From NCBI RefSeq assembly GCF_001194135.2, contig NC_069002.1, positions 293,586 through 357,585 of the forward strand: 64,000 nt of DNA, read 5' to 3'. Shown here piece after piece: positions 1 to 64,000 of this stretch. Positions within the stretch are counted from its first letter, which is position 1. The number at the start of each line of letters is the position of its first letter. The DNA comes from Octopus bimaculoides. Its lineage: Eukaryota. The notes beneath the pieces are model-generated. The model was not told the DNA's origin and made no database searches. It worked only from the letters and a program-made list of their open reading frames with translations. A program made the position numbers and the translations under genes.

Positions 1-599
1 TGTGACAAACACGCCTGCTTACTCCATTCTCACTCCTGATCTAGTTTTTTTTCTATTTTCTGTCTAAACATTTGAATGAATAAACATATTCTCATCCATC
101 CATCCAAATATCGATCAAGATTCTATATACCAATCAAGCCATCGAGCCATTTCTACCCCTCTACCGGCTGTCCTTAAAGTTTTAACACTGAAACCGTCAC
201 AATTCGCAGCCATCTAAATGGATATTCGAATTATCAAAAACCATATTTGTAATCACAAAATTTAATGGTGTATGGACATTTTTTTTCCATATTATGAACT
301 GAACGTGTACATTTAGACACCTAGTGCGATAGTCTGATTATGTGTATAAAACTGTGGTTATATATAATACACACACACACATTCAGTATACGTTATACGT
401 TTTTTTACCTGTCGTTTGTTTATTTACAATACATTTTTTCATTTATACATGTGTGTGTGTTCAGTTCTCTTATCTTGTTTATATTTTCAAAGTTGCAACA
501 AACGAGTGTCCTAGTTTTCTGCTGCAGTTTCCCTTCCTTAATCATGTCATGTTTTATTGCTGACTTGTAAAGAAGTATTCTGATTAACTGAGCAGACGA

Positions 600-1750
600 G
601 ACAAACGTGTGCCGACGGTAAACAAGTATTTTCTTAAACATGGATGGACTGGCAATCAGATAGTGGTATGTTGTGCATATCTTATCTGTGAATGATTCCC
701 CCCCCCCTCCATACTCTAGACGTTTCACACTACAACCTTGAGGGATCATGGAAGAGTGTCTTGTTACACTGGCCCCCAAAGTTCCGTTTCTGTACAAACC
801 AAACTCTGGTATACATGAATACCGGAAGTAGGACCTTTCCATTGATATGTCTTAGATTCTCTACCTGTCCCCACACGCTTCCAGGTGAGCTCGTTCACAT
901 TTATTAGCAGAAACAATGTCGCCGTGTTTTAAACAAGCAAACCACATTATTTGCTGTCTATAAGAGAATATAATTCATTTTTGCGGGTGGTTTGATCTAC
1001 CACCATAGTTTACAAGACTTGAGCTGTGTATGTGCTACAGTAAAATGCCAATTGTCTTTAACATCATTGTCGGAAGAGTTTAAGGTAGCAAAAAATTCAC
1101 TGCCCCACGATGCTATGGGATTTATTGGGTTTCACTGTTCGTGCGACTAAACCAACAGTATTGACTAGAACCATATGGCGTATGAGAAAAATTGCAGAGG
1201 CTGCTGTAGAGACTCTCAAAATGAAAGGGGGTAACAGGAGATGAAATCATGGAATTACACTGGACGAATTGTTTTCTCAGCCGAATGATAAAGGTAGCCA
1301 AAATACTGGGACCAACAAAATTCCTTGCATTAAAAAAGGGAGACATGTGAGGCAGAAGCAGCAGAATCAGGATGCTAGTAAGAACAATATAGGATCCATG
1401 TAGAGCAAGGACAGTTTGGAATACAGCTGAGCTAAGGACAGCAAGCACAGAAGACGTGGAAAATGGAATTAGCCAAATTAGGATTTCTGTGTTTACCTCC
1501 AGAAACAGTTCTGCAACCATAGGATGAATTTGCTCAGATAAAATGCTTAGTTTTGACTATTAATTTTGCCATGAAGGAAAACCATTGGGCCAGCAGATTT
1601 CCAAGATATAGCCCATCCCTCCCCCCCAGATCATCACAGATTCTTTTCCATGTTTAACAGCTGGAAGAAAGCAGTCTGGGTCAAATGCTTCTTTTGGCTG
1701 TCTCCACATGTATATTCGGCTGGTGGTCAGAAATATGGTAAAGGATGACT
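600..1750 (+). mobile_element. Highly degenerate non-LTR retrotransposon relic (endonuclease to start of RT), clade uncertain
   Basis: Broken + strand frames give IVVCCAYL, LVYMNTGSRTF (cf. L-x-x-N-x-G-x-x-T-F of LINE AP endonucleases), TVWNTAELR and NSWKKAVW (cf. P-x-x-WK-x-A-x-V at RT start). There are many stops and frameshifts. Confidence 0.35.
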
Positions 1751-4260
1751 CATTTGAAAAAATAACATTCTTCCACTGTTCTAGGGACCAATTCTGTGGG
1801 TTTTTACTCCACTCTAAACGCTTTGCAACAAGATTGTCTCAGAAATAAAGTATTTTGTTTCTTTTTACATGAAATATGTTTACAGAAGTGTTTAGTGTCT
1901 GTAATCAATGTGCACACACAAACAATCCCTCTTTACAAATAGACAATATTTTGAATTAAAAGAATGAAGAAAAACCATTATTCTCACAGTTTATGTTGCT
2001 AAAGTAGCTGCTATTGCTTTCATGGCTATTGTTACCTTAATTATAATCTTTAGTTTTATTGTCATTGAAATGACTATTTTAATGTGTAATTTAACTATTA
2101 GCAGGACTGTCATGTCACAGTCTAATTAAATGTAAATTGTTATAAAATGCATTAAATTTTTCTATTTCATTGATAGTAGTTTGACAGCTTTCTTCACTGA
2201 AAACAATCAGGTCAGATTGAAGGACTTCCACAAAGGAGGAGGACCTGGTAGGAATGATTGTTTCTCAGAGCAAAGTGGGAGTGAATTTTAGACATGTTTA
2301 CATGGAAGATTTACAGTAACAGTGCTAATTGCGACTGTCAAAACAAACACACACACACATGTATGCGTATATATAATATATACACATATGTGTATATATA
2401 ATATGACACAAGGATGGAGGATATCGGGCTTTTATAGAAGATCACAACATTTGTTTCTGCACCACCCCAACCTTTGGGCGGGCTTGTGCCCATTCTCCTT
2501 TGCTACCATGAGGCTTTGTCAGAGCTGGATTTTCTATGGGGAGCTTTCCCTTGTTTACCCCCAAGCTCAGTTTCTAGATATGAGTGGTCACAAGACCAAG
2601 GCCTCTACCACGATTTTTAAGAAATGTAATGGAAAACTAGCTCAGGAAGGCAGGGACACTACTCCCTGAGACCCCTTTCGGAGCCCCCCTACCTAAATAT
2701 ATATATATGATGTACCTAAGTATATATATATATATATACACACCAGGCTTTAACAAAATATGTACTGGTGTTAATTTGTTCAACTAAAGTTCTTGAAGGC
2801 AGTGTTGCCCCAGCATGACTGCAGGAATATAGGAGTTTTGCAGTCAAGAAGATACATGGCTACCTCCTCCTCAGTTGGAGGGAGAGAGAGACATAACGGA
2901 TGCATTCCCTATAATGTATTATGCAAACCTGAAACATATGTATTAAATGAACATGTGTGTGTCTTGCAAGCTTCTTGATGTGAAACCATGTGTTGAAACA
3001 GATATTGTTATACATGGGGATGGTCATATTTTGCCAATTAAACATACTATAAATATATATTTATGAAAGCTTTTTCCAAAGTTAGTGAAATTGTTGCTCT
3101 GCTCAGAGAAAGTAGGAAGTTGAAGTGATTTATACAGCTTTTTATTATCATTTTGGAAGTTCAATCCAGCGGCCGACCTAATTGAAATCAAATATTGGTA
3201 TCTCAGCTGTCAGATGGAATTAGCTCTACTGTTTTCACAGAATTAACCAACTGTGGTAATACTGCTTACCATTTATTGATCAATGAAGATGCCAACTGTG
3301 GTATTTCTTTTTTATTAGTTTTTCAGAAAGACATACGTTGCAGAGCATTGCATATTTTAGGTCATTGTCACTGTTTATTTTATTTAGTTTCATGGTTTTT
3401 AGCCTGTTTTCCGTATGCTTAGAAAGAAGAAAGACTTGTTGAGAAAAAATGGTTAAAGATAGGCTGTGTACCAAAGTTTGAAAGCAGTATTTAGTTCCAT
3501 CTTCACTAGTGTTGTTAAACTGGTGAGAGGTGAATTTCTCTAACTCTAACTTTCCTTGAAGTATTGGATCTGTTAACCAGTGGCCAATGAAACTGAACTA
3601 TTTAATGATATATCATTTCCTATACTGTTAACATCTCTATTACCATCTTAGCTCTTCAACTATTTCACTTCTTTAATCATCTTACTAGCCATCTTCTCTC
3701 ACTCGTCATCTCACCTCTAAACCATATCATTCTCATAAACCTCTCCTCTTTAACCTTCTATAACATCATTTGAGACACCTTATCTCACAAGCCATACCTT
3801 CTCTATTGCATCTCTCTTCTATGACCCTTTTACTCACCTTACCCTAATTAATCATCATTAGTCTGCATATTCACCCTGTTTCGATAACTGTCTCCCATTC
3901 TAGAACTTTCATCTTTCTGTCTATTTCGCCTCCACAGCCACTTCCCCTCCATAAGCTTCTCACTAAAGACAAGCACCAAAAAGTAAATGGTAATCTGGCA
4001 GCAGAATAGGTTATTAGCCAGGTTCTACCTTGGTCTACAATGATTTCACTGACTCTGTTAACGCCCTCGGGGAAATGCATGACTGTAACGCCGTCCATTC
4101 TTTATTCTGATGTCAACAGGAAAAGGTTGACTCCCCACTCACAGACATCTCCGAAATAATTGAGTCTGTTTATTGATCTGATGTCAGAGATGGAGGTTTC
4201 TTTAAACATTTTTGTTATCAGATATTTCACAAGCAATAATGAATATATATATATAGGAAC

Positions 4261-4289
4261 TGTGTGTGTGTGTGAGAGAGAGAGAGAGA

Positions 4290-4322
<33 letters not shown>

Positions 4323-4341
4323 TGTGTGTGANNNNNNNNNN

Positions 4342-4373
<32 letters not shown>

Positions 4374-4380
4374 TGTGTGT
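4261..4380. repeat. Compound (TG)n(AG)n microsatellite array interrupted by a 10-N gap (4332-4341)
   Basis: Directly visible; unit repeated at least three times. Confidence 0.9.
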
Positions 4381-4986
4381 GAATGCATTGAAGGTATGTA
4401 AAAGTGAGGGTGAAGATATCAGCATGTGTGAGAGAGAGAGAGTAACGCTCCGTTCAGTGTTTATTGCCTTCTCACTCATCTTCAATCTCATTTAAATTAT
4501 TCCCTCACAAGACCTCACTTTCTATTGGACAGTAATTATCAGTGAGACTGGCACCACTCACACACCAGACACCACATGACATGCTTCATCTTCTTGAACA
4601 ACTGCTTGCTCTCTCTCTCTTTCTCTCTCTATCTCTCTCTCTCTCTCTTTCTTTCTCTCTCTCTCTTTCAATTTTTCCAATATCTTCCTCTCTTTTTTGT
4701 TACATTTCAGTTAACACCTACGTATGTTGTTTGTTATGTAGCCTGGGATGGGGAGAAGTTCAGTCCCAAAGACATTCTATCCATGACTATCCTCTCTCTC
4801 TCTCCCCTCCAATGCATCTCTCTGTGACTGAAGGGACACATTAGAGACGTTTATCCAGTTCAGCTGTTATTTAGAGTGGCCTTTTGATCCCAACCTCCAC
4901 CCATGACTATCCCTGTTCCTGTTTTGATGTGATTGAAATTAAAATTTCCCATCTTCCTGGTACTTATTCTATCGCTCCCTTTCATT

Positions 4987-5200
4987 GAACCACTAAGTTA
5001 TGGGGATGTAAACACCAACACTGGTTGTCAAGCAGTGATGGGGGACAACCACAGACATGAAGACACACACACACACATATATATAACAGGCTTCTTTCAT
5101 TTTCCGTCTACCAAATCTACCCACAAGGCTTTGGTCAGCCTGAGGTTATAGTAGAAGACACTGGCCCAAGGTGACATGCAATGGGACTGAACCGAGAGCT
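4987..5200 (-). mobile_element. tRNA-derived SINE, family 1 (core CTACCAAATCCACTCACAAGGCTTTGGTCGG on +), partial
   Basis: Matches the other copies in the window (8306-8497, 8885-9323, 41014-41390, 45486-45725). Confidence 0.75.
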
Positions 5201-6121
5201 ACTTATTAACTTATTTTTAAAAAAAAGTTATGGCTAGGACAATTTTGGCCACAACTCTGCAGGATCAGACCTGACCTGGGGCTAAACAGCAACATGATTC
5301 AAAAAGGGAGTCCTTTACACAGACACTCAACCTGTTAGAAATAGCAGCTACATCTACTGTCAAATCAAATGTTTGTGTAGTTTTTAATTTTTTCTAATTA
5401 AAAAATGTAACAAAGTCATATTAGATAACATAGTCTCGTCCTAAAAGCCTTGCTTGAAATAAAGATGGGATGGTCATGGCTTGATTGTCTTTGATCACAT
5501 CTGCTTCTTCAGAGCTCATTTGAGGCTAAACACCACCACCACCACCATCGTTATGGTTTCTCTATTTTTTTCATTGTCTGTTGTACCGGGGTAGTGAGTG
5601 AGTTGTTGCATAAATTCTTTACCACAGTCAATGCCTTGAATCTAGAATGCATCTTTCGTTTTTTGTACGCTCGTTGCAGAGTACACTTGTAGTAAACTTG
5701 AAATTATTTCATATCTTCTGATGATTCTGCGTTGCTAAGCACTCCTGATGGCCTCCTTTATCTCTCAGACCAGACCATATCTGTAGAATTAGCACCAGAT
5801 CAATACAGTCAGCATTTACTAAACAAAACACAAACCAAACGTAATATGTATGTAACATCTCATCAGTTGTTAGGGTTCGTTAGGGTCTCTGAGAGGGTTT
5901 TTGTCTTTTGTCTTTTTTATTTTTTTTTATTTTACCATTAAAAAAAATAACTGAGTCATCAAATGTATTTTAATGGAAAGTCTACTTTGTCGCCAGCATA
6001 TGTATATGTGTGTGTATATGTGTGCATGTATGTGTGTGTAAAACCCATGCAACATGGAATACAGATGCTAAATGACGATGAATAATATATCATCATCATC
6101 ATCATCATCATTTAACGTCCG

Positions 6122-6131
6122 NNNNNNNNNN
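6122..6131. other. Assembly gap (10 N)
   Basis: N run next to the tail of an RTE-type repeat on the - strand. Confidence 0.99.
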
Positions 6132-7509
6132 CTAACGCCAACCACTCAGAGAGTGTGCCATGTGCAGAGAGAGAGAGAGAGAGAAAGAGAGATCCATACA
6201 ATATACATTCAAACATGCATTCATAGATCTTTCTATTTCTCTGTCTTAACACCTATTCCTTCTTCAGGGATTGAGTACTCTTTCCTTTTTTTTTATAGCT
6301 GTCAGCCTTGTTCACATGAACAAAATAGAATAACTTTTGCATTTTGTTAGAGATACTGTAAGAGTATTCAATACCTCAAGAAGTAGAGTGGGTTATGATG
6401 GATAGACGAATAGATACATGTATCAATTTGTGTGTGTGTATACATACATACACTCATCTTCATCATTTAACATCCATGGTCGATGCTGGCCTGGGCTGGA
6501 TGATTCTACCAGATCCAATACATCTAATAAGCACCGGATTGTTTCTGCTTTGGCATGGTTTCTATGGTCGGATGCCTTTCCTAATGCCAGCCACTTTAGA
6601 GAGTGTACTTGGTGCTTTTCTCATGCCACTAGCATCACCATACAGCTTGTGAAACCCAAGGGGAGGGAGCCTTATGCTAATAGATATGATGGTTAAAGTA
6701 TGAAAAAAGCAGGTGAAAAGAGCTAATATAAAACATAACATACACTATACCAGAAGTTGGTGGCTTTCTCTGTTGCCATATGTGCCAGATGATGAAGTTA
6801 CAGAAATAGTAAGGTGCTGTTAGACCCACCCAACCCATACCACCATGGAAGAAGAATAAAATGACAGACATAAATGTTGATGTCTTTTCATCTACCAAAC
6901 TCCAGTCAAAGAATTTGGTTGATCTGAAGCTATGGTACAAGACACTTGTACCATGGTTTGGCTGGGTGATATTGAAACTGGAAACATGGAGTTGTAAAGC
7001 AAACTTCTTAACCATAGAGCCACATTCAGGTGTGGATGTATGTATGTGTGTGTATGTGTGTATTCAGTCGTTATTAGTTAATATTTAAAATTAGAACCTG
7101 TGAGAGTTGTCTCTTCAAACAAGAAAATTTTGTTTACATTATGGTTATGTCATTATTTAAAGAGAGTAAAATCTACGCAGAAATATACTGCTCGTATGTT
7201 CTGTGTGTGTGTGTGTACTCACAGACATGCATACAACCTTGGACACATACACACCACTTGAGAAACTGTTAGTGTTGGAACTGCATCAAGAGCCCTCTAC
7301 ACAGTAGACCTGCTATTCACAAACACTTCTTCCCACTTCATCTTTTATCCAGCCCATGTTTGTTTGTTTGTTTGTCAGACGTTTGCTTTGTAAAGCTTTC
7401 TGTTCTATTTTTAAGTTGATAGCTTTTTTATGTCAACTTGTTTATTATGATGGTGATGATGCTTCTTAACTCAAGTTTTTTTGCAACTTATCATTATTAT
7501 TATTATTAA

Positions 7510-7685
7510 GGTTGCGAGCTGGCAGAATCATGCTGCAAAATATGCTTCACACATTTTCCCCGACTTTACATTCTGAGTTCAAATTCTACCAAGGTCGACT
7601 TTGCCTTTGGTGTCCTTTCTGCATCAATAAAATGTGTAGCAGTTGAGTACTGCAGTTGACGCATACCCCCTCCCCCAAATTTCAT
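7510..7685 (+). mobile_element. tRNA-derived SINE, family 2 (GCGAGCTGGCAGAATC...TTCTGAGTTCAAATTC...GGTCGACTTTGCCTTT)
   Basis: A- and B-box-like head. Related copies at ~11590-11775(-), 14642-14760, 27836-28015 and 43801-44010. Confidence 0.7.
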
Positions 7686-8305
7686 GCACACACACACACA
7701 CTATTCAAAATATTGATGGCGATTACAATTTTGAAATATTTAATATCTCTTCATGACAGATCTTTTGAACAACAGAGGAACACATGAAGTGCTAAACATT
7801 GGTTATGAGAGAGAGAGAGAGTGTGTGTGTGTGTGTGTGTGACTGATTTAGAACTGTGAGTGATACCTGCTGACATTTTTCCTTTGTTCAATTCAGGAAT
7901 TTTAATCCATAGATGTCAGTCTGTGACCTAATTTACTGCCCATTGTGATTACACTTAATTATATTTACCAGTGTTTGTACTGTTTCTAGTCTGCATAAAA
8001 ATACTGATTTATACTTTGTTTTTGTTTACGCCTGCAATACACCCCCCCTCTCACTTTGTTATTTTTACAGTGATTTTCATGTCAACACTTCACCTGTAAC
8101 ATCTGCTTGGAAAGCATTCATTTTATATAAAATACTGTGTTTGCGAAGACCTGTTGAGTGAAGTGAAGTCATTGTTGTGGCTGATGACAGCGCTGCCTCA
8201 TTGGCACCCGTGCCACATAAAAAGCGCCATTCGAGCGTGGTCGATGCCAGTGCCACCTGACTGGCCCCCATGCTGGTGCCACATAAAAAGCACCCGCTAC
8301 ACTCG

Positions 8306-8497
8306 AGCCGACCAAATCCTTGTGAGTGGATTTGGTAGATGGAAACTGAAAGAAGCCTGTTGTATATATATGTATGTGTGTGTTTGTATTTCTGTGTCTG
8401 TCTCCCCGACCATCACTTGGCATTCGATGTTGGTGTGTTTACGTCCACGTAACTTAGCAGTTCGGCTAAGAGACCGATAGAATAAGTACTAGACTAA
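8306..8497 (+). mobile_element. SINE family 1 copy ending about 35 bp upstream of RABL6 exon 8532
   Basis: CCGACCAAATCCTTGTGAGTGGATTTGGTAGATGGAAACTGAAAGAAGCC...GAGACCGATAGAATAAGTACTAG. Confidence 0.8.
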
Positions 8498-8531
8498 CTG
8501 GTGTCAATTTTTATACTTTTTGTTCTTTCAG

Positions 8532-9098
8532 TGAAGATTGTGATCCGTGGTGATCGAAACGTTGGTAAGACATGTTTGTTCTACCGACTGCAAGGAATGA
8601 AGTTTCGCGAAGAATATATTCCAACCGATGAGATCCAGGTAACCTTCCTTCCTTATACATTTGTGGCATTTTCATTCTAAATAATAATATAACCCTTTCC
8701 TGGGCTGTATTTCTAAAGAATTGGTCTGGCCCTTAAGTTAAGTTCTCTTCCAGCTTATAGAAGTGAATGGGGATGGTCATGGTTGGAATGCTTTTGATCA
8801 TTTTTGCTCATTCAGGATTAACCTTAACAAACAAGCAAATACGATCGGGTCTTTTATTTTCCCTTCTTTTAATCCTTTCTTTTATCTTTCATCTTTTATT
8901 TGTTTCACTCATTTGACTGCGGCCATGCTGGGGCAGCACTGCCTTGAAAAATTTTAGTTGAACAAAGGACTTATTTTAAGCCTAGTACTTATTCTATTGG
9001 TCTCTTTTGCCAAAATGCTAAGTTAGAGGAACATAAACAAAACATCACCAGTTGTTAAATGGTGGTGAGAGACAAACACAGACACAAAGGCACACACA

Positions 9099-9138
<40 letters not shown>

Positions 9139-12100
9139 TAGATGTGCACATATGTACAACGACGGCCTTCCTTCAGTTTTTGTCTACCAAATCCACTCAC
9201 AAGGCTTTGGTCGGCCTGAAGCTATAGTAGAAGATACTTTCCCAAGGTGTCACACAATAGTACCAAACCCAGAACCATGTGGTTGAGAAGCTAATTCCTT
9301 TCCACACAGCCACTCCTGTGCCTTTATTCAGTTATTCAAGTCTATCATTGATCCTTTTATGGGGTTGTCTCTCAGAGAATGAAAATATTAAGCCCACCTT
9401 TGCATTCGTTTGTGTAGAACTGCTAAGAGTTAGTCATTTATGTACTCTCAACTAGTTGGCCATCACCATTACTAAACAGCTAATCAGTCACATACTCTCA
9501 GCTTGTTTGCCATCACCACCATCACTAAGCCCTTGTAACTTGTTCCTTAAGTCCTTTGGCCAAAGCTTCTTGTTCAAATAGCTTTCATTTTATGGCCATC
9601 TGTTTCAGCAGTGTTGATGTAAGGATTATCATGGGGAACGTATAATCCTTACTCAGTATTTAAGACCCTTGGGATTAGTCTGAATTTATATTCCTTTATT
9701 AGCAGTTTAACACAACAACCTCATTCATTGATTTTATTTAAGGTTTGTGGTTTTGCTGCTTGTTTCTGATACAACTTACTTCTGTATTATGGAATAAACT
9801 AACAGTTAAGGTTTCCAATGTAAAGTGCCATGAGGGCGTTCGTTTGTTGATTTAGCAGCTGAGAGGTTTGTTTTTTGTTCATGACAGCATTTGGCTTCAA
9901 TGGAGAGATATTTACGGTAGAATTTTGTGTTTGGATGATCTTCCTGTTGCCAACCCTTATCTAATTTTCAGGCAAAGGATTTTTTTTTATTCAAGAGATC
10001 TTTGTAGGCATGGAATAACCAGTCATAATGTCAGTGTTCATGCACGTATGTACACAAACAGGTGTGACTGTGTGGTAAGAAGTTTGCTTCCCAACCACGT
10101 GGTTCTAAGTTCAGTCCCACTGCATGGCACCTTTGCTAGATCCTGGACTGACTTGAAGGTAAACAACTTGTAACAGACTAAATAACATACTGTACGGTGG
10201 ATTTGAACCTTGAACTACGTGGTTGTGAAGCAAATTTAACCACATGGCCATGCCTGTACCTATATGTTGCTCACAAATGCTCAACTGGTTTGTAGTAATT
10301 AATTTGAATTGATCTGTTTTTGTTTCTGTTGCAGGTGACCAGTATCCAGTGGAATTATAAAGCTACGGATGATGTTGTTAAAGTTGAAGTTTGGGATGTT
10401 GTCGACAAGGGAAAGAAAAGGAAAAAAATTGAAGGTTTAAAAATGGAAAATGTTGATCAGGTACAAAAAAATTGCTTGTATTTATTTTATTATTTGCATA
10501 GGTGCAGGCATGGCTGTGTGGTTAAGAAGTTTGCTTCAGAACTGCATAGCTTGGGGTTCACTCCCACTGCAGAGCTGCTATATATACATTGTGTATGTGG
10601 CAGGGGGCACACACTAACTTAACCCTTTAGCTTTCAGATTGCTCTGTCAAATGTAAATCTTCTTTATTCTTATTTCTTCAAGTTAATCATCCATTATCTG
10701 GTAACTTCAAGATCTTAATGATCTGATAGTTTATTCTTAGAATGACATTGTAGGATAGGTGTGAGAGGCCAGATCTGTCTGGCCTGAACACAAAACAAGA
10801 AGTTGAATATTTGGGTTTACATGTTAAAAGGGTTAAAAGCTGTGTCGATGCCTACTTTTTCTTGGTGTTTCTTGATACATCTGATCTATTTTGCTCTTTA
10901 CTTCAGAATATGGAAGACCATTGTCTCGATGCTGAATTTGTAGATGTTTACAAAGGTACAAACGGAGTTATCATGGTATATGATGTCACAAAACAATGGT
11001 AAATCATATAACATACATAATGTATTTACATATAAATATATATATATATATATGATGATGATGATGTGTGTGTGTATGGGTGAGTGCATGTGCATCTGTT
11101 ATTTGTTGAGGTGTGCCAGGGACACATAAAAGACACCCAGTGCCACGCTGTAAAGTGGTTGGCATTAGGAAGGGCATCCAGCCGTAGAAACTAAGCCAAA
11201 ACAAACTGGAGCCTTGTGCAGCTCTCTGGCTTACTAGTTCCAGTCAAACCATCTGAGCCATGCCAGCCTAGAAAACAGATGCTAAATGATGATGATGATG
11301 ATGATGATGTTGTAGCATGATACTGCCATGTGGGGGAAGCTTATATTTTTTAAAGAAAAGAAAAATGCTAATTTGGGTTAAACATGTCAAAACAAGGAGA
11401 CACAAATGCTCGCACTCTGTAAAGAAGGTTGTTGGCATTAGAAAGGGCTTCCAGCCATAGAAACCCTTCCAAAGCAGACATTGGAGCATGATGAAAAGAG
11501 CTGGAAGAAATGTCACTAAACAATTTTCATTAATACGCTAACGATGCTCCTGCTCACCATTTTAATGATGATAATAATAATAATAATAATTCTTTCTGCC
11601 AAAGGCACAGGACCTGATATTTATGGAGAGGAGCAAGTATTTGACTGGTACTGACTTTATTAATCCCAAAAGGATGAAAGGTGCAGTTGGCCGCAGTGGA
11701 ATTTGAACCCAAAATATCGAGCTGAAAGAAATGCTGCTAAGTGTTTTGTCTAATGTGTTAATTCATTCTGCTAGTTCAGTCCCATTTTGCATTAATTTAA
11801 TTATAATTAGCTTCTTGTATACAGTGCTCTGTTGGGGGTGGAGGTGTATGTGTTTGTATGTCTTTTATTTGTATTTACTTGAAAATGGGAGGATAACCAA
11901 AATATTCATTTTCTTCTGTTTTCTATTGTTTTTTCAAGGACTTTCAGTTATGTTGAGCGTGAACTTGGTAAAATCCCAAGCCAAATCCCTGTTCTGGTGT
12001 TGGGAAACCACAGAGACATGGGACACCATCGTGTTGTCTTAGAAGATAAAGCTATTTATTTCATAGAAAGTTTAGACAGGTAAAGAGAAATGGTTTGCTT

Positions 12101-13705
12101 TTAGTTTCTTTGTTGTTGTTGTTGTTGTTGATATTTCAGCATTGGTTTATTCTTTGACTTGTTGTCCAAGTCATTGGATGGTGGCCCTGCTGGGGCACCT
12201 CTTTCGGGCTTCATCAATTGTATCATGCACAAAACTTATTTCTGTCTGATAATATATAATTAGAAATTTAAAATCAAAGCTATATATATATACTTTTGTT
12301 GTTTTAAAACAAGTATCTTCTTTTTTATAGAGGTAAAGATGCGGCCCAAATACGATATGCTGAGTCTTCCATGAGAAATGGATATGGTCTAAAGTACTTA
12401 CATAAATTCTTTAACTTACCATTCCTTCAATTACAAGTAAGTACATGAAAGAGAGTTCATTGATGCTTCTTAACCATACTTGAGCCTCTGTGTGTGTCTT
12501 TGTGTGTATACTTCTGTGTGTGTGTGTGTTCTCTGTTTTAGCCATCGCAGCTACGACCATACTGGAATGCTGCATTAACCTTGTTTGGAGGGGTTTTCTT
12601 TTTTGATTTGTTTTGGGGGGGTGGTTTATGGATTTACTTGTTACTGAGTAGCTCTGACCACTACCACAAACACCACCACCAATAACTCACTGTTCTCTGC
12701 ACCATCTTTTAGTGGAGTCGAAGACACAGGCTAGATATATGTCGCTGTTGTGGCAAGTGTCTTCTGCTATAGATCCATGTCAACCAAAGTTGGTAGATGG
12801 GAGATGAAGGAAGCCAGCCTCTTGTGTGTGTGTGTGTGTCTGTTCAATGAGAAACACAAGCTATGAGCAGTAGTGTTGTCATTTCTGTCAACAACTCATT
12901 TCATGCCTTCAAAGATAAAACTCCCTTCCCTGAAAGAAAGAGAATGCTTACTGACAATAACTGCATCTAGTTAATGCTAGTATGAGAGAATGGACCTGAA
13001 AGGAACAAATGAATGCGTGTTTGTGTGTGGATTTCTGTATCTGTATATATTGTGGTGTGTATGTTTACATGCAATGTTGAAACTGAGACAATGCAGCATT
13101 GCCCAAGCGCTAACTTTATTCTTTCCATTCGAGCAAGGCCATATTTGCTCTTGCACACTTCCATACACCATCACTTGCTCACTCCCGTATACTTACTTGT
13201 GTGTATGCACGCATATATATATTTATACACACACTCTTGTAAGTACCATTTTCTTCATTCTTACACAGAGGGTCACTTTGCTGAAGCAGCTGGAGATCAA
13301 TTCAGAAGATATTCGCTCCACAATTGAAGAACTCAATATCCATGAAGAATCAGAAGAGCAAAACTATGATATGTTAGTATTTCTTCTTTCTCAGGCAAAA
13401 AAAAAAATTTAAAAAAAAAACAAATTTATCTTTGAGGTTTTGATTTCGATATCTTTGAACCATAAAATGTTGCAATATCAGCTTGTAACACCTTGTAACA
13501 CCAAAGATGACCTGAAGGCAAGGACTATGACCGTCCAGAAGAGTTGCAGGAGATTTTGAAACCAATGGCGATTTTATTGAATTAATTTACTCTTTAGTAT
13601 TTCAAGATATTTTTATGTAATTTTGGTAAATATATCTGTTAAAATGAAATGTTAGTGTTATTTTCATTTTTGTGTAATTTAGACAACAATTTATTCACCA
13701 TATCC

Positions 13706-13744
<39 letters not shown>

Positions 13745-14607
13745 CTGAGTTAGATACATACATACGTATCCATCCATCCATTCCTTACTTCAGTTAGATA
13801 AAGTGTAACTCCTGCGTCTTCTACTATTGTTGATCACATGACAGTTCCTTTAGTTTTAATTGTTTCCTTCCAATTCCAGATTTATAGATAACCTCTGTGC
13901 CCAGCGGCGACAACAACAAGAAAAGCTAGCTGAGAAAATTATGGAAGAAGCCAAACAAAGGCAGGCTGAGTTAGCTGCCTCTGGCGTCATAACAAATGGG
14001 ACAACATCACAGCCTGGTAAGTGAAATTGGACATACAAGGTGCATTCCAGAAGTTTTGAGACTGTTTTCAGAGTAGTTCAGTAACTCTCAGCAGTTATTG
14101 TAGTGTTACTGTGCATCTAATAAGCTGACCTGCCAGCTTTTGTTATTCCAGATTGAAAGGAGACAGTTGTAACAGGCACATCCTGCTAAACACTGCTTGT
14201 CACAGTTGTTAGCAGAATGCAGAGTGTGAAGACAATTAGGAAACTTGTTATGCAATGAAGTCTTCTTGGGTTAAATTGGGCAAAAATGCTACAGAAACTT
14301 ATTAAATGCGCCTGATCGCTTATGGATTAACTTGTATGAACCAAGCATATGTTTCACTGGCACAAGAGCCTTTTCTTGACATCATGTGATGGTTGTAAAT
14401 GAACATGACCATCATACTTGTGGGGTTGTTTGCTTCCAGTTTTCCATGAGAAATATATCTGGTCATGAGGAAACAGGAAGGGACTCTAATTGTAGAAAAT
14501 CTGCTGCAACAACTTCCATTTGACCCATGCATGCATCAAAAAATGAATGTTGAAGGGACTTATCATCTCCCACTGAAATAGTTGACCTTGCACTCAAATT
14601 ACAAAGA

Positions 14608-14642
<35 letters not shown>

Positions 14643-17600
14643 GGTGGTGAGCTGGCAGAATCATTAGCTCAGTGGAGTTGATGTAATGACTTATTCTCTA
14701 CAACCCCCACCCCTGCACACCAAACTTCCTGGCCTTGTGCCAAAATGTGAAACCATTGTTGTTGCCACATCTAATGCTTTATTTATACTTTTTCCCTTTC
14801 AGTTTCTCGGTCAGCATCTGCCAATTCTTTACCTAAATTACCAACATCCCAGTCTTATTCTCATTCCTTACCTGGTTCCGTTATGCAAATGCCCCCTGCT
14901 TCTCTGCAGTCCCCTACAAATCAGCCGCCAGCCTGTAATGGTGGAGGTGCAGCAGGAGGAGGAGGAGTGGCCATAACTGGAGGAGCTGGAAATACATCTT
15001 CCTCTGCTGGCAGTACACCCCAGGCAGAGCCCAAAACTGGCTTCTTTTCTCGGATATTTGGAAACAAGTTGCAGTTATCCACCCCAGATGTGAACAGTCA
15101 AACAGGTAAGAAGTGAAGAATGTTACACTTTGCAATTTCCTTTCTGCTTCATTAGCATTGTTGTTTTAACATCCATGGAGTTTATTGAGCCAGAGATTTT
15201 ATGCCTTTCCTGTTGCTAACTTCAACCTGTTTCCGAGCAAGGTAATAGTTTTTTTGCTGAATATTGTATGACTGTAACCATCATTTACAGTTGTCATGCA
15301 ATGTTGAGACCAAGTGACACAAACACACACACATGCACAATGGGTTTCTTTCTGTTTCCATCTCCCAAATCCACTCACCCACGATACTACACAAAGGGAA
15401 TGAACCTGAAACTATGTGGTTGGGAAGCTAACTGCTTCACCACACAGCCACACCTAAATCATTTAAAATTGAAATTTTCTAGCTGGTGTATAAGATGATA
15501 TCCTCATCTTATCTTGGAAATGGGTACAAGATTAACAGACCCCCTTAAACACCATCGTATACAATAACCTGTTGCCTGTCTTAACTATCAGGCACTTGTT
15601 TTGTTGGCTGTTTTCCACCTCCCACAAAGAAATGTAGCCCTTTATCCATTATGTGTCCTTATGACTCTCTGAGTGGTTGGCGTTAGGAAGGGCATCCAGC
15701 TGTAGAAACTCTGCCAAATCAGACTGGAGCCTGGTGTTGCCATCCGGTTTCACCAGTCCTCAGTCAAATCGTCCAACCCATGCTAGCATGGAAAGCGGAC
15801 GTTAAACGATGATGATGATGATGATGATGATACAATTAGAATTTAGCATTTAGTTAAATCCCTTAACATTCTCAAGTGAAGGGAGGTAACTAGGTCAGCT
15901 TAACCTTCCATCCTTCCTGTGGCCAATCCTCACCTGTTTTGAAGCAACACAATATTCCCCAATGACCAAACGTATTTTCACAGAAGATTGAAAATAAAGA
16001 GCACAGCTTGTTTGATGGTGACACGATTATCACATGATGCCAAAACATGGAAACAAGCACACACGCACACACACACGCACGCCCTATATGATAGACTTCT
16101 TTCAGTTTCTGTCAAGCAAATCCACTAAGGCTATAAGTCAGCCTGGACTATAGTGGAAGACATTTGTCCAAGTCGTCATGCAGTGAGACTGAACCTGAGA
16201 ACATGTGGTTGTGAAGCAAAAATGTTAGCCACACCCGGCTCTGCCTGTGCCTCCTCCTCTAAGTCAAATAAACAATAAAAAAATATTCTTTGCTTTCTTA
16301 AAATTCCATATTGTGATTATTTTCAAGAATGATTTAAATACATGTGACTTTTTTTTTTGTCAACAAGCTGTGGAAGTTAATGTTGAAAAGGCTGTGAAAA
16401 GTGTTGAGGAATTTATTCCAGATGGTGAAGAACTGGACAGTAGCTTTCTGGATGATACGAAGGATCATCGAATGACTGCTTCATGTAATCCAGCTAATAA
16501 TAAAGACAAAGAAAGTGACAGGTAAACACGGTTTGCCAATTCGGTTTTCTTTCTCAACCATCCATACATTTCCTTCTGGTAAATGATGATGATGATGATG
16601 ATTCAATGTACAAGTAGTTCTGTTGATTGAACACTTTAAGTTGTTGTTGTTGAAAATGCCCTGGGCTGTCCCTTGACTTTCACTACAATGTCTGCCTCTC
16701 TGTTTCAGTGATGAAGACTACAGCGGCAATCCTATGGTAGCGGGTTTCCAAGATGACCTTGACTCTGAGGATGAAGTAACTCTGAAGAACGCTGGCGATA
16801 GTAACAACAGCAAGCTCCATATCACGCCAAACCTTGATATCTCCAGTGATGAAGACATTCTCATTGTTCCAGTTGCGTCCAAGAAGCTCTCTCTTTCTGC
16901 CAGTAAGGACAACTCCAACGATAGTAAGAAGTCAACCAATTCCTCCTCTTCCAACTCTTCTACAACTTTCTCACAGAAGGCCAACCGGAAACTCTCTTCA
17001 GAATCAGAGCCTGACATCTCTGACAAAGTCCAAATTGCAGGTAAAACAATCAAAGAGCCGAGAAACGATGAGGAGCAACATTCAGAAGATAACGAAGATG
17101 CATCACAACCTCATGTGGCCCAGGATATTGAAGATATCAGTGAAGATGAGAACTCAAATGATATGCCCAACAGTCTAACACAGAGTTCAGCAGAGGTATT
17201 TATGATTTTTTTTTTGTGTCTTTTTTTATTTTTATTTTGTATATTTGGTTTGCTTTATTTTTATTATAATTTCTATTCACTGATTTATCGATGCCTATGT
17301 CATGTCTCAGTTCCATCCCATAGCTTAGACACACAACACTTTCCTCAATACATGAGCTTTTCCAAGTATTGCTGCCATCTGAATGCCTTCTAAGAAGTTT
17401 GGTATTTGTAGCTCTTGATGGCATTTTTTTTGTGTCTTTATGAGTGACAGATTTTGCTTTTCCAATCTCAAAACAACTCCAGCGTCACAGGGAATGGGAT
17501 TTTTATGATACTCCTATCGAATGTGACCAAATGCAGTTTATTCTGCAGCATAATCTTTTTTTATGGTCCACACACTTCTTCTGTCGGTGTCACAGTGCTT

Positions 17601-19280
17601 GGATCCCGTTGGTGGAGAAGCTTTCATTCTGTCTGTCAAAAAAGCCATCAACAGCAGACATGATGACATCATCAGACATGTCATTAGAAAAACACAAATT
17701 TCACATCTTGCAAAGTAAACACAGCAATGTCACTCAGCACACTGCCGCCTCATGAAGGTCACTGTGCATGCAACCATGTGCTGCCATCTGTTGGTGTGCT
17801 ACAGAACTAGTTTGAGAATATTTTAATACCACCTCGTACACACACACACACACACCGTATTGTAATTCCTTTTCTTATCACTTTCCATATTTATTTTCTA
17901 TTCCCATCTTCAGATCCAAGGTAGTCACTCGATCCCATCAATAGATTTAACATACGAAGATCTTAGCATTTTGGAGAAAGGATTTAATTCTTCAGCAAGT
18001 AAGTAATTAAAAAGATTTTACACTTCTTGAAAGTTTGTAACCTCATTAATTTGTGTCGATTAATAATTGCTGATGTTTCAAATATGATGCTGTTAATGGA
18101 GAGAAAATGAGAAAATTATAGGCTTGGATGAACTCTAACGATTCTTTACAATTGAACAATGTTATTACATACAAGCAATTATAATATCCAGTCGTATAAT
18201 TATATAATAGCTAGTAGTTATTGCTAACACTAGAATTTCTTCTTATTATTATTATTAAGCAGCCCTATGTCTTCCTTCTTGTAGTAGTCATCGGGTTGCC
18301 TCCCCTTATTCCAATTAATTAGGTTTAATAAAATAATTTTCTGAAATAGTTGCTTCCTTATCTCTCTCTCTCTCTCTCTCTCTCTTTCTATGTTCTGCTG
18401 ACCAAGAATCCGATGACATTTTCATCCCTCCCTTTCTCTTTCTCTCATGTTTTTCTTTTTTCCTAAACCGCATCTTCTTCCTCCATCCTGTGCCACTTCA
18501 GATGCTGATTCTTCCATTTGGACCCCTGGAGATACAGACCATGACTCTGTAACAAGTGAGAAGAAAAAAAAGAAGAAGAAAAAAGATAAAGACAAAGTAT
18601 GTATCCTTTGTTTATATAATTTTTTCTTTGATTTTTATTTTATTTTAAACAAAATTCTGGCTTTTGTTTTGTCAACCAGCATTCTTCTAAATTTTCATTA
18701 AGATCTGCATTTTGAGAACTGCTTTTCCTTCTTTTCTTTGTGTGTGTGTGTGTGTGTGTGTGTGTTGCTTTGTCTTGATGTCAGGTGATGGTTGTAAAGG
18801 AGCATCACCGTCATACAAGCAGTGTCCTTTGTTTCCAGTCTTCCATAGGAAAGCATGGTTGACGATGAGGAAATATGACCTTGCTTGGAAACAGGTGAGG
18901 GTTGGTGATAGGAAGGGCATCCAGCCATAGAAAACCTGATGAAGCAAGTTTTGTCCAACCCATGTAAGCATGGAAAAGTGTATATTTAGGGATGAGGATT
19001 AATGTTTTTTTCTTCTTTTGTTTTTGGTAAAATTTTATAGGATGAAGAAAAGTCAAGTAAAAAATCCAAAAAGAAGAAAGAAAAAGGTCGAGAGTTGAGT
19101 GGAAGCAAGGAAAGTAGCAGCAGCAGCAGCAGTGGAAAAGTAAAGAAGAAAAGCAAAAAATCCAAAGAAAACCAGAAAGAACTTGGACAACTGGAAGCTT
19201 TTCTTGTAGAAGATAATGTCAGTGAAGAGTTGACGCCAAGACCAACAACAGCCACTGGTGAAGATTACGAGTCTCTTTGA
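8532..19280 (+). CDS. RABL6: Rab-like protein 6 (RBEL1/PARF), spliced, 5'-incomplete
   Basis: Coding exons: 8532-8638, 10335-10460, 10907-10998, 11939-12079, 12331-12436, 13269-13372, 13880-14016, 14803-15105, 16368-16521, 16709-17195, 17914-17998, 18502-18596, 19041-19280 (TGA). All are GT-AG with consistent phases. The protein shows KIVIRGDRNVGKT (P-loop), VEVWDVVDKG, LDAEFVDVYK, LGNHRDMG, GLKYLHKFFNLPFLQLQ, GNPMVAGFQDD, a Lys-rich tail and terminal LEAFL...GEDYESL, all typical of RABL6. The exon with the start codon (about 40 aa) was not found. Confidence 0.95.
8885..9323 (-). mobile_element. Near full-length SINE family 1 copy in the RABL6 intron after exon 8532-8638
   Basis: Runs from the 3' end (TTTGACTGCGGCCATGCTGGGGCAGCACTGCC on +) through a CA microsatellite to the tRNA-like head (AACCATGTGGTTGAGAAGC...CACAGCCAC). 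Confidence 0.85.
10623..10832. mobile_element. piggyBac-like MITE with TTAA target-site duplication
   Basis: TTAA|CCCTTTAG... ...AAAAGGG|TTAA. The same family occurs at 24744-24940 (inverted) and ~60838-61040. Confidence 0.7.
14036..14310 (+). mobile_element. Mariner relic, left end plus start of transposase
   Basis: TA|CAAGGTGCATTCCAGAAGTT terminal-repeat-like end, then a degenerate VKLGKNATETY (Mos1-like N-terminal helix-turn-helix). Confidence 0.6.
15664..15831 (+). mobile_element. Young RTE-type LINE/SINE 3' tail ending in (GAT)n
   Basis: ACTCTCTGAGTGGTTGGCGTTAGGAAGGGCATCCAGCTGTAGAAACTCTGCC...GGACGTTAAAC(GAT)n. Near-identical copy at 36857-37012; older copies at ~11120-11310, 18860-18980, 43255-43465, 6450-6640(-) and 63655-63845(-). 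Confidence 0.8.
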
Positions 19281-19635
19281 ATATGGGCAGCTGAGAAGAT
19301 GGATACTTTTTAGGAAGATTTTGATAATCCGTATCTTATCTCCCCTCCCACCACTCTCATATCAGCTGATAACAAGATACATGTCTGGACAAATATATAC
19401 ATATATGATGCAAATTTTATAAATGATAGTTTATATATGTAATATATAATGTGTATATAAAAAGAAACAGTATATAACGTAATTAGATATGTATTTATGA
19501 TGTATATATATCATAAATACATATGTTTATATATGCATATATATATATATGTAAATACCCATATCTATACGTTTGTGTATGTGTATACACTAATATTGAC
19601 TTATATACATATATGTATACTTATATGGATGTGTG

Positions 19636-19686
<51 letters not shown>

Positions 19687-19979
19687 GCATATATGTATAT
19701 GCAATTTTCTATTAAATGCATGTAAACTCAAATGACTATTCAGAACCGAAATGGGAAGTGCTGAGTCTCTGGTCTTCATGAATTTCCTCAGTTTTCTGGC
19801 TAAACAACTCTTCTGAGCTTACATTCATCTGACTTAAAATTTTCAATACATGGTATATACTTCTGTATGTGTACAAACATATATATATACACACACACAC
19901 AGATACTCATATGCATATAGACATTATATGAATCATACGAGAGAGAAGAATTATTTCACCTTGACTGCCATGATTTACA

Positions 19980-20247
19980 AATAAAACTTCAAAAATAATT
20001 CAGACATGCTGACATCATTTATAATGTGGAGGTTGATGGGAGAGAAGAGAAAAAAACTTACAAGTTAACAAAAGAAAAGAAGATAAAAAACAAAAAAATG
20101 ATTCAAAAGTTAAACTACCCTTTTTTTCTTTTTGAATATTTTTAAATTTTAATTTTTTATGTTTTTTTTTGTTTTTTTTTTCCCCCAAGTGTGGTATGTG
20201 AAGAAAGCCTGTCTGTATCAATGTGTTTCTATTGCAGCATGAATAAA
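19980..20247 (+). terminator. Candidate RABL6 polyadenylation signals (AATAAA at 19980-19985 and 20242-20247)
   Basis: Canonical hexamers downstream of the stop codon; the second is followed by GT/T-rich sequence. Confidence 0.45.
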
Positions 20248-20507
20248 TGTGTCAGTATGTATGTGTACATGTCCATGTATAAAAGGATTAATTAAAGCTA
20301 GAATGAGCTTTTATTATCAATAACAAGTTTGTTGTTTTATATTTTTTGTTTCTACTTGTTGAGTGAACAAAGTCCCCTTTGCATTTTCTACTGGTCAAGG
20401 TTGGACACCACAAGGGTGATGGTGAGTGTAGAGATTTGTTGGAGATGAATACCTGGGTGAAGGTGACGTCAGCTCAACCAGATGCAAGGAGCAAAGGCCA
20501 TTTTAGC

Positions 20508-20542
<35 letters not shown>

Positions 20543-20559
20543 AAAAACACAAAATAAGG

Positions 20560-22125
20560 GCCAGAGGCTGGAGTGTGTCACATTATGCCAATCCATCGAA
20601 ACTCAATTCACCAATTAAAAATGACCTTAAAAAGTGAAGAGGTGTTGTTACTGCTGACGTACTTGGGCAAGTGAACCGCTAAAATTAAAGTGGAAGAAAT
20701 TCGGGCAGGTCTCAACATTATATGGATAGTGGTGGCCTCTACTTATGACCTGGAAGAGAAAATGAGCATTTTGCAAATGCAAAAAAAAGGAAGCAGAGAA
20801 TTGGAAAGGTCAGTCTTTGATAGAGTATTTATAGGCGAGGGGCTAAGCGTAAGGGTCGGTGTAGAAGGACGTAGGCTGCGTTGCTTTAAATGTGGCGAGA
20901 AGGGTCACGTTCACTCAGACTGTAAAGCAAAGAAGAACGAAGCCCCTTCACAACAAGAACCACAAAACGCAGAGGAGAAAAAAGGACAACCAGCAAAACA
21001 AACAAATGTTACACAAGAACCCAAGGAAATAAGACCAGAAAAAAACCATAGAGGCAACGATACAAACCACAGAAGAAGGTGACGAAATGGTGTTTACCAC
21101 AGTTAAATCCCAAAAACGAAAAAAAGGCCCCAGTCCCGGACTTCCCACCCCGTACAGACCACCCCTTTGTTAAAACCCATTTCCCATTCCCACCCCGAAG
21201 ACGCAGAGCAAAATTTTTTTCTTTTAATAACATTTATAAGATGCTTGCCACAGTCATCCGAGCTGAAGTGTGTAAAGCTAGAAAAGACATGCCACCTCAC
21301 ATTAGAATTGCCAGAACGGAGGTGGACTTATTCACGGAATTAAAAAGCAGGTACCCAGACGACATTGGTGATGTTTGCAAAGAAATGGGTGGCCAAAGTT
21401 TTATGGTTAGTCCAGCGGCTACACCACAGAAGGAAAAGGATGGGGAGAAAGCTCAATTCGTGCAGCCCCTCCCCAAACTAAAAATGTAAGTATTATTTTA
21501 TTATGGAAATTCAGTTAGGGGGTATAAATTCACGTGGCCTAGAATTGAACTGGAAACAAACTTGTCTCCTTGACGACCTTAGATCACTCGATATAGATGT
21601 ATGTATTGTAACTGAGTCTAAGCTGAGTGGGCCACAAGTGTTCTCGCCCCTTCGAAATGGCTACGAGAAATTTATTTCTCCTAGCCGGCAGGGGGAACGG
21701 GAGTGTGGTGGTCTTATTCAGGAAAAACTTGGATGTGCAGGTAAGTGTAGTCTTTCTGAACTCAGAAAGTAGGCTGGTCGTTTTGGATTTAACATAGGTA
21801 AGTAAACAATCCTTCAGGTTGGTAGCTGTCTATGCACCGAAACAAAGTAGAGAGGCTGGCTTTTCCCGGGACCTGGAGAACTTCTTAGTAACGTTAAAAT
21901 CTCTAGGTGTACTAGGAGACTTTAACACTATTCTCTACGCACAGGTGGTTAGTGTTGACTCAGCCAATAATAGAAGGGGAAGCCTGGCCTCAAAAAGGCT
22001 ACTAGAAAGCTATAATCTAGTTGACCATTATAGACTGGATGAACCGCTGGTTCCACAGTTGACGTGGACTAATAACGACCGTTCACTCCGATCTTATATA
22101 GGACAGGATATTCGTTAGGAATACG
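20560..22125 (+). mobile_element. Tx1/L1-type LINE relic: ORF1 with CCHC knuckle plus ORF2 endonuclease, truncated at the 3' side
   Basis: CFKCGEKGHVHSDC at 20882-20923. ORF1 stops at 21489 and ORF2 starts at 21503: INSRGL, VTESKL, VAVYAP, LGDFN, LVDHYR, TWTN, and SY-I-DR after removing one inserted G at 22101. No SDH motif or RT domain follows. Internal stops and frameshifts are present. Confidence 0.85.
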
Positions 22126-22263
22126 CGTTCGTCCCTTAAGCACTTAGGAAAATAAAGTAATAGTCAAACTACTGAGGTTCATTTAATTTTCTATACTTCC
22201 TCCCAAAATGCGCAGCCAGTTAGAAATTCATCTTTTAATAAAGTAGAACAATTTTTTTAAGGA

Positions 22264-22298
22264 ACGAAAATAATTTTCGTAAAATGATGACGTCATCA
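22264..22298. promoter_or_regulatory. Two adjacent perfect palindromes, including a full CRE (TGACGTCA), just upstream of UFSP2
   Basis: ACGAAAAT-A-ATTTTCGT at 22264-22280 and TGATGACGTCATCA at 22285-22298. Confidence 0.6.
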
Positions 22299-22334
22299 GT
22301 CAGGGGAGAGCACTCCGTATTGACATTGATAAAA

Positions 22335-24227
22335 ATGGCGGCCGTGAAAGATATTTTCGTCTCTAGAAACGTTTTGGAGACAATCCGACGTCTGGACGAA
22401 GAAAACGGTCTGGGATTGCTGATTGGAGAAGACAGTATAGACTTTATAAAGGTTTGGAAATGTACCAGATTGAGCGAAAGGGTTCAAGAAGATGCCATGA
22501 AGACGTGTCAACTTCTGCCAGGTGGCTTAACCGTACTCGGTTTGTACAGTGTTTCCGCTGTTCCCACCGCTTCATCGGCGACTGGAAACGATTACGATGA
22601 CAGCAACGACCCTGTCTCGTCTGTTATAAGTGTTTTGATGAATTTTTTGAAAGTTAAGTATTTTTTACTGTTAAATTATGACGATACTAACCCGCACAGT
22701 TCTCCGATGTTTTTGTATACGTGTCTGGCCGGCGGCGATGTGAAGCGAACGAAGAGCGAGTGGACAGCTGTTGCCGAAGAAGGCAACCTCAAAGACGAAC
22801 ACGTTCGGTTTAGACTCAAAACCCAGTTGCCTTTGAGTTTTAAATACGATCCCAAGTCGGATAAATTAATTAAAATCATCCGAACCGAAGTGGAACACTT
22901 GTGTCAAGTGGTCGGTTCACCTTTGACTGTATTTCATATTAACGACAGTAAATTGCTTCTGTCACCAGATTCGATGACCAACAACGAAGTCGAAGATGAG
23001 GAAAATGCTGAACAGCAATACTGGAAAAGTTATGAAACAAACGAAATGTGCAGAGATATCGTTAAATACATCGAAACAGATGAAGAAAATTTTATTTCCA
23101 TGCCCAAATCGAAAAAGAAAAATGCAGGCAGTTTAAATCGTTCGATTTCTGTTAGTATGTACACATCGACATTTTGTAATACGGATCCTAAACGGACACC
23201 GTCTTGTGCTCCTCTCATCCATCAAGAAATGGAAGAATTTCTTCAAGTTTCTGTACCTTTGAAGATCGATGCTATAGCTTATGTTTCTCTGAATTGTCCC
23301 ATAAGCAAAGTGGCTACGATTCTCGCCACTACCGTGTGTCGGCAGATTCTTGCTGCTGAACTTTGCATTACCGAAAACAGACAAGGTTCGACTTTTTCTA
23401 TACCTCAAACATATCACATCCAACTACCTCAGTCGACGTTTATTGTTTCTGTCACATATCCAGAAGATGTCGAGGAAAATACACTGGAATATCAAAGGAA
23501 GTGTCTTCATCAACTTTTTTGTCTCCCTCTTACTAAGCCATGTTTCCGAAAGACTAACGCCTATATTTTTCCTGAAGATGTTGCACCAAGAAACAGTTAC
23601 TTAATTAACCCCCATGTTAGCTTGCTATCAGCAGCCAAAAGTGCAACCCAGCACGTTGTACAAGGTCGCTACAGCTATCACCATTATATGCAAGATAACT
23701 GTGATGACAACAAATGGGGTTGTGCATATAGATCTCTACAAACTCTGATATCTTGGTTTCGACTTCAAGGCTATACTTCTGTTCCAGTCCCGACTCATCG
23801 CCAAATTCAGCAAGCTCTTGTAGACATAGGTGATAAACAGCCACCGTTTGTTGGTAGCCGTCAGTGGATAGGTTCTCTGGAGGTGAGTTTCTGTTTAGAA
23901 CATCTGATTGGAGTCCAAAGTCGAATCATGAACGTCTCTTCAGGCGCTGAAATGTCAAATTATGGCAGAGAACTTTCTATGCATTTTGATTCTGTGGGAA
24001 CTCCAATTATGATAGGTGGGGGTGTCCTTGCCCACACAATCATTGGAGTGGATTACAATGAAGTGACTGGAAATATGAAATTTCTTATTCTTGATCCCCA
24101 CTATACAGGGGAAGAAGACCTTCAGTACATTCTAAACAAGGGCTGGTGTGGTTGGAAAGGACCAAACTTTTGGGATAAGAATGCTCATTATAATCTTTGT
24201 ATGCCTCAAAGACCAAAAGTTATCTAA
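22335..24227 (+). CDS. UFSP2: UFM1-specific cysteine protease 2 (peptidase C78), single coding exon, 630 aa from the preferred ATG
   Basis: Uninterrupted ORF (track ORF 22284-24227; AAAATGGCG at 22335 has the better context). YSYHHYMQD, WGCAYRSLQT (catalytic Cys 23721-23723), FVGSRQWIGS, PIMIGGGVLAHTIIG, LILDPHYTG (Asp/His 24093-24101) and NLCMPQRP match UFSP2. Confidence 0.95.
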   Translation: MAAVKDIFVSRNVLETIRRLDEENGLGLLIGEDSIDFIKVWKCTRLSERVQEDAMKTCQLLPGGLTVLGLYSVSAVPTASSATGNDYDDSNDPVSSVISVLMNFLKVKYFLLLNYDDTNPHSSPMFLYTCLAGGDVKRTKSEWTAVAEEGNLKDEHVRFRLKTQLPLSFKYDPKSDKLIKIIRTEVEHLCQVVGSPLTVFHINDSKLLLSPDSMTNNEVEDEENAEQQYWKSYETNEMCRDIVKYIETDEENFISMPKSKKKNAGSLNRSISVSMYTSTFCNTDPKRTPSCAPLIHQEMEEFLQVSVPLKIDAIAYVSLNCPISKVATILATTVCRQILAAELCITENRQGSTFSIPQTYHIQLPQSTFIVSVTYPEDVEENTLEYQRKCLHQLFCLPLTKPCFRKTNAYIFPEDVAPRNSYLINPHVSLLSAAKSATQHVVQGRYSYHHYMQDNCDDNKWGCAYRSLQTLISWFRLQGYTSVPVPTHRQIQQALVDIGDKQPPFVGSRQWIGSLEVSFCLEHLIGVQSRIMNVSSGAEMSNYGRELSMHFDSVGTPIMIGGGVLAHTIIGVDYNEVTGNMKFLILDPHYTGEEDLQYILNKGWCGWKGPNFWDKNAHYNLCMPQRPKVI

Positions 24228-24315
24228 TGAACTTTAGTTTTGCCTTTTTTTTTATTGGAAGCGACAAAACGACAAAATCATTTTATTGGATTTTACTAAA
24301 ATGTTTATTGGACAA

Positions 24316-24326
24316 AATAAAATAAA
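24316..24326 (+). terminator. Overlapping AATAAA polyadenylation signals of UFSP2
   Basis: AATAAAATAAA about 90 nt after the stop codon. Confidence 0.6.
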
Positions 24327-24743
24327 ATTCTCTATATTTTTTAGTTCTCAAATATCATTTATAAAAAAAAATTCACCAGTGTAAGAAATAATATTTTATT
24401 GTTATTTGTTTTTATTATTTAATCCTAGGTCTACCCTGATCCAGCAGGCCTATGATAAAAGTGACTCCAGACTTGACCACCCTGTCTTTTTATATCTCTA
24501 ATACCGCATTATCCAATGCCTTCTTCCATTTTTTTAAGATGCTTGGGTACCTTCTGAGGAAGAATTGTTTGCTATCTTTAACAAGTTAAACAACCGTGTA
24601 GGCTAGTGATTCTTAATGTGGGTGACATTGCCCCGTTAAGGGCATTGTGAGCTCACAAAGGAGCAGTAAATGTCAAGGTAACACTATAGGTGGAATTGTG
24701 TATTTAGAGGGGTTATCATTTTCTTAGATTTATTATATTTTAT

Positions 24744-24940
24744 CCCTTTAGCAAGCCAAATATCCTACCTGTTTTAGGTTCAGATCCAGCCTGTCACACC
24801 TACCCTACAATATCATTCTAAATATACACAACCCATTTACATCATCAAAATCTCAATGCTGCAAGATAATGCATGATTAATTCAAAACAATGTGAATAAA
24901 TAAGCATCACATGTGACAGAATAAGCTGAATGCTAAAGGG
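24744..24940. mobile_element. piggyBac-like MITE (second copy, inverted), nested in a degenerate hAT-like element (~24604-25290)
   Basis: Perfect 10-bp terminal inverted repeat CCCTTTAGCA/TGCTAAAGGG flanked by TTAT and TTAA; the interior aligns with 10623-10832. Confidence 0.7.
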
Positions 24941-27392
24941 TTAAACACATTTTCCAGAATATGTTTGATGAGATTAAAATATGTATTGTGTTATCAGTGA
25001 TCAGAAACATGACAGATGTGCTCCAAGATACAATATGATCACATTTATATAAGTCCTTGCCTTTAGTAATTTAAATTAGGGGCACTAATTCACATAAATA
25101 TCTAATAAAAAAAGCACAAAGCTAGATATATGTATAACAAAATATGAATAATAAACCATTGTACAAAATGAACCAGTTTTGATTAAAATAATCTATTTTG
25201 TTTTTATATATCTTTGTTTCTTTCCTTTTCTTTTTTAAGTTGCCATTCCTAAAAAGGGATTACTGAGCTATAAAAGGTTGAAAAACCTTGATGTAGAAGT
25301 TTCCCCCTCTATGTTGGGATTAAAAGCGTTGGACTACTGACAAAAATAATAAAAACAGAACATCCAGCAATTGGAACTTGTTCTCATAGGTTTTGTTCCA
25401 CTGTTTTCATGAGAAAATACTTGTTACGCTATTTGTATATTATTGTTCCTAAACCCCTCGTTTCTCCAGATCAAGGAGACTAATGACCAAAGTCATTACA
25501 ACCACGACCAGCTTGAGATGGTCACTGTTGTATTGCATTCAGAGATAGAATACATGGGACTAATTATCTAATGTGTCCTTCCACTCTTTAAGAATGGTAA
25601 GATATGATTTGAGGAAGAATGGACTGTTATCTCCGGCAGGTCTAACAACCACACAGAGGTTCCCTCATTGATACATTTACTCATGTGATTATTGTAGTAA
25701 GTTGAACAATAGAATTAAAGAAGTTAAGGGAGAGGATTCATATGGCATGGGGTTTGATAAAATTAGTTGAGAGTGATATACTGAATGATGTGTGTAAAAA
25801 TATTCCAAATTAATTGAAATTAACACGTTATTTGCAAAAAGTAAACAAAAGCCTAATGGTAATTGTTAGTGGATCTCTAGGGGAAGAGGAGATAATTTTA
25901 AACATTTATGCGATGAAGAAATAAAACAGCAATGACAAATATCTTAATCATTTCTGCAAGCATGGTAGATAATTCTGGATATGCTTCTATATTATGGGAC
26001 CTCCTCAGTTTAAAAGCCAAAGTATCAACGATACATTTATGAAGTAAAAATGTACAATTATTCGTGTAGGTATTTGTGTACATGACTAATTGCGAACAAT
26101 TAGCAAATTAAAAAATGATTAACTGAGGTTAATTTGACAGGAAAACATCATCTGCATGATAAACAATAGTTAAGCTGTGTTAACACATTTGATATAGTTT
26201 AAGGGTGGGCAGTAACTGTCCTGTTCGATAACCTTTCTTGTGGATGACGATATGAAAATGCACTCATTGCACGTTGACACTGTAAAATGATTTGTTGTTG
26301 AATGGGCATCGAGCTGTGAGAGAATACGTTAAAACATTACAGTTACATCAACGAAAAATCTAAATTGCTTATACAAGCCATCTTTGCACACTCGTCGGCT
26401 GCCAACAACTCTCTTCTTTTCAGATGCAGAAAATAGATGTCAAACAACCAAAACGGCATTAAAAAAAAAAATGATAATAAATAAATAAATAAAAACAATA
26501 GATGTGGCTCCAAGAAGGAACCCTGAATGTCAGTCATGGGCAAACTACGGCCGGCAGGACTGCCTACATGGCACGTCTAACAAAAGAATTATCTATAACA
26601 TTTTAGTAGCGCAGTCCACTTCTCGAAAATGTTACCCATACCAATTGTACATGATTACCTAATCTGCTAGAAATATTCCCCTCCCCCAATTTCTCTTTAA
26701 TATCACTCCTTCGGGTTCGTTGCACATAAACAAAATATAAAAACAGACGGTTATGACTAGAATGTTTTGAAGATATATCATTGCTCGATCAGGGAGAATC
26801 ATGGGGTGAACAAGTGACATAAACATCAAAACAGAAGTAATTCATCTCTCGCAGTCAATTGGAACCATGATGCTTAGAGTCGTTATCCTTATTTAATTAA
26901 TTTGCAAGGATATGAATTACCAAAACTACAAAAAAAAGAAGCAAAACTAAAGAAAAAAAAACTCTCTATATAAAAAAGATTTATTTTCTTTCACACTATG
27001 TAAACAATAGCGTCCTTAGTTACAGGTTTCCAGCAGACCAACCAATCACTGCTTCCCTTTCTTTCTGACGGCAGCAGTGACTAACTCAATATAAGGAACT
27101 TCGTTCTTTAAGCACCGCCTTTTTTTTTTTTTTTTAAAGTATGTAAGAGACATTTATTAATCGAGGATGGAACCCTAAACCACGTGGTTGGAAACTGATC
27201 GTGTTATCCACGCAGTTACCTAATTTTTCATTTTAAAAATTGAGTAGAGTCTTTAGAGCATCAGGCAAAAGAGTTAACGGGACTTAATTGCGACCCGAAA
27301 AGTTCAAATACTACCGAAGTTGGCTTTAGTTTGCATCCTTCTGTGTTCGAAAAATAAAATACCGATTAAGTGTTGGCATTCGTTTATTTTTC

Positions 27393-27630
27393 NNNNNNNN
27401 NNNNNNNNNNNNNNNNNNNNNNNNNNNNNNNNNNNNNNNNNNNNNNNNNNNNNNNNNNNNNNNNNNNNNNNNNNNNNNNNNNNNNNNNNNNNNNNNNNNN
27501 NNNNNNNNNNNNNNNNNNNNNNNNNNNNNNNNNNNNNNNNNNNNNNNNNNNNNNNNNNNNNNNNNNNNNNNNNNNNNNNNNNNNNNNNNNNNNNNNNNNN
27601 NNNNNNNNNNNNNNNNNNNNNNNNNNNNNN
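27393..27630. other. Assembly gap (238 N)
   Basis: N run. Confidence 0.99.
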
Positions 27631-28579
27631 GGTATTTAAGTTATGGAACTTTTCGTTCGGAATTCGAATCCTGTCCATAAACATATAATATCAGTCAAGT
27701 ACTGAGACGATTGATATTCCTCTAAAGTATCCTAGATGTAAATGGAATTATATTAGAAGAATAAAACGAAAATCTGTGCGAAATTTCCTTAATTTCATAT
27801 AATCTCCGTGTTTGTGTTGTCAGAACCTGAAATAAGCCGGACAAAATGCTTTGCAACATTTTTTCCGGCTGTTGGTTCTAAGTTCAAATTCTACCGAGAT
27901 CGACTTTACCGTTCATCGATAAAACAAGTAACAGTTTAGCACTGGGGGCGTGGTCGATGTAATCAACTCTCCCCCCCTCTTCACCCAAGATTTCAGGCCT
28001 TGTGCTTATAGTAGAAAACAAAAATTATAATTTGTTTTTATTATTTTTACGGTTCCGATCATACTGCGGGGCATCTTCGGTAAATGTCATTTTCTATAAC
28101 CTCGTGCCGACCTTGCAAGTGAAATTTGAAAGACGGAAATTGTAAAGAAGCCCGTCAGGTGTAATGGAAAAGGTGAGAATTACTTTAAGGGTACAACGTG
28201 TGTGTGTGTGCGGAATACTCAGCCACCTTCACATAAATTCAGGAGCAGATAATTCAGTTGATCGAACAATTGAATCCTCTTTGTCAAATGACGAAGATCC
28301 ACCACCATCATCATCATCATCACCACTACTGTTAAGATCTGCGAGATCAGAATTACGCTCTCCTGTCATGGAAGACCAGAAATGACACCACTTTTCAATT
28401 TCTTTTATTATTTATTTTCCATGTGTCTCTTTCAATGCAAAGAAAGCAAAGAAAAAAATCTCGATATACAGTGATGTAAATTATCTTATCAATCACTAAT
28501 TATAATTTTTTTTAACTATTAAAATTAATCTAATTAAGCACCAGTCCAAAGCAAGGTAACAGTACTCTTGCCTAGAGAG

Positions 28580-28876
28580 TTCCAATGGTGAGAGCAAGGC
28601 GGGATGTGAAGCTGTTTCTGCTCGGCTTGGCATTTCGTCTTTAGTCGTTTACACGAAATCATCCACTTTTTCTCTCTGATCTACACATAGAGTTTATATT
28701 TTTTTGATTTCTATCGAATTCATAATAATGGACGGAAAATCCTGATTAACAAAGAAGACCGCTCTCCAGCTGCCAGTTGTGTTATGTCTCTCTTTAACTG
28801 CAGCTGTCCGTCAACGACCACCGCCACTTGTCGAAATTGAAGCATTTCATAAATATTACCGGATACCATCAATTCG
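28580..28876 (+). promoter_or_regulatory. Putative SMARCAD1 promoter and non-coding first exon
   Basis: CCAAT and GGCGGG near 28582-28604 in CpG-retaining sequence; strong donor ATTCG|GTGAGT at 28876; polypyrimidine acceptor at 29230 upstream of the ATG. Confidence 0.45.
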
Positions 28877-29398
28877 GTGAGTTTACATTCAGTTCTTCCC
28901 TTTATCTCAATATTAAACATTTACAATTTTTAAATGCGTTGTTACTTAATACCGAACCATTCAATCAACGAAGATTAAAATCCGTTCCAAAAGCAAAACT
29001 CGTTTCCTTTCTCCTTTCTAATCCATCTTTGTCTTTTCAAAGAATTCCTTTGTTTTCATAGAATTTTAAATATTTACGACGCTTCTTATTTCTTTTTTAA
29101 GTCGGGAGTATTTTAATATGTTCATTATTATATATTTAGTATAAATAACACGCCTCGACCATTCATTACCTTGTCAAGCTTTTATTTCTTTTTGTTTCTC
29201 TTACATCATTTTTTCTTTTTCTACGTCTAGTTTATTTGTACGAAGAATACAGAAGAAAAAAAAATTTAAATCAAAAATCCCACAATCTACGAGTGATCGA
29301 GCGAAAGGATACGTAAAAAAAGAAAAGATTTTTTTTAAAGATCGATCAAAGAAAAAACACTCACACACACTAAAAAAACACATCTTAAAAATCTTGAA

Positions 29399-46020
<16,622 letters not shown>

Positions 46021-46549
46021 AAACTTTTATGTAAAACTTCTGAAGAATCACCATTTCAAGATCTTTTTTTTTTAAAAATTTCTTTTCCTTTTCCTTCCAT
46101 TGGAAACCCTCATCATTTTCTCATGCCATCATATACACCTGCCTTCTCTGCCTGCGTCCATTTGTTATTTCTTTTATGTTTCACTTCTTTCCCTCTCATT
46201 TACATGTGGTATGGTATTGTACCAAGCTATCACCAACTCTCTGTCTGTCTGTCTGACTGTCTCTTTGTTTCCACTACCTACACAAAATATGAACATATCT
46301 ACATACATACATACACACACATGCACATATATTTACAGACGTTCAGTTTTCTGTTCAATTTGCCTTTGTTCAATCAATCAATCAATATCTGTCTGTGTCT
46401 GTCTCTGTCCAGCTCTTCACTGTGGTGTCCATCATTGTGGAAACAGATTGTATGAAAAAAAAAAAAAAAAAAAAATACCAAAACTACAAACAAACAAACA
46501 TGGTTACATTATATACATTGGACCAGCAAAAATAGTGACATGAATTGCT

Positions 46550-46555
46550 AATAAA
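46550..46555 (+). terminator. Candidate SMARCAD1 polyadenylation signal
   Basis: AATAAA about 530 nt after the stop codon, followed by T/GT-rich sequence. Confidence 0.5.
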
Positions 46556-46884
46556 GTTACACTTAGATTAGTTTAATATTGTTTATTTATTTGTTTTTGT
46601 TTTTTTTGCTTTTGTTTAGAACTCCTTTGTCTCTTTGTTTTACTGTATTTTCTCTGTGTGTGTGTGTGTGTGTAAATTATACGGGGCAGGGCAAAAGTCA
46701 CACACAAAATAAGTTCTGTATACTCTGGAATTGCCAAAGACATGCTTCAACTTTTCTAAAATTGATTCGAATAATGATGAATACTCAAGTACTCGTCCAT
46801 GATGAATGAAATAAATAATAACAAGGATGATGGAATATAAATAAAATGTCAACTGTTTTGGTGTGTGACTTTTGACACTCCCTA

Positions 46885-46957
<73 letters not shown>

Positions 46958-46968
46958 CTGAGAGAAAA

Positions 46969-47575
46969 GTTGGGTACAAGAGGCATGAGATGTGGTGTGC
47001 AAGAGAGATGACTGTGCTTGTACAGTCATGTGATGCGTATGGACGAGGACAGCTGTGTAAAGAAATGCTGTACTCTAATGGAGAGAACCTGTGGAAGAGG
47101 AAGACATGAGATGAGGTGTTGGAGCACGAACTTCAAATGTTCAATCTCATGATGACAAGTGACTGAGACCTTTGGTGAAATGTTGTGCTTGAGAAGACCT
47201 GACAAACCAAATGTGATCGTAGACATGGCTGATGGGAGTGCCGCTGCCTCCGTGAGAAGTGTTGGGCCTCATGGAGGCGGTGGAAGGGGAGCCAAACTTT
47301 TGACAATAAACCCTGTTTGTGTAGACCTATCAGGACAAGGGAGATCGTAGTCGTGGCTAATGCCAGTGTTGCGCAACTGTCACAGAGGAAGCACCCTTCA
47401 CACATTGGGCTTTTATTAAGAGGACCTGTCAAGCCAAGGGAAATCGTAGTCGTGGGACTTGAAAAGCACCGTATCAGTATTGAACCTCGCGGAGGCAGTG
47501 ACAGGTGGCCAAGGGCTTCGGCAATATACCGTGCGTGTTTAGACCAGGCAAGCGAAGTAAGATCGTAGTTGCGAC
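46969..47575 (+). mobile_element. RTE-clade LINE 3' end (degenerate ORF C-terminus plus modular 3' UTR)
   Basis: Degenerate translation resembling RGMRCGVQER-x-L-x-x-Y-x-HVMRMDEDSCVKKC and RKT-x-DEVLEHEL...EKT-x-QTK. Related fragments at ~60395-60505(+) and 61690-61860(-). Confidence 0.7.
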
Positions 47576-47730
47576 ACTTAAAAAGCGGTGCCCCAGCATG
47601 GCCAGTGTCTAATGAGTAAAACAAGTAAAAGGTAATATCTTTATCGTAATTTTCTGTTGTAGGGGAGACAATCTCTGACAGATTTCAGTTTTTAAAACTT
47701 CACATCCACAGAACATGGAGTTTTCTCATC

Positions 47731-47980
47731 TGACGTAATCACATGAATTACGTCACAATAAAATGTCAAAAAAAAAAAGCGCTGCGTTAAAAATTTTTTT
47801 TTTTAATTATTATTCCAGTTAGAAAACTTCATAAAAATAGATTGAAAAAATTCTTTCATTTTTTTTAACCAAGTTTTAAAAAATTACGGAAGAATATTAA
47901 AAAACAAATAATACATTTTAATGTTTTGCAACTTTCAATCCTAGTAATTTTTTCTAAGAAAATATTTCCCATTCGCTGAA
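47731..47980 (+). promoter_or_regulatory. Putative promoter and non-coding exon 1 of orphan gene A
   Basis: TGACGTAAT-CACATGA-ATTACGTCA inverted repeat at 47731-47755; donor GCTGAA|GTAAGT at 47980. Collinear homology with 52218-52454. Confidence 0.6.
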
Positions 47981-48049
47981 GTAAGTTGATTTCTATTAAT
48001 TTGATTTGATTTTATGTAACTGTCGGTGAACAGAAGCGTCGTTGGTTAC

Positions 48050-48900
48050 AGGTTTTCAACGCGCAAAAACCTTGTTTCACACCATTTCTGATGGGAACAG
48101 ACAATAAGAAGGGGAGTGTCTGTTACACGGGGCAGAGAACTTTTCTCCTCTCTGGGACTTCGTTCCAAAAGGAACGGCTTTTTTCTTTTTGCCGATGTTT
48201 TCATACATGTATGTTGTGGTGGGAGTCCATAGGTAAAATTGGTTGAGAATGTGATGCGTGAGATGCATATGGACTGGGGTTCGAATAGAAGCAGAGTCAG
48301 GTCAGTTGCTGTATGACTTTGAGTTAACAACCTCGGATTAATGAGACTAAAGTAGAGGAAACCCATGCGTTTGAATATCTAATTGACCACAACGTCGGTC
48401 AAACCACGTCGAATGAGGTGACTGTTGTTCTGGAAAGAAATGAATATCCAGGTAAATCTTTCAGGGCTCCGATTGGCAGGTTGGTTTTCCTGTGGAGATA
48501 GAGGTTGTGCCTGACACTTATAAATGTCGATGCAAAAGCTAGACGGCGTTCGGAAACATTTTGAGGAACGATTCGAGTTTTTCCATTGGGGTAACGGATA
48601 AGGATAGCGTGGAATGTCTTCAGTACAAGGTGGTTGACTACTCAAGCCTCCAGTTTGAAAATCTACAGATGGGTTATCTTAGCTGGGATACGATTACCGA
48701 AAACTAAACTCAACGTTGCCAGTATAGAAACCCCTTTTTAATATATTTAGGTTCCCAGTCGAAGTAGAGTGTGGAAAGTGAAGTATAACGCTGTCCCTTA
48801 CCAAATTGGAGGAAAGTTGGATACACGGATGCCCACTCATCCAATCGACATTACCTGAACAGGTGCACGGTGTGTCAGGTGTCGGAAGTGATCGCAGAGT
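48050..48900 (-). mobile_element. Possible degenerate LINE endonuclease relic in orphan A intron 1
   Basis: Broken frames with HTATDLTL (cf. S-x-IDL-T-L) and LNILKRG. Weak match. Confidence 0.25.
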
Positions 48901-49114
48901 AAATTGCTCAAAGTGGAAGTCTATTTTAAGTCTGTATTGTGTTGTCAATATATTAAAGACATATAAACACATACGTTTGAGTGAATTAATAATGTTTTAT
49001 TTGTTTATCTTGTTTTGTTTTTAATTTCAGATACAAACTACGAGTGAAAACGACAGCAACAGTAACAACATCAACACCAATAACGAGAAAGAGAAAGACG
49101 TTGGGAAAGCAAAA

Positions 49115-49986
49115 ATGAAATACCGTTCGTTAATGTTTCTTTTGCAATGCGTGACTATTCTTCACTTTGTTACGGCTCAGGATCCAGAAACAGCATCAAA
49201 GGATTTAGCTATCAATACGGGAGCATCAGGTATGTTGTAATTTAGTTTGTTTTGTAAGTTGGATTTGGGAAAAAGTGACCGAAAGAGTGCCGTGAAATTG
49301 CTGTGAGGAGTGGCGTATCCGACGTTTCGGACAGTGTCCTTTCTAAGATTGAAATTACAAGAGGAGAAAAGGGCCGCAGAGTTTTACATCGACTATTTTT
49401 TAAACAACTGGCTGCAAGTGATGCGGAAAGCAAGACAAGGTGAGCTTACATATGTAGACAGAAATTATATGGCGGTTTCAAATGAAACCACCAAGTTAAT
49501 TATTTAGCTTTCCGCATAGTTTGTTAATTATTTAGCTTTCCGCATAGTTTGTTACTTATTATAAAGCTCATCGATATTGTCAGCATCCATACTTCATCTA
49601 AAATAAACCTTTTTTCTTATCTCTCTTCAGATTCGATGAATTATGATAATTGTAGCTACTCAATAATTCCATCAAAACCAACTGTTTCACTACTGCAAGA
49701 CGAAGTAAAACAGATGGTGTTTAATAATGATGTTGAAAAGACGATATTCAAAAAAGTAAAAGAAGACACGACGATAGGAAAGGACGATATAAAACATCCG
49801 GTTGATAGAAAGCACGAAGAAGACCTGGCGACGGCCGAAAAAGAAGACAAAGAGACGATGTTTGGAAAATTCGTCCAGTATATAAAGTCCTGTGCTAGTC
49901 CGGGCAACGCTTCTTTAATTTTCCCTTCTATATACGTCTTGTTTGTTGTTGTCGTGACTGGGCTACAGATGTCCTCCTATTTTTAA
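49115..49986 (+). CDS. Orphan gene A: 156-aa predicted secretory-pathway protein with C-terminal hydrophobic (GPI-like) tail
   Basis: Exon 49031-49229 (acceptor TTTCAG, ATG at 49115, donor CAG|GTATGT) plus exon 49631-49986 (acceptor CTCTTCAG, TAA), joined by a phase-1 intron. Protein: MKYRSLMFLLQCVTILHFVTA-QDPETASKDLAINTGAS|DSMNYDNCS...FGKFVQYIKSCASPGNASLIFPSIYVLFVVVVTGLQMSSYF. An in-frame TAA at 47945 precedes the ATG in the predicted mRNA. Confidence 0.7.
49495..49554. repeat. Perfect 28-bp tandem duplication in orphan A intron 2
   Basis: (GTTAATTATTTAGCTTTCCGCATAGTTT)x2 plus GTTA. Confidence 0.95.
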
Positions 49987-50676
49987 TTCTTGCTTAAATC
50001 GAAGGAAGAAGAAAAAAACTGGTTCAGGAAATTCATAGTTTAAAAGGAAGAATCAACTGGAAACAAGTTTTGGAGAAACAAATAATTGAAGGCGGGAAGT
50101 TTAAAGAACTTCTCTTCATTCTTAGATTCTAAATAAACCTTTCGCTACTCTTTTTTTCTTTTCTTTTTTTTACCACTAACCAAGATATTCTAAATATTCT
50201 TAAGACAAACTGTTTTGGAAAGTTTGTTTTCGTAAAAGTATCTTGGAAATAACTTAAGAAAATTGGAAAACCTTTGCAGAAAAAAATAACAAAACAGTTT
50301 TGAAGTAAATAAAGTTGTTCTCTTTGTTGTTGATGTTGTTATTTCGCTGGCAAAAGGTGGGATGGAATCCAATTGTTATAACATTATTACACTACCACAT
50401 TACCTCTGCCTTATTACATATCCACCTTTTATTCTATTACACTATTTACTACTCATCTACCCCATCATACTACCGCCACTCCATTACATATTTAGAAAAA
50501 TACGTCCGCCACCTGTTTTCTGCTTTTAAGTGCAATGTAACGATATACTGCAATTGGTTCAAAAGACCAGCAATTCTTGTATCGGAAGAAACGAATTTTG
50601 ACGAGAAGGCTCCAATTTGTGAAGAAGTCTGATATTTTTTAAGTAACGAATTTTGAAGAGAGGGCTCTTATTCTTT

Positions 50677-51000
50677 TATCAGGGGTCATCAAAATGTAAC
50701 GACAATTTAACGAAGAAGTTTGCATCAGAGAAATGACGGAAGAACAATGTCAGTACGAATGTTGTTAGGGGCTAAAGCCTTTTTCTGTAAGTATTTGATA
50801 AGACCACGATGCCGCAGTTTGTCGATTTGCAAGAGGAGTCGCTACTTTAGAAGGCTTCTTTGAACTGTCAGATGTCAGTTGACCTGGAAAGAAACAATGC
50901 AGTTATTAATAAGAAGTGTTGAAATGAATGCATGCATGATTTCACAGCTCTAGCATCACTCCTTCATAGTCATCCTGAGAACTTTCCGACCGACCCTCGT
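50677..51000. mobile_element. Mariner-like MITE remnants between the two orphan genes
   Basis: Terminal-repeat-like ends TATCAGGGGTCATCAAAATGT and ACTTTCCGACCGACCCTCGT. Confidence 0.4.
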
Positions 51001-51788
51001 CAATTATTATGTTGTTACAATGTTGAAGATAAATGTAATATTAGTCGTTACAATATATAATAAATTTACTACTTCATCGGGTTATTTATTTGTGTGTACA
51101 CAGCTTGTTTGTAGATACAGGAGAAATTTGTCTCTGGTTCCATGGTTCATTGAATATGTTAGATTAGATTCCCCGTGGCTGCTAGGGAGAAAGACATAGG
51201 AAAAGGAACGTTTGTAGTTAGAGGGGGAAAAGAGGTTTACCTTCGCACACATTATTATATAGCATAGTGACCAGAGTTACTCTCAGTCCAGAGACGATTG
51301 ACCAAGGAGAGGAAGACAGATGTTTGCTTGAGTTTTTTTTAAAATTTTATATATAACTTTCTGGTTACTGAATTAGGTCAGCTAAAACAATAGGGTTCTT
51401 CGTCCTTGATCAGAACTGACCACAAGAAAGATCAAGAGGTCAAATTTTTCTCATTAATCTCTGAGTGCAATAAGGCTAAGACAAAAGACCGAGGAATTGA
51501 CAATGTATATAAATGTGGATTTGGTTTCGAATTCCAGCTTAGCTATACTGTAGCTGTTCGCTACACCTACATATATGAGTAAGCGCATATACATTCACAT
51601 ACATATGCACATAGAAAACAACACACTCACATACCTGCACACACACGCACAAATACTTCACGCACACACACACACACAAATATACACAAACATACACGCA
51701 TGCACATACACAAATAGTTTCATCAACAGTACTGCTACTGCTACCACCACCGCTGTCCCCCCACCCCTCCATTATCACTACTGGATCA

Positions 51789-52169
51789 TTTCTGTTTAAC
51801 TCACAGTTTTTGAAATTTCAAAATTAAGTGAAAATTTTCAAATGTTGTATACTGATGTAATTTTTCACGCTGAATTTAATTTTGTTATTCCTTTGTTCCA
51901 GAAAAATCTTAGAAAAATGTCACAGAAGTTTAAAATGTGATTATTTTAACCCAATTAAAATACAGGATTTGGAAGCTGACATTTTCTGCTAAAACTACCC
52001 AAAATATGCAGATTTTAAAAGTTATTCACTTTTATTCATTAATTTGTGGCAAAAACGAATTTTTCTTTCCATAATTAGCCTACAAAACTACACCGATGCA
52101 CCAAGTTTGAAATCAATTGGAACAAAATTAAGAGAATTGAAATTAAGAATTCTGTGAGCCAAACAGAAA
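51789..52169. mobile_element. MITE-like element with 18-bp terminal inverted repeats
   Basis: TTTCTGTTTAACTCACAG at 51789-51806 versus CTGTGAGCCAAACAGAAA at 52152-52169 (16/18 match); AT-rich non-coding interior. Confidence 0.65.
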
Positions 52170-52217
52170 ATACTACTGCTGCTGCTGATGCCGACTCATT
52201 GAACCCAACAGAAAATA

Positions 52218-52454
52218 TGACGTGATGGAATATAAAACTACGTCACAATCCGAAATCGCACCAAACGCAGGTTTCTATCTCACCAACTCCATAAAAAAAA
52301 AAATTCCCCCAAAACAGAGAAGGTTGTAAAAAATCTTTCGATTTTTAACAAAGCTTTAAAAATTACGAAAGTTATTTTGAAAGTATAACCTTAATCTTCT
52401 GTGATAATTCGAACTTTAAACAACATTCTCAAACAATTTTTACAATAAGCTGAG
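52218..52454 (+). promoter_or_regulatory. Putative promoter and non-coding exon 1 of orphan gene B
   Basis: TGACGT (52218-52223) and ACGTCA (52240-52245) flank TATAAAA (52231-52237); donor GCTGAG|GTAAGT at 52454. Homologous to 47731-47980. Confidence 0.6.
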
Positions 52455-54309
52455 GTAAGTTCATTAAATGTTCTGATAAAAATAGAGTCATTTATTATTA
52501 TTCTGTATATGTAAATATTTTTTTAAACATTTACTAAAGACAGGCAAACTTATTAAAAGATTTTCAAAAATGAATTTACACTTTAGCTAACTTCAATTTG
52601 TGATTATAAACCTAAATAATGTATTTGCATTTCTTTAATCTAATCTACTTTTGAAATAATTCAAACTTGTTTTCTTTTTGTTGTTTGTTTAGCCCTAGGT
52701 CAGACCAAATACGTATGATCAATGGCGTTTTAGTATAATTTCTTTTTTTTTGTTTAGAGAGAGAGACATAAAAACAGCTAGGACTACATCATTCATTGTC
52801 TTTCCTATTTTGTCGGGGGGTAGACTTCATCCGTCGTCCAGTTTAACACTAACCATCTTTGGTGTCTTTGAGGATAATTTTGCCGTTTCCTCTCATTAAT
52901 ATTGGAGCTTCTTTCTTCAAACTCTGATTGACGGACTTCGGAATAACTATCACTGCCCCAGGGAAATGGGAAGTTGTTTCCTTCTGTAAAAGATTTTTTT
53001 TTTTTATTCCTCAAGAACTTAATTTTTTACATTTTTGTCCCCCTCCCCAATTTCTACGATTACACCCAACGTTTACTATTGGGCGCTGTCCCCTCTGATT
53101 GAATAAATATAAAAAAAAACCCCAGAGAAATGGAAATCTATGATTTTCATTGGTATTTGAAATTAGACATCGGTCCAGTTGGTTACAACGCCTAACAGAA
53201 ATGTCTCGACCCACTTTCTGTTTGTTTTCTTCGGACATGGCACAAGACTTCAGTTCAGAATGTACATAATTGAGAAGAGATATCGTGTGCGATCTCATCC
53301 GATGTCAGTTAAAAGTCGGCTTTATCTGGTAACGAAATGAAGTCGAACGAACTTTTTAATCTTTTACTGTCAAACTTTTAAGTTTCGAAGTTGTTTACGT
53401 ATCGAAGAAACGGTTGAAACTCAAGGAAACGCCTGTAAGAATCGAAGAGGAAATCATAATTAACAACATTGATCTAATTGAAACGAATTAATTCCTTCAG
53501 GACATTTATACCTTGATTATTGGTATTGAAAGTATTCTATTAAATGTCTTACATTGTTTTGATTAAATAATTAATTGTTACTGTATTGAACGAATGCGTT
53601 TGGTGAATAGTCAGACTTGTTCGGAAAGGAAAGCTTCGTGGTGGTCAATATCAGTGGTTGTGAACTGAGGTTTGCATAACTCTTGGGGGGTGGGGATCTA
53701 GATAAGCTTTTGCTGTTAAAATTTATCTGCAATTTATTTATATGTCTATTTACTTTTTTTTTTATTTTCAAATCCTTAAACTGCATACAAACTGGAATAA
53801 GTAATTTTCTTTACAATAAACTTTTTAGTAGTTTTTGTCGAAGATTTTCCATTTTGAAGCTGATTTAATCTATAGATTATTTTTAAAATCAGCTTTGAGA
53901 TTTGAAACTCTATTATTCAATGTGGAAACTTGATTTACAAAGTATATGAAGTGGTCCACCTCATTCAACACTCATCAGAGTGAAATAAGAAGACAAAACA
54001 AAAAGTGAAACAGAAACGAAGAAATGGTAATTCCGTAGAAATAAACTGCAAAGTAAATGAATAATTTAAATAAAATGAAATAAATTAAAAATAAGGAAAA
54101 ATCTTTTTAATTTGGCAAAAGACGGATCTGTTCTAAAAGGAAACCCACGTAAACCGAGGGACAAGTGTACGTTTATATTTTTTGTCTGTTTTTGAATTTA
54201 ATTAATGGTTTTGCTCCTTTCACATTTCAGACAAAAAAAAACACCAACATCTAGAGCAACAACAACAACAAAAACTACAAGAACCACAACAGCAATAAGA
54301 ACAACAAAT

Positions 54310-55427
54310 ATGAAGTTCCACACAGTATTGTTTCTCAGTTTATTTATGTCTACATTTGATCTTATCACGGCTCATGATACAGCAGCTTCATCATTATTGC
54401 CATCATCATCATCACCAGCACAAGCACCACCACCACCAGTAGCAGCAGCAGCAGCATTAGCAGCATCTACTCCAGACATTATCATGCTCGACACCAACCA
54501 GAACGCATCAGGTTTGTTATAGTTTCATATGTTATAAGTCAGGGCTAAATATTTTGTCAGAAATCTGAGAGAAGTCTAAATATAAAAATGTCAAAATGGT
54601 TAATGGGTTCAATTTTTGAAAATAATGCCCAGTCTATGTCTTTGTTTTCTTAAATTTTTCTTTGTGAGTATTTTTTGAAGGCAACTGCTATTTCTAGCAG
54701 GTTGGACAACCACATAGTTTTTCTTGTTGGGTTAAAAGGAATCCGTAGATTATATAACAATGTGGAATATAAAACTGTTAGTAGGATGGAGGCTAATGCC
54801 GAGTTCCTTGGGTGTTGTCCAATGTCAATCTCATTATGTCTTTGCATATCACTAGCCATGGAACTCCCAAGACTACATGGAGAAGGTGAGGCCTGTTGCC
54901 ATTCTTTGGTGCCTGGAGATGCTTCAGAATATTCTGGGTGGGCACTAATTTGTAATAATGCTAAAGTGGAGTTTCGTAATAAGTGTATCACTGTAAATCT
55001 GAGGGTACACCATTGAATAGGGAGAAGTGTGGGAGGGGGGAGTAGTACTGTCCAGTGCACACCCTTAGTGATGGGCATGGTTGGCAGCAGATTGGCCTCC
55101 TGGCAATCGTAACTTGGCCCCTTTTCTATAAGTAGTGAAAGTGTATATAATCCAATTTGATTTTCTGTTTCGATTGTTGCAGCATTTTTTGTTGTGATCC
55201 GTGTTTGATGTCTCTCTTTATTTCTTTTGCCAGATCCGCTTGTCAACGATGAACCAGCACCGCAGGCTAAGCCTGGTATCATTAAGAGTTTGGGAAACAG
55301 TATAAAATCGTACTTGGTTCGAATAAGAAAAGCAGTTTTCAGCCATTCTCTCATCATTGGTCCAGTTGTTGTCACTGCTTTCGTTGTTGGGGTAACAGTG
55401 TTAACGCACCGGAACCGTTTCTCGTAA
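54310..55427 (+). CDS. Orphan gene B: 131-aa predicted membrane-anchored protein, paralog of gene A
   Basis: Exon 54231-54511 (acceptor TTTCAG, ATG at 54310, donor CAG|GTTTGT) plus exon 55234-55427 (acceptor TTTGCCAG, TAA), joined by a phase-1 intron. Protein: MKFHTVLFLSLFMSTFDLITA-HDTAASS...DTNQNAS|DPLVNDE...IIKSLGNSIKSYLVRIRKAVFSHSLIIGPVVVTAFVVGVTVLTHRNRFS. An in-frame TAA at 52417 precedes the ATG. Confidence 0.7.
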
Positions 55428-57198
55428 CCGATTCCTCGCTCTATGCAGGCGTTATCATATTTTATTAAGAATCTTTAAATTCACTCTTAAATAGAAGGAA
55501 CACAAGATTCAGAATTTGGAGAATTTTTTTGCCAAGTGACAAGGCATTTTTATAGAAGAGAAGCATAAACGAAAATGGCAAGTTTGAAGAAGTTCCGTTC
55601 TTTCTTGTTTAGAGATAAAAAAAAAAAACCCCACAAAAACCTTTAACTGCTTTCAATGGTGACTAAGATAAGTTATAAAGACTAATTACTCTGGTTAATT
55701 TGTTATAAAAACGTCTTGGATATAACCTGTGGAATTTTTGAAAGCTGCACCAAAGAAAAATTGAAAAATTTTCTCTTCACAAAAATAAATGCATTTTTTC
55801 CTTTTTTTTTTCTCATTGCTTTTTGTTGCTATCAATAAGAGTTCTGACCTAAGACATTCCGGCAATGACTACTTGCTCATTTGCTTTATCGTAATTCATC
55901 ATAAGTTTTTGATGTTAACTAAACGGCCCATTAACGATTTTTGGCACTTTAGATTGATGCTGTTGTTGTTGTTGTTGTTGCAGGGTTTTTGTTTAACCTC
56001 AGTTCAACGTTCACTGAGTTGGGTCTGGAGTTAAAAACTAACCAATGCTCTCTTTCTGTCTGTCGTATTATCTAGGAGGGAAATTTGGCAGTTTTGTCCA
56101 TCAAGCCGAATGGCATGGATTCGTAAGGGAACTCTAAAACTAAATCATCATGACAATACATTACAAGGGTGGATCTTTGAATTACAAGCACAATCAAGTC
56201 GAAGAAAATCAGTACTCCAGTCGATTCGTTCGACTAAAATTGCTCAAGGCGGTGCCCCAGCATGGCCGCCGTCTAATGATTGAAACAAGCAAAATATAAA
56301 AGATAAACATACTACTACCGAGGATCGAAACTGTAGTGTAGTCATAGATTTCGGCGATGTTATCTCCATCTTTAGCATACGGGAGATATTTACTAATGGG
56401 TAGTCTATCGAAAGAATGCCTTGTTTGTTTGTGTTATTTTATTTATAAAGAAAGCATGATTATGGCGGAGGAACACCCTAAAAGAGTCTAGTAAGTCTTG
56501 ATAGAAAAGGGTCGTCGACCGGCTAGAAATAACAAGATATGTCCCGGACCAAACCCTTACCGTCTCTAAAAATAATAAAAAAAACAAAACAAGTAGATTG
56601 TCGAGACTTGAGTGTCTCTCGAACTTGCATCAGCACTGACCAAAATCTAAAGAAAAATAATAATTATGGAAAGGTTGCTAAATTATCTTAATTTTAATAT
56701 CTACAATAGCAACAAGAACAGCAACAATAACAACAGTAGCAGCAACAACAGCACTTTTGAAATGTCCTGGATGGGAAAGAGAGGGAGAAAGTAAAGAAGA
56801 AAGAAGAGAAAATAAGTGAGAGAGAGACAGACATTGTAAAAGAGAGAAAGTGACGACGACGAGAAAAAAGAGAGGGTGATAAAGGGAGGAGACGAGAGAG
56901 AGAGTGAGAGAAATGAATGGCAGAAATAAGCAATGAGAGTAAGAAAGTAAAAAAAGACGAGTGTTTGAAACATCATTTAAAAGAGAGAGAGAGAGAGGAA
57001 GGTAGAGATACTAATGGGAGTGAGGAGGAGGAGGGGGAGTTGGTGAATGAAGGAGAATGGTGGAAGGGGGAAGCTATCATGGAAGGCGTGACTGAGTAGG
57101 AGTTTATTCATTGAAGAAGGTGCAGCGAAGAAGATTGGTCAGCAATGAAAGCGAAAACCTATGAAGTATAGCATTAACGGAGCGTCGTTATCATGGCT

Positions 57199-57270
57199 TC
57201 CCATGTGGTCTAGTGGTTAGGATTCCTGGCTTTCACCCAGGCGGCCCGGGTTCGATTCCCGGCATGGGAA
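57199..57270 (+). tRNA. tRNA-Glu (anticodon TTC)
   Basis: TCCCATG acceptor stem pairs with CATGGGA, followed by discriminator A. A box TGGTCTAGTGG, anticodon arm CCTGG-CTTTCAC-CCAGG, B box GGTTCGATTCC. 72 nt, with canonical eukaryotic tRNA-Glu sequence. Confidence 0.97.
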
Positions 57271-57277
57271 CGTCTAC

Positions 57278-57297
57278 TTTTTCCTCCTTTTTTTTTT
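57278..57297 (+). terminator. Pol III terminator of tRNA-Glu
   Basis: T5 run at 57278-57282 and a longer T run at 57288-57297. Confidence 0.75.
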
Positions 57298-57389
57298 AGT
57301 TTTTTTTTTTCAAGTTTTCCTTTGACTGCGGCCATGCTGGGGCGTCGTCTTAAAAAAAAACTGGCTTCCTGAAGAGTCATAATTATCTA

Positions 57390-58200
57390 AACTGCAACGA
57401 GCATGGCTTTCGCCGCAGCAGGAACTGCCTAACACAGCTTTTGCATCACATCGATCATATAGGGATCAGGTTCGAACTCTGGTGTCATATTTCTGAACTT
57501 CAGTAAATCCTTCGACATTTTCCTTCATTTAACCGTCAATGAGCGCACAAAAACAATATGATGTTAGATATGGGAAAATTTCAATTCACACACTTCGCAA
57601 AGGAGAATGCTCTTTCAGACTGTCGTATTCTCTTCCTTCAGCGGAACCACTCATAGCATCCATTAATATCAACAATTTCGGCTGGAGTGCTCACATCAAC
57701 AATAAAGCCGATATGACTCTCAGGATGAATTCCTAGATGTTCAGAACTTTCCGGTTCAGAGAACAAGACATCATCATTACCCCTTTCTCCTCCTTTGTAC
57801 GGCCACACCTAGAATACTGCTGTCCTCTGTGGGTATACCCGCGCCAAACAAAACATTACGCAAATTGAGTCACCTGGGAGAGCGTTCTCTAAAATAATGA
57901 AGGGCATGACTGAGGTTGATTATTGGGACAACCCGAAAACCTCGGATCTTGATTCTCTCCAACGCCGTCGCGAGGCGCTCCATCATTTGCCTAAACGACG
58001 ACTAACATCAAATTCAGAATTTATCCAAGGCTGGGATCGCGTGCCATACGCCCCCCTACACAATTCAGGCCCACAATACATAAATTCACTGCAACATAAA
58101 GGACAAATTTCTTCAAGGGACACCAGATAAGCCACTTATACCGGAATAAATCCCAGTCAGCAACAACCTCCTTACTCGAATGAGCCATGATTTCATAAAA
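57390..58200 (+). mobile_element. CR1/L2-like LINE reverse-transcriptase relic
   Basis: Broken frames: HGFRRSRNCLTQLL, IFLNFSKSFD, VRPHLEYCCPLW, DYW...LDSLQRRRE. Confidence 0.75.
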
Positions 58201-59035
58201 CTTGACTTGAAAATGACTTCGAGAGATACTTAAGTTAGACAGGGTCTGGGCCAATTTTTATCTAAGTTTACACACACATACAAACAAAAATACGGATAGA
58301 AAAAAATCCCATCTTTAATTGTTGAATTCAGTTTACAAATCCGACGATCTTTTCTGTTGGATCAACATATTTAGATCCAGAAAATAGCAGTCAAATTAAC
58401 ACACAGACATATCCCTTTGCTTTCTGTTTTCAGATTTTGAAGCATCCGTAGAGGGAATTAACTAATTGGATAATCTCAATCTATGTAGACTTTTTCTTTA
58501 TTTCTTTTCCTAAACTATATTACATATGTATGACCCAACCATATTTGTATTTAACTGCAGAAAGCTCAATCTTCTTTTCACCCAAACCACGTATTGCAGG
58601 AAATAAAAAAAGGGGGATTATGGTACGGTTCACCGTCGAGCTTGTATTTACCATCGAAAACTATGGATGCGAACAGTTTCGTACACCAGAATTTAGTTTA
58701 ATCTTGCACAATCTGGCGAAAACTTAGGAACCTTGTTTAGTGTAAAAGGGAATTTCTCTGGTGAACAGTTAAGGGACGCATTTCGCGTATATTTTGAGTA
58801 TGTTCATGAAATAGGGAAGAAGAGATAACTGTGGATTGCTTCGTCTGTCGTTCACCAACACCGCCCCCTCTCCGTCGTTCTTGAAAACGCATGGAGAAAG
58901 GGAGATAATCGTAAATAAAATTGATTGAAGTGTGTGTATGTGTGTGTTTACGTCTGTGTGTGTGTGTGTGTGTGTCCCGGTCTTTGTGCGATGTCGGTTT
59001 ACACCAAGTAATAAACACGACCGTTTCTCTAAGCA

Positions 59036-62000
59036 ATGGTCAGTTTCTATCGGCAAACTTCCGATTTCCTCTGTAATCAGATTTTCAGCAGACCATTCGA
59101 TGTTTTCCTTGTAAAGATGATCGGTAAGTAACGCTTTCATGCATGCGTTAGGGATGTGCTGAAAACAACAGCTAAATCGCTCTTAAATCACACACACACA
59201 CAATCATTTATTCATTTGTTTCCAGAATCGTATAATTCCCGTTTGTAGAACACAAATTCAAAAACATTTTCTAAAAGTTTCAAAAAATAAAAGAGTTATG
59301 AGGGGTTTTATGGGGAACTTAAACCCAGAATTCCTCCAAGAAAATAAATCTAGCGTCGGTTTCGCCAAGGATCGCCTTGTTTCCACCAACAGAAGTAAAA
59401 CTAGTTAAATACCATAGAATACGTGGTTGAGTATCTCTACGGGAGAAATGAAAAGTAAAAATAAATAAAAGGAAAGTGAGTTCGATGAAGCAACTGATAC
59501 TAGTCTGTCTGTTAGGATTTCCATTGTTTGAGGGCCGAGGGCCATGCACACATGAACCGTCTCTTTCTCCTCATTCGTGCCTCTCACTATTATTATGTAT
59601 TCTGCTCCTTCCGTTGATGTCGTCCAGCTAGTATCTTCGTTTCCTCGCTTCGTTTCTCACCATTGACCCTTCTATCGAGGACAGGGTTCCTCAACCATAT
59701 TTTTAAAACTATGAAACCTTTTGATTCCCATATAACTCGGATGATCTCTCAAAACTATACCATGTTTTAAAAAATCCTATTATATTTTTTAATTATATAT
59801 TACTAGGAATTTTTGGAAGAAAATTGTTAAAAGATTTTGTGTATAGTATAAATGCACGTAAATTTTAACAATAAAATCTTATAAAGATCTTCAAGGGCCC
59901 TATGGACCCCGTTTGAGAACCACAGCCCTACTATTTGCATGCTGGGGGTTCTGGGCCCTGATGACATTCCCCAAATACTACACGTTTCTGTTTCTGACGG
60001 TTGGAACTAAAATTCTTTATACCCTGTGGAGAAGATTCTGATATTTAATAAGTGAATCTCCGTCTGGGAGAAAGAAGAGGTAAAAAAAAATACCGGATAA
60101 GGGCACACGAAAAAGAAAATGTTTCTGGACAAAAATGTTTTTCACAGGTTAAATCAACCGTTCTTCTTCATGAAAGGTATTCTGAGGGTCCGCCGATCAG
60201 AGATTATACCAGTTTCGTGAAACGAGTGTTACCTTCTTTTCATCATCACCCTCCAAAACAAAAACAAATCCGATTGTGAAATAGACGATTGCTCTTCTGC
60301 TAAACAGAATCCAAAATTATCCAAAGGGAAGAAGTTGTCCACTTTGTTGTATTCAGCAGACATTTGTATTTTTAACGTAGCCTCTAAGTCAGTAGTAGAG
60401 GTGGATGCTCTGAGAGCATAGCTGTGAGAATAAGAACAGGTTGGACAAAGTTCAGAGAGCTCTTACCTCTGCTGGCCACAAGGGGCCTCTCCGTCAGAGT
60501 GGAAGTACCAGATGAGTACTGGGGTTGATGTAATCGACTTAATCCTTCCCCCAAATTTCAGGGTTTATGCCTATAGTAGAAAGGATTATTATTATTATTA
60601 TTATTATTTTTATTATATTCTATAGATTTATCTCCACTAATTGGCAGCAATTCTATGGAGATGAGTCAATAGAGTATCAGATAAAATGTCTGATATCCTG
60701 TAGAGGAATGATCCTTTACATTCTGTGTTCAAATCCTGTCCTTGTCAGCTTTATCTTTTCATCCTTCCCAGGCTTATAAAAGTAAACACCATTGTACCAT
60801 CTTACTTTCTGCTGCTGTCAGTTATTTTCCTGTTTAACCTTTTCAGATTCTGATTATTTTATCAAATATAAGGCTTATTTATTCACATTTGATTTGAATT
60901 TATCCTGTATTATCTTGTAGCCTTGAGATTTCGATGATGTGACTGTATATTTTTTAGACTAACATTGTAGAATAGGTGTGAAAGGTTGGATCTCGCCAGT
61001 TTAAATGCTAACATGTTAATATGTTGTTTTTAGAGCAGCTGATGAACAAAACCATAAGAATAATAAAGAAAAAAGGCCTCTTGTAGTATTTAGCTAAATA
61101 CCTCTATGCTCCCAGTTCAAATCCTGCCAAAGCTGGCTTTGTCTTTTGTCCTTCTGGTGTCAATAAACATTTTACAGATTAAGTACTGAAGATAATCTAA
61201 TCAATTATACTTGCCCCTCCCCTCCACACTGCATTTATTGTTGTTGTTGTTGTTATTGTCTTACTTCATCTTCCAATTCCAGGTTTTCTTCTCCGTAAGA
61301 TCTACAATTTCCTCATGAAAGCCCCTCGGGAACTACTGATGCAAAAACATGTAGTGTTGCCTCCCATGGACGTTAAAGTTGTCTGTACACACTCTGAATG
61401 GAATTCTGTTTATCGCACACTTTTGGAACAGTGTGAAAGCATCCCGGTAATGTAATCTCGCCTATACACTCGAAACACATTCTATACATCCTGCATACTC
61501 AATGTTACCTTTAAAGTTTTTTGTCCTGTGTGTGTGTGTGTGTGTGTGTGTGTTATCTGTCTTGTATTGCAAATCTTGTCTTTCTTTGCAAAGTTTGTCT
61601 GCATCCATGTGGGTGATCATCTTCAATTTCGTCTTGAAAACTTTGTTACCATTGTTGTTGACATCATCATCATTGTCATCATGATCATCATCTTCATCAC
61701 CAAACCAGTGCAGTCTCCTCTCTTGTACATTGCATCTAATTCCTCTTATGCTCCACCTCTCTCTCAATACACCAATGATCTGTCACACATGCACACTGAT
61801 ATTGCAACATACCAGCTTCGTTCCTCCCCAACCTTTGCATGTTATTTGCATTCAATGTGTGTGAGTGAGTGCATATTCATCCTTATCCTTACATGTGTTG
61901 GTTGACTGTAAACAGCATCCTTGCTGTCTGTACAGTGTTCTTTGCTTGAAATCTTCTGCAAAAACATGTCTGAGCTTCTTGATATCTCTTAAAGTGTTGC

Positions 62001-63513
62001 ACAATCTTTGGAAACAAAAGACTTGTTCAAACAGTGTTGTTTGTTTCCAGTTATCTGCATCTCTGGCTGTGGAAAATCTGCCTCAATGAATTCCATTTCA
62101 CCCATGCAAGCATATAAAAGTGGATGTTAAATGATGGTGATGATGATGATGGTGGTGGTGGTGATGATGATGGGTAGATTATCTGTTTGTAAGCTGGTTT
62201 GGATGGATTGTATGTATTATTCAAAGGTTAATTCTTGTTCCACTATGTCATGCTCATTCTGCCTAAGAATTATGTTAAGGGCACATGTATCTGTGGAGCA
62301 CACCCTCCACTTCTATGCTAATTTAATGAGCTGGAATGTTCAGTTAATTGAACAACTGGCTCCCTATCATTTGAACCAACAGAGAGGCATCGACACACTT
62401 GCCTACGTACATTTGTATACGACAAGCTTTTTCAGCTTCCAAAGTTTCGAGGTGTTACAGTTCTTAGAACACAGCCACGCCTGCGTCTTTTTAGAAATTT
62501 CAAACAACAGATTTTGCAATTCTGAAGTTTTTTTCTTTTCTTTTTCAAATTTTCAATTTTTGCCCTGATCTCACTTTCAACCACTTTTCTAAACTCAAGA
62601 GGCATGGCACTTTCAGATACGGTTGTTCCTTCCAAAATTCTGTTGACGAGAATTAGGAATTCAATAAGTAAAACCGGGACAGAGGATGTTGGTGTGGAAC
62701 AAACGGGAAACAGAAGACAACATTTCCATTGAGGTGTTTAGTTAAATCTTTTTTTAGCGTAAACCCCGCTGGGTATCAATAAAATCAGTACAGAACAATT
62801 TAATCAATATGTTTATTTATTTGTTTGTTTGTTTATTCAATCATCGGAAATTGAAATCAGACGTTATGATGTTTAGCCGTTGTTTCTGAATAATATTTAA
62901 AATAAATTTCAGAGTCGCAAGAAAAAAAAAACAAAAAAACCCCACTGTTTTACTAAGGGAGGCAACTCCTCATAAGTTGGCTGTATGTCACCTCCCTTTA
63001 TCATCTTTCCGCTCCTTATGATCCCACTCTCAGATATTTGAAGAATTTCCGTAGAATGGAAAAACAAAAAAAAAAAAAAAGAATTATGATCAGTAATAAT
63101 TGCAGATATCCATGTAAGCATATGTATAGCCATGCATGGTAGGATATTTTTGGGGTCAATGGACTTATATGTTGAGGCTAAAGTTAGAATTTCAAATCCT
63201 GCTACTTTTCAGTTTCCGTCTACCAAATCCACTCATAAACTTTGGTTGGCCCAAGGCCGTAGTTGAAGACACTTGCCCATGTGGGACTGAACCCAGAACC
63301 ATGTGGCTGGGAAGCAAGCCTCTTACCATACGGCTACACTTGATGCATGTCTGCATAATTATGTGAAAATGCCATTGGTTCTCAGTTTGGATTTTTAATT
63401 GGCTTTACTTTTAATTAATTGTTAATCCATTTATTTTTAGGTGCTGGGATTAGATGCTGAATGGATTAGTAGATTTGGTCGGAGATATCCTGTATCCTTG
63501 CTACAATTAGCAG
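59036..63513 (+). CDS. EXD2: 3'-5' exonuclease EXD2 (DnaQ/WRN-exo family), first three coding exons; continues beyond the window
   Basis: Exons 59036-59123 (or ATG at 59117; donor TCG|GTAAGT), 61283-61446 and 63441-63513, with phases 1, 0 and 1. Spliced protein: ...DVKVVCTHSEWNSVYRTLLEQCESIP|VLGLDAEWISRFGRRYPVSLLQLA, matching the EXD2 Exo I region (cf. human FPVLGIDCEW...PLSLLQMA). Exon 1 is less certain than exons 2 and 3. Confidence 0.8.
59682..59925. mobile_element. hAT/Charlie-like MITE in EXD2 intron 1
   Basis: Ends CAGGGTTCCTCAACC and GTTTGAGAACCACAG both resemble CAGTGGTTCTCAACC-type termini; no target-site duplication seen. Confidence 0.55.
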
Positions 63514-64000
63514 GTAAAGATGGCCTTTGTGTTCTCATTAGACTGAACTTGTTGCCAAAACCTTTCCCAGCTTCGTTAAAAAGTTTGTTGGCTGATTCAA
63601 GGTAGGTCTTTATTTTCTATACCAGAGTTGATTTTGGGAAGGGCACCCAGCCATTAAAAACCATGCCAAAAGAGACAGTGAAGCCTATTACAGTCTCCTG
63701 GGTTGGACGGTTTGACAGGAGCTGGTAAAGCCAGGGGTTCACCATGTTCCATTGTCTGTTTTGGTTTGGTTTCTAGGGTCAGATGCCTTTCCTAATGCCA
63801 ACCACTTTACAGAGTGGACTAAGTGCTTTTTAAGTGGCACCAGTGCCTTTTTTTGTGACTCAGTAATTAGAATTTAACTTTTATCACATTTCTTGGTGTC
63901 GACACAAAATGGTGAAATGAGTAGAAATTTTCAAAAGGAACATATTACCTCCAAATATAATTGAACGAGCAAATTTCACATTTACATTACTCTTCCCATA

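Follow-up and report, generated by a model that had tools for sequence, protein, structure and literature searches.

Two small genes arranged in tandem in the genome of Octopus bimaculoides, here called A and B, raise the question of whether they are genuine genes of common origin and, if so, what kind of membrane protein they might encode. We therefore examined their structures, their conservation among octopus species, the architecture of their products and their possible relatives.

Gene structures, annotation and orthologous loci

Genes A and B lie on the same strand of the window (the whole stretch of O. bimaculoides DNA that was analysed, 64,000 nucleotides), with 2.2 kb between them (Table 1). 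Splicing yielded products of 156 aa for A and 131 aa for B, and each was 100% identical over its full length to an O. bimaculoides protein: XP_014783512.1 (LOC106878719 isoform X2) for A and XP_014783514.1 (LOC106878720) for B. The exon–intron models proposed in the earlier note were thus exact at all four junctions. Its description of the genes as unrecognised had to be given up, because the spliced products match existing RefSeq models at 100%. RefSeq lists both genes in O. bimaculoides and in O. sinensis, with computational models of A and B, and models exist in O. vulgaris as well. A second isoform of A, X1, is entered as XP_014783511.1, and A is also found in UniProt as A0A0L8G6X0. The orthologues are LOC118767561 and LOC118767532 in O. 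sinensis and CAI9739163.1 in O. vulgaris. The public entries hold the same sequence under the label "uncharacterized protein", without a statement of function, family or paralogy.

Table 1 Features of genes A and B in the window; a slash marks an exon–intron boundary.
Feature	Position	Strand	Details
Promoter element of gene A, inverted pair of CRE-like half sites TGACGTAAT...ATTACGTCACAAT	47731..47759	+	pattern search
Gene A exon 1, 3' block	47839..47980	+	non-coding; donor GCTGAA/gtaagt at 47980
Gene A alternative first coding exon ATGAATATCCAG/gtaaat	48441..48452	+	RefSeq isoform X1
Gene A exon 2	49031..49229	+	acceptor tttcag/ATAC; phase-1 donor GCATCAG/gtatgt
Gene A exon 3	49631..49986	+	ectodomain, C-terminal module, TAA 49984-49986
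Promoter element of gene B, pair of CRE-like half sites TGACGTGAT...CTACGTCACAAT	52218..52249	+	pattern search
Gene B exon 1, 3' block	52321..52454	+	non-coding; donor GCTGAG/gtaagt at 52454
Gene B exon 2	54231..54511	+	phase-1 donor GCATCAG/gtttgt
Gene B exon 3	55234..55427	+	juxtamembrane helix, transmembrane span, basic tail, TAA 55425-55427

As described earlier, exon 1 ends GCTGA(A/G)/GTAAGT in both genes, the leaders are CAA-rich and a phase-1 intron (intron 2) follows GCATCAG, all of which are seen in the sequence. Within exon 1 of A and B, only the final ~140 nt and the donor are distinctive; the 5' ends of the exon (47731 in A and ~52200 in B) are not marked by any sequence feature, and 47731 is arbitrary. 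Exon 2 of A opens with an 84-nt A/C-rich leader without an ATG, and its coding sequence runs from 49115 and encodes the signal peptide through GAS; exon 2 of B has a 79-nt CAA-rich leader, also without an ATG, and coding sequence from 54310. Isoform X1 of A (P0007; 188 aa) starts with MNIQ (MNIQ-IQTTSEND) and translates the CAA-rich leader. O. sinensis and O. vulgaris have its ATG and donor intact as well, and an O. vulgaris model, P0005, shares the MNIQ start.

O. sinensis and O. vulgaris retain all six exons in unchanged order, together with every splice site. Start codons, reading frames, stops and splice sites are intact across three to four octopus species, and the frame of A exon 3 is intact in the fourth octopus (L004). 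The O. vulgaris genome encodes an intact canonical A of 156 aa, and a separate B model of 132 aa exists. At both orthologous loci the pair is flanked by an SNF2-family helicase gene and a DNA_pol_A_exo1 3'-5' exonuclease gene, consistent with the placement between SMARCAD1 and EXD2 made earlier.

Common origin and regional constraint

The exon 1 DNA of A and B gave a local alignment score of 35, compared with 14.2 ± 2.2 for shuffled sequences (z = 9.6), and the similarity of the two signal peptides reached p ~5e-4. The promoters also share a pair of motifs: the pattern TGACGT-N(4-30)-ACGTCACAAT has just two occurrences in the 64 kb window, one in each promoter, with 0 expected by chance. The A element has been retained in O. 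sinensis and O. vulgaris, with a perfect TGACGTCA as its second site; in the same two species the first site of the B element is a perfect TGACGTCA. Together with the same exon plan and intron phase, these results support the assignment of A and B as tandem paralogues with a common ancestor. The shared C-terminus reported earlier is barely above chance when taken alone, with p = 0.01–0.04 for the C-terminal/TM similarity in composition-preserving shuffles and E = 5–20 for the C-terminal match by tblastn against the window. As had been stated, the middles of A and B cannot be aligned above chance (p = 0.55).

Selection was quantified by dN/dS among octopus orthologues. The values for gene A were 0.05–0.11 in the signal peptide, 0.49–0.55 in the middle and 0.09–0.14 at the C-terminus, and those for gene B were 0.23, ~2 and 0.08, with the ~2 coming from few sites (2 synonymous versus 9–10 non-synonymous changes). 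These data show that A and B are under genuine coding constraint, tight at the ends (0.05–0.23) and relaxed in the middles (A ~0.5, B ~2). At the nucleotide level, the C-terminal 135 nt of A are 95.6% identical to O. sinensis, as against 86.9% for the middle of A, and identity is 95.6–95.9% for the C-terminal coding sequence versus ~80–86% for the non-coding background. B exon 3 is 96–97% identical to O. sinensis and O. vulgaris. When compared with the most distant species, the C-terminal module of A carries 10 synonymous and 4 non-synonymous changes, none of the latter in the hydrophobic span, and the hydrophobic segment is 100% identical among four octopus species. The earlier suggestion of a fast-evolving family thus holds for the ectodomain middles but fails for the C-terminal modules, which are among the most conserved sequence of the locus.

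An unexpected observation concerned the non-coding part of the genes: the last ~140 nt of exon 1 form the most conserved segment of each gene (96–99%). The block in A is 98.6% identical to O. sinensis, versus 74–83% for the adjoining upstream sequence and intron, and the block in B is 95.6% identical, versus 80–85% for its flanks. No excess of RNA structure was detected in the A block (z = -1.2).

Predicted architecture and membrane anchoring of the products

By inspection, the putative signal peptide of A (MKYRSLMFLLQCVTILHFVTA, followed by QD) divides into an n-region MKYR, an h-region SLMFLLQCVTILHF and a cleavage motif VTA/Q, and that of B (MKFHTVLFLSLFMSTFDLITA, followed by HD) into MKFH, TVLFLSLFMSTF and (D)LITA/H. 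Exon 2 of B goes on to encode a Ser/Pro/Ala low-complexity stretch of the ectodomain and an NAS sequon. Exon 3 of A encodes a variable charged ectodomain and then the conserved C-terminal module ETMFGKFVQYIKSCASPGNAS-LIFPSIYVLFVVVVTGL-QMSSYF; exon 3 of B encodes a basic amphipathic juxtamembrane helix GIIKSLGNSIKSYLVRIRKAVF, a TM span LIIGPVVVTAFVVGVTVL and a short basic tail, THRNRFS. Conserved N-x-S sequons are located at N45 and N131 in A and at N65 in B. Kyte–Doolittle analysis placed one hydrophobic span near the C-terminus of each protein (A ~132–150, B ~106–124), and, signal peptides aside, 19-residue windows above 1.4 occurred only at residues 127–156 of A and 100–127 of B. Hydropathy thus agrees with the signal-peptide-like N-terminal segment and the one C-terminal hydrophobic anchor that the earlier note had described in both proteins. 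The TM span is followed by 6 residues in A and 7 in B; a type I stop-transfer flank is present in B (basic, HRNR), and the flank in A is uncharged. Of the amphipathic IKS helix attributed to both proteins, the B copy is clear (hydrophobic moment 0.58 at residues 83–100), but the A copy is weak and the IKS motifs were unaligned in MAFFT. AF2 secondary structure gave a helix and then a TM helix in A and in B (81–105 and 109–130 in B), which we take as suggestive because confidence was low (mean pLDDT 41 and 50).

With these features, the product of each gene is most likely a type I single-pass membrane glycoprotein. We hold with moderate confidence the fuller reading that A and B are annotated tandem paralogues of an Octopus family whose members act through the juxtamembrane helix and the TM span. 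In each gene a promoter with a pair of CRE-like sites precedes the non-coding exon 1, the CAA-rich leader is unstructured and the coding sequence is divided between two exons; the CRE-like sites may co-regulate the pair. The N-terminal signal peptide would be cleaved, likely after ..TA in both proteins; this call and that of topology are based on inspection and hydropathy. The poorly constrained ectodomain, which is charged in A and mucin-like (Ser/Pro/Ala) in B, is probably disordered and glycosylated and may be a variable spacer or coat. The strongly constrained C-terminal module would comprise a membrane-proximal helix, one hydrophobic span and almost no cytosolic tail. Because selection acts on the juxtamembrane helix and on the precise sequence of the TM span rather than on the ectodomain, the proteins may work within or at the membrane by associating laterally with another membrane protein as their partner, much as small single-pass accessory subunits do, a mechanism that we derive from the pattern of conservation.

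The same C-terminal segment could have a different fate. GPI-anchor precursors classically combine a signal peptide with a tail-less hydrophobic segment at the extreme C-terminus, and A and B both have an N-terminal signal peptide and a hydrophobic segment 6–7 residues from the C-terminus. If they were GPI-anchored surface glycoproteins, the hydrophobic segment would be an attachment signal removed in the ER and the mature protein a lipid-anchored disordered or mucin-like ectodomain. Inspection of A revealed small residues at a plausible omega site (C126-A127-S128); the short polar spacer PGNAS comes next, then a hydrophobic run of 17 residues, and the protein ends without charge (QMSSYF). This C-terminus is similar to known GPI signals, that of Thy-1 among them. 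However, the invariance of the A segment in four octopus species is tighter than expected of a disposable signal selected for hydrophobicity only, and the A sequon N131-A-S is conserved although GPI cleavage would remove it. In B, the hydrophobic run follows directly on the last small residues, with no spacer, and the basic end, THRNRFS, is stop-transfer-like. We consider GPI anchoring of the pair unlikely, albeit possible for A at least, and prefer a type I membrane anchor.

Type I anchoring can be joined with the regulatory features in a broader proposal, which we regard as speculative and rather doubtful as a whole. A and B would then be founding members of an Octopus-restricted micro-membrane-protein family, in which the invariant helix and TM span dock with a conserved membrane complex, whether channel, transporter or receptor, and regulate it, and the ectodomains are free to diverge. 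The near-invariant ~140-nt exon 1 block and the dual CRE sites would form a dedicated regulatory cassette that was duplicated along with the gene and gives both paralogues common stimulus-dependent expression.

Alternative identities, relatives and comparison with known systems

In O. vulgaris, the model P0005 (186 aa) is spliced from a donor inside A exon 3 into an acceptor inside B exon 1, leaves B exon 1 at that exon's own donor and terminates in B exon 2; its tail ...FKNYESYFENITFIFCDNSNFKHLSQTIFYNKLR is translated B exon 1. This would fit a single complex transcription unit whose real product is a read-through or chimeric A–B transcript, which we find highly improbable. The canonical A and the separate B model coexist in O. 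vulgaris, RefSeq has two genes in two species, and B has its own CRE pair and its own conserved exon 1 block. The chimeric tail itself is not conserved as coding sequence: read in the same frame, A exon 1 hits a stop at the donor.

Relatives were found only in O. bimaculoides, O. sinensis, O. vulgaris and one octopus read set (SRR11869390, SRR11869391), the scope of the search leaving out unannotated cephalopod genomes at the DNA level. When the B profile was run exhaustively by hmmsearch against 1.84 billion representatives, it retrieved B itself and a bacterial low-complexity protein (E = 2e-4) and no eukaryotic relative; a word-indexed search with the A profile retrieved only four Octopus proteins at E <= 10; and Pfam and PDB searches yielded no family for A or B. 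The A/B family is therefore taxonomically restricted, so far seen solely in Octopus species, and the earlier statement that no known family could be recognised is borne out, with no credible relative outside Octopus in any of these searches. The closest approach to a family was a match of PF06679 to O. bimaculoides B (E = 0.044, 14.7 bits) that extends from the signal peptide to the TM span. FAM174 / DUF1180 proteins have the same plan of signal peptide, low-complexity ectodomain and single TM span, and A and B might be highly diverged members of these small type I membrane proteins. We give this reading hardly any weight: the score falls far short of the 27.7 bits set as gathering cut-off, the match does not recur in the B orthologues of O. 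sinensis and O. vulgaris (P0002, P0008) or in any A protein, FAM174 members were not retrieved by the B-profile or the A-profile search, and B is without the cytoplasmic tail formed by the last ~45 positions of the model (~124–167), because the alignment stops at model position 123/167.

The reading of A and B as lncRNA chance ORFs or decaying pseudogenes, or of a 241-aa antisense ORF (54650-55375) as the real gene, draws on their small size, homologues confined to one genus, the low-complexity sequence of B and the overlap of the antisense ORF with B exon 3, and is largely refuted by the frames, starts, stops and splice sites intact in three to four species, by dN/dS of 0.05–0.14 at the A signal peptide and C-terminus and 0.08 at the B C-terminus with synonymous changes present, and by the several stops and frameshifts that break the antisense ORF in O. 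sinensis and O. vulgaris.

The gene models themselves are not new and add nothing, because they are in RefSeq and UniProt already. Beyond the annotation, our analysis contributes the paralogy of the two loci and their lack of detectable relatives outside Octopus, the constrained signal peptide and C-terminal helix-plus-TM module, and the common CRE-type promoter with an unusually conserved non-coding exon 1. The value is modest, and no long-standing question is addressed on present data. A and B nevertheless provide a tractable example of the origin and diversification of lineage-restricted small membrane proteins in cephalopods, and raise hypotheses on TM versus GPI anchoring, on a membrane partner and on CRE-dependent expression.

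The O. bimaculoides genome described by Albertin and colleagues in 2015 (Nature 524:220) reportedly contains cephalopod- and octopus-specific genes, and lineage-restricted genes of this species, like A and B, are short and have no Pfam domain and no homologues outside the clade. FAM174 / DUF1180 proteins are similar in size to A and B (~130–190 aa), but have a cytoplasmic tail that A and B lack; unlike FAM174, A and B have a conserved extracellular juxtamembrane helix, and there is no reproducible sequence similarity. Thy-1, CD24 and CD52 are small GPI-anchored glycoproteins or mucins with short glycosylated or low-complexity ectodomains. A and B resemble them in the signal peptide and the extreme C-terminal hydrophobic segment, but differ in that the hydrophobic tail is constrained in its amino acids and that B is basic-tailed and without a spacer. 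Membership of the FXYD family was considered and rejected: the MNYD of A reads MNCD in both O. sinensis and O. vulgaris, the motif is missing from B, and the FXYD and KCNE Pfam models matched neither A nor B. The octopus proteins are unrelated in sequence to either group. FXYD and KCNE proteins are small single-pass accessory or regulatory subunits in which constraint falls on the TM and juxtamembrane segments, and A and B are like them, by analogy only, in being small, with one TM span and no folded-ectodomain constraint.

Structure and annotation of the tandem genes

The regions 47500-50100 and 52100-55700 were read and the exons were spliced by script, which reproduced the 156-aa (gene A, LOC106878719) and 131-aa (gene B, LOC106878720) proteins and the gene anatomy that had been proposed from the sequence alone. 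The acceptors read (t)cag/ and the donors /gt throughout both genes, and intron 2 is in phase 1 in both, after the common heptamer GCATCAG. The exon-2 leaders contain 52-62% A and no ATG, with an A at position -3 of the start codon. Hydropathy analysis gave a single transmembrane (TM)-length span per protein, at the extreme C-terminus. The 5' boundary of exon 1 given in the earlier note was not retained, since no sequence feature fixes that end.

The genes had also been called unrecognised, which held only for the six-frame ORF track. The 131-aa B protein corresponds to XP_014783514.1 ('uncharacterized protein LOC106878720 [Octopus bimaculoides]'; 100% identity over the full length), and the 156-aa A protein is identical to XP_014783512.1 (LOC106878719 isoform X2) and is also found in UniProt as A0A0L8G6X0. 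Public databases thus already list both as uncharacterised loci, which makes the finding an ordinary one in terms of gene discovery. RefSeq isoform X1 of A (P0007) uses an alternative first exon; both O. sinensis and O. vulgaris retain its ATG and its donor intact. This 188-aa product starts with MNIQ and continues through the leader, and its 32 extra N-terminal residues would bury the signal peptide.

Features of the two genes and their surroundings (window coordinates; a slash marks a splice junction)
Feature	Position	Remarks
SNF2 gene, exons within the window	37215-37526; 40508-40801	
Microsatellite	46903-46954	perfect (TA)26
Short interspersed repeat, upstream of A	47133-47624	
A, CRE-like pair	47731-47759	TGACGT-N(4-30)-ACGTCACAAT
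A exon-1 block	47839-47980	98.6% identity to O. sinensis; adjoining sequence 74-83%
A exon 1	donor at 47980	GCTGAA/gtaagt; non-coding; read and spliced from the window sequence
A alternative first exon	48441-48452	ATGAATATCCAG/gtaaat; inside intron 1; RefSeq isoform X1
A exon 2	49031-49229	read and spliced from the window sequence
A intron 2, repeated unit	49495-49560	28-nt unit GTTAATTATTTAGCTTTCCGCATAGTTT, 2.4 copies
A intron 2, last 108 nt	49523-49630	96% identity to O. sinensis; remaining intron 81%
A exon 3	49631-49986	read and spliced from the window sequence
B, CRE-like pair	52218-52249	TGACGT-N(4-30)-ACGTCACAAT
B exon-1 block	52321-52454	95.6% identity to O. sinensis; adjoining sequence 80-81%
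B exon 1	donor at 52454	GCTGAG/gtaagt; non-coding; read and spliced from the window sequence
B exon 2	54231-54511	read and spliced from the window sequence
Antisense 241-aa ORF	54650-55375 (-)	over B exon 3 and intron 2; rejected
B exon 3	55234-55427	read and spliced from the window sequence
Short interspersed repeat, downstream of B	56212-56301	
tRNA-Glu(UUC)	57199-57271 (+)	Rfam 66.5 bits; between B and the exonuclease gene

Orthologous loci and coding constraint

Orthologues of both genes were found in O. sinensis (A, LOC118767561, 82% amino acid identity; B, LOC118767532, 86%) and, as models of 186 aa (A) and 132 aa (B), in O. vulgaris. All six exons are collinear in both loci with 86-97% nucleotide identity, and all splice sites are retained. 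The deposited 186-aa A model of O. vulgaris (P0005; 10001-28681 of the fetched locus L003, OX597835.1) is a chimera, in which an internal GT of A exon 3 is spliced to B exon 1 and the model terminates in B exon 2; canonical splicing of the same genome gives an intact 156-aa A. In the orthologous loci the genes lie between a gene for a 938-aa SNF2/Helicase_C protein upstream and a DNA_pol_A_exo1 gene downstream, consistent with the SMARCAD1 and EXD2 flanks named in the earlier note. A exon 3 was also recovered, with acceptor and frame intact and 83% nucleotide identity, in two Logan contigs (SRR11869390 and SRR11869391), which represent the genome of a more distantly related octopus.

Comparisons of O. 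bimaculoides with O. sinensis and O. vulgaris by the Nei-Gojobori method gave dN/dS values of 0.05-0.11 (A) and 0.23 (B) for the signal peptide, 0.49-0.55 (A) and about 1.8-2.0 (B; 2 synonymous and 9-10 non-synonymous changes) for the middle region, and 0.11-0.14 (A, 44 residues) and 0.08 (B, 52 residues) for the C-terminal module. In the comparison with the more distant octopus, dN/dS was 0.09 (10 synonymous, 4 non-synonymous) for the C-terminus of A and 0.55 for its middle, and the hydrophobic span LIFPSIYVLFVVVVTGLQMSSYF of A is invariant in all four octopus species. Nucleotide identity is 95.6-95.9% in the C-terminal coding sequence, and introns and intergenic DNA show about 80-86%. Judged from these sequence comparisons, A and B are coding and their constraint is regional. 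The long antisense ORF over B is interrupted at each orthologous locus, by stops as well as frameshifts, and is thus a chance ORF.

Other elements were observed around the genes. The tRNA-Glu(UUC) gene is syntenic in O. sinensis (16197-16269 of locus L002) and O. vulgaris (34996-35068 of L003). The downstream piece of the short interspersed repeat also matches, at 81-82%, the region orthologous to about 47585 in two of the fetched Octopus loci (L001 and L003), and the ORFs across both copies have the residues GHAGAP in common. The Rfam matches to mir-297 and mir-1277 are sub-threshold false positives caused by the (TA)26 microsatellite. Intron 2 of A contains a short tandem repeat and ends in a segment that is more conserved than the rest of the intron.

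Common origin of A and B and the conserved exon 1

At the protein level, BLASTP aligned only the signal peptides of A and B (E = 0.011). Composition-preserving shuffles gave p values of about 5e-4 for the signal peptides and 0.01-0.04 for the TM/C-terminal module, and detected no similarity between the middles; in tblastn of the window, the A-B match in the TM segment was not above background. With protein similarity confined to the signal peptides and marginal in the TM segment, the strongest evidence for paralogy comes from the DNA. Local alignment of the two exon 1 sequences scored 35, compared with 14.2 +/- 2.2 (maximum 25) for dinucleotide shuffles; none of 222 other pieces of the window scored above 21. 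An alignment of six sequences showed common blocks as far as the shared donor GCTGAR/GTAAGTT. The CRE-like pair occurs once at each gene and nowhere else in the 64 kb, where 0 are expected. The genes are also adjacent, on the same strand and identical in exon plan and intron phase; taken with the DNA similarity, this gives good support to a tandem duplication that predates the divergence of these Octopus species, in agreement with the paralogy first proposed. Lax tblastn of the window revealed no third paralogue.

In each gene, conservation is highest in the final ~140 nt of the non-coding exon 1, around which identity to O. sinensis is roughly 74-86%; the similarity of this block between the paralogues is still recognisable. 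A structured RNA is unsupported by the fold z-scores (-1.2 for A and -0.2 for B), and Rfam gave no match in either gene, this block included. A common uORF was rejected as well: A has a 7-codon uORF (ATG at 47921), and no ATG follows the CRE pair in B exon 1. The CRE-like sites precede the exon-1 donor by about 200-250 bp, and each gene has one site that reads as the perfect palindrome TGACGTCA in both O. sinensis and O. vulgaris. One possible reading is that the block comprises a core promoter and a short 5' UTR under the control of bZIP (CREB/ATF-type) factors; the transcribed exon 1 would then be shorter than had been assumed.

Family searches and membrane anchoring

Pfam gave no match for A and, for B, a match to DUF1180/FAM174 (14.7 bits, E = 0.044) below the cut-off of 27.7. 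The B orthologues gave other Pfam matches, equally weak and unrelated; the DUF1180/FAM174 match was absent from them and an exhaustive HMMER search found no such protein, so that membership was rejected. The A-family profile retrieved four Octopus proteins only, even at E <= 10, from a word-indexed collection of 5.8 billion proteins, and the B-family profile, run with HMMER against all 1.84 billion representatives, retrieved itself and one bacterial protein (P0009, 1252 aa, E = 2e-4). The latter is a T/A/S-rich repeat protein that aligns to B in its signal peptide and its low-complexity part, and the match is spurious. A PDB profile search detected no relative. The view that they belong to no recognised family thus stands, as the searches gave no credible relative outside Octopus. 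No paper turned up in the literature under the locus, protein or UniProt identifiers, nor under the SRA runs. Beyond the annotation, what is left is of modest interest: A and B form a two-member family restricted to Octopus, whose C-terminal membrane module is constrained, and they share a CRE-type promoter and a near-invariant 5' exon.

A and B are most likely small secretory-pathway proteins, whose signal peptides would probably be cleaved following VTA (A) or ITA (B). Conserved N-x-S sequons are present at N45 and N131 of A and N65 of B, in proteins with a variable ectodomain that is charged in A and Ser/Pro/Ala-rich and mucin-like in B. AF2 models of low confidence (pLDDT 41 and 50) place a helix directly before the C-terminal TM helix in both proteins; this membrane-proximal helix is constrained in both and, in B, basic and amphipathic (hydrophobic moment 0.58). 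Each protein has a single hydrophobic anchor, essentially without a cytosolic tail. A signal peptide combined with a terminal hydrophobic segment is a plan typical of GPI anchoring, which is the main rival reading; A and B share this plan, and in A the stretch C126-A-S followed by PGNAS is a plausible omega region, but the tail is invariant, a conserved sequon lies within the part that would be cleaved, and the end of B is basic and has no spacer. The simplest product of both genes is most likely a type I single-pass membrane glycoprotein. Selection would keep the exact helix and TM sequence of such a glycoprotein while its ectodomain drifts, a pattern suggesting that A and B act in the membrane plane, by associating with a partner. 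In this they would resemble small accessory subunits, by analogy and not by membership.
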